A stretch of DNA of 64,000 bases, taken from the NCBI GenBank assembly GCA_051313645.2, contig JBNRSN020000089.1, positions 2,480,001 through 2,544,000 of the forward strand, read 5' to 3'. Shown here one piece after another: positions 1-64,000 of this stretch. The stretch comes from Centroscyllium fabricii (taxonomy: Eukaryota). Numbering within the stretch: the first letter of the stretch is position 1; the number at the start of each line of letters is the position of its first letter. The notes beneath the pieces were generated by a model that made no database searches, was not told where the DNA came from, and saw nothing but the letters and a program-made list of their open reading frames with translations. The translations under genes and the position numbers were made by a program.

Positions 1-3000
1 TATCCATCTGTGTACAATACATCAGAGAATGTCCATCTGTGAACAGTAAATCAGAAAATATCCATCTGTAAACAATACATCAGACAATGTCCATCTGTGT
101 ACAATACATCAGGCAATATCCATCTGTGTACAATATATCAGACAATATCCATCCGTGTACAGTATATCAGACAATGTCCATCTGTGTACAATATATCAGA
201 CAATATCCATCTGTGTACAATACATCAGACAATGTCCATCTGTGAACAATACATCAGACAATATCCATCTGTGTACAATACATCAGACAATGTCCATTTG
301 TGTACAGTACATCAGACAATTTCCATCTGTTTACCGTACATCAGACAATGTCCTTCTGTGTACAATACATCAGACAATGTCCATCTGTGAACAGTACATC
401 AGACAATAACCATCTGAGAGCAAAACATCAGACAATATCCATCTGTGTACAATACATCAGACAATGTCCATTTGTACAATACATCAGACAATGTCCATCT
501 GTGTGCAATATATCAGACATTATCCATCTGTGTACAATATATCAGACAATGTCCACCTGTGAACAATACATCAGACAATATCCATCTATGAACAATATAT
601 CAGACAATGTCCATCTGTGTACAATACCTCAGACAATATCCATCTGTGTACAATACATCAGACAATATCCATCTCTGTACATTACATCAGACAATGTCCA
701 TCTGTGTACAATACATCAGACAATATCCATCTGTGTACAATACATCAGACAATGTCCATCTGTGAACAATACATCAGACAATGTCCATCTGTGTAGAATA
801 CATCAGACAATGTCCACCTGTGTACAATACATCCGACAATGTCCATCTGTGTACAATACGTCAGACAATGTCCGTCTGTGTAGAATACATGATACAATAT
901 CCATCTCTGAACAATACATCAGACAATGTCCATCTGTGTACAATACATCAGACAATATCCATCTGTGTACAATACATCAGACAATGTCCATCTGTGTACA
1001 ATACGTCAGACAATGTCCATCTGTGAACAATACATCAGACAATATCCATCTGTGAACAATACATCAGACAATATCCATCTGTGTACAATACACCAGACAA
1101 TGGCCATCTGTACAATACATCAGACAATGTCCATCTGTGTACAATACGTCAGACAATGTCCATCTGTGAACAATACATCAGACAATATCCATCTGTGAAC
1201 AATACATCATACATTATCCATCTGTATACAATACATCAGACAATGCCCATCTGTGAACAATACATCAGACAATATCCATCTATGAACAATACATCAGACA
1301 ATGTCCATCTGTGTACAATACATCAGACATTGTTCATCTGTAGAATACATCGGACAATGTCCATCTGTGTACAATATATCAGACATTATCCATCTGTGTA
1401 CAATACATCAGACAATGTCCATCTGTGAACAATAAATCAGAAAATATCCATCTGTAAACAATACATCAGACAATGTCCATCTGTGTACAATACATCCGAC
1501 AATATCCATCTGTGTACAATATATCAGAAAATATCCATCTGTGTACAGTATATCAGACATTGTCCATCTGTGTACAATACATCAGACAATATCCATCTGT
1601 GATCAATACATCAGACAATGTCCATCTGTGAACAATTCATCAGACAATATCCATCTGTGTACAATGCATCAGACAATGTCCATTTGTGTACAGTACATCA
1701 GACAATATCCATCTGTTTACAGTACATCAGACAATGTCCTTCTGTGTACAATACATCAGACAATGTCCATCTGTGAACAATACATCAGACAATATCCATC
1801 TGTGAGCAATAAATCAGACAATATCCATCTGTGTACAATACATCAGACAATGTCCATCTGTACAATACATCAGACAATGTCCATCTGTGTGCAATATATC
1901 AGACATTATCCATCTGTGTACAATACATCAGACAATGTCCACCTGTGAACAATACATCAGACAATATCTATCTATGAACAATATATCAGACAATGTCCAT
2001 CTGTGTACAATACATCAGACAATATCCATCTGTGTACAATACATCAGACAATATCCTTCTGTGTACAGTACATCAGACAATGTCCATCTGTGTACAATAC
2101 ATCAGACAATATCCATCTGTGTACAATACATCAGACAATGTCCATCTGTGAACAATACATCAGACAATATCCTTCTGTGAACAATACATCAGGCAATATC
2201 CATCTGTGTACAATATATCAGACAATGGCCATCTGTACAATACATCAGACAATGTCCATCTGTGTACAATACATCAGACATTATACATCTGTATACAATA
2301 CATCAGACAATGTCCATCTGTGAACAATACATCAGACAATATCCATCTATGAACAATACATCAGACAACATCCATCTGTGTACAGTACTTCAGACAATGT
2401 CCATCTGTGTACAATACATCAGACAACATTCTTCTGTGTACAGTACTTAGACAATGTCCATCTGTGTACAATACATCAGACAATATCCATCTGTGTACAA
2501 TATATCAGACAATGTCCATCTGTGAACAATACATCAGACAATGTCCATCTGTGTAAAATACCTGAGACAATGTCCATCTGTGCACATTACATCAGACAAT
2601 GTCCATCTGTGTATAGTACGTCAGACAATGTCCTTATTTTAACAGTACATCAGACTATGTCCATCTGTGTACAATAAATCAGACACTGTCCATCTGTGTA
2701 CAATACATCAGAAAATGTCCACCTGTGAACAATACATAAGAAAATATCCATCTGTGTACAGTACATCAGATTATGTCCATCTGTGTACAATACATCAGAA
2801 AATGTCCATCTGTGAACAATACATAAGACATTATCCATCTGTGTACAATACATCAGACATTATCCATCTGTGTACAATACATCAGAAAATGTCCATCTGT
2901 GAACAATACATAAGACATTATCCATCAGTGTACAATACATCAGATATTATCTACCTGTGAACAATACATCAGACAATGTCCATCTGTGTACAATACATCA

Positions 3001-5844
3001 GACAAATGTCCATCTGTGTACAATACATCAGACAATATCCATCTGTGTAAAATACATCAGACAATGTCCATCTTTGTCGAAAACATCAGACAATATCCAT
3101 CTGTGAACAATACATCAGAAAATGTGCAACTGTGCACAATACATAAGACATTATCAATCTGTGTACAATACATCAGACATTATCCATCAGTGTACAATAC
3201 ATCAGACAATATCCATCTGTGAATAATACATCAGAAAATGTCCATCTGTGTACAATACATCAGACATTATCCATCTGTGAACAATACATCAGAAAATAAC
3301 CATCTGTGTACAATACATCAGACAATATCCATCTGTGTACAATACATCAGTAAATGTCCATCTGTGTATAATACATCAGACAATATCCATCTGTGTACAA
3401 TACATCAGACATTATCCATCTGTGAGCAATACATCAGACATTATCCATTTGTGTACAATACATCAGACATGGTCCATCTGTGAACAATACATCAATCATT
3501 ATCCATCTGTGTACAATCCATCAGACAACATCCATCTGTGTACAATACATCAGAGAATGTCCATCTGTGTACAGTACATCAGACAATATCTATCTGTGAA
3601 CAATATATCAGACAATGTCCATCTGTGTACAATACATCAGACAATATCCATCTGTGTACATTACATCAGACAATGTCAATCTGTGAACAATACATCAGAC
3701 AATGTCCATCTGTGTACAATACATCAGACAATGTCCATCTGTGTACAATACATCAGACAATATGCATCTGTGTACAATATATCGGACAATGTCCATCTGT
3801 GTACAATACATCAGACAATTTCCATCTGTGAACAATACAACAGACAATTTCCATCTGTGTACAATACATCAGACAATGTCCATCTGTGCACAATACATCA
3901 GACAATGTCCATCTGTGAACAATGCATCAGACAATGTACATCTATGTACAATACATCAGACATTGCCCATCTGTGTACAATATATCAGACATTATCCATC
4001 TGTGTACAATACATCAGAAAATGTCCATCTGTGTACAATGCATCAGACAATGTCCATCTGTGAACAATACATCAGACAATACCCATCGTGTAGAAAACAT
4101 CAGACATTGTCAATCTGTGTACAATACATCAGACAATATCCATCTGTGTACAATACATCAGACATTGTCCGTCTGTGTACAATACATCAGACAATGTCCA
4201 TCTGTGAACAATACATCAGACAATGTCCATCTGTGTACAATACATCAGACAATGTCCATCTGTGAACAATACATCAGAAAATATCCATCTGTGTACAATA
4301 CATCAGACAATGCCCATCTGTGAACAATACCTAAGACAATGTCCATCTGTGAACAATACATCAGATTTTGTCCATCTGTGTACAATACATCAGACATTGT
4401 CCATCTGTGTACAATAAATGAGACATTGTCCATCTGTGTACAATACATCAGAAAATATCCATCTGTGTACAATACATCCGACAATGTCCATCTATGAACA
4501 ATACATCAGACAATGTCCATCTTTGAACAATACATCAGACAATGTCCATCTGTGTACAATACATCAGACAATGTCCATCTGTGTACAATACATCAGACAT
4601 TATGCATCTGTGTACAATACATCAGACAATGTCCATCTGTGTACAATACATCAGACAATGTCCATCTGTGCACAATACATGAGACAATATCCATCTGTGA
4701 ACAATAAATCAGACAATGTCCATCTGTGTACAATACATCAGAAAATGTCCATCTGTGAACAATCCATTAGACAATATCCATCTTTGTACAGTACATCAGA
4801 GAAAGTCCATCTGTGTACAATACATCAGACAATGTCCATCTGTGAACAAAACATCAGACAATATCCATCTCTGAACAATACATCAGAGGATGTCCATCTG
4901 TGTACAATACACCAGACAATATCCATCTGTGTACAATATATCAGACATTATCCATCTTTATACAATACATCAGACATTATCCATCTGTGTACAATACATC
5001 AGACAATATCCATCTGTGAACAATACATCAGACAATGTCCATCTGTGTACAATACATCAGACAATGTCCAACTGTGTACAAAACTTAAGACAATGCCCAT
5101 CTAGAGTGCAATACATCAGACCATGTCCATTTGTGTACAATACGTCAGACAATGCCCATCTGTGAACAATACATCAGACAATATCCATCTGTGAACAATA
5201 CATCAGACAATATCCATCTGTGTACAATACATCAGATATTGTCCATCTGTACAATACATCGAACAATGTCCATCTGTGTACAATACATCAGACATTATCC
5301 ATCTGTGTACAATAGATCAGACAATGTCCATCTGTGAACAATAAATCAGACAATATCCATCTGTAAACAATACATCAGACAATGTCCATCTGTGTACAAT
5401 ACAACAGACAATATCCATCTGTGTACAATATATTAGACAATATCCATCTGTGTACAGTATATCAGACAATGTCCATCTGTGTACAAAACATCAGACAATA
5501 TCCGTCTGTGTACAATACATCAGACAATGGCCATCTGTGAACAATTCATCAGACAATATCCATCTGTGTACAATATATCAGACAATGTCCATTTGTGTAC
5601 AGTACATCAGAAAATGTCCATCTGTTTACAGTACATCAGACAATGTCCTTCTGTGTACAATACATCAGACAATGTCCATCTGTGAACAATACATCAGACA
5701 ATATCCATCTGTGAGCAATACATCAGACAATATCCATCTGTGTACAATACATCAGACAATGTCCATCTGTACAATACATCAGACAATGTCCATCTTTGTG
5801 CAATATATCAGACATTATCCATCTGTGTACAATACATCAGACAA
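1..5844. repeat. 29-bp tandem satellite, left arm (continues off the window edge)
   Basis: Continuous tandem copies of ACAATACATCAGACAATGTCCATCTGTGT with recurrent variants (ATG/ATA, GTAC/GAAC, and 27-, 28- and 30-bp indel monomers). Ends at ...CAGACAA where non-satellite sequence begins. Confidence 0.99.
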
Positions 5845-6706
5845 ACAGCAGCAGAGAGGCCAGCGCGGGCTATTTAAAAAAGCCAGGACAGCGTGGAGGT
5901 CAGCGCGGGCTATTTAAAAGAAAGCCTGAAAGCGCTTGGAAAAGAACAGCAGCAGAGAGGCCAGCGCGGGCTATTTAAAAAAGCCAGAACAGCGTGGAGG
6001 TCAGCGCGGGCTATTTAAAAGAAAGCCTGAAAGCGCTTGGAAAAGAACAGCAGCAGAGAGGCCAGCGCGGGCTATTTAAAAAAGCCAGGACAGCGTGGAG
6101 GTCAGCGCGGGCTATTTAAAAGAAAGCCTGAAAGCGCTTGGAAAAGAACAGCAGCAGAGAGGCCAGCGCGGGCTATTTAAAAAAGCCAGGACAGCGTGGA
6201 GGTCAGCGCGGGCTATTTAAAAGAAAGCCTGAAAGCGCTTGGAAAAGAACAGCAGCAGAGAGGCCAGCGCGGGCTATTTAAAAAAGCCAGAACAGCGTGG
6301 AGGTCAGCGCGGGCTATTTAAAAGAAAGCCTGAAAGCGCTTGGAAAAGAACAGCAGCAGAGAGGCCAGCGCGGGCTATTTAAAAAAGCCAGAACAGCGTG
6401 GAGGTCAGCGCGGGCTATTTAAAAGAAAGCCTGAAAGCGCTTGGAAAAGAACAGCAGCAGAGAGGCCAGCGCGGGCTATTTAAAAAAGCCAGAACAGCGT
6501 GGAGGTCAGCGCGGGCTATTTAAAAGAAAGCCTGAAAGCGCTTGGAAAAGAACAGCAGCAGAGAGGCCAGCGCGGGCTATTTAAAAAAGCCAGAACAGCG
6601 TGGAGGTCAGCGCGGGCTATTTAAAAGAAAGCCTGAAAGCGCTTGGAAAAGAACAGCAGCAGAGAGGCCAGCGCGGGCTATTTAAAAAAGCCAGAACAGC
6701 GTGGAG
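5844..6706 (+). repeat. 101-bp tandem monomers (8 full plus a 55-bp partial) forming the 5' end of the LINE
   Basis: Units start at 5844, 5945, 6046, 6147, 6248, 6349, 6450, 6551 and 6652. They are identical except for one G/A site (GCCAGGACAG vs GCCAGAACAG; order G,A,G,G,A,A,A,A,A). Each unit is itself two related subunits of 40 and 61 bp. Confidence 0.97.
5861..6688 (+). promoter_or_regulatory. Putative multimeric Pol II promoter: 17 copies of CAGCGCGGGC-TATTTAAAA
   Basis: A GC-rich element directly abuts a TATA-like TATTTAAAA twice per 101-bp unit (first at 5871 and 5911). There are 6 intact CpG per unit. The position at the 5' end of a LINE fits a promoter, but function is inferred and untested. 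Confidence 0.55.
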
Positions 6707-6852
6707 TCGTGGAGCAGCCCTGTGGGCAAGCAGAACTCTGGACTGGGGACACTTAAGGGGGGATTGAAACAGGAAGGGGAGGGGACGGGTAACAGGAAGG
6801 GGAGGGGCCTTTATACTGGTATTGGTATATAGGGAAAGCAGAGGCTAAACCC

Positions 6853-6875
6853 GAGTCACTACATGGTAGTGACTC
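6853..6875 (+). other. Perfect 10-bp hairpin in the unique 5' UTR
   Basis: GAGTCACTAC-ATG-GTAGTGACTC; the two arms are exact reverse complements. Confidence 0.8.
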
Positions 6876-6947
6876 CCACCCTTCCTCCTCCTCTAACCTT
6901 TAGGGGTGAACTTTAGAAGTTTAAGACAGACTAAGGTAGGACTTTAA

Positions 6948-7967
6948 ATGCAGTATTTCATGGGAACTGTGAGGGGATGGATGAGAAAAATGGGAAGATG
7001 CTCCTCCTGCAAAATGTTCCAAGGGGGGAGGGGGAAGGGGAGCCAGGCTGGAAGAATTTGTAAAAAATGCAACCAGCTACAGCGCCTTATAGTAAGAGTA
7101 AGGGGGCTGGAACAGGACCTGAAGAAACTCAAGGTCCAGAGGAAGGCAGAGGAGAAACAGGTCCAGGATGGGGAAAGGGGAAGGAACCTGGAGGAACCTA
7201 AAAACATTAAAGAGGCAGAGGGAGGCACAAAGCAACCAGGGGAGACGGTACATACACCCATGCAGAAGGGCAGGCAGGAGTCGGAGAGAAGGGAGGGGGA
7301 GGATGGGGCGAGGCCCCCAGGGGACAGTCACCCCGGCAACAGGGATACAGTCCTGAACCATGAAGTGGGGGAAGATCGAGCAGGGGGAGACCGAGAGGAG
7401 GAGAACTCGGTGACCAGACCAGAAGAGGTGGTACAAAAAGAAGGAGGGGGAAGGCTGAGAGCAATAGTGATGGGCGATTCAATGGTGAGTAGGATGGAAA
7501 CGAGGTTTTGTGGGAGCAAAAGGGACTCGAGGATGGTTTGTTGCTTCCCAGGGGCTAAGGTCAAAGACATCTCGGACCGTGTTGACGGCACTCTAAACGG
7601 GGAGAGCAAACAGGTACAGGTCGTGGTACACATAGGTACGAACGACATAGGGAGGAAAAAAGAGGAAGACATTAAGAGGGAATTTAAGGAACTCGGAAGG
7701 AAACTGAGAGGCAAAACAAATCATGCCACAATTTCTGGGATCCTACCAGTGCCACGGGAGGGGGGGAGGAAAAATGAAAAAAGAAAGCGAATAAACGCGT
7801 GGCTACAAGATTGGTGCGTAAGGGAGGGCATGAGATTCGTGGACAATTGGGGATCGTTCTGGGGAAAGTGGGATCGGTATGATGTGGACGGCATGCACCT
7901 GAACCGAAGGGGCATCAGCATTCTGGGTGGGAAACTCGCTTCGGCCATAAAGGGGGATTTAAACTAA
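6948..7967 (+). CDS. CR1 ORF1 protein: zinc finger, coiled coil and SGNH/GDSL esterase domain (339 aa)
   Basis: CSSC-X16-CKKC (6999-7070) followed by the heptad-like LQRLIVRVRGLEQDLKKL, a charged low-complexity linker, and SGNH blocks GDS, PGA, HIGTND and DGMH. This architecture is established for vertebrate CR1 ORF1. The true start may be one of the nearby downstream Met codons. Confidence 0.93.
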   Translation: MQYFMGTVRGWMRKMGRCSSCKMFQGGRGKGSQAGRICKKCNQLQRLIVRVRGLEQDLKKLKVQRKAEEKQVQDGERGRNLEEPKNIKEAEGGTKQPGETVHTPMQKGRQESERREGEDGARPPGDSHPGNRDTVLNHEVGEDRAGGDREEENSVTRPEEVVQKEGGGRLRAIVMGDSMVSRMETRFCGSKRDSRMVCCFPGAKVKDISDRVDGTLNGESKQVQVVVHIGTNDIGRKKEEDIKREFKELGRKLRGKTNHATISGILPVPREGGRKNEKRKRINAWLQDWCVREGMRFVDNWGSFWGKWDRYDVDGMHLNRRGISILGGKLASAIKGDLN

Positions 7968-7997
7968 TTGGCCAGGGGGATAGGGAAACGGGCAGGG
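7958..7997 (+). other. Candidate -1 ribosomal frameshift signal: T_TTA_AAC slippery heptamer, stop codon, G-quadruplex motif
   Basis: ORF1 ends GAT TTA AAC TAA, so 7958-7964 is X_XXY_YYZ in the correct phase. The ORF2 frame is -1 relative to ORF1 and open from 7883. GGGGG-ATA-GGG-AAAC-GGG-CA-GGG lies at 7975-7997. Confidence 0.65.
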
Positions 7998-8131
7998 AAA
8001 CAGAGGGGAGACCGGGGAACAACGAGAAAAAAGGGGGAGAACCAAGGGCAAAGGAAAGGGAAAGGGGTCTGAAATGCGCCTACTTCAATGCAAGAAGTAT
8101 AAGGAACAAGGCAGGGGAGTTAGGGGCATGG

Positions 8132-10834
8132 ATGGCGGCATGGGACTTCGATGTGGTGGCCATTACAGAGACATGGCTGGAGCAGGGACAGGACTGGATG
8201 ATTGGGGTCCCGGGATACAGAAGCTTCTGGAGGAGCAGGGAGGAAGGAAAGCGCGGGGGGGGAGTAGCACTGCTGGTCAAGGACAACGTGACGGCTACAG
8301 AAAAAAACTTTGAGGGGGACACACAAACGGAGGTAGTATGGGCGGAGCTTAGGAATAGGAAGGGGGCGGTAACGCTAGTGGGAGTCTTTTATAGACCACC
8401 AAATAGCAACAGGGAGGTGGAGGAGGAAATTGCGCGACAAATAAAGGAAAGATGTGAGGGACAGAGGGTAGTTATAATGGGAGATTTCAATTTCCCTAAT
8501 ATAGACTGGAATCTAGGTAGGTCAAGGAGTGCAGAGGGAGAGAGTTTCTTACAATGCGTACAAGAAGGTTTCCTGACACAATACGTGGAGGAACCAACAA
8601 GGGGGGGTGCAACGTTGGACCTGGTTCTGGGAAATGAACCAGGCCAAGTGGTAGAACTGGGGGTAAGGGAGCACTTTGGGGACAGTGACCACAACTCGGT
8701 GACGTTCACAATAGTAATGGAGAAGGATAGGAGCAAGAGGCAGGGCAAGGTATACAGCTGGGGGAGGGGAAATTACGACAGGGTTAGGCACGATTTAGGT
8801 AACACCAATTGGGAACGGGAACTTGAGGGAAGAGGAACGGAAGAAAAGTGGAGAGTGTTCAGGGAGCAAATTATGAAAGCCCTGGACAAGCATGTCCCGA
8901 GTAGGATGGGAAGAAAGGGTAAGATGAGAGAACCATGGATCACGAAAGAGGTAGAACAATTAGTAAAAAGGAAGAAGGAAGCATATGATAAAATGAGAAA
9001 ACAGAGTACAGAGGGGGCGGGAAGGGAGTACAAAGAAGCAAGGAAAAAACTGAAGAATGGGCTAAGGAAGGCAAAGGGTGGGCATGAGAAGGCATTAGCG
9101 GGAAGGATAAAGGAGAACCCCAAGGCTTTCTATGCTTACGTAAGAAATAAAAGGATGACTAGGGTAAAAGTAGGGCCGATCAAAGACAGCAACGGAGAAA
9201 TGTGCACGGAGCCAGAGGAAATTGGGGAAGCACTAAATGAATATTTTGCGTCCGTGTTCACAAAGGAGAGGGAACTAAAAGCAGAGGGGGAGCTCAAGAT
9301 ACAAGGGGAAAAGATGGGGGAAGTAAATATTCAGAGGGGGGAGGTATTAGAAATTTTGGAGAAACTAAAGGTAGACAAATCTCCTGGGCCGGACGGGATT
9401 TATCCAAGGATTCTCTGGGAGGCGAGGAAAGAAATCGCAGAGCCACTGACCTCTATCTTTAGATCATCGCTATCCTCGGGGATAGTCCCTAAGGACTGGA
9501 GAGAGGCGAATGTGGCTCCCATATTTAAAAAGGGGAGCAGGGACGCGCCAGGGAACTACAGACCAGTCAGTCTCACCTCAGTGGTCGGAAAGGTGATGGA
9601 AAAGGTCCTGAAGGACAGGATCTACGACCATCTAGACAGGGGCGAATTAATCAGAAGCAGTCAGCACGGATTCGTTAAGGGCAAATCGTGCCTGACCAAC
9701 CTGATAGAATTCTTTGAAGAGGTGACCAGGAGTGTGGATGAGGGAAAGGCGGTTGATGTCATATATATGGACTTCAGCAAGGCGTTCGACAAGGTCCCGC
9801 ACGATCGACTTATGAGGAAAGTAAGGAGATGCGGGGTAAGCAACAAAGTGGTGGGATGGATTGAGAACTGGCTGGCTCAAAGGAAGCAGAGGGTAGTGGT
9901 AGATGGCCAATACTCGGGCTGGAGACCGGTCACCAGTGGGGTACCACAGGGGTCGGTGTTGGGGCCACTACTGTTTGTAATCTTCATCAATGACTTGGAG
10001 GAGGGGACTGAGGGGTGGGTCAGCAAGTTTGCGGACGACACAAAGATAGGGGGAGAAGTGGATGAGGAGGAAGGAGGTAGAAAGATTCAGAGGGATATAG
10101 ACAGGATGCAGAGCTGGGCTGAAGAATGGCAGATGGAGTTCAACACGGGGAAATGCGAGGTGATGCACTTCGGCAGGGCAAATAGGAAGAGGGAATATAG
10201 GGTCAATGGCAGAATCCTGAGTGAAGCAGAGGAGCAAAGGGATCTGGGAGTATATGTACACAGATCACTGAAGGCTGCCACCCAGGTGGACAAAGCAGTG
10301 AAAAAGGCCTATGGGGTATTGGCCTTCATCAACAGGGGAATAGAGTTTAGGAACCGGGAGGTCATGCTACAGCTGTACAGGTCACTGGTGAGACCACACT
10401 TGGAGTACTGTGTGCAGTTCTGGGCACCGTACTACAGGAGAGATGTGGAGGCGCTGGAGAGGGTGCAGAGGAGATTCACCAGGATGCTGCCGGGAATGGG
10501 AGGAAGGTCATACGAGGAGAGGTTGAGGGAGCTGGGACTCTTCTCCCTGGAACGGAGAAGGAAGAGAGGGGACTTGATAGAGATGTTTAAAATGATGAAG
10601 GGGATCGATAGAGTAAACGTGCAAAGACTGTTTCCCCGGGCGGGAAGAACGTCAACAAGAGGACACGAGCACAAGATTCAAGGAGGAAGATTCAGAAGGG
10701 ATGGCAGGGGCAGGTTCTTTACACAGAGAGTGGTAGGGGAATGGAATAGGCTACCATCTGAAATAGTGGATGCGGACAGTCTGGGTGCTTTTAAAAGGAT
10801 GATAGACAGGTACATGGAGGGGAAGGAACAGTAG
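8132..10834 (+). CDS. CR1 ORF2: apurinic-like endonuclease and reverse transcriptase (900 aa from first ATG; true coding region extends upstream to about 7964)
   Basis: APE motifs ITETW, YRPP, GDFN, LDLVL, SDH. RT motifs KSPGPDGI, NYRPVSLTS, QHGF, DFSKAFD, GVPQGSVLGPLLF, FADD. No stops or frameshifts. The same frame is open upstream and encodes LKCAYFNARSIRNK (8069-8110), the first APE motif. Confidence 0.97.
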   Translation: MAAWDFDVVAITETWLEQGQDWMIGVPGYRSFWRSREEGKRGGGVALLVKDNVTATEKNFEGDTQTEVVWAELRNRKGAVTLVGVFYRPPNSNREVEEEIARQIKERCEGQRVVIMGDFNFPNIDWNLGRSRSAEGESFLQCVQEGFLTQYVEEPTRGGATLDLVLGNEPGQVVELGVREHFGDSDHNSVTFTIVMEKDRSKRQGKVYSWGRGNYDRVRHDLGNTNWERELEGRGTEEKWRVFREQIMKALDKHVPSRMGRKGKMREPWITKEVEQLVKRKKEAYDKMRKQSTEGAGREYKEARKKLKNGLRKAKGGHEKALAGRIKENPKAFYAYVRNKRMTRVKVGPIKDSNGEMCTEPEEIGEALNEYFASVFTKERELKAEGELKIQGEKMGEVNIQRGEVLEILEKLKVDKSPGPDGIYPRILWEARKEIAEPLTSIFRSSLSSGIVPKDWREANVAPIFKKGSRDAPGNYRPVSLTSVVGKVMEKVLKDRIYDHLDRGELIRSSQHGFVKGKSCLTNLIEFFEEVTRSVDEGKAVDVIYMDFSKAFDKVPHDRLMRKVRRCGVSNKVVGWIENWLAQRKQRVVVDGQYSGWRPVTSGVPQGSVLGPLLFVIFINDLEEGTEGWVSKFADDTKIGGEVDEEEGGRKIQRDIDRMQSWAEEWQMEFNTGKCEVMHFGRANRKREYRVNGRILSEAEEQRDLGVYVHRSLKAATQVDKAVKKAYGVLAFINRGIEFRNREVMLQLYRSLVRPHLEYCVQFWAPYYRRDVEALERVQRRFTRMLPGMGGRSYEERLRELGLFSLERRRKRGDLIEMFKMMKGIDRVNVQRLFPRAGRTSTRGHEHKIQGGRFRRDGRGRFFTQRVVGEWNRLPSEIVDADSLGAFKRMIDRYMEGKEQ

Positions 10835-10868
10835 GGGGGAAGGGAAAAATCAGAGATGGACTAAGGGC

Positions 10869-10905
10869 GGCACTACATTGAGGGCCCAAGGGCCTGTACA
10901 GTGCT
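10869..10905 (+). other. CR1-type 3' UTR stem-loop (putative RT recognition signal)
   Basis: GCAC/GTGC, TACA/TGTA and GGCC-CAAG-GGCC pairings can form one extended hairpin. A 3' stem-loop before a microsatellite tail is established for CR1/L2 'stringent' LINEs. Confidence 0.7.
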
Positions 10906-10906
10906 G

Positions 10907-10932
10907 TATGTTCTATGTTCTATGTTCTATGT
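10907..10932 (+). repeat. LINE 3' microsatellite tail (TATGTTC)x3 plus TATGT
   Basis: tatgttc tatgttc tatgttc tatgt lies immediately before the satellite resumes. Confidence 0.93.
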
Positions 10933-11909
10933 AATGTCCACCTGTGAACAATACATCAGACATTGTCCATCTTTGTGCAATATATCAGACATTATCCATC
11001 TGTGTACAATACATCAGACAATGTCCACCTGTGAACAATACATCAGACAATATCTATCTATGAACAATACATCAGACAATGTCCATCTAGAGTGCAATAC
11101 ATCAGACAATGTCCATTTGTGTACAATACATCAGACAATGTCCATCTGTGAACAATGCATCAGACAATATCCGTCTGTGAATAATACATCAGACAATATC
11201 CATCTGTGTACAATACATCAGGCATTGTCCATCTGTACAATACATCGGACAATGTCCATCTGTTTACAATACATCAGACATTATCCATCTGTGTACAATA
11301 CATCAGAGAATGTCCATCTGTGAACAATAAATCAGAAAATATCCATCTGTAAACAATACATCAGACAATGTCCATCTGTTTACAATATATCAGACAATAT
11401 CCATCTGTGTACAATATATCAGACAATATCCATCCGTGTACAGTATATCAGACAATGTCCATCTGTGTACAATACATCAGACAATATCCATCTGTGTACA
11501 ATACATCAGACAATGTCCATCTGTGAACAATACATCAGACAATATCCAGCTGTGTACAATACATCAGACAATGTCCATTTGTGTACAGTATATCAGACAA
11601 TGTCCATCTGTTTACAGTACATCAGACAATGTCCTTCTGTGTACAATACATCAGACAATGTCCATCTGTGAACAGTACATCAGACAATAACCATCTGAGA
11701 GCAAAACATCAGACAATATCCATCTGTGTACAATACATCAGACAATGTCCATCTGTACAATACATCAGACAATGTCCATCTGTGTGCAATATATCAGACA
11801 TTATCCATCTGTGTACAATATATCAGACAATGTCCACCTGTGAACAATACATCAGACAATATCCATCTATGAACAATATATCAGACAATGTCCATCTGTG
11901 TACAATACA

Positions 11910-14900
11910 TCAGACAATATCCCTCTCTGAACAATATATCAGAGGACGTCCATCTGTGTACAATACATCAGACAATATCCATCTGTGTACAATATATCAG
12001 ACATTATCCATCTGTATACAATACATCAGACATTATCCATCTGTGTACAATAAATCAGACAATATCAATCTGTGAACAATACATCAGAAAATGTCCATCT
12101 GTGTACAATACTTCAGATAATGTCCAACTGTGTACAATACATAAGACAATGTCCATCTAGAGTGCAATAAATCAGACAATGTCCATTTGTGTACAATACA
12201 TCAGACAATGTCCATCTGTGAACAATACATCAGACAATATCCGTCTGTGAACAATACATCAGACAATATCCATCTGTGTACAATACATCCGACATTGTCC
12301 ATCTGTACAATACATCGGACAATGTCAATATGTTTACAATACATCAGACATTATCCATCTGTGTACAATACATCAGAGAATGTCCATCTGTGAACAATAA
12401 ATCAGAAAATATCCATCTGTAAACAATACATCAGACAATGTCCATCTGTGTACAATACATCAGAAAATATCCATCTGTGTACAATATATCAGACAATATC
12501 CATCCGTGTACAGTATATCAGACAATGTCCATCTGTGTACAATATATCAGACAATATCCATCTGTGTACAATACATCAGACAATGTCCATCTGTGAACAA
12601 TACATCAGACAATATCCATCTGTGTACAATACATCAGACAATGTCCATTTGTGTACAGAACATCAGGCAATTTCCATCTGTTTACCGTACATCAGACAAT
12701 GTCCTTCTGTGTACAATACATCAGACAATGTCCATCTGTGAACAGTACATCAGACAATAACCATCTGAGAGCAAAACATCAGACAATATCCATCTGTGTA
12801 CAATACATCAGACAATGTACATCTGTACAATACATCAGACAATGTCCATCTGTGTGCAATATATCAGACATTATCCATCTGTGTACAATATATCAGACAA
12901 TGTCCACGTGTGAACAATACATCAGACAATATCCATCTATGAACAATACATCAGACAATGTCAATCTGTGTACAATACATCAGACAATATCCATCTGTGT
13001 ACAATACATCAGACAATATCCATCTCTGTACAGTACATCAGACAATGTCCATCTGTGTACAATACATCAGACAATATCCATCTGTGTACAATACATCAGA
13101 CAATGTCCATCTGTGAACAATACATCAGACAATGTCCATCTGTGTAGAATACATCAGACAATGTCCACCTGTGTACAATACATCCGACAATGTCCATCTG
13201 TGTACAATACGTCAGACAATGTCCGTCTGTGTAAAATACATGATACAATATCCATCTCTGAACAATACATCAGACAATGTCCATCTGTGTACAATACATC
13301 AGACAATATCCATCTGTGTACAATACATCAGACAATGTCCATCTGTGTACAATACGTCAGACAATGTCCATCTGTGAACAATACATCAGAAAATATCCAT
13401 CTGTGAACAATACGTCAGACAATATCCATCTGTGTACAATACATCAGACAATGGCCATCTGTACAATACATCAGACAATGTCCATCTGTGTACAATACAT
13501 CATACATTATCCATCTGTTTACAATATATCAGACAATGTCCATCTGTGAACAAAACATCAGACAATATACATCTATGAACAATACATCAGACAGCATCTA
13601 TCTGTGTACAGTACTTCAGACAATGTCCATCTGGGTACAATACATCAGACAACATCCAACTGTGTACAGTACTTCAGACAATGTCCATCTGTGTACAATA
13701 CATCAGACAATATCCATCTGTGTACAATATATTAGACAATGTCCATCTGTGAACAATACATCAGACAATGTCCATCTGTGTAAAATACATGAGACAATGT
13801 CCATCTGTGTACAGTACATCAGATTATGTCCATCTGTGTACAATACATCAGAAAATGTCCATCTGAGAACAATACATAAGACATTATCCATCTGTGTACA
13901 ATACATCAGACATTATCCATCTGTGTACAATACATCAGAAAATGTCCATCTGTGAACAATACATAAGACATTATCGATCAGTGTACAATACATCAGACAT
14001 TATCTACCTGCGAACAATACATCAGACAATGTCCATCTGTGTACAATACATCAGACAAATGTCCATCTGTGTACAATAAATCAGACAATATCCATCTGAG
14101 TAAAATACATCAGACAATGTCCATCTTTGTCGAAAACATCAGACAATATCCATCTGTGAACAATACATCAGAAAATGTGCAACTGTGCACAATACATAAG
14201 ACATTATCAATCTGTGTACAATACATCAGATATTATCCATCAGTGTACAATACATCCGACAATATCCATCTGTGAATAATACATCAGAAAATGTCCATCT
14301 GTGTACAATACATCAGTCATTATCCATCTGTGAACAATACATCAGAAAATAACCATCTGTGTACAATACATCAGACAATATCCATCTGTGTACAATACAT
14401 CAGTAAATGTCCATCTGTGTACAATACATCAGACAATATCCATCTGTGTACAATACATCAGACATTATCCATCTGTGAGCAATACATCAGACATTATCCA
14501 TTTGTGTACAATACATCAGACATGGTCCATCTGTGAACAATACATCAGTCATTATCCATCTGTGTACAATCCATCAGACAACATCCATCTGTGTACAATA
14601 CATCAGAGAATGTCCATCTGTGTACAGTACATCAGACAATATCTATCTTTGAACAATATATCAGACAATGTCCATCTGTGTACAATACATCAGACAATAT
14701 CCATCTGTGTACATTACATCAGACAATGTCAATCTGTGAACAATACATCAGACAATGTCCATCTGTGTACAATATATCGGACAATGTCCATCTGTGTACA
14801 ATACATCAGACAATATGCATCTGTGTACAATATATCGGACAATGCCCATCTGTGTAGAATACATCAGACAATTTCCATCTGTGAACAATACATCAGACAA

Positions 14901-17900
14901 TTTCCATCTGTGTACAATACAACCGACAATGTCCATCTGTGCACAATACATCAGACAATGTCCATCTGTGAACAATGCATCAGACAATGTACATCTATGT
15001 ACAATACCTCAGACATTGCCCCTCTGTGTACAATATATCAGACATTATCCATCTGTGTATAATACATCAGAAAATGTCCATCTGTGTACAATACAACCGA
15101 CAATGTCCATCAGTGCACAATACATCAGACAATATCCATCTGTGAACAATAAATCAGACAATGTCCATCTGTGTACAATACATCAGAAAATGTCCTTCTG
15201 TGAACAATCCATTAGACAATATCCATCTTTGTACAGTACATCAGAGAAAGTCCATCTGTGTACAATACATCAGACAATGTCCATCTGTGAACAAAACATC
15301 AGACAATAACCATCTCTGAACAATACATCAGAGGATGTCCATCTGTGTACAATACACCAGACAATATCCATCTGTGTACAATATATCAGACATTACCCAT
15401 CTTTATACAATACATCAGACATTATCCATCTGTGTACAATACATCACACAATATCCATCTGTGAACAATACATCAGACAATGTCCACCTGTGTACAATAC
15501 ATCAGACAATGTCCAACTGTGTACAAAACTTAAGACAATGCCCATCTAGAGTGCAATATATCAGACCATGTCCATTTGTGTACAATACTTCAGACAATGC
15601 CCATCTGTGAACAATACATCAGACAATATCCATCTGTGAACAAAACATCAGACAATAACCATCTGTGTACAATACATCAGACATTGTCCATCTGTACAAT
15701 ACATCGAACAATGTCCATCTGTGTACAATACATCAGACATTATCCATCTGTGTACAATAGATCAGACAATGTCCATCTGCGAACAATAAATCAGACAATA
15801 TCCATCTGTAAACAATACATCAGACAATTTCCATCTGTGTACAATACATCAGGCAATATCCATCTGTGTACAATATATCAGAAAATATCCATCGGTGTAC
15901 AGTATATCAGACAATGTCCATCTGTGTACAATACATCAGACAATATCCATCTGTGTACAATACATCAGACAATGTCCATCTGTGAACAATAAATCAGAAA
16001 ATATCCATCTGTAAACAATACATCAGACAATGTCCATCTGTGTAGAATACATCAGACAATGTCCACCTGTGTACAATACATCCGACAATGTCCATCTGTG
16101 TACAATACGTCAGACAATGTCCGTCTGTGTAGAATACATGATACAATATCCATCTCTGAACAATACATCAGACAATGTCCATCTGTGTACAATACATCAG
16201 ACAATATCCATCTGTGTACAATACATCAGAAAATGTCCATCTGTGAACAATCCATTAGACAATATCCATCTTTGTACAGTACATCAGACAAAGTCCATCT
16301 GTGTACAATACCTCAGAAAATGTCCATCTGTGAACAAAACATCAGACAATATCCCTCTCTGAACAATATATCAGAGGACGTCCATCTGTGTACAATACAT
16401 CAGACAATATCCATCTGTGTACAATATATCAGACATTATCCATCTGTATACAATACATCAGACATTATCCATCTGTGTACAATAAATCAGACAATATCAA
16501 TCTGTGAACAATACATCAGAAAATGTCCATCTGTGTACAATAATTCAGATAATGTCCAACTGTATACAATACATAAGACAATGTCCATCTAGAGTGCAAT
16601 AAATCAGACAATGTCCATTTGTGTACAATACATCAGACAATGTCCATCTGTGAACAATACATCAGACAATATCCGTCTGTGAACAATACATCAGACAATA
16701 TCCATCTGTGTACAATACATCCGACATTGTCCATCTGTACAATACATCGGACAATGTCAATATGTTTACAATACATCAGACATTATCCATCTGTGTACAA
16801 TACATCAGAGAATGTCCATCTGTGAACAATAAATCAGAAAATATCCATCTGTAAACAATACATCAGACAATGTCCATCTGTGTACAATACATCAGAAAAT
16901 ATCCATCTGTGTACAATATATCAGACAATATCCATCCGTGTACAGTATATCAGACAATGTCCATCTGTGTACAATATATCAGACAATATCCATCTGTGTA
17001 CAATACATCAGACAATATCCGTCTGTGTACAATACATCAGACATTGTCCGTCTGTGTACAATACATCAGACAATGTCTATCTGTGAACAATACATCAGAC
17101 AATGTCCATCTGTGTACAATACATCAGACAATGTCCATCTGTGAACAATACATCAGACAATGTCCATCTGTGTACAATACATCAGACAATATCCATCTGT
17201 GTACAATACATCAGACAATGTCCATCTGTGAACAATACATCAGACAATATCCATCTGTGTACAATACATCAGACAATGTCCATTTGTGTACAGTATATCA
17301 GACAATGTCCATCTGTTTACAGTACATCAGACAATGTCCTTCTGTGTACAATACATCAGACAATGTCCATCTGTGAACAGTACATCAGACAATAACCATC
17401 TGAGAGCAAAACATCAGACAATATCCATCTGTGTACAATACATCAGACAATGTCCGTCTGTACAATACATCAGACAATGTCCATCTGTGTGCAATATATC
17501 AGACATTATCCATCTGTGTACAATATATCAGACAATGTCCACCTGTGAACAATACATCAGACAATATCCATCTATGAACAATACATCAGACAATGTCCAT
17601 CTGTGTACAATACATCAGACAATATCCATCTGTGTACAATACATCAGACAATATCCATCTCTGTACAGTACATCAGACAATGTCCATCTGTGTACAATAC
17701 ATCAGACAATATCCATCTGTGTACAATACATCAGACAATGTCCATCTGTGAACAATACATCAGACAATGTCCATCTGTGTAGAATACATCAGACAATGTC
17801 CACCTGTGTACAATACATCAGACAATGTCCATCTGTGTACAATACGTCAGACAATGTCCGTCTGTGTAGAATACATCATACAATATCCATCTCTGAACAA

Positions 17901-20900
17901 TACATCAGACAATGTCCATCTGTGTACAATACTTCAGACAATATCCATCTGTGTACAATACATCAGACAATGTCCATCTGTGTACAATACGTCAGACAAT
18001 GACCATCTGTGAACAATACATCTGACAATATCCATCTGTGAACAATACATCAGACAGTATCCATCTGTGTACAATACATCAGACAATGGCCATCTGTACA
18101 ATATATCAGACAATGTCCATCTGTGTACAATAAATCATACATTATCCATCTGTATACAATACATCAGGCAATGTCCATCTGTGAACAATACATCAGACAA
18201 TATCCATCTATGAACAATACATCAGTCAGCATCCATCTGTGTACAGTACTTCAGACAATGTCCATCTGTGTACAATACATCAGACAATATCCATCTGTGT
18301 ACAATATATCAGACAATGTCCACCTGTGAACAATACATCAGACAATGTCCATCTGTGTAAAATACATGAGACAATGTCCATCTCTGTACAGTACATCAGA
18401 CAATGTCCATCTGTATATAGTACGTCAGACAATGTCCTTCGTTTAACAGTACATCAGACTATTTCCATCTGTGTACAATAAATCAGACACTGTCCATCTG
18501 TGTACAATACATCAGAAAATGTCCACCTGTGAACAATACATAAGAAAATATCCATCTGTGTACAGTACATCAGATTATGTCCATCTGTGTACAATACATC
18601 AGAAAATGTCCATCTGTGAACAATACATAAGACATTATCTACCTGTGAACAATACATCAGACAATATCCACCTGTGTACAATACATCAGACAAATGTCCA
18701 TCTGTGTACAATACATCAGACAATATCCATCTGTGTAAAATACATCAGACAATGTCCATCTTTGTCCAATACATCAGACAATATCCATCTGTGAACAATA
18801 CATCAGAAAATGTGCAACTGTGCACAATACATAAGATATTATCAATCTGTGTACAATACATCAGTCATTATCCATCAGTGTAAAATACATCCGACAATAT
18901 CCATCTGTGAATAATACATCAGAAAATGTCCATTTGTGTACAATACATCAGACATTATCCATCTGTGAACAATACATCAGACAATAACCATCTGTGTACA
19001 ATACATCAGACAATATCCATCTGTGTACAATATATCAGTAAATGTTCATCTGTGTACAATACATCAGACAATATCCATCTGTGTACAATTCATCAGACAT
19101 TATCCATCTGTGAACAATACATCAGACATTATCCATCTGTGTACAATATATCAGACATGGTCCATCTGTGAACAATACATCAGTCATTATCCATCTGTGT
19201 ACAATCCATCAGACAACATCCATCTGTGTACAATACATCAGAGAATGTCCATTTGTGTACAGTACATCAGACAATATCTATCTGTGAACAATATATCAGA
19301 CAATATCCATCTGTGTACAATACATCAGACAATATCCATCTGTGTACATTACATCAGACAATGTCAATCTGTGAACAATACATCAGACAATGTCCATCTG
19401 TGTACAACACATCAGACAATGTCCATCTGTGCACAATACATCAGACAATATGCATCTGTGTACAATACATCAGACAATGTCAATCTGTGTACAATACATC
19501 AGACAATTTCCATCTGTGAACAATATATCAGACAATTTGCATCTGTGTACAAAACATCAGACATTGTCCATCTGTGTACAATATATCAGACAATATCCAT
19601 CTGTGTACAATACATCAGACATTGTCCGTCTGTGTACAATACATCAGACAATGTCTATCTGTGAACAATACATCAGACAATGTCCATCTGTGTACAATAC
19701 ATCAGACAATGTCCATCTGTGAACAATACATCAGACAATATCCATCTGTGTACAATACATCAGACAATGCCCATCTGTGAACAATACATCAGACAATGTC
19801 CATCTGTGAACAATACAACAGACATTGTCCATCTGTGTACAATACATCAGACATTGTCCATCTGCGTAAAATACATCAGACATTGTCCATCTTTGTACAA
19901 TACATCAGAAAATATCTATCTGTGTACAATACATCCGACAATGTCCATCTGTGAACAATACATCAGACAATGTCCATCTTTCAACAATACATCAGACAAT
20001 GTCCATCTGTGTACAATGCATCAGACAATATCCATTTGTGTACAATACATCAGACAATATCCATCTGTGAACAATACATCAGACAATGTTCATCTGTGTA
20101 CAATACATCAGAAAATGTCCATCTGTGAACAATCCATTAGACAATATCCATCTTTGTACAGTACATCAGACAAAGTCCATCTGTGTACAATACCTCAGAA
20201 AATGTCCATCTGTGAACAAAACATCAGACAATATCCCTCTCTGAACAATATATCAGAGGACGTCCATCTGTGTACAATACATCAGACAATATCCATCTGT
20301 GTACAATATATCAGACATTATCCATCTGTATACAATACATCAGACATTATCCATCTGTGTACAATAAATCAGACAATATCAATCTGTGAACAATACATCA
20401 GAAAATGTCCATCTGTGTACAATACTTCAGATAATGTCCAACTGTGTACAATACATAAGACAATGTCCATCTAGAGTGCAATAAATCAGACAATGTCCAT
20501 TTGTGTACAATACATCAGACAATGTCCATCTGTGAACAATACATCAGACAATATCCGTCTGTGAACAATACATCAGACAATATCCATCTGTGTACAATAC
20601 ATCCGACATTGTCCATCTGTACAATACATCGGACAATGTCAATATGTTTACAATACATCAGACATTATCCATCTGTGTACAATACATCAGAGAATGTCCA
20701 TCTGTGAACAATAAATCAGAAAATATCCATCTGTAAACAATACATCAGACAATGTCCATCTGTGTACAATACATCAGAAAATATCCATCTGTGTACAATA
20801 TATCAGACAATATCCATCCGTGTACAGTATATCAGACAATGTCCATCTGTGTACAATATATCAGACAATATCCATCTGTGTACAATACATCAGACAATGT

Positions 20901-23900
20901 CCATCTGTGAACAATACATCAGACAATATCCATCTGTGTACAATACATCAGACAATGTCCATTTGTGTACAGAACATCAGACAATTTCCATCTGTTTACC
21001 GTACATCAGACAATGTCCTTCTGTGTACAATACATCAGACAATGTCCATCTGTGAACAGTACATCAGACAATAACCATCTGAGAGCAAAACATCAGACAA
21101 TATCCATCTGTGTACAATACATCAGACAATGTACATCTGTACAATACATCAGACAATGTCCATCTGTGTGCAATATATCAGACATTATCCATCTGTGTAC
21201 AATATATCAGACAATGTCCACGTGTGAACAATACATCAGACAATATCCATCTATGAACAATACATCAGACAATGTCCATCTGTGTACAATACATCAGACA
21301 ATATCCATCTGTGTACAATACATCAGACAATATCCATCTCTGTACAGTACATCAGACAATGTCCATCTGTGTACAATACATCAGACAATATCCATCTGTG
21401 TACAATACATCAGACAATGTACATCTGTGAACAATACATCAGACAATGTCCATCTGTGTAGAATACATCAGACAATGTCCACCTGTGTACAATACATCCG
21501 ACAATGTCCATCTGTGTACAATACGTCAGACAATGTCCGTCTGTGTAGAATACATGATACAATATCCATCTCTGAACAATACATCAGACAATGTCCATCT
21601 GTGTACAATACATCAGACAATATCCATCTGTGTACAATACATCAGACAATGTCCATCTGTGTACAATACGTCAGACAATGTCCATCTGTGAACAATACAT
21701 CAGAAAATATCCATCTGTGAACAATACGTCAGACAATATCCATCTGTGTACAATACATCAGACAATGGCCATCTGTACAATACATCAGACAATGTCCATC
21801 TGTGTACAATACATCATACATTATCCATCTGTTTACAATATATCAGACAATGTCCATCTGTGAACAAAACATCAGACAATATACATCTATGAACAATACA
21901 TCAGACAGCATCTATCTGTGTACAGTACTTCAGACAATGTCCATCTGGGTACAATACATCAGACAACATCCAACTGTGTACAGTACTTCAGACAATGTCC
22001 ATCTGTGTACAATACATCAGACAATATCCATCTGTGTACAATATATTAGACAATGTCCATCTGTGAACAATACATCAGACAATGTCCATCTGTGTAAAAT
22101 ACATGAGACAATGTCCATCTGTGTACAGTACATCAGATTATGTCCATCTGTGTACAATACATCAGAAAATGTCCATCTGAGAACAATACATAAGACATTA
22201 TCCATCTGTGTACAATACATCAGACATTATCCATCTGTGTACAATACATCAGAAAATGTCCATCTGTGAACAATACATAAGACATTATCGATCAGTGTAC
22301 AATACATCAGACATTATCTACCTGCGAACAATACATCAGACAATGTCCATCTGTGTACAATACATCAGACAAATGTCCATCTGTGTACAATAAATCAGAC
22401 AATATCCATCTGAGTAAAATACATCAGACAATGTCCATCTTTGTCGAAAACATCAGACAATATCCATCTGTGAACAATACATCAGAAAATGTGCAACTGT
22501 GCACAATACATAAGACATTATCAATCTGTGTACAATACATCAGATATTATCCATCAGTGTACAATACATCCGACAATATCCATCTGTGAATAATACATCA
22601 GAAAATGTCCATCTGTGTACAATACATCAGTCATTATCCATCTGTGAACAATACATCAGAAAATAACCATCTGTGTACAATACATCAGACAATATCCATC
22701 TGTGTACAATACATCAGTAAATGTCCATCTGTGTACAATACATCAGACAATATCCATCTGTGTACAATACATCAGACATTATCCATCTGTGAGCAATACA
22801 TCAGACATTATCCATTTGTGTACAATACATCAGACATGGTCCATCTGTGAACAATACATCAGTCATTATCCATCTGTGTACAATCCATCAGACAACATCC
22901 ATCTGTGTACAATACATCAGAGAATGTCCATCTGTGTACAGTACATCAGACAATATCTATCTTTGAACAATATATCAGACAATGTCCATCTGTGTACAAT
23001 ACATCAGACAATATCCATCTGTGTACATTACATCAGACAATGTCAATCTGTGAACAATACATCAGACAATGTCCATCTGTGTACAATATATCGGACAATG
23101 TCCATCTGTGTACAATACATCAGACAATATGCATCTGTGTACAATATATCGGACAATGCCCATCTGTGTAGAATACATCAGACAATTTCCATCTGTGAAC
23201 AATACATCAGACAATTTCCATCTGTGTACAATACAACCGACAATGTCCATCTGTGCACAATACATCAGACAATGTCCATCTGTGAACAATGCATCAGACA
23301 ATGTACATCTATGTACAATACCTCAGACATTGCCCCTCTGTGTACAATATATCAGACATTATCCATCTGTGTACAATACATCAGAAAATGTCCATCTGTG
23401 TACAATACAACCGACAATGTCCATCAGTGCACAATACATCAGACAATATCCATCTGTGAACAATAAATCAGACAATGTCCATCTGTGTACAATACATCAG
23501 AAAATGTCCTTCTGTGAACAATCCATTAGACAATATTCATCTTTGTACAGTACATCAGAGAAAGTCCATCTGTGTACAATACATCAGACAATGTCCATCT
23601 GTGAACAAAACATCAGACAATAACCATCTCTGAACAATACATCAGAGGATGTCCATCTGTGTACAATACACCAGACAATATCCATCTGTGTACAATATAT
23701 CAGACATTATCCATCTTTATACAATACATCAGACATTATCCATCTGTGTACAATACATCACACAATATCCATCTGTGAACAATACATCAGACAATGTCCA
23801 CCTGTGTACAATACATCAGACAATGTCCAACTGTGTACAAAACTTAAGACAATGCCCATCTAGAGTGCAATACATCAGACCATGTCCATTTGTGTACAAT

Positions 23901-25877
23901 ACTTCAGACAATGCCCATCTGTGAACAATACATCAGACAATATCCATCTGTGAACAATACATCAGACAATATCCATCTGTGTACAATACATCAGACATTG
24001 TCCATCTGTACAATACATCGAACAATGTCCATCTGTGTACAATACATCAGACATTATCCATCTGTGTACAATAGATCAGACAATGTCCATCTGTGAACAA
24101 TAAATCAGACAATATCCATCTGTAAACAATACATCAGACAATGTCCATCTGTGTACAATACATCAGGCAATATCCATCTGTGTACAATATATCAGAAAAT
24201 ATCCATCGGTGTACAGTATATCAGACAATGTCCATCTGTGTACAATACATCAGACAATATCCATCTGTGTACAATACATCAGACAATGTCCATCTGTGAA
24301 CAATAAATCAGAAAATATCCATCTGTAAACAATACATCAGACAATGTCCATCTGTGTAGAATACATCGGACAATGTCCACCTGTGTACAATACATCCGAC
24401 AATGTCCATCTGTGTACAATACGTCAGACAATGTCCATCTGTGTAGAATACATGATACAATATCCATCTCTGAACAATACATCAGACAATGTCCATCTGT
24501 GTACAATACATCAGACAATATCCATCTGTGTACAATACATCAGAAAATGTCCATCTGTGAACAATCCATTAGACAATATCCATCTTTGTACAGTACATCA
24601 GACAAAGTCCATCTGTGTACAATACCTCAGAAAATGTCCATCTGTGAACAAAACATCAGACAATATCCCTCTCTGAACAATATATCAGAGGACGTCCATC
24701 TGTGTACAATACATCAGACAATATCCATCTGTGTACAATATATCAGACATTATCCATCTGTATACAATACATCAGACATTATCCATCTGTGTACAATAAA
24801 TCAGACAATATCAATCTGTGAACAATACATCAGAAAATGTCCATCTGTGTACAATACTTCAGATAATGTCCAACTGTGTACAATACATAAGACAATGTCC
24901 ATCTAGAGTGCAATAAATCAGACAATGTCCATTTGTGTACAATACATCAGACAATGTCCATCTGTGAACAATACATCAGACAATATCCGTCTGTGAACAA
25001 TACATCAGACAATATCCATCTGTGTACAATACATCCGACATTGTCCATCTGTACAATACATCGGACAATGTCAATATGTTTACAATACATCAGACATTAT
25101 CCATCTGTGTACAATACATCAGAGAATGTCCATCTGTGAACAATAAATCAGAAAATATCCATCTGTAAACAATACATCAGACAATGTCCATCTGTGTACA
25201 ATACATCAGAAAATATCCATCTGTGTACAATATATCAGACAATATCCATCCGTGTACAGTATATCAGACAATGTCCATCTGTGTACAATATATCAGACAA
25301 TATCCATCTGTGTACAATACATCAGACAATGTCCATCTGTGAACAATACATCAGACAATATCCATCTCTGTACAATACATCAGACAATGTCCATTTGTGT
25401 ACAGAACATCAGACAATTTCCAACTGTTTACCGTACATCAGACAATGTCCTTCTGTGTACAATACATCAGACAATGTCCATCTGTGAACAGTACATCAGA
25501 CAATAACCATCTGAGAGCAAAACATCAGACAATATCCATCTGTGTACAATACATCAGACAATGTACATCTGTACAATACATCAGACAATGTCCATCTGTG
25601 TGCAATATATCAGACATTATCCATCTGTGTACAATATATCAGACAATGTCCACGTGTGAACAATACATCAGACAATATCCATCTATGAACAATACATCAG
25701 ACAATGTCAATCTGTGTACAATACATCAGACAATATCCATCTGTGTACAATACATCAGACAATATCCATCTCTGTACAGTACATCAGACAATGTCCATCT
25801 GTGTACAATACATCAGACAATATCCATCTGTGTACAATACATCAGACAATGTCCATCTGTGAACAATACATCAGACA
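11910..25877. repeat. 4,432-bp and 8,314-bp higher-order repeat zone
   Basis: Identical variant strings recur at +4432 (12187/16619, 20501/24933, 20762/25194) and at +8314 (12448/20762, 13132/21446, 14388/22702). Boundaries are approximate. Confidence 0.85.
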
Positions 25878-28800
25878 ATGTCCATCTGTGTAGAATACAT
25901 CAGACAATGTCCACCTGTGTACAATACATCCGACAATGTCCATCTGTGTACAATACGTCAGACAATGTCCGTCTGTGTAGAATACATGATACAATATCCA
26001 TCTCTGAACAATACATCAGACAATGTCCATCTGTGTACAATACATCAGACAATATCCATCTGTGTACAATACATCAGACAATGTCCATCTGTGTACAATA
26101 CGTCAGACAATGTCCATCTGTGAACAATACATCAGAAAATATCCATCTGTGAACAATACGTCAGACAATATCCATCTGTGTACAATACATCAGACAATGG
26201 CCATCTGTACAATACATCAGACAATGTCCATCTGTGTACAATACATCATACATTATCCATCTGTTTACAATATATCAGACAATGTCCATCTGTGAACAAA
26301 ACATCAGACAATATACATCTATGAACAATACATCAGACAGCATCTATCTGTGTACAGTACTTCAGACAATGTCCATCTGGGTACAATACATCAGACAACA
26401 TCCAACTGTGTACAGTACTTCAGACAATGTCCATCTGTGTACAATACATCAGACAATATCCATCTGTGTACAATATATTAGACAATGTCCATCTGTGAAC
26501 AATACATCAGACAATGTCCATCTGTGTAAAATACATGAGACAATGTCCATCTGTGTACAGTACATCAGATTATGTCCATCTGTGTACAATACATCAGAAA
26601 ATGTCCATCTGAGAACAATACATAAGACATTATCCATCTGTGTACAATACATCAGACATTATCCATCTGTGTACAATACATCAGAAAATGTCCATCTGTG
26701 AACAATACATAAGACATTATCGATCAGTGTACAATACATCAGACATTATCTACCTGCGAACAATACATCAGACAATGTCCATCTGTGTACAATACATCAG
26801 ACAAATGTCCATCTGTGTACAATAAATCAGACAATATCCATCTGAGTAAAATACATCAGACAATGTCCATCTTTGTCGAAAACATCAGACAATATCCATC
26901 TGTGAACAATACATCAGAAAATGTGCAACTGTGCACAATACATAAGACATTATCAATCTGTGTACAATATATCAGATATTATCCATCAGTGTACAATACA
27001 TCCGACAATATCCATCTGTGAATAATACATCAGAAAATGTCCATCTGTGTACAATACATCAGTCATTATCCATCTGTGAACAATACATCAGAAAATAACC
27101 ATCTGTGTACAATACATCAGACAATATCCATCTGTGTACAATACATCAGTAAATGTCCATCTGTGTACAATACATCAGACAATATCCATCTGTGTACAAT
27201 ACATCAGACATTATCCATCTGTGAGCAATACATCAGACATTATCCATTTGTGTACAATACATCAGACATGGTCCATCTGTGAACAATACATCAGTCATTA
27301 TCCATCTGTGTACAATCCATCAGACAACATCCATCTGTGTACAATACATCAGAGAATGTCCATCTGTGTACAGTACATCAGACAATATCTATCTTTGAAC
27401 AATATATCAGACAATGTCCATCTGTGTACAATACATCAGACAATATCCATCTGTGTACATTACATCAGACAATGTCAATCTGTGAACAATACATCAGACA
27501 ATGTCCATCTGTGTACAATATATCGGACAATGTCCATCTGTGTACAATACATCAGACAATATGCATCTGTGTACAATATATCGGACAATGCCCATCTGTG
27601 TAGAATACATCAGACAATTTCCATCTGTGAACAATACATCAGACAATTTCCATCTGTGTACAATACAACCGACAATGTCCATCTGTGCACAATACATCAG
27701 ACAATGTCCATCTGTGAACAATGCATCAGACAATGTACATCTATGTACAATACCTCAGACATTGCCCCTCTGTGTACAATATATCAGACATTATCCATCT
27801 GTGTACAATACATCAGAAAATGTCCATCTGTGTACAATACAACCGACAATGTCCATCAGTGCACAATACATCAGACAATATCCATCTGTGAACAATAAAT
27901 CAGACAATGTCCATCTGTGTACAATACATCAGAAAATGTCCTTCTGTGAACAATCCATTAGACAATATCCATCTTTGTACAGTACATCAGAGAAAGTCCA
28001 TCTGTGTACAATACATCAGACAATGTCCATCTGTGAACAAAACATCAGACAATAACCATCTCTGAACAATACATCAGAGGATGTCCATCTGTGTACAATA
28101 CACCAGACAATATCCATCTGTGTACAATATATCAGACATTATCCATCTTTATACAATACATCAGACATTATCCATCTGTGTACAATACATCACACAATAT
28201 CCATCTGTTAACAATACATCAGACAATGTCCACCTGTGTACAATACATCAGACAATGTCCAACTGTGTACAAAACTTAAGACAATGCCCATCTAGAGTGC
28301 AATACATCAGACCATGTCCATTTGTGTACAATACTTCAGACAATGCCCATCTGTGAACAATACATCAGACAATATCCATCTGTGAACAATACATCAGACA
28401 ATATCCATCTGTGTACAATACATCAGACATTGTCCATCTGTACAATACATCGAACAATGTCCATCTGTGTACAATACATCAGACATTATCCATCTGTGTA
28501 CAATAGATCAGACAATGTCCATCTGTGAACAATAAATCAGACAATATCCATCTGTAAACAATACATCAGACAATGTCCATCTGTGTACAATACATCAGGC
28601 AATATCCATCTGTGTACAATATATCAGAAAATATCCATCGGTGTACAGTATATCAGACAATGTCCATCTGTGTACAATACATCAGACAATATCCATCTGT
28701 GTACAATACATCAGACAATGTCCATCTGTGAACAATAAATCAGAAAATATCCATCTGTAAACAATACATCAGACAATGTCCATCTGTGTAGAATACATCA

Positions 28801-31800
28801 GACAATGTCCACCTGTGTACAATACATCCGACAATGTCCATCTGTGTACAATACGTCAGACAATGTCCGTCTGTGTAGAATACATGATACAATATCCATC
28901 TCTGAACAATACATCAGACAATGTCCATCTGTGTACAATACATCAGACAATATCCATCTGTGTACAATACATCAGACAATGTCCATCTGTGTACAATACG
29001 TCAGACAATGTCCATCTGTGAACAATACATCAGACAATATCCATCTGTGAACAATACGTCAGACAATATCCATCTGTGTACAATACATCAGACAATGGCC
29101 ATCTGTACAATACATCAGACAATGTCCATCTGTGTACAATACATCATACATTATCCATCTGTTTACAATATATCAGACAATGTCCATCTGTGAACAAAAC
29201 ATCAGACAATATACATCTATGAACAATACATCAGACAGCATCTATCTGTGTACAGTACTTCAGACAATGTCCATCTGGGTACAATACATCAGACAACATC
29301 CAACTGTGTACAGTACTTCAGACAATGTCCATCTGTGTACAATACATCAGACAATATCCATCTGTGTACAATATATTAGACAATGTCCATCTGTGAACAA
29401 TACATCAGACAATGTCCATCTGTGTAAAATACATGAGACAATGTCCATCTGTGTACAGTACATCAGATTATGTCCATCTGTGTACAATACATCAGAAAAT
29501 GTCCATCTGAGAACAATACATAAGACATTATCCATCTGTGTACAATACATCAGACATTATCCATCTGTGTACAATACATCAGAAAATGTCCATCTGTGAA
29601 CAATACATAAGACATTATCGATCAGTGTATAAAACATCAGACATTATCTACCTGCGAACAATACATCAGACAATGTCCATCTGTGTACAATACATCAGAC
29701 AAATGTCCATCTGTGTACAATAAATCAGACAATATCCATCTGAGTAAAATACATCAGACAATGTCCATCTTTGTCGAAAACATCAGACAATATCCATCTG
29801 TGAACAATACATCAGAAAATGTGCAACTGTGCACAATACATAAGACATTATCAATCTGTGTACAATACATCAGATATTATCCATCAGTGTACAATACATC
29901 CGACAATATCCATCTGTGAATAATACATCAGAAAATGTCCATCTGTGTACAATACATCAGTCATTATCCATCTGTGAACAATACATCAGAAAATAACCAT
30001 CTGTGTACAATACATCAGACAATATCCATCTGTGTACAATACATCAGTAAATGTCCATCTGTGTACAATACATCAGACAATATCCATCTGTGTACAATAC
30101 ATCAGACATTATCCATCTGTGAGCAATACATCAGACATTATCCATTTGTGTACAATACATCAGACATGGTCCATCTGTGAACAATACATCAGTCATTATC
30201 CATCTGTGTACAATCCATCAGACAACATCCATCTGTGTACAATACATCAGAGAATGTCCATCTGTGTACAGTACATCAGACAATATCTATCTTTGAACAA
30301 TATATCAGACAATGTCCATCTGTGTACAATACATCAGACAATATCCATCTGTGTACATTACATCAGACAATGTCAATCTGTGAACAATACATCAGACAAT
30401 GTCCATCTGTGTACAATATATCGGACAATGTCCATCTGTGTACAATACATCAGACAATATGCATCTGTGTACAATATATCGGACAATGCCCATCTGTGTA
30501 GAATACATCAGACAATTTCCATCTGTGAACAATACATCAGACAATTTCCATCTGTGTACAATACAACCGACAATGTCCATCTGTGCACAATACATCAGAC
30601 AATGTCCATCTGTGAACAATGCATCAGACAATGTACATCTATGTACAATACCTCAGACATTGCCCATCTGTGTACAATATATCAGACATTATCCATCTGT
30701 GTACAATACATCAGAAAATGTCCATCTGTGTACAATACAACCGACAATGTCCATCAGTGCACAATACATCAGACAATATCCATCTGTGAACAATAAATCA
30801 GACAATGTCCATCTGTGTACAATACATCAGAAAATGTCCTTCTGTGAACAATCCATTAGACAATATCCATCTTTGTACAGTACATCAGAGAAAGTCCATC
30901 TGTGTACAATACATCAGACAATGTCCATCTGTGAACAAAACATCAGACAATAACCATCTCTGAACAATACATCAGAGGATGTCCATCTGTGTACAATACA
31001 CCAGACAATATCCATCTGTGTACAATATATCAGACATTATCCATCTTTATACAATACATCAGACATTATCCATCTGTGTACAATACATCACACAATATCC
31101 ATCTGTGAACAATACATCAGACAATGTCCACCTGTGTACAATACATCAGACAATGTCCAACTGTGTACAAAACTTAAGACAATGCCCATCTAGAGTGCAA
31201 TACATCAGACCATGTCCATTTGTGTACAATACTTCAGACAATGCCCATCTGTGAACAATACATCAGACAATATCCATCTGTGAACAATACATCAGACAAT
31301 ATCCATCTGTGTACAATACATCAGACATTGTCCATCTGTACAATACATCGAACAATGTCCATCTGTGTACAATACATCAGCCATTATCCATCTGTGTACA
31401 ATAGATCAGACAATGTCCATCTGTGAACAATAAATCAGACAATATCCATCTGTAAACAATACATCAGACAATGTCCATCTGTGTACAATACATCAGGCAA
31501 TATCCATCTGTGTACAATATATCAGAAAATATCCATCGGTGTACAGTATATCAGACAATGTCCATCTGTGTACAGTACATCAGACAATATCCATCTGTGT
31601 ACAATACATCAGACAATGTCCATCTGTGAACAATAAATCAGAAAATATCCATCTGTAAACAATACATCAGACAATGTCCATCTGTGTAGAATACATCAGA
31701 CAATGTCCACCTGTGTACAATACATCCGACAATGTCCATCTGTGTACAATACGTCAGACAATGTCCGTCTGTGTAGAATACATGATACAATATCCATCTC

Positions 31801-34800
31801 TGAACAATACATCAGACAATGTCCATCTGTGTACAATACATCAGACAATATCCATCTGTGTACAATACATCAGACAATGTCCATCTGTGTACAATACGTC
31901 AGACAATGTCCATCTGTGAACAATACATCAGACAATATCCATCTGTGAACAATACGTCAGACAATATCCATCTGTGTACAATACATCAGACAATGGCCAT
32001 CTGTACAATACATCAGACAATGTCCATCTGTGTACAATACATCATACATTATCCATCTGTTTACAATATATCAGACAATGTCCATCTGTGAACAAAACAT
32101 CAGACAATATACATCTATGAACAATACATCAGACAGCATCTATCTGTGTACAGTACTTCAGACAATGTCCATCTGGGTACAATACATCAGACGACATCCA
32201 ACTGTGTACAGTACTTCAGACAATGTCCATCTGTGTACAATACATCAGACAATATCCATCTGTGTACAATATATTAGACAATGTCCATCTGTGAACAATA
32301 CATCAGACAATGTCCATCTGTGTAAAATACATGAGACAATGTCCATCTGTGTACAGTACATCAGATTATGTCCATCTGTGTACAATACATCAGAAAATGT
32401 CCATCTGAGAACAATACATAAGACATTATCCATCTGTGTACAATACATCAGACATTATCCATCTGTGTACAATACATCAGAAAATGTCCATCTGTGAACA
32501 ATACATAAGACATTATCGATCAGTGTACAATACATCAGACATTATCTACCTGCGAACAATACATCAGACAATGTCCATCTGTGTACAATACATCAGACAA
32601 ATGTCCATCTGTGTACAATAAATCAGACAATATCCATCTGAGTAAAATACATCAGACAATGTCCATCTTTGTCGAAAACATCAGACAATATCCATCTGTG
32701 AACAATACATCAGAAAATGTGCAACTGTGCACAATACATAAGACATTATCAATCTGTGTACAATACATCAGATATTATCCATCAGTGTACAATACATCCG
32801 ACAATATCCATCTGTGAATAATACATCAGAAAATGTCCATCTGTGTACAATACATCAGTCATTATCCATCTGTGAACAATACATCAGAAAATAACCATCT
32901 GTGTACAATACATCAGACAATATCCATCTGTGTACAATACATCAGTAAATGTCCATCTGTGTACAATACATCAGACAATATCCATCTGTGTACAATACAT
33001 CAGACATTATCCATCTGTGAGCAATACATCAGACATTATCCATTTGTGTACAATACATCAGACATGGTCCATCTGTGAACAATACATCAGTCATTATCCA
33101 TCTGTGTACAATCCATCAGACAACATCCATCTGTGTACAATACATCAGAGAATGTCCATCTGTGTACAGTACATCAGACAATATCTATCTTTGAACAATA
33201 TATCAGACAATGTCCATCTGTGTACAATACATCAGACAATATCCATCTGTGTACATTACATCAGGCAATGTCAATCTGTGAACAATACATCAGACAATGT
33301 CCATCTGTGTACAATATATCGGACAATGTCCATCTGTGTACAATACATCAGACAATATGCATCTGTGTACAATATATCGGACAATGCCCATCTGTGTAGA
33401 ATACATCAGACAATTTCCATCTGTGAACAATACATCAGACAATTTCCATCTGTGTACAATACAACCGACAATGTCCATCTGTGCACAATACATCAGACAA
33501 TGTCCATCTGTGAACAATGCATCAGACAATGTACATCTATGTACAATACCTCAGACATTGCCCATCTGTGTACAATATATCAGACATTATCCATCTGTGT
33601 ACAATACATCAGAAAATGTCCATCTGTGTACAATACAACCGACAATGTCCATCAGGGCACAATACATCAGACAATATCCATCTGTGAACAATAAATCAGA
33701 CAATGTCCATCTGTGTACAATACATCAGAAAATGTCCTTCTGTGAACAATCCATTAGACAATATCCATCTTTGTACAGTACATCAGAGAAAGTCCATCTG
33801 TGTACAATACATCAGACAATGTCCATCTGTGAACAAAACATCAGACAATAACCATCTCTGAACAATACATCAGAGGATGTCCATCTGTGTACAATACACC
33901 AGACAATATCCATCTGTGTACAATATATCAGACATTATCCATCTTTATACAATACATCAGACATTATCCATCTGTGTACAATACATCACACAATATCCAT
34001 CTGTGAACAATACATCAGACAATGTCCACCTGTGTACAATACATCAGACAATGTCCAACTGTGTACAAAACTTAAGACAATGCCCATCTAGAGTGCAATA
34101 CATCAGACCATGTCCATTTGTGTACAATACTTCAGACAATGCCCATCTGTGAACAATACATCAGACAATATCCATCTGTGAACAATACATCAGACAATAT
34201 CCATCTGTGTACAATACATCAGACATTGTCCATCTGTACAATACATCGAACAATGTCCATCTGTGTACAATACATCAGCCATTATCCATCTGTGTACAAT
34301 AGATCAGACAATGTCCATCTGTGAACAATAAATCAGACAATATCCATCTGTAAACAATACATCAGACAATGTCCATCTGTGTACAATACATCAGGCAATA
34401 TCCATCTGTGTACAATATATCAGAAAATATCCATCGGTGTACAGTATATCAGACAATGTCCATCTGTGTACAATACATCAGACAATATCCATCTGTGTAC
34501 AATACATCAGACAATGTCCATCTGTGAACAATAAATCAGAAAATATCCATCTGTAAACAATACATCAGACAATGTCCATCTGTGTAGAATACATCAGACA
34601 ATGTCCACCTGTGTACAATACATCCGACAATGTCCATCTGTGTACAATACGTCAGACAATGTCCGTCTGTGTAGAATACATGATACAATATCCATCTCTG
34701 AACAATACATCAGACAATGTCCATCTGTGTACAATACATCAGACAATATCCATCTGTGTACAATACATCAGACAATGTCCATCTGTGTACAATACGTCAG

Positions 34801-37469
34801 ACAATGTCCATCTGTGAACAATACATCAGACAATATCCATCTGTGAACAATACGTCAGACAATATCCATCTGTGTACAATACATCAGACAATGGCCATCT
34901 GTACAATACATCAGACAATGTCCATCTGTGTACAATACATCATACATTATCCATCTGTTTACAATATATCAGACAATGTCCATCTGTGAACAAAACATCA
35001 GACAATATACATCTATGAACAATACATCAGACAGCATCTATCTGTGTACAGTACTTCAGACAATGTCCATCTGGGTACAATACATCAGACGACATCCAAC
35101 TGTGTACAGTACTTCAGACAATGTCCATCTGTGTACAATACATCAGACAATATCCATCTGTGTACAATATATTAGACAATGTCCATCTGTGAACAATACA
35201 TCAGACAATGTCCATCTGTGTAAAATACATGAGACAATGTCCATCTGTGTACAGTACATCAGATTATGTCCATCTGTGTACAATACATCAGAAAATGTCC
35301 ATCTGAGAACAATACATAAGACATTATCCATCTGTGTACAATACATCAGACATTATCCATCTGTGTACAATACATCAGAAAATGTCCATCTGTGAACAAT
35401 ACATAAGACATTATCGATCAGTGTACAATACATCAGACATTATCTACCTGCGAACAATACATCAGACAATGTCCATCTGTGTACAATACATCAGACAAAT
35501 GTCCATCTGTGTACAATAAATCAGACAATATCCATCTGAGTAAAATACATCAGACAATGTCCATCTTTGTCGAAAACATCAGACAATATCCATCTGTGAA
35601 CAATACATCAGAAAATGTGCAACTGTGCACAATACATAAGACATTATCAATCTGTGTACAATACATCAGATATTATCCATCAGTGTACAATACATCCGAC
35701 AATATCCATCTGTGAATAATACATCAGAAAATGTCCATCTGTGTACAATACATCAGTCATTATCCATCTGTGAACAATACATCAGAAAATAACCATCTGT
35801 GTACAATACATCAGACAATATCCATCTGTGTACAATACATCAGTAAATGTCCATCTGTGTACAATACATCAGACAATATCCATCTGTGTACAATACATCA
35901 GACATTATCCATCTGTGAGCAATACATCAGACATTATCCATTTGTGTACAATACATCAGACATGGTCCATCTGTGAACAATACATCAGTCATTATCCATC
36001 TGTGTACAATCCATCAGACAACATCCATCTGTGTACAATACATCAGAGAATGTCCATCTGTGTACAGTACATCAGACAATATCTATCTTTGAACAATATA
36101 TCAGACAATGTCCATCTGTGTACAATACATCAGACAATATCCATCTGTGTACATTACATCAGGCAATGTCAATCTGTGAACAATACATCAGACAATGTCC
36201 ATCTGTGTACAATATATCGGACAATGTCCATCTGTGTACAATACATCAGACAATATGCATCTGTGTACAATATATCGGACAATGCCCATCTGTGTAGAAT
36301 ACATCAGACAATTTCCATCTGTGAACAATACATCAGACAATTTCCATCTGTGTACAATACAACCGACAATGTCCATCTGTGCACAATACATCAGACAATG
36401 TCCATCTGTGAACAATGCATCAGACAATGTACATCTATGTACAATACCTCAGACATTGCCCATCTGTGTACAATATATCAGACATTATCCATCTGTGTAC
36501 AATACATCAGAAAATGTCCATCTGTGTACAATACAACCGACAATGTCCATCAGGGCACAATACATCAGACAATATCCATCTGTGAACAATAAATCAGACA
36601 ATGTCCATCTGTGTACAATACATCAGAAAATGTCCTTCTGTGAACAATCCATTAGACAATATCCATCTTTGTACAGTACATCAGAGAAAGTCCATCTGTG
36701 TACAATACATCAGACAATGTCCATCTGTGAACAAAACATCAGACAATAACCATCTCTGAACAATACATCAGAGGATGTCCATCTGTGTACAATACACCAG
36801 ACAATATCCATCTGTGTACAATATATCAGACATTATCCATCTTTATACAATACATCAGACATTATCCATCTGTGTACAATACATCACACAATATCCATCT
36901 GTGAACAATACATCAGACAATGTCCACCTGTGTACAATACATCAGACAATGTCCAACTGTGTACAAAACTTAAGACAATGCCCATCTAGAGTGCAATACA
37001 TCAGACCATGTCCATTTGTGTACAATACTTCAGACAATGCCCATCTGTGAACAATACATCAGACAATATCCATCTGTGAACAATACATCAGACAATATCC
37101 ATCTGTGTACAATACATCAGACATTGTCCATCTGTACAATACATCGAACAATGTCCATCTGTGTACAATACATCAGACATTATCCATCTGTGTACAATAG
37201 ATCAGACAATGTCCATCTGTGAACAATAAATCAGTCAATATCCATCTGTAAACAATACATCAGACAATGTCCATCTGTGTACAATACATCAGGCAATATC
37301 CATCTGTGTACAATATATCAGAAAATATCCATCGGTGTACAGTATATCAGACAATGTCCATCTGTGTACAATACATCAGACAATATCCATCTGTGTACAA
37401 TACATCAGACAATGTCCATCTGTGAACAATAAATCAGAAAATATCCATCTGTAAACAATACATCAGACA
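25878..37469. repeat. Four tandem copies of a 2,898-bp (100-monomer) higher-order repeat
   Basis: Marker positions 25878/28776/31674/34572 and 27134/30032/32930/35828 differ by exactly 2898 = 96x29 + 2x27 + 2x30. Confidence 0.93.
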
Positions 37470-39989
37470 ATGTCCATCTGTGTACAATACATCTGACAAT
37501 ATCCATCTGTGTACAATATATTAGACAATATCCATCTGTGTACAGTATATCAGACAATGTCCATCTGTGTACAATACATCAGACAATATCCATCTGTGTA
37601 CAATACATCAGACAATGTCCATCTGAAAACAATTCATCAGACAATATCCATCTATGTACAATACATCAGACAATGTCCATTTTTGCACAGTACATCAGAC
37701 AATGTCCATCTGTTTACAGTACATCAGACAATGTCCTTCTTTGTACAATACATCAGACAATGTCCATCTGTGAACAATGCACCAGACAATATCCATCTGT
37801 GAGCAATACATCAGACAATATCCATCTGTGTACAATACATCAGACAATGTCCATCTGTACAATACATCAGACAATGTCCATCTTTGTGCAATATATCAGA
37901 CATTATCCATCTGTGAACAATACATCAGACAATGTCCACCTGTGAACAATACATCAGACAATATCTATCTATGAACAATACATCAGACAATGTCCATCTG
38001 TGTACAATATATCAGACAATATCCATCTCTGTACAATACATCAGACAATAACCTTCTGTGTACAGTACATCCGACAATGTCCATCTGTGTACAATACATC
38101 AGACAATATCCATCTGTGTACAATACATCAGACAATGTCCATCTGTGAACAATACATCAGACAATGTCCATCTGTGTACAATACATCAGACAATGTCCAT
38201 CTGTGTACAATACATCAGACAATGTCCATCTGTGTACAATATGTCAGACAATGTCCATCTGTGCAGAATACTTCATACAATATCCATCTCTGAACAATAC
38301 ATCAGACAATGTCCATCTGTGTACAATACATCAGACAATATCCATCTGTGTACAATACATCAGACAATGTCCATCTGTGTACAATACGTCAGACAATGTC
38401 CATCTGTGAACAATACATCAGACAATATCCTTCTGTGAACAATAAATCAGACAATATCCATCTGTGTATAATATATCAGACAATGGCCATCTGTACAATA
38501 CATCAGACAATGTCCATCTGTGTACAATACATCAGACATTATCCATCTGTGAACAATACATCAGACAATATCCATCTATGAACAATACATCAGACTACAT
38601 CCATCTGTGTACAGTACTTCAGACAATGTCCATCTGTGTACAATACATCAGACAACATCCATCTGTATACAGTACTTCAGACAATGTACATCTGTGTACA
38701 ATACATCAGACAATATCCATCTGTGTACAATATATCAGACAATGTCCATCTGTGAACAATACATCAGACAATGTCCATCTGTGTAAAATACATGAGACAA
38801 TGTCCATCTGTGCACATTACATCAGACAATGTCCATCTGTGTATAGTACGTCAGACAATGTCCTTTTTTAACAGTACATCAGACTATGTCCATCTGTGTA
38901 CAATACATCAGAAAATGTCCACCTGTGAACAATACATAAGAAAATATCCATCTGTGTACAGTACATCAGATTATGTCCATCTGTGTACAATACATCAGAA
39001 AATGTCCATCTGTGAACAATACATAAGACATTATCCATCTGTGTACAATACAACAGACATTATCCAACTGTGTACAATACATCAGAAAATGTCCATCTGT
39101 GAACAATACATAAGACATTATCCATCAGTGTACAATACATCAGACATTATCTACCTGTGAACAATACATCAGACAATGTCCATCTGAGTACAATACATCA
39201 GACAAATGTCCATCTGTGTACAATACATCTGACAATATCCATCTGTGTAAAATACATCAGACAATGTCCATCTTTGTCGAAAACATCAGACAATATCCAT
39301 CTGTGAACAATACATCAGAAATTGTGCAACTGTGCACAATACATAAGACATTATCAATATGTGTACAATATATCAGACATTATCCATCAGTGTACAATAC
39401 ATCCGACAACATCCATCTGTGAATAATACATCAGAAAATGTACATCTGTGTACAATACATCAGACATTATCCATCTGTGAACAATACATCAGACAATAAC
39501 CATCTGTGTACAATACGTCAGACAATATCCATCTGTGTACAATACATCAGTAAATGTCCATCTGTGTACAATACATCAGACAATATCCATCTGAGTACAA
39601 TATATCAGACATTATCCATCTGTGAACAATACATCAGACATTATCCATTTGTGTACAATACATCAGACATGGTCCATCTGTGAACAATACATCAGTCATT
39701 ATCCTTCTGTGTACAATCCATCAGACAACATCAATCTGTGTACAATACATCAGAGAATGTCCATCTGTGTACTGTACATCAGACAATATCTATCTGTGAA
39801 CAATATATCAGACAATGTCCATCTGTGTACAATACATCAGAAAATATCCATCTGTGTACATTACATCAGACAATGTCAATCTGTGAACAATACATCAGAC
39901 AATGTCCATCTGTGTACAATACATCAGACAATGTCCATCTGTGTACAATACATCAGACAATATGCATCTGTGTACAATACATCAGACAA

Positions 39990-42900
39990 TATCCATCTGT
40001 GTACAATACATCAGACAATGTCCATCTGTGTACAATACGTCAGACAATGTCCATCTGTGAACAATACATCAGAAAATATCCATCTGTGAACAATACGTCA
40101 GACAATATCCATCTGTGTACAATACATCAGACAATGGCCATCTGTACAATACATCAGACAATGTCCATCTGTGTACAATACATCATACATTATCCATCTG
40201 TTTACAATATATCAGACAATGTCCATCTGTGAACAAAACATCAGACAATATACATCTATGAACAATACATCAGACAGCATCTATCTGTGTACAGTACTTC
40301 AGACAATGTCCATCTGGGTACAATATATCAGACAACATCCAACTGTGTACAGTACTTCAGACAATGTCCATCTGTGTACAATACATCAGACAATATCCAT
40401 CTGTGTACAATATATTAGACAATGTCCATCTGTGAACAATACATCAGACAATGTCCATCTGTGTAAAATACATGAGACAATGTCCATCTGTGTACAGTAC
40501 ATCAGATTATGTCCATCTGTGTACAATACATCAGAAAATGTCCATCTGAGAACAATACATAAGACATTATGCATCTGTGTACAATACATCAGACATTATC
40601 CATCTGTGTACAATACATCAGAAAATGTCCATCTGTGAACAATACATAAGACATTATCGATCAGTGTACAATACATCAGACATTATCTACCTGCGAACAA
40701 TACATCAGACAATGTCCATCTGTGTACAATACTTCAGACAAATGTCCATCTGTGTACAATAAATCAGACAATATCCATCTGAGTAAAATACATCAGACAA
40801 TGTCCATCTTTGTCGAAAACATCAGACAATATCCATCTGTGAACAATACATCAGAAAATGTGCAACTATGCACAATAAATAAGACATTATCAATCTGTGT
40901 ACAATACATCAGATATTATCCATCAGTGTACAATACATCCGACAATATCCATCTGTGAATAATACATCAGAAAATGTCCATCTGTGTACAATACATCAGT
41001 CATTATCCATCTGTGAACAATACATCAGAAAATAACCATCTGTGTACAATACATCAGACAATATCCATCTGTGTACAATACATCAGTAAATGTCCATCTG
41101 TGTACAATACATCAGACAATATCCATCTGTGTACAATACATCAGACATTATCCATCTGTGAGCAATACATCAGACATTATCCATTTGTGTACAATACATC
41201 AGACATGGTCCATCTGTGAACAACACATCAGTCATTATCCATCTGTGTACAATCCATCAGACAACATCCATCTGTGTACAATACATCAGAGAATGTCCAT
41301 CTGTGTACAGTACATCAGACAATATCTATCTTTGAACAATATATCAGACAATGTCCATCTGTGTACAATACATCAGACAATATCCATCTGTGTACATTAC
41401 ATCAGACAATGTCAATCTGTGAACAATACATCAGACAATGTCCATCTGTGTACAATATATCGGACAATGTCCATCTGTGTACAATACATCAGACAATATG
41501 CATCTGTGTACAATATATCGGACAATGCCCATCTGTGTAGAATACATCAGACAATTTCCATCTGTGAACAATACATCAGACAATTTCCATCTGTGTACAA
41601 TACAACCGACAATGTCCATCTGTGCACAATACATCAGACAATGTCCATCTGTGAACAATGCATCAGACAATGTACATCTATGTACAATACCTCAGACATT
41701 GCCCCTCTGTGTACAATATATCAGACATTATCCATCTGTGTACAATACATCAGAAAATGTCCATCTGTGTACAATACAACCGACAATGTCCATCAGTGCA
41801 CAATACATCAGACAATATCCATCTGTGAACAATAAATCAGACAATGTCCATCTGTGTACAATACATCAGAAAATGTCCTTCTGTGAACAATCCATTAGAC
41901 AATATCCATCTTTGTACAGTACATCAGAGAAAGTCCATCTGTGTACAATACATCAGACAATGTCCATCTGTGAACAAAACATCAGACAATAACCATCTCT
42001 GAACAATACATCAGAGGATGTCCATCTGTGTACAATACACCAGACAATATCCATCTGTGTACAATATATCAGACATTATCCATTTTTATACAATACATCA
42101 GACATTATCCATCTGTGTACAATACATCACACAATATCCATCTGTGAACAATACATCAGACAATGTCCACCTGTGTACAATACATCAGACAATGTCCAAC
42201 TGTGTACAAAACTTAAGACTATGCCCATCTAGAGTGCAATACATCAGACCATGTCCATTTGTGTACAATACTTCAGACAATGCCCATCTGTGAACAATAC
42301 ATCAGACAATATCCATCTGTGAACAATACATCAGACAATATCCATCTGTGTACAATACATCAGACATTGTCCATCTGTACAATACATCGAACAATGTCCA
42401 TCTGTGTACAATACATCAGACATTATCCATCTGTGTACAATAGATCAGACAATGTCCATCTGTGAACAATAAATCAGACAATATCCATCTGTAAACAATA
42501 CATCAGACAATGTCCATCTGTGTACAATACATCAGGCAATATCCATCTGTGTACAATATATCAGAAAATATCCATCGGTGTACAGTATATCAGACAATGT
42601 CCATCTGTGTACAATACATCAGACAATATCCATCTGTGTACAATACATCAGACAATGTCCATCTGTGAACAATAAATCAGAAAATATCCATTTGTAAACA
42701 ATACATCAGACAATGTCCATCTGTGTAGAATACATCAGACAATGTCCACCTGTGTACAATACATCCGACAATGTCCATCTGTGTACAATACGTCAGACAA
42801 TGTCCGTCTGTGTAGAATACATGATACAATATCCATCTCTGAACAATACATCAGACAATGTCCATCTGTGTACAATACATCAGACAATATCCATCTGTGT

Positions 42901-45900
42901 ACAATACATCAGACAATGTCCATCTGTGTACAATACGTCAGACAATGTCCATCTGTGAACAATACATCAGACAATATCCATCTGTGAACAATACGTCAGA
43001 CAATATCCATCTGTGTACAATACATCAGACAATGGCCATCTGTACAATACATCAGACAATGTCCATCTGTGTACAATACATCATACATTATCCATCTGTT
43101 TACAATATATCAGACAATGTCCATCTGTGAACAAAACATCAGACAATATACATCTATGAACAATACATCAGACAGCATCTATCTGTGTACAGTACTTCAG
43201 ACAATGTCCATCTGGGTACAATACATCAGACAACATCCAACTGTGTACAGTACTTCAGACAATGTCCATCTGTGTACAATACATCAGACAATATCCATCT
43301 GTGTACAATATATTAGACAATGTCCATCTGTGAACAATACATCAGACAATGTCCATCTGTGTAAAATACATGAGACAATGTCCATCTGTGTACAGTACAT
43401 CAGATTATGTCCATCTGTGTACAATACATCAGAAAATGTCCATCTGAGAACAATACATAAGACATTATCCATCTGTGTACAATACATCAGACATTATCCA
43501 TCTGTGTACAATACATCAGAAAATGTCCATCTGTGAACAATACATAAGACATTATCGATCAGTGTACAATACATCAGACATTATCTACCTGCGAACAATA
43601 CATCAGACAATGTCCATCTGTGTACAATACATCAGACAAATGTCCATCTGTGTACAATAATTCAGACAATATCCATCTGAGTAAAATACATCAGACAATG
43701 TCCATCTTTGTCGAAAACATCAGACAATATCCATCTGTGAACAATACATCAGAAAATGTGCAACTGTGCACAATACATAAGACATTATCAATCTGTGTAC
43801 AATACATCAGATATTATCCATCAGTGTACAATACATCCGACAATATCCATCTGTGAATAATACATCAGAAAATGTCCATCTGTGTACAATACATCAGTCA
43901 TTATCCATCTGTGAACAATACATCAGAAAATAACCACCTGTGTACAATACATCAGACAATATCCATCTGTGTACAATACATCAGTAAATGTCCATCTGTG
44001 TACAATACATCAGACAATATCCATCTGTGTACAATACATCAGACATTATCCATCTGTGAGCAATACATCAGACATTATCCATTTGTGTACAATACATCAG
44101 ACATGGTCCATCTGTGAACAATACATCAGTCATTATCCATCTGTGTACAATCCATCAGACAACATCCATCTGTGTACAATACATCAGAGAATGTCCATCT
44201 GTGTACAGTACATCAGACAATATCTATCTTTGAACAATATATCAGACAATGTCCATCTGTGTACAATACATCAGACAATATCCATCTGTGTACATTACAT
44301 CAGACAATGTCAATCTGTGAACAATACATCAGACAATGTCCATCTGTGTACAATATATCGGACAATGTCCATCTGTGTACAATACATCAGACAATATGCA
44401 TCTGTGTACAATATATCGGACAATGCCCATCTGTGTAGAATACATCAGACAATTTCCATCTGTGAACAATACATCAGACAATTTCCATCTGTGTACAATA
44501 CAACCGACAATGTCCATCTGTGCACAATACATCAGACAATGTCCATCTGTGAACAATGCATCAGACAATGTACATCTATGTACAATACCTCAGACATTGC
44601 CCATCTGTGTACAATATATCAGACATTATCCATCTGTGTACAATACATCAGAAAATGTCCATCTGTGTACAATACAACCGACAATGTCTATCAGTGCACA
44701 ATACATCAGACAATATCCATCTGTGAACAATAAATCAGACAATGTCCATCTGTGTACAATACATCAGAAAATGTCCTTCTGTGAACAATCCATTAGACAA
44801 TATCCATCTTTGTACAGTACATCAGAGAAAGTCCATCTGTGTACAATACATCAGACAATGTCCATCTGTGAACAAAACATCAGACAATAACCATCTCTGA
44901 ACAATACATCAGAGGATGTCCATCTGTGTACAATACACCAGACAATATCCATCTGTGTACAATATATCAGACATTATCCATCTTTATACAATACATCAGA
45001 CATTATCCATCTGTGTACAATACATCACACAATATCCATCTGTGAACAATACATCAGACAATGTCCACCTGTGTACAATACATCAGACAATGTCCAACTG
45101 TGTACAAAATTTAAGACAATGCCCATCTAGAGTGCAATACATCAGACCATGTCCATTTGTGTACAATACTTCAGACAATGCCCATCTGTGAACAATACAT
45201 CAGACAATATCCATCTGTGAACAATACATCAGACAATATCCATCTGTGTACAATACATCAGACATTGTCCATCTGTACAATACATCGAACAATGTCCATC
45301 TGTGTACAATACATCAGCAATTATCCATCTGTGTACAATAGATCAGACAATGTCCATCTGTGAACAATAAATCAGACAATATCCATCTGTAAACAATACA
45401 TCAGACAATGTCCATCTGTGTACAATACATCAGGCAATATCCATCTGTGTACAATATATCAGAAAATATCCATCGGTGTACAGTATATCAGACAATGTCC
45501 ATCTGTGTACAATACATCAGACAATATCCATCTGTGTACAATACATCAGACAATGTCCATCTGTGAACAATAAATCAGAAAATATCCATCTGTAAACAAT
45601 ACATCAGACAATGTCCATCTGTGTAGAATACATCAGACAATGTCCACCTGTGTACAATACATCCGACAATGTCCATCTGTGTACAATACGTCAGACAATG
45701 TCCGTCTGTGTAGAATACATGATACAATATCCATCTCTGAACAATACATCAGACAATGTCCATCTGTGTACAATACATCAGACAATATCCATCTGTGTAC
45801 AATACATCAGACAATGTCCATCTGTGTACAATACGTCAGACAATGTCCATCTGTGAACAATACATCAGACAATATCCATCTGTGAACAATACGTCAGACA

Positions 45901-48508
45901 ATATCCATCTGTGTACAATACATCAGACAATGGCCATCTGTACAATACATCAGACAATGTCCATCTGTGTACAATACATCATACATTATCCATCTGTTTA
46001 CAATATATCAGACAATGTCCATCTGTGAACAAAACATCAGACAATATACATCTATGAACAATACATCAGACAGCATCTATCTGTGTACAGTACTTCAGAC
46101 AATGTCCATCTGGGTACAATACATCAGACAACATCCAACTGTGTACAGTACTTCAGACAATGTCCATCTGTGTACAATACATCAGACAATATCCATCTGT
46201 GTACAATATATTAGACAATGTCCATCTGTGAACAATACATCAGACAATGTCCATCTGTGTAAAATACATGAGACAATGTCCATCTGTGTACAGTACATCA
46301 GATTATGTCCATCTGTGTACAATACATCAGAAAATGTCCATCTGAGAACAATACATAAGACATTATCCATCTGTGTACAATACATCAGACATTATCCATC
46401 TGTGTACAATACATCAGAAAATGTCCATCTGTGAACAATACATAAGACATTATCGATCAGTGTACAATACATCAGACATTATCTACCTGCGAACAATACA
46501 TCAGACAATGTCCATCTGTGTACAATACATCAGACAAATGTCCATCTGTGTACAATAAATCAGACAATATCCATCTGAGTAAAATACATCAGACAATGTC
46601 TATCTTTGTCGAAAACATCAGACAATATCCATCTGTGAACAATACATCAGAAAATGTGCAACTGTGCACAATACATAAGACATTATCAATCTGTGTACAA
46701 TACATCAGATATTATCCATCAGTGTACAATACATCCGACAATATCCATCTGTGAATAATACATCAGAAAATGTCCATCTGTGTACAATACATCAGTCATT
46801 ATCCATCTGTGAACAATACATCAGAAAATAACCATCTGTGTACAATACATCAGACAATATCCATCTGTGTACAATACATCAGTAAATGTCCATCTGTGTA
46901 CAATACATCAGACAATATCCATCTGTGTACAATACATCAGACATTATCCATCTGTGAGCAATACATCAGACATTATCCATTTGTGTACAATACATCAGAC
47001 ATGGTCCATCTGTGAACAATACATCAGTCATTATCCATCTGTGTACAATCCATCAGACAACATCCATCTGTGTACAATACATCAGAGAATGTCCATCTGT
47101 GTACAGTACATCAGACAATATCTATCTTTGAACAATATATCAGACAATGTCCATCTGTGTACAATATATCAGACAATATCCATCTGTGTACATTACATCA
47201 GGCAATGTCAATCTGTGAACAATACATCAGACAATGTCCATCTGTGTACAATATATCGGACAATGTCCATCTGTGTACAATACATCAGACAATATGCATC
47301 TGTGTACAATATATCGGACAATGCCCATCTGTGTAGAATACATCAGACAATTTCCATCTGTGAACAATACATCAGACAATTTCCATCTGTGTACAATACA
47401 ACCGACAATGTCCATCTGTGCACAATACATCAGACAATGTCCATCTGTGAACAATGCATCAGACAATGTACATCTATGTACAATATCTCAGACATTGCCC
47501 ATCTGTGTACAATATATCAGACATTATCCATCTGTGTACAATACATCAGAAAATGTCCATCTGTGTACAATACAACCGACAATGTCCATCAGGGCACAAT
47601 ACATCAGACAATATCCATCTGTGAACAATAAATCAGACAATGTCCATCTGTGTACAATACATCAGAAAATGTCCTTCTGTGAACAATCCATTAGACAATA
47701 TCCATCTTTGTACAGTACATCAGAGAAAGTCCATCTGTGTACAATACATCAGACAATGTCCATCTGTGAACAAAACATCAGACAATAACCATCTCTGAAC
47801 AATACATCAGAGGATGTCCATCTGTGTACAATACACCAGACAATATCCATCTGTGTACAATATATCAGACATTATCCATCTTTATACAATACATCAGACA
47901 TTATCCATCTGTGTACAATACATCACACAATATCCATCTGTGAACAATACATCAGACAATGTCCACCTGTGTACAATACATCAGACAATGTCCAACTGTG
48001 TACAAAACGTAAGACAATGCCCATCTAGAGTGCAATACATCAGACCATGTCCATTTGTGTACAATACTTCAGACAATGCCCATCTGTGAACAATACATCA
48101 GACAATATCCATCTGTGAACAATACATCAGACAATATCCATCTGTGTACAATACATCAGATATTGTCCATCTGTACAATACATCGAACAATGTCCATCTG
48201 TGTACACTACATCAGACATTATCCATCTGTGTACAATAGATCAGACAATGTCCATCTGTGAACAATAAATCAGACAATATCCATCTGTAAACAATACATC
48301 AGACAATGTCCATCTGTGTACAATACATCAGGCAATATCCATCTGTGTACAATATATCAGAAAATATCCATCGGTGTACAGTATATCAGACAATGTCCAT
48401 CTGTGTACAATACATCAGACAATATCCATCTGTGTACAATACATCAGACAATGTCCATCTGTGAACAATAAATCAGAAAATATCCATCTGTAAACAATAC
48501 ATCAGACA
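39990..48508. repeat. About three further copies of the 2,898-bp higher-order repeat
   Basis: Markers 40171/43069/45967 and 41071/43969/46867 differ by 2898. The left boundary is approximate. Confidence 0.92.
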
Positions 48509-51500
48509 ATGTCCATCTGTGTACAATACATCAGACAATATCCATCTGTGTACAATATATTAGACAATATCCATCTGTGTACAGTATATCAGACAATGTC
48601 CATCTGTGTACAATACATCAGACAATATCCATCTGTGTACAATACATCAGACAATGTCCATCTGAAAACAATTCATCAGACAATATCCATCTATGTACAA
48701 TACATCAGACAATGTCCATTTTTGCACAGTACATCAGACAATGTCCATCTGTTTACAGTACATCAGACAATGTCCTTCTTTGTACAATACATCAGACAAT
48801 GTCCATCTGTGAACAATGCACCAGACAATATCCATCTGTGAGCAATACATCAGACAATATCCATCTGTGTACAATACATCAGACAATGTCCATCTGTACA
48901 ATACATCAGACAATGTCCATCTTTGTGCAATATATCAGACATTATCCATCTGTGAACAATACATCAGACAATGTCCACCTGTGAACAATACATCAGACAA
49001 TATCTATCTATGAACAATACATCAGACAATGTCCATCTGTGTACAATACATCAGACAATATCCATCTGTGTACAATACATCAGACAATAACCTTCTGTGT
49101 ACAGTACATCCGACAATGTCCATCTGTGTACAATACATCAGACAATATCCATCTGTGTACAATACATCAGACAATGTCCATCTGTGAACAATACATCAGA
49201 CAATGTCCATCTGTGTACAATACATCAGACAATGTCCATCTGTGTACAATACATCAGACAATGTCCATCTGTGTACAATATGTCAGACAATGTCCATCTG
49301 TGCAGAATACATCATACAATATCCATCTCTGAACAATACATCAGACAATGTCCATCTGTGTACAATACATCAGACAATATCCATCTGTGTACAATACATC
49401 AGACAATGTCCATCTGTGTACAATACGTCAGACAATGTCCATCTGTGAACAATACATCAGACAATATCCTTCTGTGAACAATAAATCAGACAATATCCAT
49501 CTGTGTATAATATATCAGACAATGGCCATTTGTACAATACATCAGACAATGTCCATCTGTGTACAATACATCAGACATTATCCATCTGTGAACAATACAT
49601 CAGACAATATCCATCTATGAACAATACATCAGACTACATCCATCTGTGTACAGTACTTCAGACAATGTCCATCTTTGTACAATACATCAGACAACATCCA
49701 TCTGTATACAGTACTTCAGACAATGTACATCTGTGTACAATACATCAGACAATATCCATCTGTGTACAATATATCAGACAATGTCCATCTGTGAACAATA
49801 CATCAGACAATGTCCATCTGTGTAAAATACATGAGACAATGTCCATCTGTGCACATTACATCAGACAATGTCCATCTGTGTATAGTACGTCAGACAATGT
49901 CCTTTTTTAACAGTACATCAGACTATGTCCATCTGTGTACAATAAATCAGGCACTGTCCATCTGTGTACAATACATCAGAAAATGTCCACCTGTGAACAA
50001 TACATAAGAAAATATCCATCTGTGTACAGTACATCAGATTATGTCCATCTGTGTACAATACATCAGAAAATGTCCATCTGTGAACAATACATAAGACATT
50101 ATCCATCTGTGTACAATACAACAGACATTATCCAACTGTGTACAATACATCAGAAAATGTCCATCTGTGAACAATACATAAGACATTATCCATCAGTGTA
50201 CAATACATCAGACATTATCTACCTGTGAACAATACATCAGACAATGTCCATCTGAGTACAATACATCAGACAAATGTCCATCTGTGTACAATACATCTGA
50301 CAATATCCATCTGTGTAAAATACATCAGACAATGTCCATCTTTGTCGAAAACATCAGACAATATCCATCTGTGAACAATACATCAGAAATTGTGCAACTG
50401 TGCACAATACATAAGACATTATCAATATGTGTACAATATATCAGATATTATCCATCAGTGTACAATACATCCGACAACATCCATCTGTGAATAATACATC
50501 AGAAAATGTACATCTGTGTACAATACATCAGACATTATCCATCTGTGAACAATACATCAGACAATAACCATCTGTGTACAATACGTCAGACAATATCCAT
50601 CTGTGTACAATACATCAGTAAATGTCCATCTGTGTACAATACATCAGACAATATCCATCTGAGTACAATATATCAGACATTATCCATCTGTGAACAATAC
50701 ATCAGACATTATCCATTTGTGTACAATACATCAGACATGGTCCATCTGTGAACAATACATCAGTCATTATCCATCTGTGTACAATCCATCAGACAACATC
50801 AATCTGTGTACAATACATCAGAGAATGTCCATCTGTGTACTGTACATCAGACAATATCTATCTGTGAACAATATATCAGACAATGTCCATCTGTGTACAA
50901 TACATCAGAAAATATCCATCTGTGTACATTACATCAGACAATGTCAATCTGTGAACAATACATCAGACAATGTCCATCTGTGTACAATACATCAGACAAT
51001 GTCCATCTGTGTACAATACATCAGACAATATGCATCTGTGTACAATATATCAGACAATGTCCATCTGTGTACAATACATCAGACAATTTCCATCAGTGAA
51101 CAATACATCAGACAATTTCCATCTGTGTACAATACATCAGACAATGTCCATCTGTGCACAATACATCAGACAATGTCCATCTGTGAACAATGCATCAGAC
51201 AATGTCCATCTATGTACAATACATCAGACATTGCCCATCTGTGTACAATATATCAGACATTATCCATCTGTGTACAATACATCAGAAAATGTCCATCTGT
51301 GTACAATGCATCAGACAATGTCCATCTGTGAACAATACATCAGACAATACCCATCGTGTAGAAAACATCAGACATGGTCAATCTGTGTACAATACATCAG
51401 ACAATATCCATCTGTGTACAATACATCAGACATTGTCCGTCTGTGTACAATACATCAGACAATGTCCATCTTTGAACAATATATCAGACAATGTCCATCT

Positions 51501-54500
51501 GTGTACAATACATCAGACAATGTCCATCTGTGAACAATACATCAGAAAATATCCATCTGTGTACAATACATCAGACATTGGCCATCTGTGAACAATACCT
51601 CAGACAATGTCCATCTGTGAACAATATATCAGACTTTGTCCATCTGTGTACAATACATCAGACATTGTCCATCTGTGTACAATACATGAGTCATTGTCCA
51701 TCTGTGTACAATACATCAGAAAATATCCATCTGTGTACAATACATCAGACAATGTCCATCTGTGAACAATACATCAGACAATGTCCATCTTTGAACAATA
51801 CATCAGACAATGTCAATCTGTGTACAATACATCAGACAATGTCCATCTGTGTACAATACATCAGACATTATGCATCTGTGTACAATACATCAGAAATTGT
51901 CCATCTGTGTACAATACATCAGACAATTTCCATCTGTGAACAATACATCAGACAATTTCCATCTGTGTACAATACATCAGACAATGTCTATCTGTGCACA
52001 ATACATCAGACAATATCCATCTGTGAACAATACATCAGACAATATCCATCTGTGTACAATACATCTGAAAATGTCCATCTGTGAACAATCCATTAGACAA
52101 TATCCATCTTTGTACAGTACATCAGACAAATTCCATCTGTGTACAATACATCAGACAATGTCCATCTGTGAACAAAACATCAGACAATATCCATCTCTGA
52201 ACAATATATCAGAGGATGTCCATCTGTGTACAATACACCAGACAATATCCATCTGTGTACAATATATCAGACATTATCCATCTGTAAACATTACATCAGA
52301 CATTATCCATCTGTGTACAATACATCAGACAATATACATCTGTGAACAATACATCAGACAATGTCCATCTGTGTACAATACATCAGAGAATGTCCAACTG
52401 TGTACAATACTTAAGACAATGCCCATCTAGAGTGCAATACATCAGACCATGTCCATTTGTGTACAATATATCAGACAATGCCAATTTGTGAACAATACAT
52501 CAGACAATATCCATCTGAGAACAATACATCAGACAATATCCATCTTTGTACAATATATCAGACATTGTCCATCTGTACAATACATCGAACAATGCCCATC
52601 TGTGTACAATACATCAGACATTATCCATCTGTGTACAATAGATCAGACAATGTCCATCTGTGAACAATAAATCAGACAATATCCATCTGTAAACAATACA
52701 TCAGACAATGTCCATCTGAGTACAATACATCAGGCAATATCCATCTGTGTACAATATATCAGACAATATCCGTCGGTGTACAGTATATCAGACAATGTCC
52801 ATCTGCGTACAATACATCAGACAATATCCATCTGTGTACAATACATCAGACAATGTCCTTCTGTGAACAATACATCAGACAATGTCCATCTGTGTACAAT
52901 ACGTCAGACAATTTCCATCTGTGTACAGTACATCAGACAATGTCCATCTGTTTACAGTACATCAGACAATGTCCTTCAGTGTACAGCACATCAGAAAATG
53001 TCCATCTGTGTACAATACATCAGACACTGTCCATCTGTGTACAATAGATCAGAAAATGTCCATCTCTGAACAATACATAAGACAATATCCATATGTGTAC
53101 AGTACATCAAACAATGTCCATCTGTGTACAATATATCAGAAAATGTCCATCTGTGCACAATACACAAGACATTATCAATCTGTGTACTATACATCAGACA
53201 TTATACATCTGTGTAGAATACATCAGACAATATCCATCTGTGAATAATACATTAGAAAATGTCCATCTATGTACAATACATCAGACATTATCTATCTGTG
53301 AATAATACATCAGACAATATCCATCTGTGTACAATGCATCAGACAATGTCCATCTGTGAACAATACATCAGACAATATCCATCTGTGTAAATAACATCAG
53401 ACATTGTCCATCTGTGTACAATACATCAGACAATATCCATCTATGTACAATAAATCAGACATTGTCCGTTTGTGTACAATAAAACAGGCAATGTCCATCT
53501 GTGAACAATACATCAGACAATGTCCATCTGTGTACAATACATCAGACAATGTCCATCTGTGAACAATACATAAGACAATATCCAGCTGTGTACAATACAT
53601 CAGACAATGTCCATCTGTGTACAATACATCAGAAAATGCCCATCTGGGAACAATACATAAGACATTATACATCTGTTTACAATACATCAAACATTATCCA
53701 TCTGTGTGCAATACATCAGACAATATCCATCTATGTACAATACATCAGACGTTGTCCGTCTGTGTACAATACATCAGACAATGTCCATCTGTGTACAATA
53801 CATCAGACAATATCCATCTGTGAACAATACATCAGACAATGTCCATCTGTGTACAATACATCAGAAAATGTCCATCTGTGAACAATCCATTAGACAATAT
53901 CCATCTTTGTACAGTACATCAGAAAAAGTCCATCTGTGTACAATACATCAGACAATGTCCTTCTGTGAACAAAACATCAGACAATATCCATCTCTGAACA
54001 ATACATCAGAGGATGTCCAACTGTGTACAATACATCTGATAATTTCCATCTGTGAACAACATATCAGACAATGTCCATCTGTGTACAATACATCAGACAA
54101 TGTCCATCTGTGAACAATACATCAGACAATATCCATCTGTGTACCATATATCAGACAATGTCCATCTGTGAACAATACCTCAGACAATGTCCATCTCTGA
54201 ACAATACATCAGACATTGTCCATCTGTGTACAATACATCAGACATTGTCCATCTGTGTACAGTACATCAGACATTGTCCATCTGTGTACAATACATCGGA
54301 AAATATCCATCTGTGTACAATACATCCGACAATGTCCATCTTAATACAATACATCAGACAATATCCATCTGTGAACAATACATCAGACAATGTCCATCTG
54401 TGTGCAATACATCAGACAATGTCCATCTGTGTACAATACAACAGAAAATATCCATCTGTGTACAAAACATCCGACAATGTCCATCTGTGTACATTACATC

Positions 54501-57500
54501 AGACAATATCCATCTGTGAACAATATATCTGAAAATGTCCATCTGTGTACAATACATCAGACAATGTCCATCTGTGTACAATACATCAGGCAATATCCAT
54601 CTGTGTACAATACATCGGAAAATGTCCATCTGTGTACAATACATCAGACAATATCCATCTGTGAACAATACATCAGACAATGTTCATCTGTGTACAATAC
54701 ATCAGACAATGTCCATCTGTGAACAATGCATCAGACAATGTCCATCTATGTACAATACATCAGACATTGCCCATCTGTGCACAATATATCAGACATTATC
54801 CATCTGTGTACAATACATCAGAAAGTGTCCATCTGTGTACAATGCATCAGACAATGTCCATCTGTGAACAATACATCAGACAATACCCATCGTGTAGAAA
54901 ACATCAGACATTGTCAATCTGTGTACAATATATCAGACAATATCCATCTGTGTACAATACATCAGACATTGTCCGTCTGTGTACAATACATCAGACAATG
55001 TCCATCTGTGAACAATACATCAGACAATGTCCAACTGTGTACAATACATCAGACAATGTCCATCTGTGAACAATACATCAGACAATATCCATCTGTGTAC
55101 AATAGATCAGACCATGCCCATCTGTGAACAATACCTCAGACAATGTCCATCTGTGAACAATACAACAGATATTGTCCATCTGTGTACAATATATCAGACA
55201 TTGTCCATCTGTGTACAATACATCAGACATTGTCCATCTGTGTACAATACAACAAAAAATATCCATCTGTTTACAATACATCCGACAATGTACATCTGTG
55301 TACAATACATCAGACAATATCCATCTGTGTACAATACATCAGACAATGTCCATCTGTGTACAATACATCAGACAATGTCCATCTTTGAACAATACATCAG
55401 ACAATATCCATCGGTGTACATTATATCTGATAATATCCATCTGTGTACAATACATCAGACAATGACCATCAGTGAACAATACATCTGACAATGTCCATCT
55501 GTGAACAATACATCAGACAATATCCATCTGTGTACAATACTCCAGGCAATATCGATCTATGTACAATACATCAGACAAAGTCCATCTGTGGACAATATAT
55601 CAGACAATGTCCATCTGTGTAAAATACATCAGACAATATCCATCTTTGAACTATACATCGGACATTATCCATCTGTGTACAATACATCAGACATGGTCCA
55701 TCTGTGAACAATACATCAGTAATTATCCATCTGTGTACAATCCATCAGACAATATCCATCTGTGTACAATATTTCAGACAATGCCCATCTGTGAACAATA
55801 CATCAGACAATGTCCATCTATGAACAATACAACAGACATTGTCCATCTGTGTACAATACATCAGACAGTGTCCGTCTGTGTACAATACATCAGACATTGT
55901 CCATCTGTGTACAATACATCAGAAAATATCCATCTGTGTACAATACATCCGACAATGTCCTTCTGTGAACAATACATCAGACAATGTCCATCTTTGAACA
56001 ATACATCAGACAATGTCCATCTGTTTACAATACATCAGACAATGTCCATCTGTGTACAATACATCAGACAATATCCATCTGTGAACAATACATCAGACAA
56101 TGTTCATCTGTGTACAATACATCAGAAAATGTCCATCTGTGAACAATCCTTTTGACAATATCCATCATTGTACAGTACATCAGACAAAGTCCATCTGTGT
56201 ACAATACATCAGACAATGTCCATCTGTGAACAAAACATCAGACAATATCCAACTCTGAACAATGCATCAGAGGATGTCCATCTGTGTACAATACATCAGA
56301 CAATATCCATCTGTGTACAATATATCAGACATTATCCATCTGTATACAATACATCAGACATTATCCATCTGTGTACAATACATCAGACAATATCCATCTG
56401 TGAACAATACATCAGACATAGTCCATCTGTGTACAATACTTCAGACAATGTCCAACTGTGTACAATAATTAAGACAATGTCCATCTAGAGTGCAATACAT
56501 CAGACAATGTCCATCTGTGAAAAATACATCAGACAATATCCATCTGTGAACAATACATCAGACAATATCCCTCTGTCTACAATACATCATACATTGTCCA
56601 TCTGTACAATACATCGGACAATATCCATCTGTGTACAATACATCAGACATTATCCATCTGTGTACAATACATCAGACAATGTCCATCTGTGAACAATAAA
56701 TCAGAAAATATCCATCTGTAAACAATACATCAGACAATGTCCATCTGTGTACAATACATCAGACAATATCCATCTGTGTACAATATATCAGACAATATCC
56801 ATCTGTGTACAGTATATCAGACAATGTCCATCTGTGTACAATACATCAGAAAATATCAATCTGTGTACAATACATCAGACAATGTCCATTTGTTTACAGT
56901 ACATCAGACAATGTCCATCTGTTTACAGTACATCAGACAATGTCCTTCTGTGTACAATGCATCAGACAATGTCCTTCTGTAAACAATACATCCGACAATA
57001 TCCATCTGTGAGCAATACATCAGACAATATCCATCTGTGTACAATACATCAGACAATGTCCATCCGTACAATACATCAGACAATATCCATCTGTGTACAA
57101 TACATCAGACATTATCCATCTGTATACAATACATCAGACAATGTCCATCTGTGAACAATACGTCAGACAATATCCATCTATGAACAATACATCAGACAAC
57201 ATCCATCTGTGTACAGTATTTCAGATAATGTCCATCTGTGTAGAATATATCAGACAACATCCATCTGTGTACAGTACTTCAGAGAATGTCCATCTGTGTA
57301 CAATACATCAGACAATATCCATCTGTGTACAATATATCAGACAATGTCCATCTGTGAACAATACTTCAGACAATGTCCATCTGTGTACAATACATGAGAC
57401 AATGTCCATCTGTGTACAGTACATCAGACAATGTCCATCTGTGTATAGTACGTCAGACAATGTCCTTCTTTTAACAGTTCATCAGACTATGTCCATCTGT

Positions 57501-59969
57501 GTACAATAAATCAGACACTGTCCATCTGTGTACAATACATCCCAAAATGTCCACCTGTGAACAATACATAAGAAAATATCTATCTTTGTACAGTACATCA
57601 GAATATGTCCTTCTGTGTACAATACATCAGAAAATGTCCATCTGTGAACAATACATAAGAGATTATCCATCTGTGTACAATACATCAGACATTATCCATC
57701 TGTGTACAATACATCAGAAAATGTCCATCTGTGAACAATACATAAGACATTATCCATCAGTGTACAATACATCAGACATTATCTACCTGTGAACAATAAA
57801 TCAGACAATTTCCATCTGTGCACAATACATCAGACAAATGTCCATGTGTGTACAATACATCAGACAATATCCATCTGTGTAAAATACATCAGACAATGTC
57901 CCTCTTTGTCCAATACATCAGACAATATCCATCTGTGAACAATACATCAGACAATAACCATCTTTGTACAATACATCAGACAATATCCAGCTGTGTACAA
58001 TACATCACTATATGGCCATCTGTGTACAATACATCAGACAATATCCATCTGCGTACAATACATCAGACATTATCCATCTGTGAACAATACATCAGACATT
58101 ATCCATCTGTGTACAATACATCAGACATGGTCCATCTGTGAACAAAACATCAGATAATATCCATCTCTGAAAAATACATCAGAGGATGTCCATCTGTGTA
58201 CAATACATCAGACAATATCAATCTGTGTACAATATTTCAGACATTATCCATCTGTATACAATGCATCAGACATTATCCATCTGTGTACAATTCATCAGAA
58301 AATATCCATCTCTGAACAATACATCCGACAATGTCCATCTGTGTACAATACATCAGACAATGTCTAACTGTGTACAATAATTAATACAATGTCCATATAG
58401 AGTGCAATACATCAGACAATGTCAATTTGTGTACAATACATCAGACAATGTCCATCTGTGAACAATACCTCAGTCAATATCCATCTGTGAACAATACATC
58501 AGACAATATCCATCTGTGTACAATACATCAGACATTGTCCATCTGTACAATACATCGGACAATGTCCATCTGTGTACAATACATCAGACATTATCCAGCT
58601 GTGTACAATACATCAGACAATGTCCACCTGTGAACAATAAATCAGACAATATCCTTCTGTAAACAGTACATCAGACAATGTCCATCTGTGTATAATACAT
58701 CAGAAAATATCCATCTGTGTACAATATATCAGACAATATCCATCTGTGTACAGTATATCAGACAATGTCCACCTGTGTACAATACATCAGACAATATCCA
58801 TCTGTGTACAATACATCAGACAATGTCCATCTGTGAACAATACATCAGGCAATGTCCATCTGTGTACAATACATCAGACAATGTCCATCTTTGTACAGTA
58901 CATCAGACAATGTCCATCTGTTTACAGTACATCAGACAATGTCCTTCTGTGTACAGTACATCAGAAAATGTCCATCTGTGTACAAAACATCAGACACTGT
59001 CCATCTGTGTACAATACATCAGAAAATGTCCATCTGTGAACAATACATAAGACAATATCCATATGTGTAAAGTTCATCAGCCAATGTCCATCTTTGTACA
59101 GTACATCAGAAAATGTCAATCTGGGAACAATACATAAGACATTATACATCTGTGTACAATACATCAGACATTATCCATCTGTGTGCAATACATCAGAAAA
59201 TGTCCATCTGTGAACAATAGATAAGACATTATCCATCTGTGTACAATACATCAGACATTATGCATCTGTGAACAATACATCAGACAATATCCATCTGTGT
59301 ACAATACATTAGACAAATGTCCATCTGTGTACAATACATCAGACAATATCCATCAGTGTACAATACATCAGACAATGTCCATCTGTGTACAATACATCAG
59401 ACAATATCCATCTGTGAACAATATATCAGAAAATGTCCTTCTGCGCACAATACACAAGACATTATCAATCTGTGTACAATCCAGCAGACATTATACATCT
59501 GTGTAGAATATATCAGACAATATCCATCTGTGAATAATACATCAGAAAATGTCCATCTATGTACAATACATCAGACATTATCTATCTGTGAATAATACAT
59601 CAGACAATATCCATCTGTGTACAATGCATCAGACAATGTCCATCTGTGAACAATACATCAGACAATATCCATCTGTGTACAAAACATCAGACATTTTCCA
59701 TCTGTGTACAATACATCAGACAAGATCCATCTATGTACAATACATCAGACATTGACCGTCTTTGTACAATAAATCAGGCAATGTCCATCTGTGAACAATA
59801 CATCAGTCAATGTCCATCTGTGTACAATACATCAGACAATGTCCATCTGTGAACAATACATAAGACAAAATCCATCTTTGTACAGTACATCAGCCAATGT
59901 CCATCTCTGTACAATACATCAGAAAATGCCCATCTGGGAACAATACATAAGACATTATACATCTGTTTA

Positions 59970-62900
59970 CAATACATCAGACATTATCCATCTGTGTGCA
60001 ATACATCAGAAAATGTCCATCTGTGAACAATAGATAAGTCATTATCCATCTGTGTACAATACATCAGATATTATGCATCTGTGAACAATAAATCTGACAA
60101 TATCCATCTGTGTACAAAACATCAGACAAATGTCCATCTGTGTACACTACATCAGACAATATCCTTCTGTGTACAATACATCAGACAATGTCCATCTGTG
60201 TACAATACATCAGACAATATCCATCTGTGAATAATACATCAGACAATATCCATCTGTGTACAATGCAACTGACAACGTCCATCTGTGAACAATACATCAG
60301 ACAATATCCATCTGCGTACAAAACATCAGACATTGTCCATCTGTGTACAATTCATCAGACAATATCCATCTATGTACAATACATCAGACATTGTCCGTCT
60401 GTGTACAATACATCAGACAATGTCCATCTGTGTACAATACATCAGAGAATATCCATCTGTGAACAATACATCAGACAATGTCCATCTGTGTACAATACAT
60501 CAGAAAATGTCCATCTGTGAACAATCCATTAGACAATATCCATCTTTGTACAGTACATCAGACAAAGTCCATCTGTGTACAATACATCAGACAATGTCCA
60601 TCTGTGAACAAAACATCAGACAATATCCATCTCTGAACAATACATCAGAGGATGTATATCTGTGTACAATACATCAGACAATATCCATCTGTGTACTATA
60701 TATCAGACAATATCCATCTGTATACAATACATCAGACATTATCCATCTGTGTACAATACATCAGACAATATCCATCTGTGAACAATACATCAGACAATGT
60801 CCATCTGTGTACAAAACATCAGACAATGTGCAACTGTGTACAATACTTAAGACAATGTCCATCTAGAGTGCAATACATCAGACAATGTCCATTTGTGTAC
60901 AATACATCAGACAATGTCCATCTGTGAACAATACAACAGACAATATCCATCTGTGAACAATACATCTGAAAATATCCATCTGTGTACAATACATCAGACA
61001 TTGTCCATCTGTACAATACATCGGACAATGTCCATCTGTGTACAATACATCAGACATTATCCATCTGTGTACAATACATCAGACAATGTCCATCTGTGAA
61101 CAATAAATCAGACAATATCCATCTGTAAATAATACATCAGACAATGTCCATCTGTGTACAATACATCAGACAATATCCATTTGTGTACAATATATCAGAC
61201 AATATCCATCTGTGTACAGTATATCAGACAATGTCCATCTGTGTACAATACATCAGAAAATATCCATCTGTGTACAATACATCAGACAATGTCCATCTGT
61301 GAACAATACATCAGACAATGTCCATCTGTGTACAATACATCAGACAATGTGCATCTGTGTACAGTACATCAGACAATTTCCATTTGTTTACAGTACATCA
61401 AACAATGTCCTTCTGTGTACAGTACATCAGAAAATGTCCATCTGTGTACATTACATCAGACACTGTCCATCTGTGTACAATACATCAGAAAATGTCCATC
61501 TGTGAACAACACATCAGACAATATCCATCTGTATACAAAACATCAGACATTTTCCATCTGTGTACAATACATCAGAGAATGTCCATCTGTGAACAATACA
61601 CCAGACAATATCCATCGTGTACAAAGCATCAGACATTGTCCATCTGTGTACAATACTTCAGACAATATTCATCTATGTACAATACATCAGAAAATGTCCA
61701 TTTTTGAACAATAGATAAGACATTATCCATCTGTGTACAATACATCAGACATTATGCATCTGTGAACAATACATCAGACAATATCCATCTGTGTACAAAA
61801 CATCAGACATTGTCCCTCTGTGTACAATACATCAGACAATATCCATCTATGTACAATACATCAGACATTGTCCGTCTGTGTACAATAAATCAGGCAATGT
61901 CCATCTGTGAACAATTCATCAGAAAATGTCCATCTCTGTACAATACATCAGACAATGTCCATCTGTGAACAATATATAAGACAATATCCATCTGTGTACA
62001 GTACATCAGACAATGTCCATCTGTGTACAATACATCAGAAAATGCCCATCTGGGAACAATACATAAGACATTATACATCTGTGTACAATACATCAGACAT
62101 TATCCATCTGTGTGCAATACATCAGAAAATGTCCATCTGTGAACAATAGATAAGACATTATGCATCTGTGTACAATACATCAGACATTATGCATCTGTGA
62201 ACAATCCATCAGACCATATCCATCTGTGTACAATACATCAGACATTATCCATCTGTGTGCAATACATCAGAAAATGTCCATCTGTGAACAATAGATAAGT
62301 CATTATCCATCTGTGTACAATACATCAGATATTATGCATCTGTGAACAATACATCTGACAATATCCATCTGTGTACAAAACATCAGACAAATGTCCATCT
62401 GTGTACACTACATCAGACAATATCCTTCAGTGTACAATACATCAGACAATGTCCATCTGTGTACAATACATCAGACAATATCCATCTGTGAATAATACAT
62501 CAGACAATATCCATCTGTGTACAATGCAACTGACAACGTCCATCTGTGAACAATACATCAGACAATATCCATCTGCGTACAAAACATCAGACATTGTCCA
62601 TCTGTGTACAATTCATCAGACAATATCCATCTATGTACATTACATCAGACATTGCCCGTCTGTGTACAATACATCAGACAATGTCCATCTGTGTACAATA
62701 CATCAGACAATATCCATCTGTGAACAATACCTCAGACAATGTCCATCTGTGTACAATACATCAGAAAATGTCCATCTGTGAACAATCCATTAGACAATAT
62801 CCATCTTTGTACAGTACATCAGACAAAGTCCATCTGTGTACAATACATCAGACAATGTCCATCTGTGAACAAAACATCAGACAATATCCATCTCTGAACA

Positions 62901-64000
62901 ATACATCAGAGGATGTATATCTGTGTACAATACATCAGACAATATCCATCTGTGTACTATATATCAGACAATATCCATCTGTATACAATACATCAGACAT
63001 TACCCATCTGTGTACAATACATCAGACAATATCCATCTGTGAACAATACATCAGACAATGTCCATCTGTGTACAATACATCAGACAATGTGCAACTGTGT
63101 ACAATACTTAAGACAATGTCCATCTAGAGTGCAATACATCAGACAATGTCCATTTGTGTACAATACATCAGACAATGTCCATCTGTGAACAATACAACAG
63201 ACAATATCCATCTGTGAACAATACATCTGAAAATATCCATCTTTGTACAATACATCAGACATTGTCCATCTGTACAATACATCGGACAATGTCCATCTGT
63301 GTACAATACATCAGACATTATCCATCTGTGTACAATACATCAGACAATGTCCATCTGAGAACAATAAATCAGACAATATCCATCTGTAAATAATACATCA
63401 GACAATGTCCATCTGTGTACAATACATCAGACAATATCCATTTGTGTACAATATATCAGACAATATCCATCTGTGTACAGTATATCAGACAATGTCCATC
63501 TGTGTACAATACATCAGAAAATATCCATCTGTGTACAATACATCAGACAATGTCCATCTGTGAACAATACATCAGACAATGTCCATCTGTGTACAATACA
63601 TCAGACAATGTGCATCTGTGTACAGTACATCAGACAATTTCCATTTGTTTACAGTACATCAAACAATGTCCTTCTGTGTACAGTACATCAGAAAATGTCC
63701 ATCTGTGTACATTACATCAGACACTGTCCATCTGTGTACAATACATCAGAAAATGTCCATCTGTGAACAATACATCAGACAATATCCATCTGTATACAAA
63801 ACATCAGACATTTTCCATCTGTGTACAATACATCAGAGAATGTCCATCTGTGAACAATACACCAGACAATATCCATCGTGTACAAAACATCAGACATTGT
63901 CCATCTGTGTACAATACTTCAGACAATATTCATCTATGTACAATACATCAGAAAATGTCCATTTTTGAACAATAGATAAGACATTATCCATCTGTGTACA
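59970..64000. repeat. 2,261-bp (78-monomer) higher-order repeat, about 1.8 copies visible
   Basis: Markers 60110/62371, 60285/62546, 60893/63154 and 61154/63415 all differ by 2261. Confidence 0.88.

What the first reader, a model, noticed from the sequence alone, without database searches (positions are those of the whole stretch)
5844..6706. LINE with a tandem array of TATA-bearing 5' monomers: a possible self-renewing upstream promoter
Seen: 8.5 near-identical 101-bp units, each with two CAGCGCGGGC-TATTTAAAA boxes. The element's first base (AACAGC, 5844) falls at the monomer position 34 nt downstream of the first T of the second TATTTAAAAG box (5911 vs 5945), or 32 nt from TTTAAAAG. The unique UTR starts 28 nt after the last box (6679 vs 6707). 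Established: TATA boxes act about 30 nt upstream of the start site; LINEs normally use internal TATA-less promoters because an upstream promoter is lost on retrotransposition; mouse L1 uses tandem 5' monomers. Inference: each monomer drives initiation in the next one, so a daughter copy sacrifices the outermost TATA but keeps the rest, with array re-expansion restoring the number. I do not know of this design being described for CR1 elements.
Basis: partly seen in the sequence, partly recalled or inferred. Interest (0 to 1): 0.85.

Follow-up and report, generated by a model that had tools for sequence, protein, structure and literature searches.

The report
LINE with renewable tandem promoter array
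A young CR1-type jumping gene carries a row of near-identical 101-base units at its front end, and copies that begin 31 bases after a TATA-like box in the unit almost always carry one extra G, which likely marks a real transcription start, so each unit likely works as a promoter and a shortened copy would still keep one.

Summary
Observation confirmed: 8.5 near-identical 101-bp units head an intact CR1-type LINE (5844-10932) inserted in a 29-bp satellite. The array is a family trait: 298 copies share the array/UTR junction; 99 sampled arrays run 0.4 to >54 units (median 12). Genome-wide 5' junctions give real support for a promoter: at the C|A 31 nt after the first TATTTAAAA (window 5902), 14 of 15 distinct junctions carry a non-matching G (background 12 of 71), the known mark of a copied mRNA cap, and G-bearing copies have longer arrays. 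But most ends look like ordinary truncations; the peak 27-36 nt after the second box (22 of 95) mostly lacks the G; a TATA-less C|A (5862) also starts G-bearing copies (5 of 8); the window copy itself has no G; and no copies pile up at the unique UTR start. Arrays are reshuffled and block-duplicated even between copies with identical bodies, so re-expansion is real; its mechanism is open. It works like the mouse L1 monomer promoter, convergently, with longer arrays and a likely TATA-like plus initiator core. New variant of a known kind; TATA dependence is untested.

The parts
5844..6706 (+). 5' monomer array, 8.54 x 101 bp; each unit has two CAGCGCGGGC-TATTTAAAA boxes
   Evidence: family-wide
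5871..5879 (+). TATA-like box 1 (repeats every 101 bp to 6679); one mismatch to TATAWAWR
   Evidence: consensus as quoted in abstract of PMC2396422
5901..5902 (+). C|A at the start of box 2, 31 nt after the T of TATA-like box 1: main G-marked start position of genomic copies (inferred transcription start; repeats every 101 bp)
   Evidence: 14 of 15 distinct junctions carry a G
5861..5862 (+). C|A at the start of box 1, no TATA 31 nt upstream: secondary G-marked start position
   Evidence: 5 of 8 junctions carry a G
5911..5920 (+). TATA-like box 2
5938..5947 (+). Zone 27-36 nt after box 2: densest cluster of 5' ends, mostly without visible G (start zone or truncation hotspot, unresolved)
   Evidence: 22 of 95, scan p=0.005; 34 vs 22 in further copies; G in 3 of 14
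6707..6947 (+). Unique 5' UTR (tether); the last unit breaks off 3 nt before the C|A start; holds a 10-bp-stem hairpin at 6853-6875
   Evidence: no Rfam match
6948..7967 (+). ORF1, 339 aa, SGNH/GDSL esterase domain
7883..10834 (+). ORF2 frame, APE endonuclease + reverse transcriptase; first Met only at 8132, inside the endonuclease
10835..10932 (+). 3' UTR and (TATGTTC)n tail; no clear target-site duplication beyond 0-3 nt

Best explanation
The array is the 5' end of a young, intact CR1-type LINE family, and it likely works as a chain of RNA polymerase II core promoters, one set per 101-bp unit, in which a TATA-like box likely helps place a capped start at the C|A 31 nt downstream. Steps: (1) shown: hundreds of copies carry 0.4 to >54 units; (2) shown: copies that begin at that C|A nearly always carry one extra G and have long arrays; (3) inferred: the G is the reverse-transcribed cap, so these are full-length RNAs started inside the array; weaker starts occur at other C|A sites, including one with no TATA upstream; (4) inferred: a transcript loses everything upstream of its start, but all inner units survive, so both full-length daughters and the far more numerous daughters truncated inside the array inherit complete promoters; (5) shown: unit order and number are scrambled and block-duplicated between copies whose bodies are identical; inferred: this re-expansion (in-register template slipping during reverse transcription, or unequal crossing-over) offsets the loss.
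For: Extra G at window-5902-type junctions in 14 of 15 distinct loci; leaving out the discovery copies, 10 of 11 vs 12 of 71 at non-pyrimidine/purine positions, p=3e-6. Position is T+31 and a C|A. It is the most frequent 5' end among unit positions 41-66 (9 of 64 junctions, read by eye; 6 of 70 rows dropped as internal rearrangements). G-bearing C|A copies have >=10 units in 19 of 24 vs 2 of 11 without G, p=0.002. G starts at the TATA-paired C|A outnumber those at the identical TATA-less C|A 13 to 5 (12 to 4 in matched subfamilies), one-sided p=0.04-0.05. Where the empty target is known, the G is not target-derived (L152, L308). Ends enriched after box 2 in subfamilies whose sequence there differs. 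Untemplated 5' G is attributed to cap copying in L1/SVA (passages of PMC3287187; PMC2912911). Bodies differ by a median 6 of 4199 bases yet unit strings differ even at 0 differences, with private variants repeated at fixed periods; 85 of 98 copies have both ORFs open.
Against: Only 3 of 95 unselected copies begin at the TATA1+31 site, and the window 25-35 nt after box 1 is not enriched as a whole (8 of 95, 10.3 expected). The larger peak after box 2 shows G in only 3 of 14 scorable copies, less than the rest of the unit (15 of 46), and its arrays are not longer (median 7 vs 12 units); it begins at an A-run where microhomology could pile up ends. The TATA-less C|A also gives G starts (5 of 8) and other C|A sites 7 of 14, so an initiator alone may do. 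One known-target junction has an untemplated G before a T (L074), so G addition has a background. A subfamily with both boxes altered (TAGTTAAAA, TTTTTAAAA; 5 of 143 loci typed) has spread, and one G start lies in an array where 6 of 14 box-1 copies are TAGTT (L170). No RNA or reporter data.
Confidence: 0.68

Rival explanations
1. The units are promoters, but TATA-independent: each CAGCGCGGGC box begins with an initiator-like C|A and carries its own downstream elements, so the promoter is internal as in other LINEs and the 31-nt spacing is a by-product of the 40-nt sub-repeat.
For: Both boxes start G-bearing copies; other C|A sites show G in 7 of 14; TATA-altered subfamilies exist; box 2 has no sharp G-marked start at +31.
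Against: The TATA-paired C|A is used about three times as often as the sequence-identical unpaired one and has the higher G share; ends are enriched 25-35 nt after box 2, where no box begins; 3 copies of one subfamily begin with a G that could hide cap+A at box 2 +31 (L278, L288, L316).
Confidence: 0.22
2. The array is an unstable minisatellite or enhancer carried in the 5' UTR; RNA comes from flanking host promoters or read-through, and all ends are truncations, with G added by terminal transferase or chosen by microhomology.
For: Termination rate in the body (14,421 3' ends vs 969 5' UTRs, about 1 per 1450 nt) matches mean array length (13 units, about 1320 nt); ends also cluster in the AT-rich box 1.
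Against: Does not explain G at one position in 14 of 15 cases, its tie to C|A, or the longer arrays of G copies; no upstream host sequence is shared between copies.
Confidence: 0.08
3. The array is an assembly artefact or a satellite unrelated to the LINE.
For: The window copy lies in a satellite; three arrays exceed 54 units.
Against: 298 exact array/UTR junctions on both strands of many contigs with unique flanks; monomer and UTR also present in contigs of runs X1, X3 (which may include the source sample) and a monomer piece in X5.
Confidence: 0.02

Closest known systems
Mouse L1Md A, Tf and Gf monomer promoters (PMC6454616, passages and Discussion read; PMC7778262, passages read)
   Same: Tandem monomers plus a unique tether before ORF1; variable copy number; 5' termini cluster at a monomer position read as the start; monomer duplication offsets truncation, by an unsettled mechanism (second-strand priming or unequal crossing-over).
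   Different: Different clade (CR1 with esterase ORF1, microsatellite tail). Mouse monomers are about 200 bp, average 2.7-3.1 copies, 99% at most 10, and L1 regulatory regions are described as lacking TATA boxes, with YY1/AP-1 sites near the start; here 101 bp, median 12 copies, two TATA-like boxes per unit, a base-exact G-marked start at TATA+31, and only a minority of ends at the start.
Drosophila HeT-A/TAHRE 3' promoter (PMC2615633, passages read)
   Same: A promoter in the upstream repeat drives the downstream one and is partly left behind.
   Different: There the repeat is the whole element in a telomeric array; here it is a 101-bp unit inside one dispersed element.
5' subunit arrays in vertebrate CR1-group elements (PMC13343379, section 15 and passages read)
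   Same: Repeating subunits of 100-500 bp near the 5' UTR in the CR1 group.
   Different: Reported for some ORF1-less elements, 1-5 subunits, with no function proposed ('promoter' has 0 occurrences in the text); here an ORF1-bearing canonical CR1 with up to about 67 units and start-site evidence.

Membership tests
Canonical CR1 LINE | ORF2 with APE endonuclease and reverse transcriptase | tested here: met
   PF03372/PF14529 and PF00078
Canonical CR1 LINE | Esterase-type ORF1 (PMC13343379; shared with some L2) | tested here: met
   PF13472, E=2.4e-12
Canonical CR1 LINE | Microsatellite 3' tail, no poly(A), short or no target duplication (features recalled) | tested here: met
   (TATGTTC)n tail; known empty sites show 0-4 nt overlap
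Canonical CR1 LINE | Pervasive 5' truncation (recalled) | tested here: met
   969 5' UTR vs 14,421 3' matches
Canonical CR1 LINE | RT groups with CR1 rather than L2/Zenon in a tree | tested here: inconclusive
   No tree with labelled references. Closest named hits are shark proteins at 74-77% and bird/turtle RT proteins at about 45-59%; the names do not state a clade
Mouse L1-type monomer promoter (works like) | Tandem monomers in variable number, joined to ORF1 by a tether | tested here: met
   tether 6707-6947
Mouse L1-type monomer promoter (works like) | 5' termini cluster at a monomer position | tested here: inconclusive
   Two non-random features (G-marked site; zone after box 2) on a broad background of truncations
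Mouse L1-type monomer promoter (works like) | Monomers drive a reporter; CAGE peak in the monomer | not testable with these tools
   No RNA holder listed
Mouse L1 (membership) | L1-clade ORF1, poly(A) tail, TATA-less monomer with YY1 site GCCATCTT | tested here: not met
   Esterase ORF1, microsatellite tail, unit sequence has TATA-like boxes and no GCCATCTT (read)
TATA-driven Pol II core promoter | TATAWAWR-like box about 30 nt upstream of a pyrimidine|purine start | tested here: met
   TATTTAAA (one mismatch) at -31 from the G-marked C|A; met for box 1 only
TATA-driven Pol II core promoter | Start depends on the box | tested here: inconclusive
   13 vs 5 G starts with vs without upstream box; natural box mutants too few

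The most novel reading that the evidence does not exclude
A LINE that has solved the internal-promoter problem with an ordinary upstream TATA promoter made disposable: each unit's TATA fires the start 31 nt downstream and is sacrificed, and the element's own reverse transcriptase rebuilds the array at each insertion by slipping back in register and recopying blocks of units, telomerase-like. That would explain why copies with identical bodies have different, often periodic, unit strings while array point mutations are mostly single-copy.
Probability: 0.25. Interest if true: 0.82.

Novelty: new variant of a known kind. Interest (0 to 1): 0.62.

Why it matters
CR1 promoters are barely characterised because almost all copies are 5'-truncated. 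Here a very young family with about a thousand 5'-complete copies records its own start sites in DNA through the extra G, and shows that the monomer-promoter design of mouse L1 arose again in another clade, with a TATA-like core that L1 lacks. How monomer arrays are regenerated is an open question in mouse L1 (PMC6454616); this family, with near-identical bodies, long arrays and a two-state marker in each unit, makes unequal crossing-over versus recopying during reverse transcription directly testable. It also scatters roughly ten thousand candidate core-promoter units through the host genome (969 copies x median 12 units, an estimate).

Tried and rejected
Target-site duplications to fix exact 5' borders: none longer than chance in the 98 copies with a 3' end in view; used repeated targets with known empty sites instead. 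UTR-start pile-up: not found; 96 of the first 100 of 113 rows were a 34-bp UTR duplication of one subfamily. RNA hairpin stalling as cause of the peak after box 2: three units fold no better than shuffles (z=0.53). Cap G left inside arrays by template jumping: none; insertions were homopolymer slips apart from one G in a G/A run. L237/L238 as evidence of post-insertion length change: they are a 10.4-kb segmental duplication that ends inside the array, uninformative. Splicing of host exons into the monomer as source of the G: rejected by reasoning, since no AG or pyrimidine tract precedes the site and the flanks are unrelated. My first by-eye reading of 'G+G' starts at the end of the unit was wrong; they are a subfamily variant, so each copy was re-scored against its own array. 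One search used a mis-written pattern and returned unrelated hits; repeated correctly. Unit positions 67-94 were not tiled genome-wide; they are covered only by the 95-copy sample. No RNA holder listed. No Rfam match in 6550-7000. Natural TATA-mutant test: only 1 junction in the variant subfamilies, no power. Literature: searches found no paper describing a TATA-bearing monomer promoter in a CR1; the library lacks most subscription journals and Repbase/Dfam entries were not searchable. Zingler et al. 2005 was not held. No supplements were read.

Full report
Observation. The window is a 29-bp satellite (3-5844, 10933-64000) interrupted by one LINE. The array 5844-6706 has 8.5 units of 101 bp that differ at one A/G site, with 17 boxes. 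Downstream lie a 241-bp unique UTR, an esterase ORF1 and an endonuclease-RT ORF2 and a (TATGTTC)n tail. The RT's closest named relatives are shark proteins at 74-77%, so the host is probably a cartilaginous fish (inference). Unit positions below count window 5844 as 0: TATA-like boxes start at 27 and 67.

Family survey. An exact 30-mer across the array/UTR junction has 298 matches in the 7.2-Gb genome. I fetched the first 100 listed, 10 kb each, and aligned each to the circular unit. Arrays span 0.4 to >54 units, median 12, mean 13 (n=99, one duplicate dropped); the three that ran off end at about 54, 56 and 67 units. Bodies differ by a median 6 of 4199 bases and 85 of 98 have both ORFs open. 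A 5' UTR 30-mer has 969 matches and a 3' 30-mer 14,421: about one termination per 1450 nt, close to the mean array length, so most ends inside the array are best read as truncations (the body rate need not be uniform). Sister subfamilies have their own homogenised units of 100-104 bp, including one with both boxes altered.

Where copies begin. In 95 scorable unselected copies (100 less 3 run-offs, 1 duplicate, 1 inversion) ends occur at 45 of 101 positions; 22 fall in positions 94-2 (scan p=0.005); 25-35 nt after box 2 holds 20 (10.3 expected, p=0.003), after box 1 only 8. The box-2 excess repeats in further copies found by a junction pattern (first 100 of 147 rows; fetched): 34 ends at 26-36 nt vs 22 at 37-50 nt, p=0.009. 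But only 3 of 14 scorable ends there have an extra G, and their arrays are not longer; the peak starts at an A-run in the window's subfamily, and in others a templated G could hide a cap G. It stays unresolved.

The extra G. All three unselected copies starting at position 58, the A of a C|A 31 nt after box 1, had a G in place of the C. A genome-wide pattern that allowed A, G or T there returned 13 true junctions, 12 with G; variant subfamilies added 1 of 1; in all 14 of 15 distinct loci. Background at non-pyrimidine/purine positions is 12 of 71; 10 of 11 non-discovery copies vs that gives p=3e-6. Among junctions at positions 41-66, read by eye (64 of 70 rows kept), position 58 was the most frequent (9, all G, a subset of the 13) vs 5 G of 22 scorable elsewhere. 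The control, the same box sequence at position 18 with no TATA 31 nt upstream, gave 8 junctions, 5 with G; other C|A sites 7 of 14. G-bearing C|A copies have longer arrays (19 of 24 vs 2 of 11 with at least 10 units, p=0.002). An untemplated 5' G on full-length L1 and SVA insertions is attributed to copying of the 7-methylguanosine cap (passages of PMC3287187; PMC2912911). I infer capped Pol II starts inside the array, strongest at TATA+31, with weaker initiator-only starts.

The window copy has no G and shares AA with the target on both sides: more likely a truncation that lies in the box-2 zone. No junctions pile up at the unique UTR start. The last unit breaks off just before the C|A, which would avoid promoterless daughters (inference).

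Re-expansion. The A/G string along the array differs between almost all copies, including three with identical bodies. Many strings are periodic, and private variants recur at fixed steps (L106 every 4 units, L080 every 6); L238 shows nested 7- and 14-unit blocks. Array substitutions are mostly single-copy (67 single, 10 multi-unit events) at 0.53 per kb, like private body changes at 0.43 per kb, which suggests arrays have been fairly stable since insertion and were reshuffled at or near it; this does not exclude unequal crossing-over, and nested blocks fit several steps.

Comparison. Mouse L1 monomer promoters have the same logic, with clustering of 5' termini and unexplained monomer duplication (PMC6454616: find passages and Discussion); they average about 3 units and L1 regulatory regions are described as TATA-less (PMC7778262 passages; PMC5381506 passages; PMC9022269 one passage). 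HeT-A uses a promoter in the upstream element (PMC2615633 passages). A 2026 survey notes 1-5 subunits near the 5' UTR of some ORF1-less CR1-group elements without function (PMC13343379). My searches found no TATA-bearing monomer promoter in CR1.

Verdict. Real, family-wide, probably a promoter array (about 0.9 with or without TATA dependence); TATA-assisted start about 0.68; new variant of a known kind; interest 0.62.

Noticed in passing
window 7958-7967: ORF1 ends in T TTA AAC TAA, a classic -1 slippery heptamer (motif recalled) in the right frame for ORF2, whose first Met lies inside the endonuclease (8132). Present in 99 of 100 copies and in all 7 held copies of a family only 65% identical, 4 of which stay open in the -1 frame up to the endonuclease. 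Suggests ORF2 is made by -1 frameshifting; no stable downstream structure found.
   Followed up: partly
L193/L262, L249, L239, L251, L256, L263: A second CR1 family (about 65% identical in ORF1) carries degenerate copies of the same monomer at its 5' end; four copies have an unrelated GC-rich 5' sequence joined to one partial monomer. Points to 5' UTR exchange between families.
   Followed up: partly
window 6844-6900: Contigs of runs X1, X3 and X5 join this UTR segment (with its 10-bp hairpin) to other upstream sequences that hold canonical TATAAAAG / TATATAAG boxes (loose ends); the window has TATATAGG at 6827. Related families may use a single canonical TATA here. Not present in held loci.
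   Followed up: partly
L074, L098, L105, L134, L152, L244, L308, L316 flanks: At least 8 insertions hit the same site in another dispersed repeat, at ATAT matching the tail, which suggests target choice by 3' tail microhomology.
   Followed up: partly
L330-L349: One subfamily has a 34-bp tandem duplication at the start of the unique UTR (96 of the first 100 rows), in places a triplication.
   Followed up: no
window 3-5843 and 10933-64000: 29-bp satellite, 85-87% matches, with higher-order repeats of about 2.9 kb seen as recurring open frames.
   Followed up: no
L133/L356 (C667): A copy with about 67 identical units is inserted into ORF2 sequence of the same family.
   Followed up: no

What the first reader, a model, noticed from the sequence alone, without database searches (positions are those of the whole stretch)
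7883..8131. Coronavirus-type U_UUA_AAC slippery site joins ORF1 to ORF2: a gag-pol-like -1 frameshift in a LINE
Seen: ORF1 ends GAT TTA AAC TAA with the heptamer T TTA AAC (7958-7964) in the X_XXY_YYZ phase. ORF2 is in the -1 frame, stop-free from 7883, and has no ATG until 8132. Yet the frame reads LIGQGDRETGRETEGRPGNNEKKGGEPRAKERERG-LKCAYFNARSIRNKAGELGAW-M, so the first APE strand with its conserved Asn lies upstream of the ATG and an ATG-initiated protein would have a truncated endonuclease. Established: UUUAAAC is the coronavirus 1a/1b shift site; the best-studied LINEs make ORF2 by reinitiation or translational coupling instead. Inference: a fusion of about 1,295 aa (339 + 956) made by -1 frameshifting, with a flexible charged linker. 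Overlapping CR1 ORFs have been noted before, so the novelty of the mechanism needs a literature check.
Basis: partly seen in the sequence, partly recalled or inferred. Interest (0 to 1): 0.85.

Follow-up and report, generated by a model that had tools for sequence, protein, structure and literature searches.

The report
Conserved frameshift site in CR1 LINEs
An abundant jumping gene (a CR1-type LINE) ends its first gene with a seven-letter slippery sequence that its diverged relatives in the genome keep letter for letter, so it likely makes its copying enzyme as a fusion when ribosomes slip back one base, and a sister lineage that locked this fusion in with one extra base kept multiplying.

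Summary
Observation confirmed. The window holds an intact, very young esterase-type CR1 LINE. ORF1 ends T_TTA_AAC_TAA. ORF2 runs in the -1 frame, and its first ATG lies beyond the first endonuclease strand. In 100 consecutive esterase-LINE loci picked without regard to the junction, 66 have heptamer plus stop in phase and 11 differ by one base. Ten lineages (34-94% amino-acid identity) keep the same letters, while comparable codons vary. Their linkers (39-83 codons) are open only in the -1 frame, with no conserved start codon. A sister family gives a natural test: a one-base insertion put ORF1 and ORF2 in frame. This clade arose from frameshifted ancestors, is the family's youngest (863 copies of the commonest form), encodes the predicted junction peptide, and keeps ORF2 under purifying selection. 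Best reading: programmed -1 frameshifting to a 1,295-aa fusion (0.85), not shown at protein level. No pseudoknot was found; a conserved G-run may act as stimulator. A -1 shift is already stated for Dictyostelium LINEs; I found no such report for CR1, but the primary CR1 papers were unavailable. The scan noted this signal before in two other genomes.

The parts
5844..6706 (+). 5' UTR tandem array, 101-bp unit x 8.5, at the 5' end of the element
   Evidence: Tandem Repeats Finder, 99% matches
6948..7967 (+). ORF1, 339 aa: Cys-pair motif and coiled-coil-like N-terminus (read from sequence), C-terminal SGNH/GDSL esterase
   Evidence: PF13472, E 2.4e-12, aa 198-322
7958..7964 (+). Slippery heptamer T TTA AAC in ORF1 phase
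   Evidence: conserved
7965..7967 (+). ORF1 stop directly after the heptamer (TAA here; TAG or TGA in other lineages)
7975..7997 (+). G-runs (GGGGG at +11, then three GGG); candidate G-quadruplex or pause element, function inferred
7964..8068 (+). -1-frame charged, Gly-rich linker (35 codons) without ATG
8069..8131 (+). First endonuclease strand and helix (LKCAYFNARS...), upstream of the first ATG at 8132
7883..10834 (+). ORF2 reading frame (APE endonuclease + reverse transcriptase), stop to stop 983 aa
   Evidence: PF03372 E 1.1e-21; PF00078 E 2e-38
10907..10932 (+). 3' tail of (TATGTTC) x 3.7; element inserted in a 29-bp satellite array

Best explanation
This esterase-type CR1 LINE likely makes its endonuclease/reverse transcriptase as an ORF1-ORF2 fusion of 1,295 aa by programmed -1 ribosomal frameshifting on U_UUA_AAC, the last two codons of ORF1. 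Shown: the heptamer, the adjacent stop, the -1 phase, a stop-free linker and the lack of a conserved start codon, all kept across diverged lineages. Inferred: most ribosomes would stop at the adjacent stop codon and release ORF1p, while a fraction would slip back one base with tRNA-Leu and tRNA-Asn and read ...GDLN-LIGQGDR... through a low-constraint linker into the endonuclease. The pause likely comes from the adjacent stop and a conserved G-run 9-11 nt downstream (possibly a G-quadruplex), not from a pseudoknot; this step is the weakest. The fusion is likely functional in cis, because a sister lineage that became a single ORF by a one-base insertion at this site went on amplifying with ORF2 under purifying selection.
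For: (1) Loci were picked by an esterase motif that does not include the junction (38,464 genome matches). Of the first 100: 66 heptamer+stop in phase, 2 the same after an upstream indel, 11 one mismatch, 10 one-base-insertion fusions, 11 other or no junction. (2) The residue before Leu varies (Asp, Gly, Ser, Ala, Phe, Val, His, Cys) but its codon ends in T; Leu is TTA and Asn is AAC. Background among ten lineage representatives: invariant-Leu columns share one codon in 0 of 11, invariant-Asn in 1 of 7, variable columns are all-T3 in 0 of 207; TTA is 19% of Leu codons, AAC 41% of Asn codons, and mean four-fold-site identity is 0.45. (3) Linkers of 39, 41, 43, 55, 55, 56, 64, 65, 66 and 83 codons are open in the -1 frame, with 1-9 stops in each other frame. 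The -1 frame closes 7 codons upstream of the site in 8 of 10 lineages, with no ATG in the overlap. (4) No conserved start: the codon overlapping the stop is ATG in 0 of 92 loci; the first-strand codon is CTG, CTA, TTG, ATG or GTG; four lineages mostly lack any linker ATG. (5) In-frame sub-lineage: 863 matches; 22 T-inserted and 6 A-inserted among the first 100 of 3,839 junctions; one copy is a single 1,317-codon open frame. The clade of 25 fused copies is nested in canonical copies (support 0.986, outgroup-rooted) with the shortest terminal branches. ORF2-core shared derived N:S is 33:39 versus 209:70 for private changes, p = 1e-5. (6) 108 of 120 protein homologues end in Leu-Asn, including a group at about 31% identity (103 plus 5 lacking the motif used).
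Against: No direct evidence of a trans-frame protein exists. No conserved hairpin, pseudoknot or long-range duplex was found, and Rfam gave no hit. The G5 run starts after a 10-nt spacer, outside the 6-8 nt optimum reported for G4 stimulation (PMC3919603). Six of ten lineages carry an ATG in the linker or at the first strand, including the family with the fused clade, so ORF2 could start independently there. ORF1 constraint looks relaxed in the fused clade (shared N:S 13:5 versus 55:22), which also fits independent ORF2 initiation. Linker amino acids are not under detectable purifying selection (shared 26:9 versus single 47:25). The ten lineages are related and their representatives were chosen among heptamer-bearing copies, so they are not ten independent trials. 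A distant esterase LINE (L245/L246) has no heptamer: it has an in-frame stop and an ATG two codons later.
Confidence: 0.85

Rival explanations
1. Termination-reinitiation as described for L1 and SART1: ribosomes stop at TAA and restart in the -1 frame at an overlapping or nearby codon (here ATT of TAATT, resembling SART1's UAAUG), giving a separate ORF2p.
For: It is the mechanism reported for the best-studied LINEs (review passages, PMC2881922, PMC5972666). ATT overlaps the stop in 29 of 92 loci, including this one. L245/L246 look like a stop-plus-ATG junction. It would explain an open linker.
Against: The overlapping codon is ATG in 0 of 92 and a non-initiating codon (GTA, ACT, AGT, AAT, AAA, AAG, GTT) in 61 of 92. 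It gives no reason for nucleotide-level fixation of T TTA AAC. The clade that lost the stop kept amplifying.
Confidence: 0.08
2. Independent internal initiation of ORF2 at CTG 8069, or at linker ATGs in lineages that have them, with the heptamer a by-product.
For: CTG 8069 precedes the first endonuclease strand. Six of ten lineages have an in-frame ATG before the conserved Asn. Relaxed ORF1 constraint in the fused clade fits.
Against: The same codon is CTA in two lineages and mostly CTA in a third. ATG positions differ among lineages. The whole linker back to the heptamer stays open and in phase across nine distinct lengths, which a downstream start would not require.
Confidence: 0.04
3. The frames are joined at RNA level, by splicing to an AG just after the stop or by polymerase slippage that adds a base in the heptamer.
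For: An AG precedes the G-run in the representatives and CTAAY resembles a branch point (read). A-insertion copies occur in the sister family, apparently more than once.
Against: LINE proteins copy mainly the RNA that made them (recalled), so corrected copies should dominate. Instead 0 matches with a base added after AAA were found against 6,083 uncorrected junctions in this lineage. The AG falls in different phases among lineages and there is no pyrimidine tract.
Confidence: 0.02
4. The heptamer is only inherited sequence or a protein constraint (a C-terminal Leu-Asn).
For: Homologous proteins end in Leu-Asn and the lineages share ancestry.
Against: Synonymous sites are largely diverged, and no comparable Leu or variable column is fixed.
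Confidence: 0.01

Closest known systems
Dictyostelium TRE5-A / TRE3-A (APE-type non-LTR elements)
   Same: Two ORFs; a review figure legend states that both require a -1 frameshift for ORF2 translation (PMC5911963, passages).
   Different: Different host kingdom and ORF1 type. I did not see their slippery site or any experiment, and no sequence comparison was made.
Coronavirus 1a/1b frameshift element (U_UUA_AAC)
   Same: Identical heptamer in the same phase (identity of the viral site recalled; UUUAAAC is used as the test slippery site in PMC3919603).
   Different: No downstream pseudoknot or Rfam match. A stop follows the heptamer directly and the downstream region is purine-rich.
Retroviral / LTR-element gag-pol frameshift
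   Same: A structural ORF is fused to the enzyme ORF at a set ratio (gag-pol frameshifting, passages).
   Different: Non-LTR element; ORF1 is an esterase protein, and no protease domain was found by Pfam, so the fusion would stay unprocessed or rely on a host protease.
Human L1 and silkworm SART1 ORF2 translation
   Same: Bicistronic LINE RNA in which ORF2 depends on ORF1 translation (review passages).
   Different: They use termination-reinitiation with a 63-nt spacer or UAAUG. Here the ORFs overlap, there is no stop-start AUG (0 of 92), and a slippery heptamer is fixed.
ZfL2-1 and other esterase-ORF1 CR1-clade LINEs
   Same: SGNH esterase ORF1p architecture (PMC3905857, passages; Pfam).
   Different: That paper has 0 occurrences of 'frameshift'. 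The ZfL2-1 junction was not examined here.
2A-containing single-ORF CR1/L2 elements
   Same: Translational recoding at the N-terminal end of ORF2 in CR1-group elements (PMC3708506, passages).
   Different: 2A splits one ORF into two products, whereas here two ORFs would be joined. That paper argues ORF1 functions need to be separate from ORF2; the fused clade is a counter-case.

Membership tests
Esterase-type CR1-group LINE | ORF1 with SGNH/GDSL esterase | tested here: met
   PF13472 E 2.4e-12
Esterase-type CR1-group LINE | ORF2 with APE endonuclease then RT, no LTRs, 3' short-repeat tail | tested here: met
Esterase-type CR1-group LINE | RT phylogeny places it in the CR1 clade with named references | not tested
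   No named CR1 reference set was available; the label CR1 rests on architecture and recalled motifs
Programmed -1 ribosomal frameshift signal | X_XXY_YYZ heptamer in ORF1 phase within an overlap with a -1 ORF | tested here: met
Programmed -1 ribosomal frameshift signal | Nucleotide-level conservation beyond protein need | tested here: met
Programmed -1 ribosomal frameshift signal | Downstream ORF lacks its own conserved start | tested here: met
   (linker ATGs occur in some lineages, at unconserved positions)
Programmed -1 ribosomal frameshift signal | 3' stimulatory structure 5-9 nt downstream | tested here: inconclusive
   No conserved hairpin or duplex. A run of 5 or more G starts at +9 to +12 in 85 of 92 loci; G4 folding is predicted in 5 of 10 representatives
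Programmed -1 ribosomal frameshift signal | Trans-frame protein demonstrated | not testable with these tools
   needs a reporter, proteomics or ribosome profiling
Coronavirus frameshift element | Three-stemmed pseudoknot after the heptamer | tested here: not met
SART1-type stop-start coupling | UAAUG overlap with AUG in the -1 frame | tested here: not met
   ATG in 0 of 92 loci

The most novel reading that the evidence does not exclude
A major animal LINE clade (esterase CR1) expresses its reverse transcriptase by a gag-pol-like -1 frameshift driven by an adjacent stop and a natural G-quadruplex rather than a pseudoknot. Lineages can flip the signal by one base into a single ORF, in which the same slip would now yield the ORF1-only product (both inserted forms remain X_XXY_YYZ heptamers and meet a stop two codons into the -1 frame).
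Probability: 0.3. Interest if true: 0.9.

Novelty: new variant of a known kind. Interest (0 to 1): 0.72.

Why it matters
How LINEs translate ORF2 is a standing question; the reviews read here give only reinitiation or coupling for L1 and SART1. A fixed slippery site makes the question directly testable for CR1 elements with a short reporter. It would mean that the CR1 enzyme carries ORF1p covalently, and that ORF2 annotations starting at the first ATG truncate the endonuclease. It would add a conserved cellular-genome -1 frameshift signal without a pseudoknot. The in-frame sub-lineage is a natural frameshift-locked experiment, and it suggests that a fixed ORF1p:enzyme ratio is not strictly required for amplification.

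Tried and rejected
RNA evidence: no RNA holder was listed. Contigs of four runs of unknown kind showed no indel row and no splice-like joint at the junction; this is not evidence on expression. Local folding and long-range duplex scans found nothing conserved; the esterase CCLPG region scored in the top five in four of ten lineages but never best in more than one, and was not pursued. Rfam: 0 matches. A first tree was spoiled by non-homologous flanks and redone on local alignments; 43 of 52 copies passed the coverage filter. Cross-species DNA: viral contigs gave none; prokaryote genomes gave 2 weak hits without ORF2; metagenomes gave 6 loci, of which only L245/L246 (identical at the junction) had an ORF2 match. 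DNA around the protein homologues could not be obtained, so cross-species support is protein-level only. A genome-wide count of heptamer versus synonymous encodings across all lineages was not obtained. Literature: searches listed no paper describing a CR1 frameshift. The 2016 frameshifting review has 0 'CR1' occurrences in the 300,000 of 449,034 characters held. Look-ups meant for the primary SART1, L1, esterase/CR1, turtle, chicken and amphioxus CR1 papers were not held, so a prior suggestion there or in Repbase entries cannot be excluded. No supplements were read. Relative slipperiness of UUUAAAC, UUUAAAU and UUUAAAA was not found in print.

Full report
Anatomy. The window is a 29-bp satellite array interrupted at 5844-10932 by one full-length LINE. 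It has a 101-bp x 8.5 tandem 5' UTR, ORF1 at 6948-7967 (339 aa, GDSL esterase), an ORF2 frame at 7883-10834 (APE endonuclease, RT) and a (TATGTTC)n tail. The label CR1 rests on this architecture and on recalled motifs; no RT tree with named references was built. The host genome is 7.2 Gb, and the named protein homologues are from rays and a shark, so a cartilaginous fish is likely.

Observation. ORF1 ends GAT TTA AAC TAA, with the heptamer at 7958-7964 in phase. The first ATG in the -1 frame is at 8132, and the conceptual fusion is 1,295 aa. The Pfam endonuclease match begins 17 residues upstream of that ATG. Alignment to L1 endonuclease and exonuclease III shows that an ATG start would delete about 30 N-terminal residues, including the first strand (the catalytic role of its Asn is recalled). 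The family is very young: 40 of 40 scored DNA hits and 150 of 150 scored protein hits are 100% identical. The lineage has 6,083 junctions, so the arrangement belongs to the active master.

Conservation. A pattern for the esterase motif upstream of the junction matched 38,464 places against 151 for the reversed control. I took the first 100 listed. Of these, 66 have heptamer plus stop in phase, 2 the same after an upstream indel, 11 a single mismatch, 10 a one-base insertion fusing the frames, and 11 another or no junction, 7 of these being one chimeric derivative. A second pattern was not enriched over its control overall, but its first 30 loci added a further lineage. The residue before Leu varies among eight amino acids, yet its codon ends in T, and Leu-Asn is TTA AAC, while the stop is TAA, TAG or TGA. 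Among ten lineage representatives (34-94% amino-acid identity, mean four-fold-site identity 0.45), comparable columns are not fixed: 0 of 11 Leu, 1 of 7 Asn, 0 of 207 variable columns all-T3. These representatives were chosen among heptamer-bearing copies and are related, so the unbiased figure is the 100-locus tally. Linkers of nine different lengths are all open in the -1 frame and closed in the others. The -1 frame closes 7 codons upstream in 8 of 10 lineages, with no ATG in the overlap. No start codon is conserved, though six lineages have a linker or first-strand ATG at differing positions. At protein level 108 of 120 homologues end in Leu-Asn; those 108 fall into three clusters of 88, 19 and 1. 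A distant esterase LINE, L245/L246, lacks the heptamer, so the signal is not universal.

A natural in-frame lineage. In a sister family some copies read T TTA AAA CTA or T TTA AAT CTA, joining ORF1 to ORF2; the T form encodes ...RALN-LISGGEV..., the predicted shift product. The T form has 863 matches. Of the first 100 of 3,839 family junctions, 72 are canonical, 22 T-inserted and 6 A-inserted. One copy is a single open frame of 1,317 codons. In a tree of 43 of 52 fetched copies, rooted on a sister lineage, 25 fused copies form a clade (support 0.986) nested in canonical copies. One A-inserted copy falls outside it. Mean terminal branches are 3.4% (canonical), 1.65% (A) and 0.67% (T). Changes shared by three or more fused copies and absent from canonical copies are 33 non-synonymous to 39 synonymous in the ORF2 core, against 209:70 for private changes (p = 1e-5, CpG sites excluded). 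So these masters likely supplied a working enzyme in cis without an ORF1 stop. Against a simple reading: ORF1 shows no such constraint in this clade (13:5 versus 55:22), whereas it does in canonical copies (2:9 versus 169:54), and this family has linker ATGs, so independent ORF2 initiation cannot be excluded for it. Both inserted forms remain slippery-class heptamers whose -1 frame stops after two codons, so the signal could now work in reverse; the relaxed ORF1 argues that this is not essential.

Stimulator. No stable hairpin or pseudoknot follows the site, Rfam finds nothing, and no long-range partner is conserved. A run of five or more G starts 9-12 nt after the heptamer in 85 of 92 loci, against about 1% chance per 3-nt window. 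The downstream window ranks at or above the 97.5th percentile of G4Hunter-type scores within the element in 9 of 10 lineages; this is a best-of-eight-windows figure and so somewhat inflated. ViennaRNA predicts a quadruplex in 5 of 10. Engineered G-quadruplexes stimulate -1 shifting on UUUAAAC up to about 7%, best at 6-8 nt spacing (PMC3919603, abstract and passages). The spacing here is longer, and the run also encodes Gly-Gly, so this step is a hypothesis. A stop directly after the heptamer may itself supply the pause (inference).

Rivals. Reinitiation (0.08) explains the open linker but not the fixed heptamer. Internal CUG or AUG initiation (0.04) explains neither phase nor heptamer. RNA-level correction (0.02) predicts corrected genomic copies, and 0 were found against 6,083. 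Inheritance alone (0.01) fails the synonymous-site control.

Known context. Passages of reviews give reinitiation or coupling for L1 and SART1 (PMC2881922, PMC5972666, PMC3708506). A review legend states a -1 frameshift for Dictyostelium TRE5-A and TRE3-A (PMC5911963), a lead taken from an earlier scan note. Passages of PMC5006619, PMC4255032, PMC11835228, PMC3905857 and PMC5009743 held nothing on a CR1 frameshift. Eight searches listed no such paper, but the primary CR1 papers were not held and no supplements were read, so an older remark is possible. The scan's own notes report the same signal in two other genomes; these are not independent support. A search of the notes for an in-frame subfamily returned nothing.

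Verdict. The feature is real and under nucleotide-level selection. Programmed -1 frameshifting is the best explanation (0.85). It is a new variant of a known kind, interest 0.72, and easy to test with a short reporter.

Noticed in passing
L176:325-4266 (minus strand of the locus); also L145, L149, L189, L190, L201-L220, and A-form L155, L173, L199, L238-L240: Sister CR1 family with a sub-lineage fused in frame by a one-base insertion at the heptamer (A form, then T form); youngest clade of its family, ORF2 under purifying selection, ORF1 constraint relaxed.
   Followed up: yes
L122, L128, L151, L153, L170, L175, L186 (about 961-1253): Seven of 100 loci carry the same 293-bp ORF1 fragment of this lineage joined at one breakpoint to what reads as the antisense 3' end of another CR1; likely an amplified chimera or 3' transduction.
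   Followed up: partly
window 5844-6706: 5' UTR built of 8.5 near-identical 101-bp units, each with two GCGCGGGCTATTTAAAA motifs (TATA-like); resembles monomer-type LINE promoters.
   Followed up: no
window 1-5844 and 10933-64000: A 29-bp satellite array (86-87% matches between units in the part scanned, 1-14000; uniform composition to 64000) hosts the insertion.
   Followed up: no
L245/L246, about 1940-2450: Distant esterase LINE with ORF2 in the same frame as ORF1 after a TGA and an ATG two codons later; a different junction type (readthrough or reinitiation).
   Followed up: partly
proteins P0010, P0052, P0068: Database homologues that read through the Leu-Asn end into what looks like the -1 frame; P0068 is named 'hydroxyacid oxidase 2 isoform X1' by its source but holds CR1 esterase and endonuclease sequence; P0018 is labelled Pseudomonas aeruginosa but is 56% identical to this ORF1 (likely mislabelling or contamination).
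   Followed up: no
L063, L071, L084 linkers: Lineages with different ORF1 ends share near-identical linkers, and one ORF1 type has two linkers (55 and 83 codons), suggesting recombination between families just after the heptamer.
   Followed up: no
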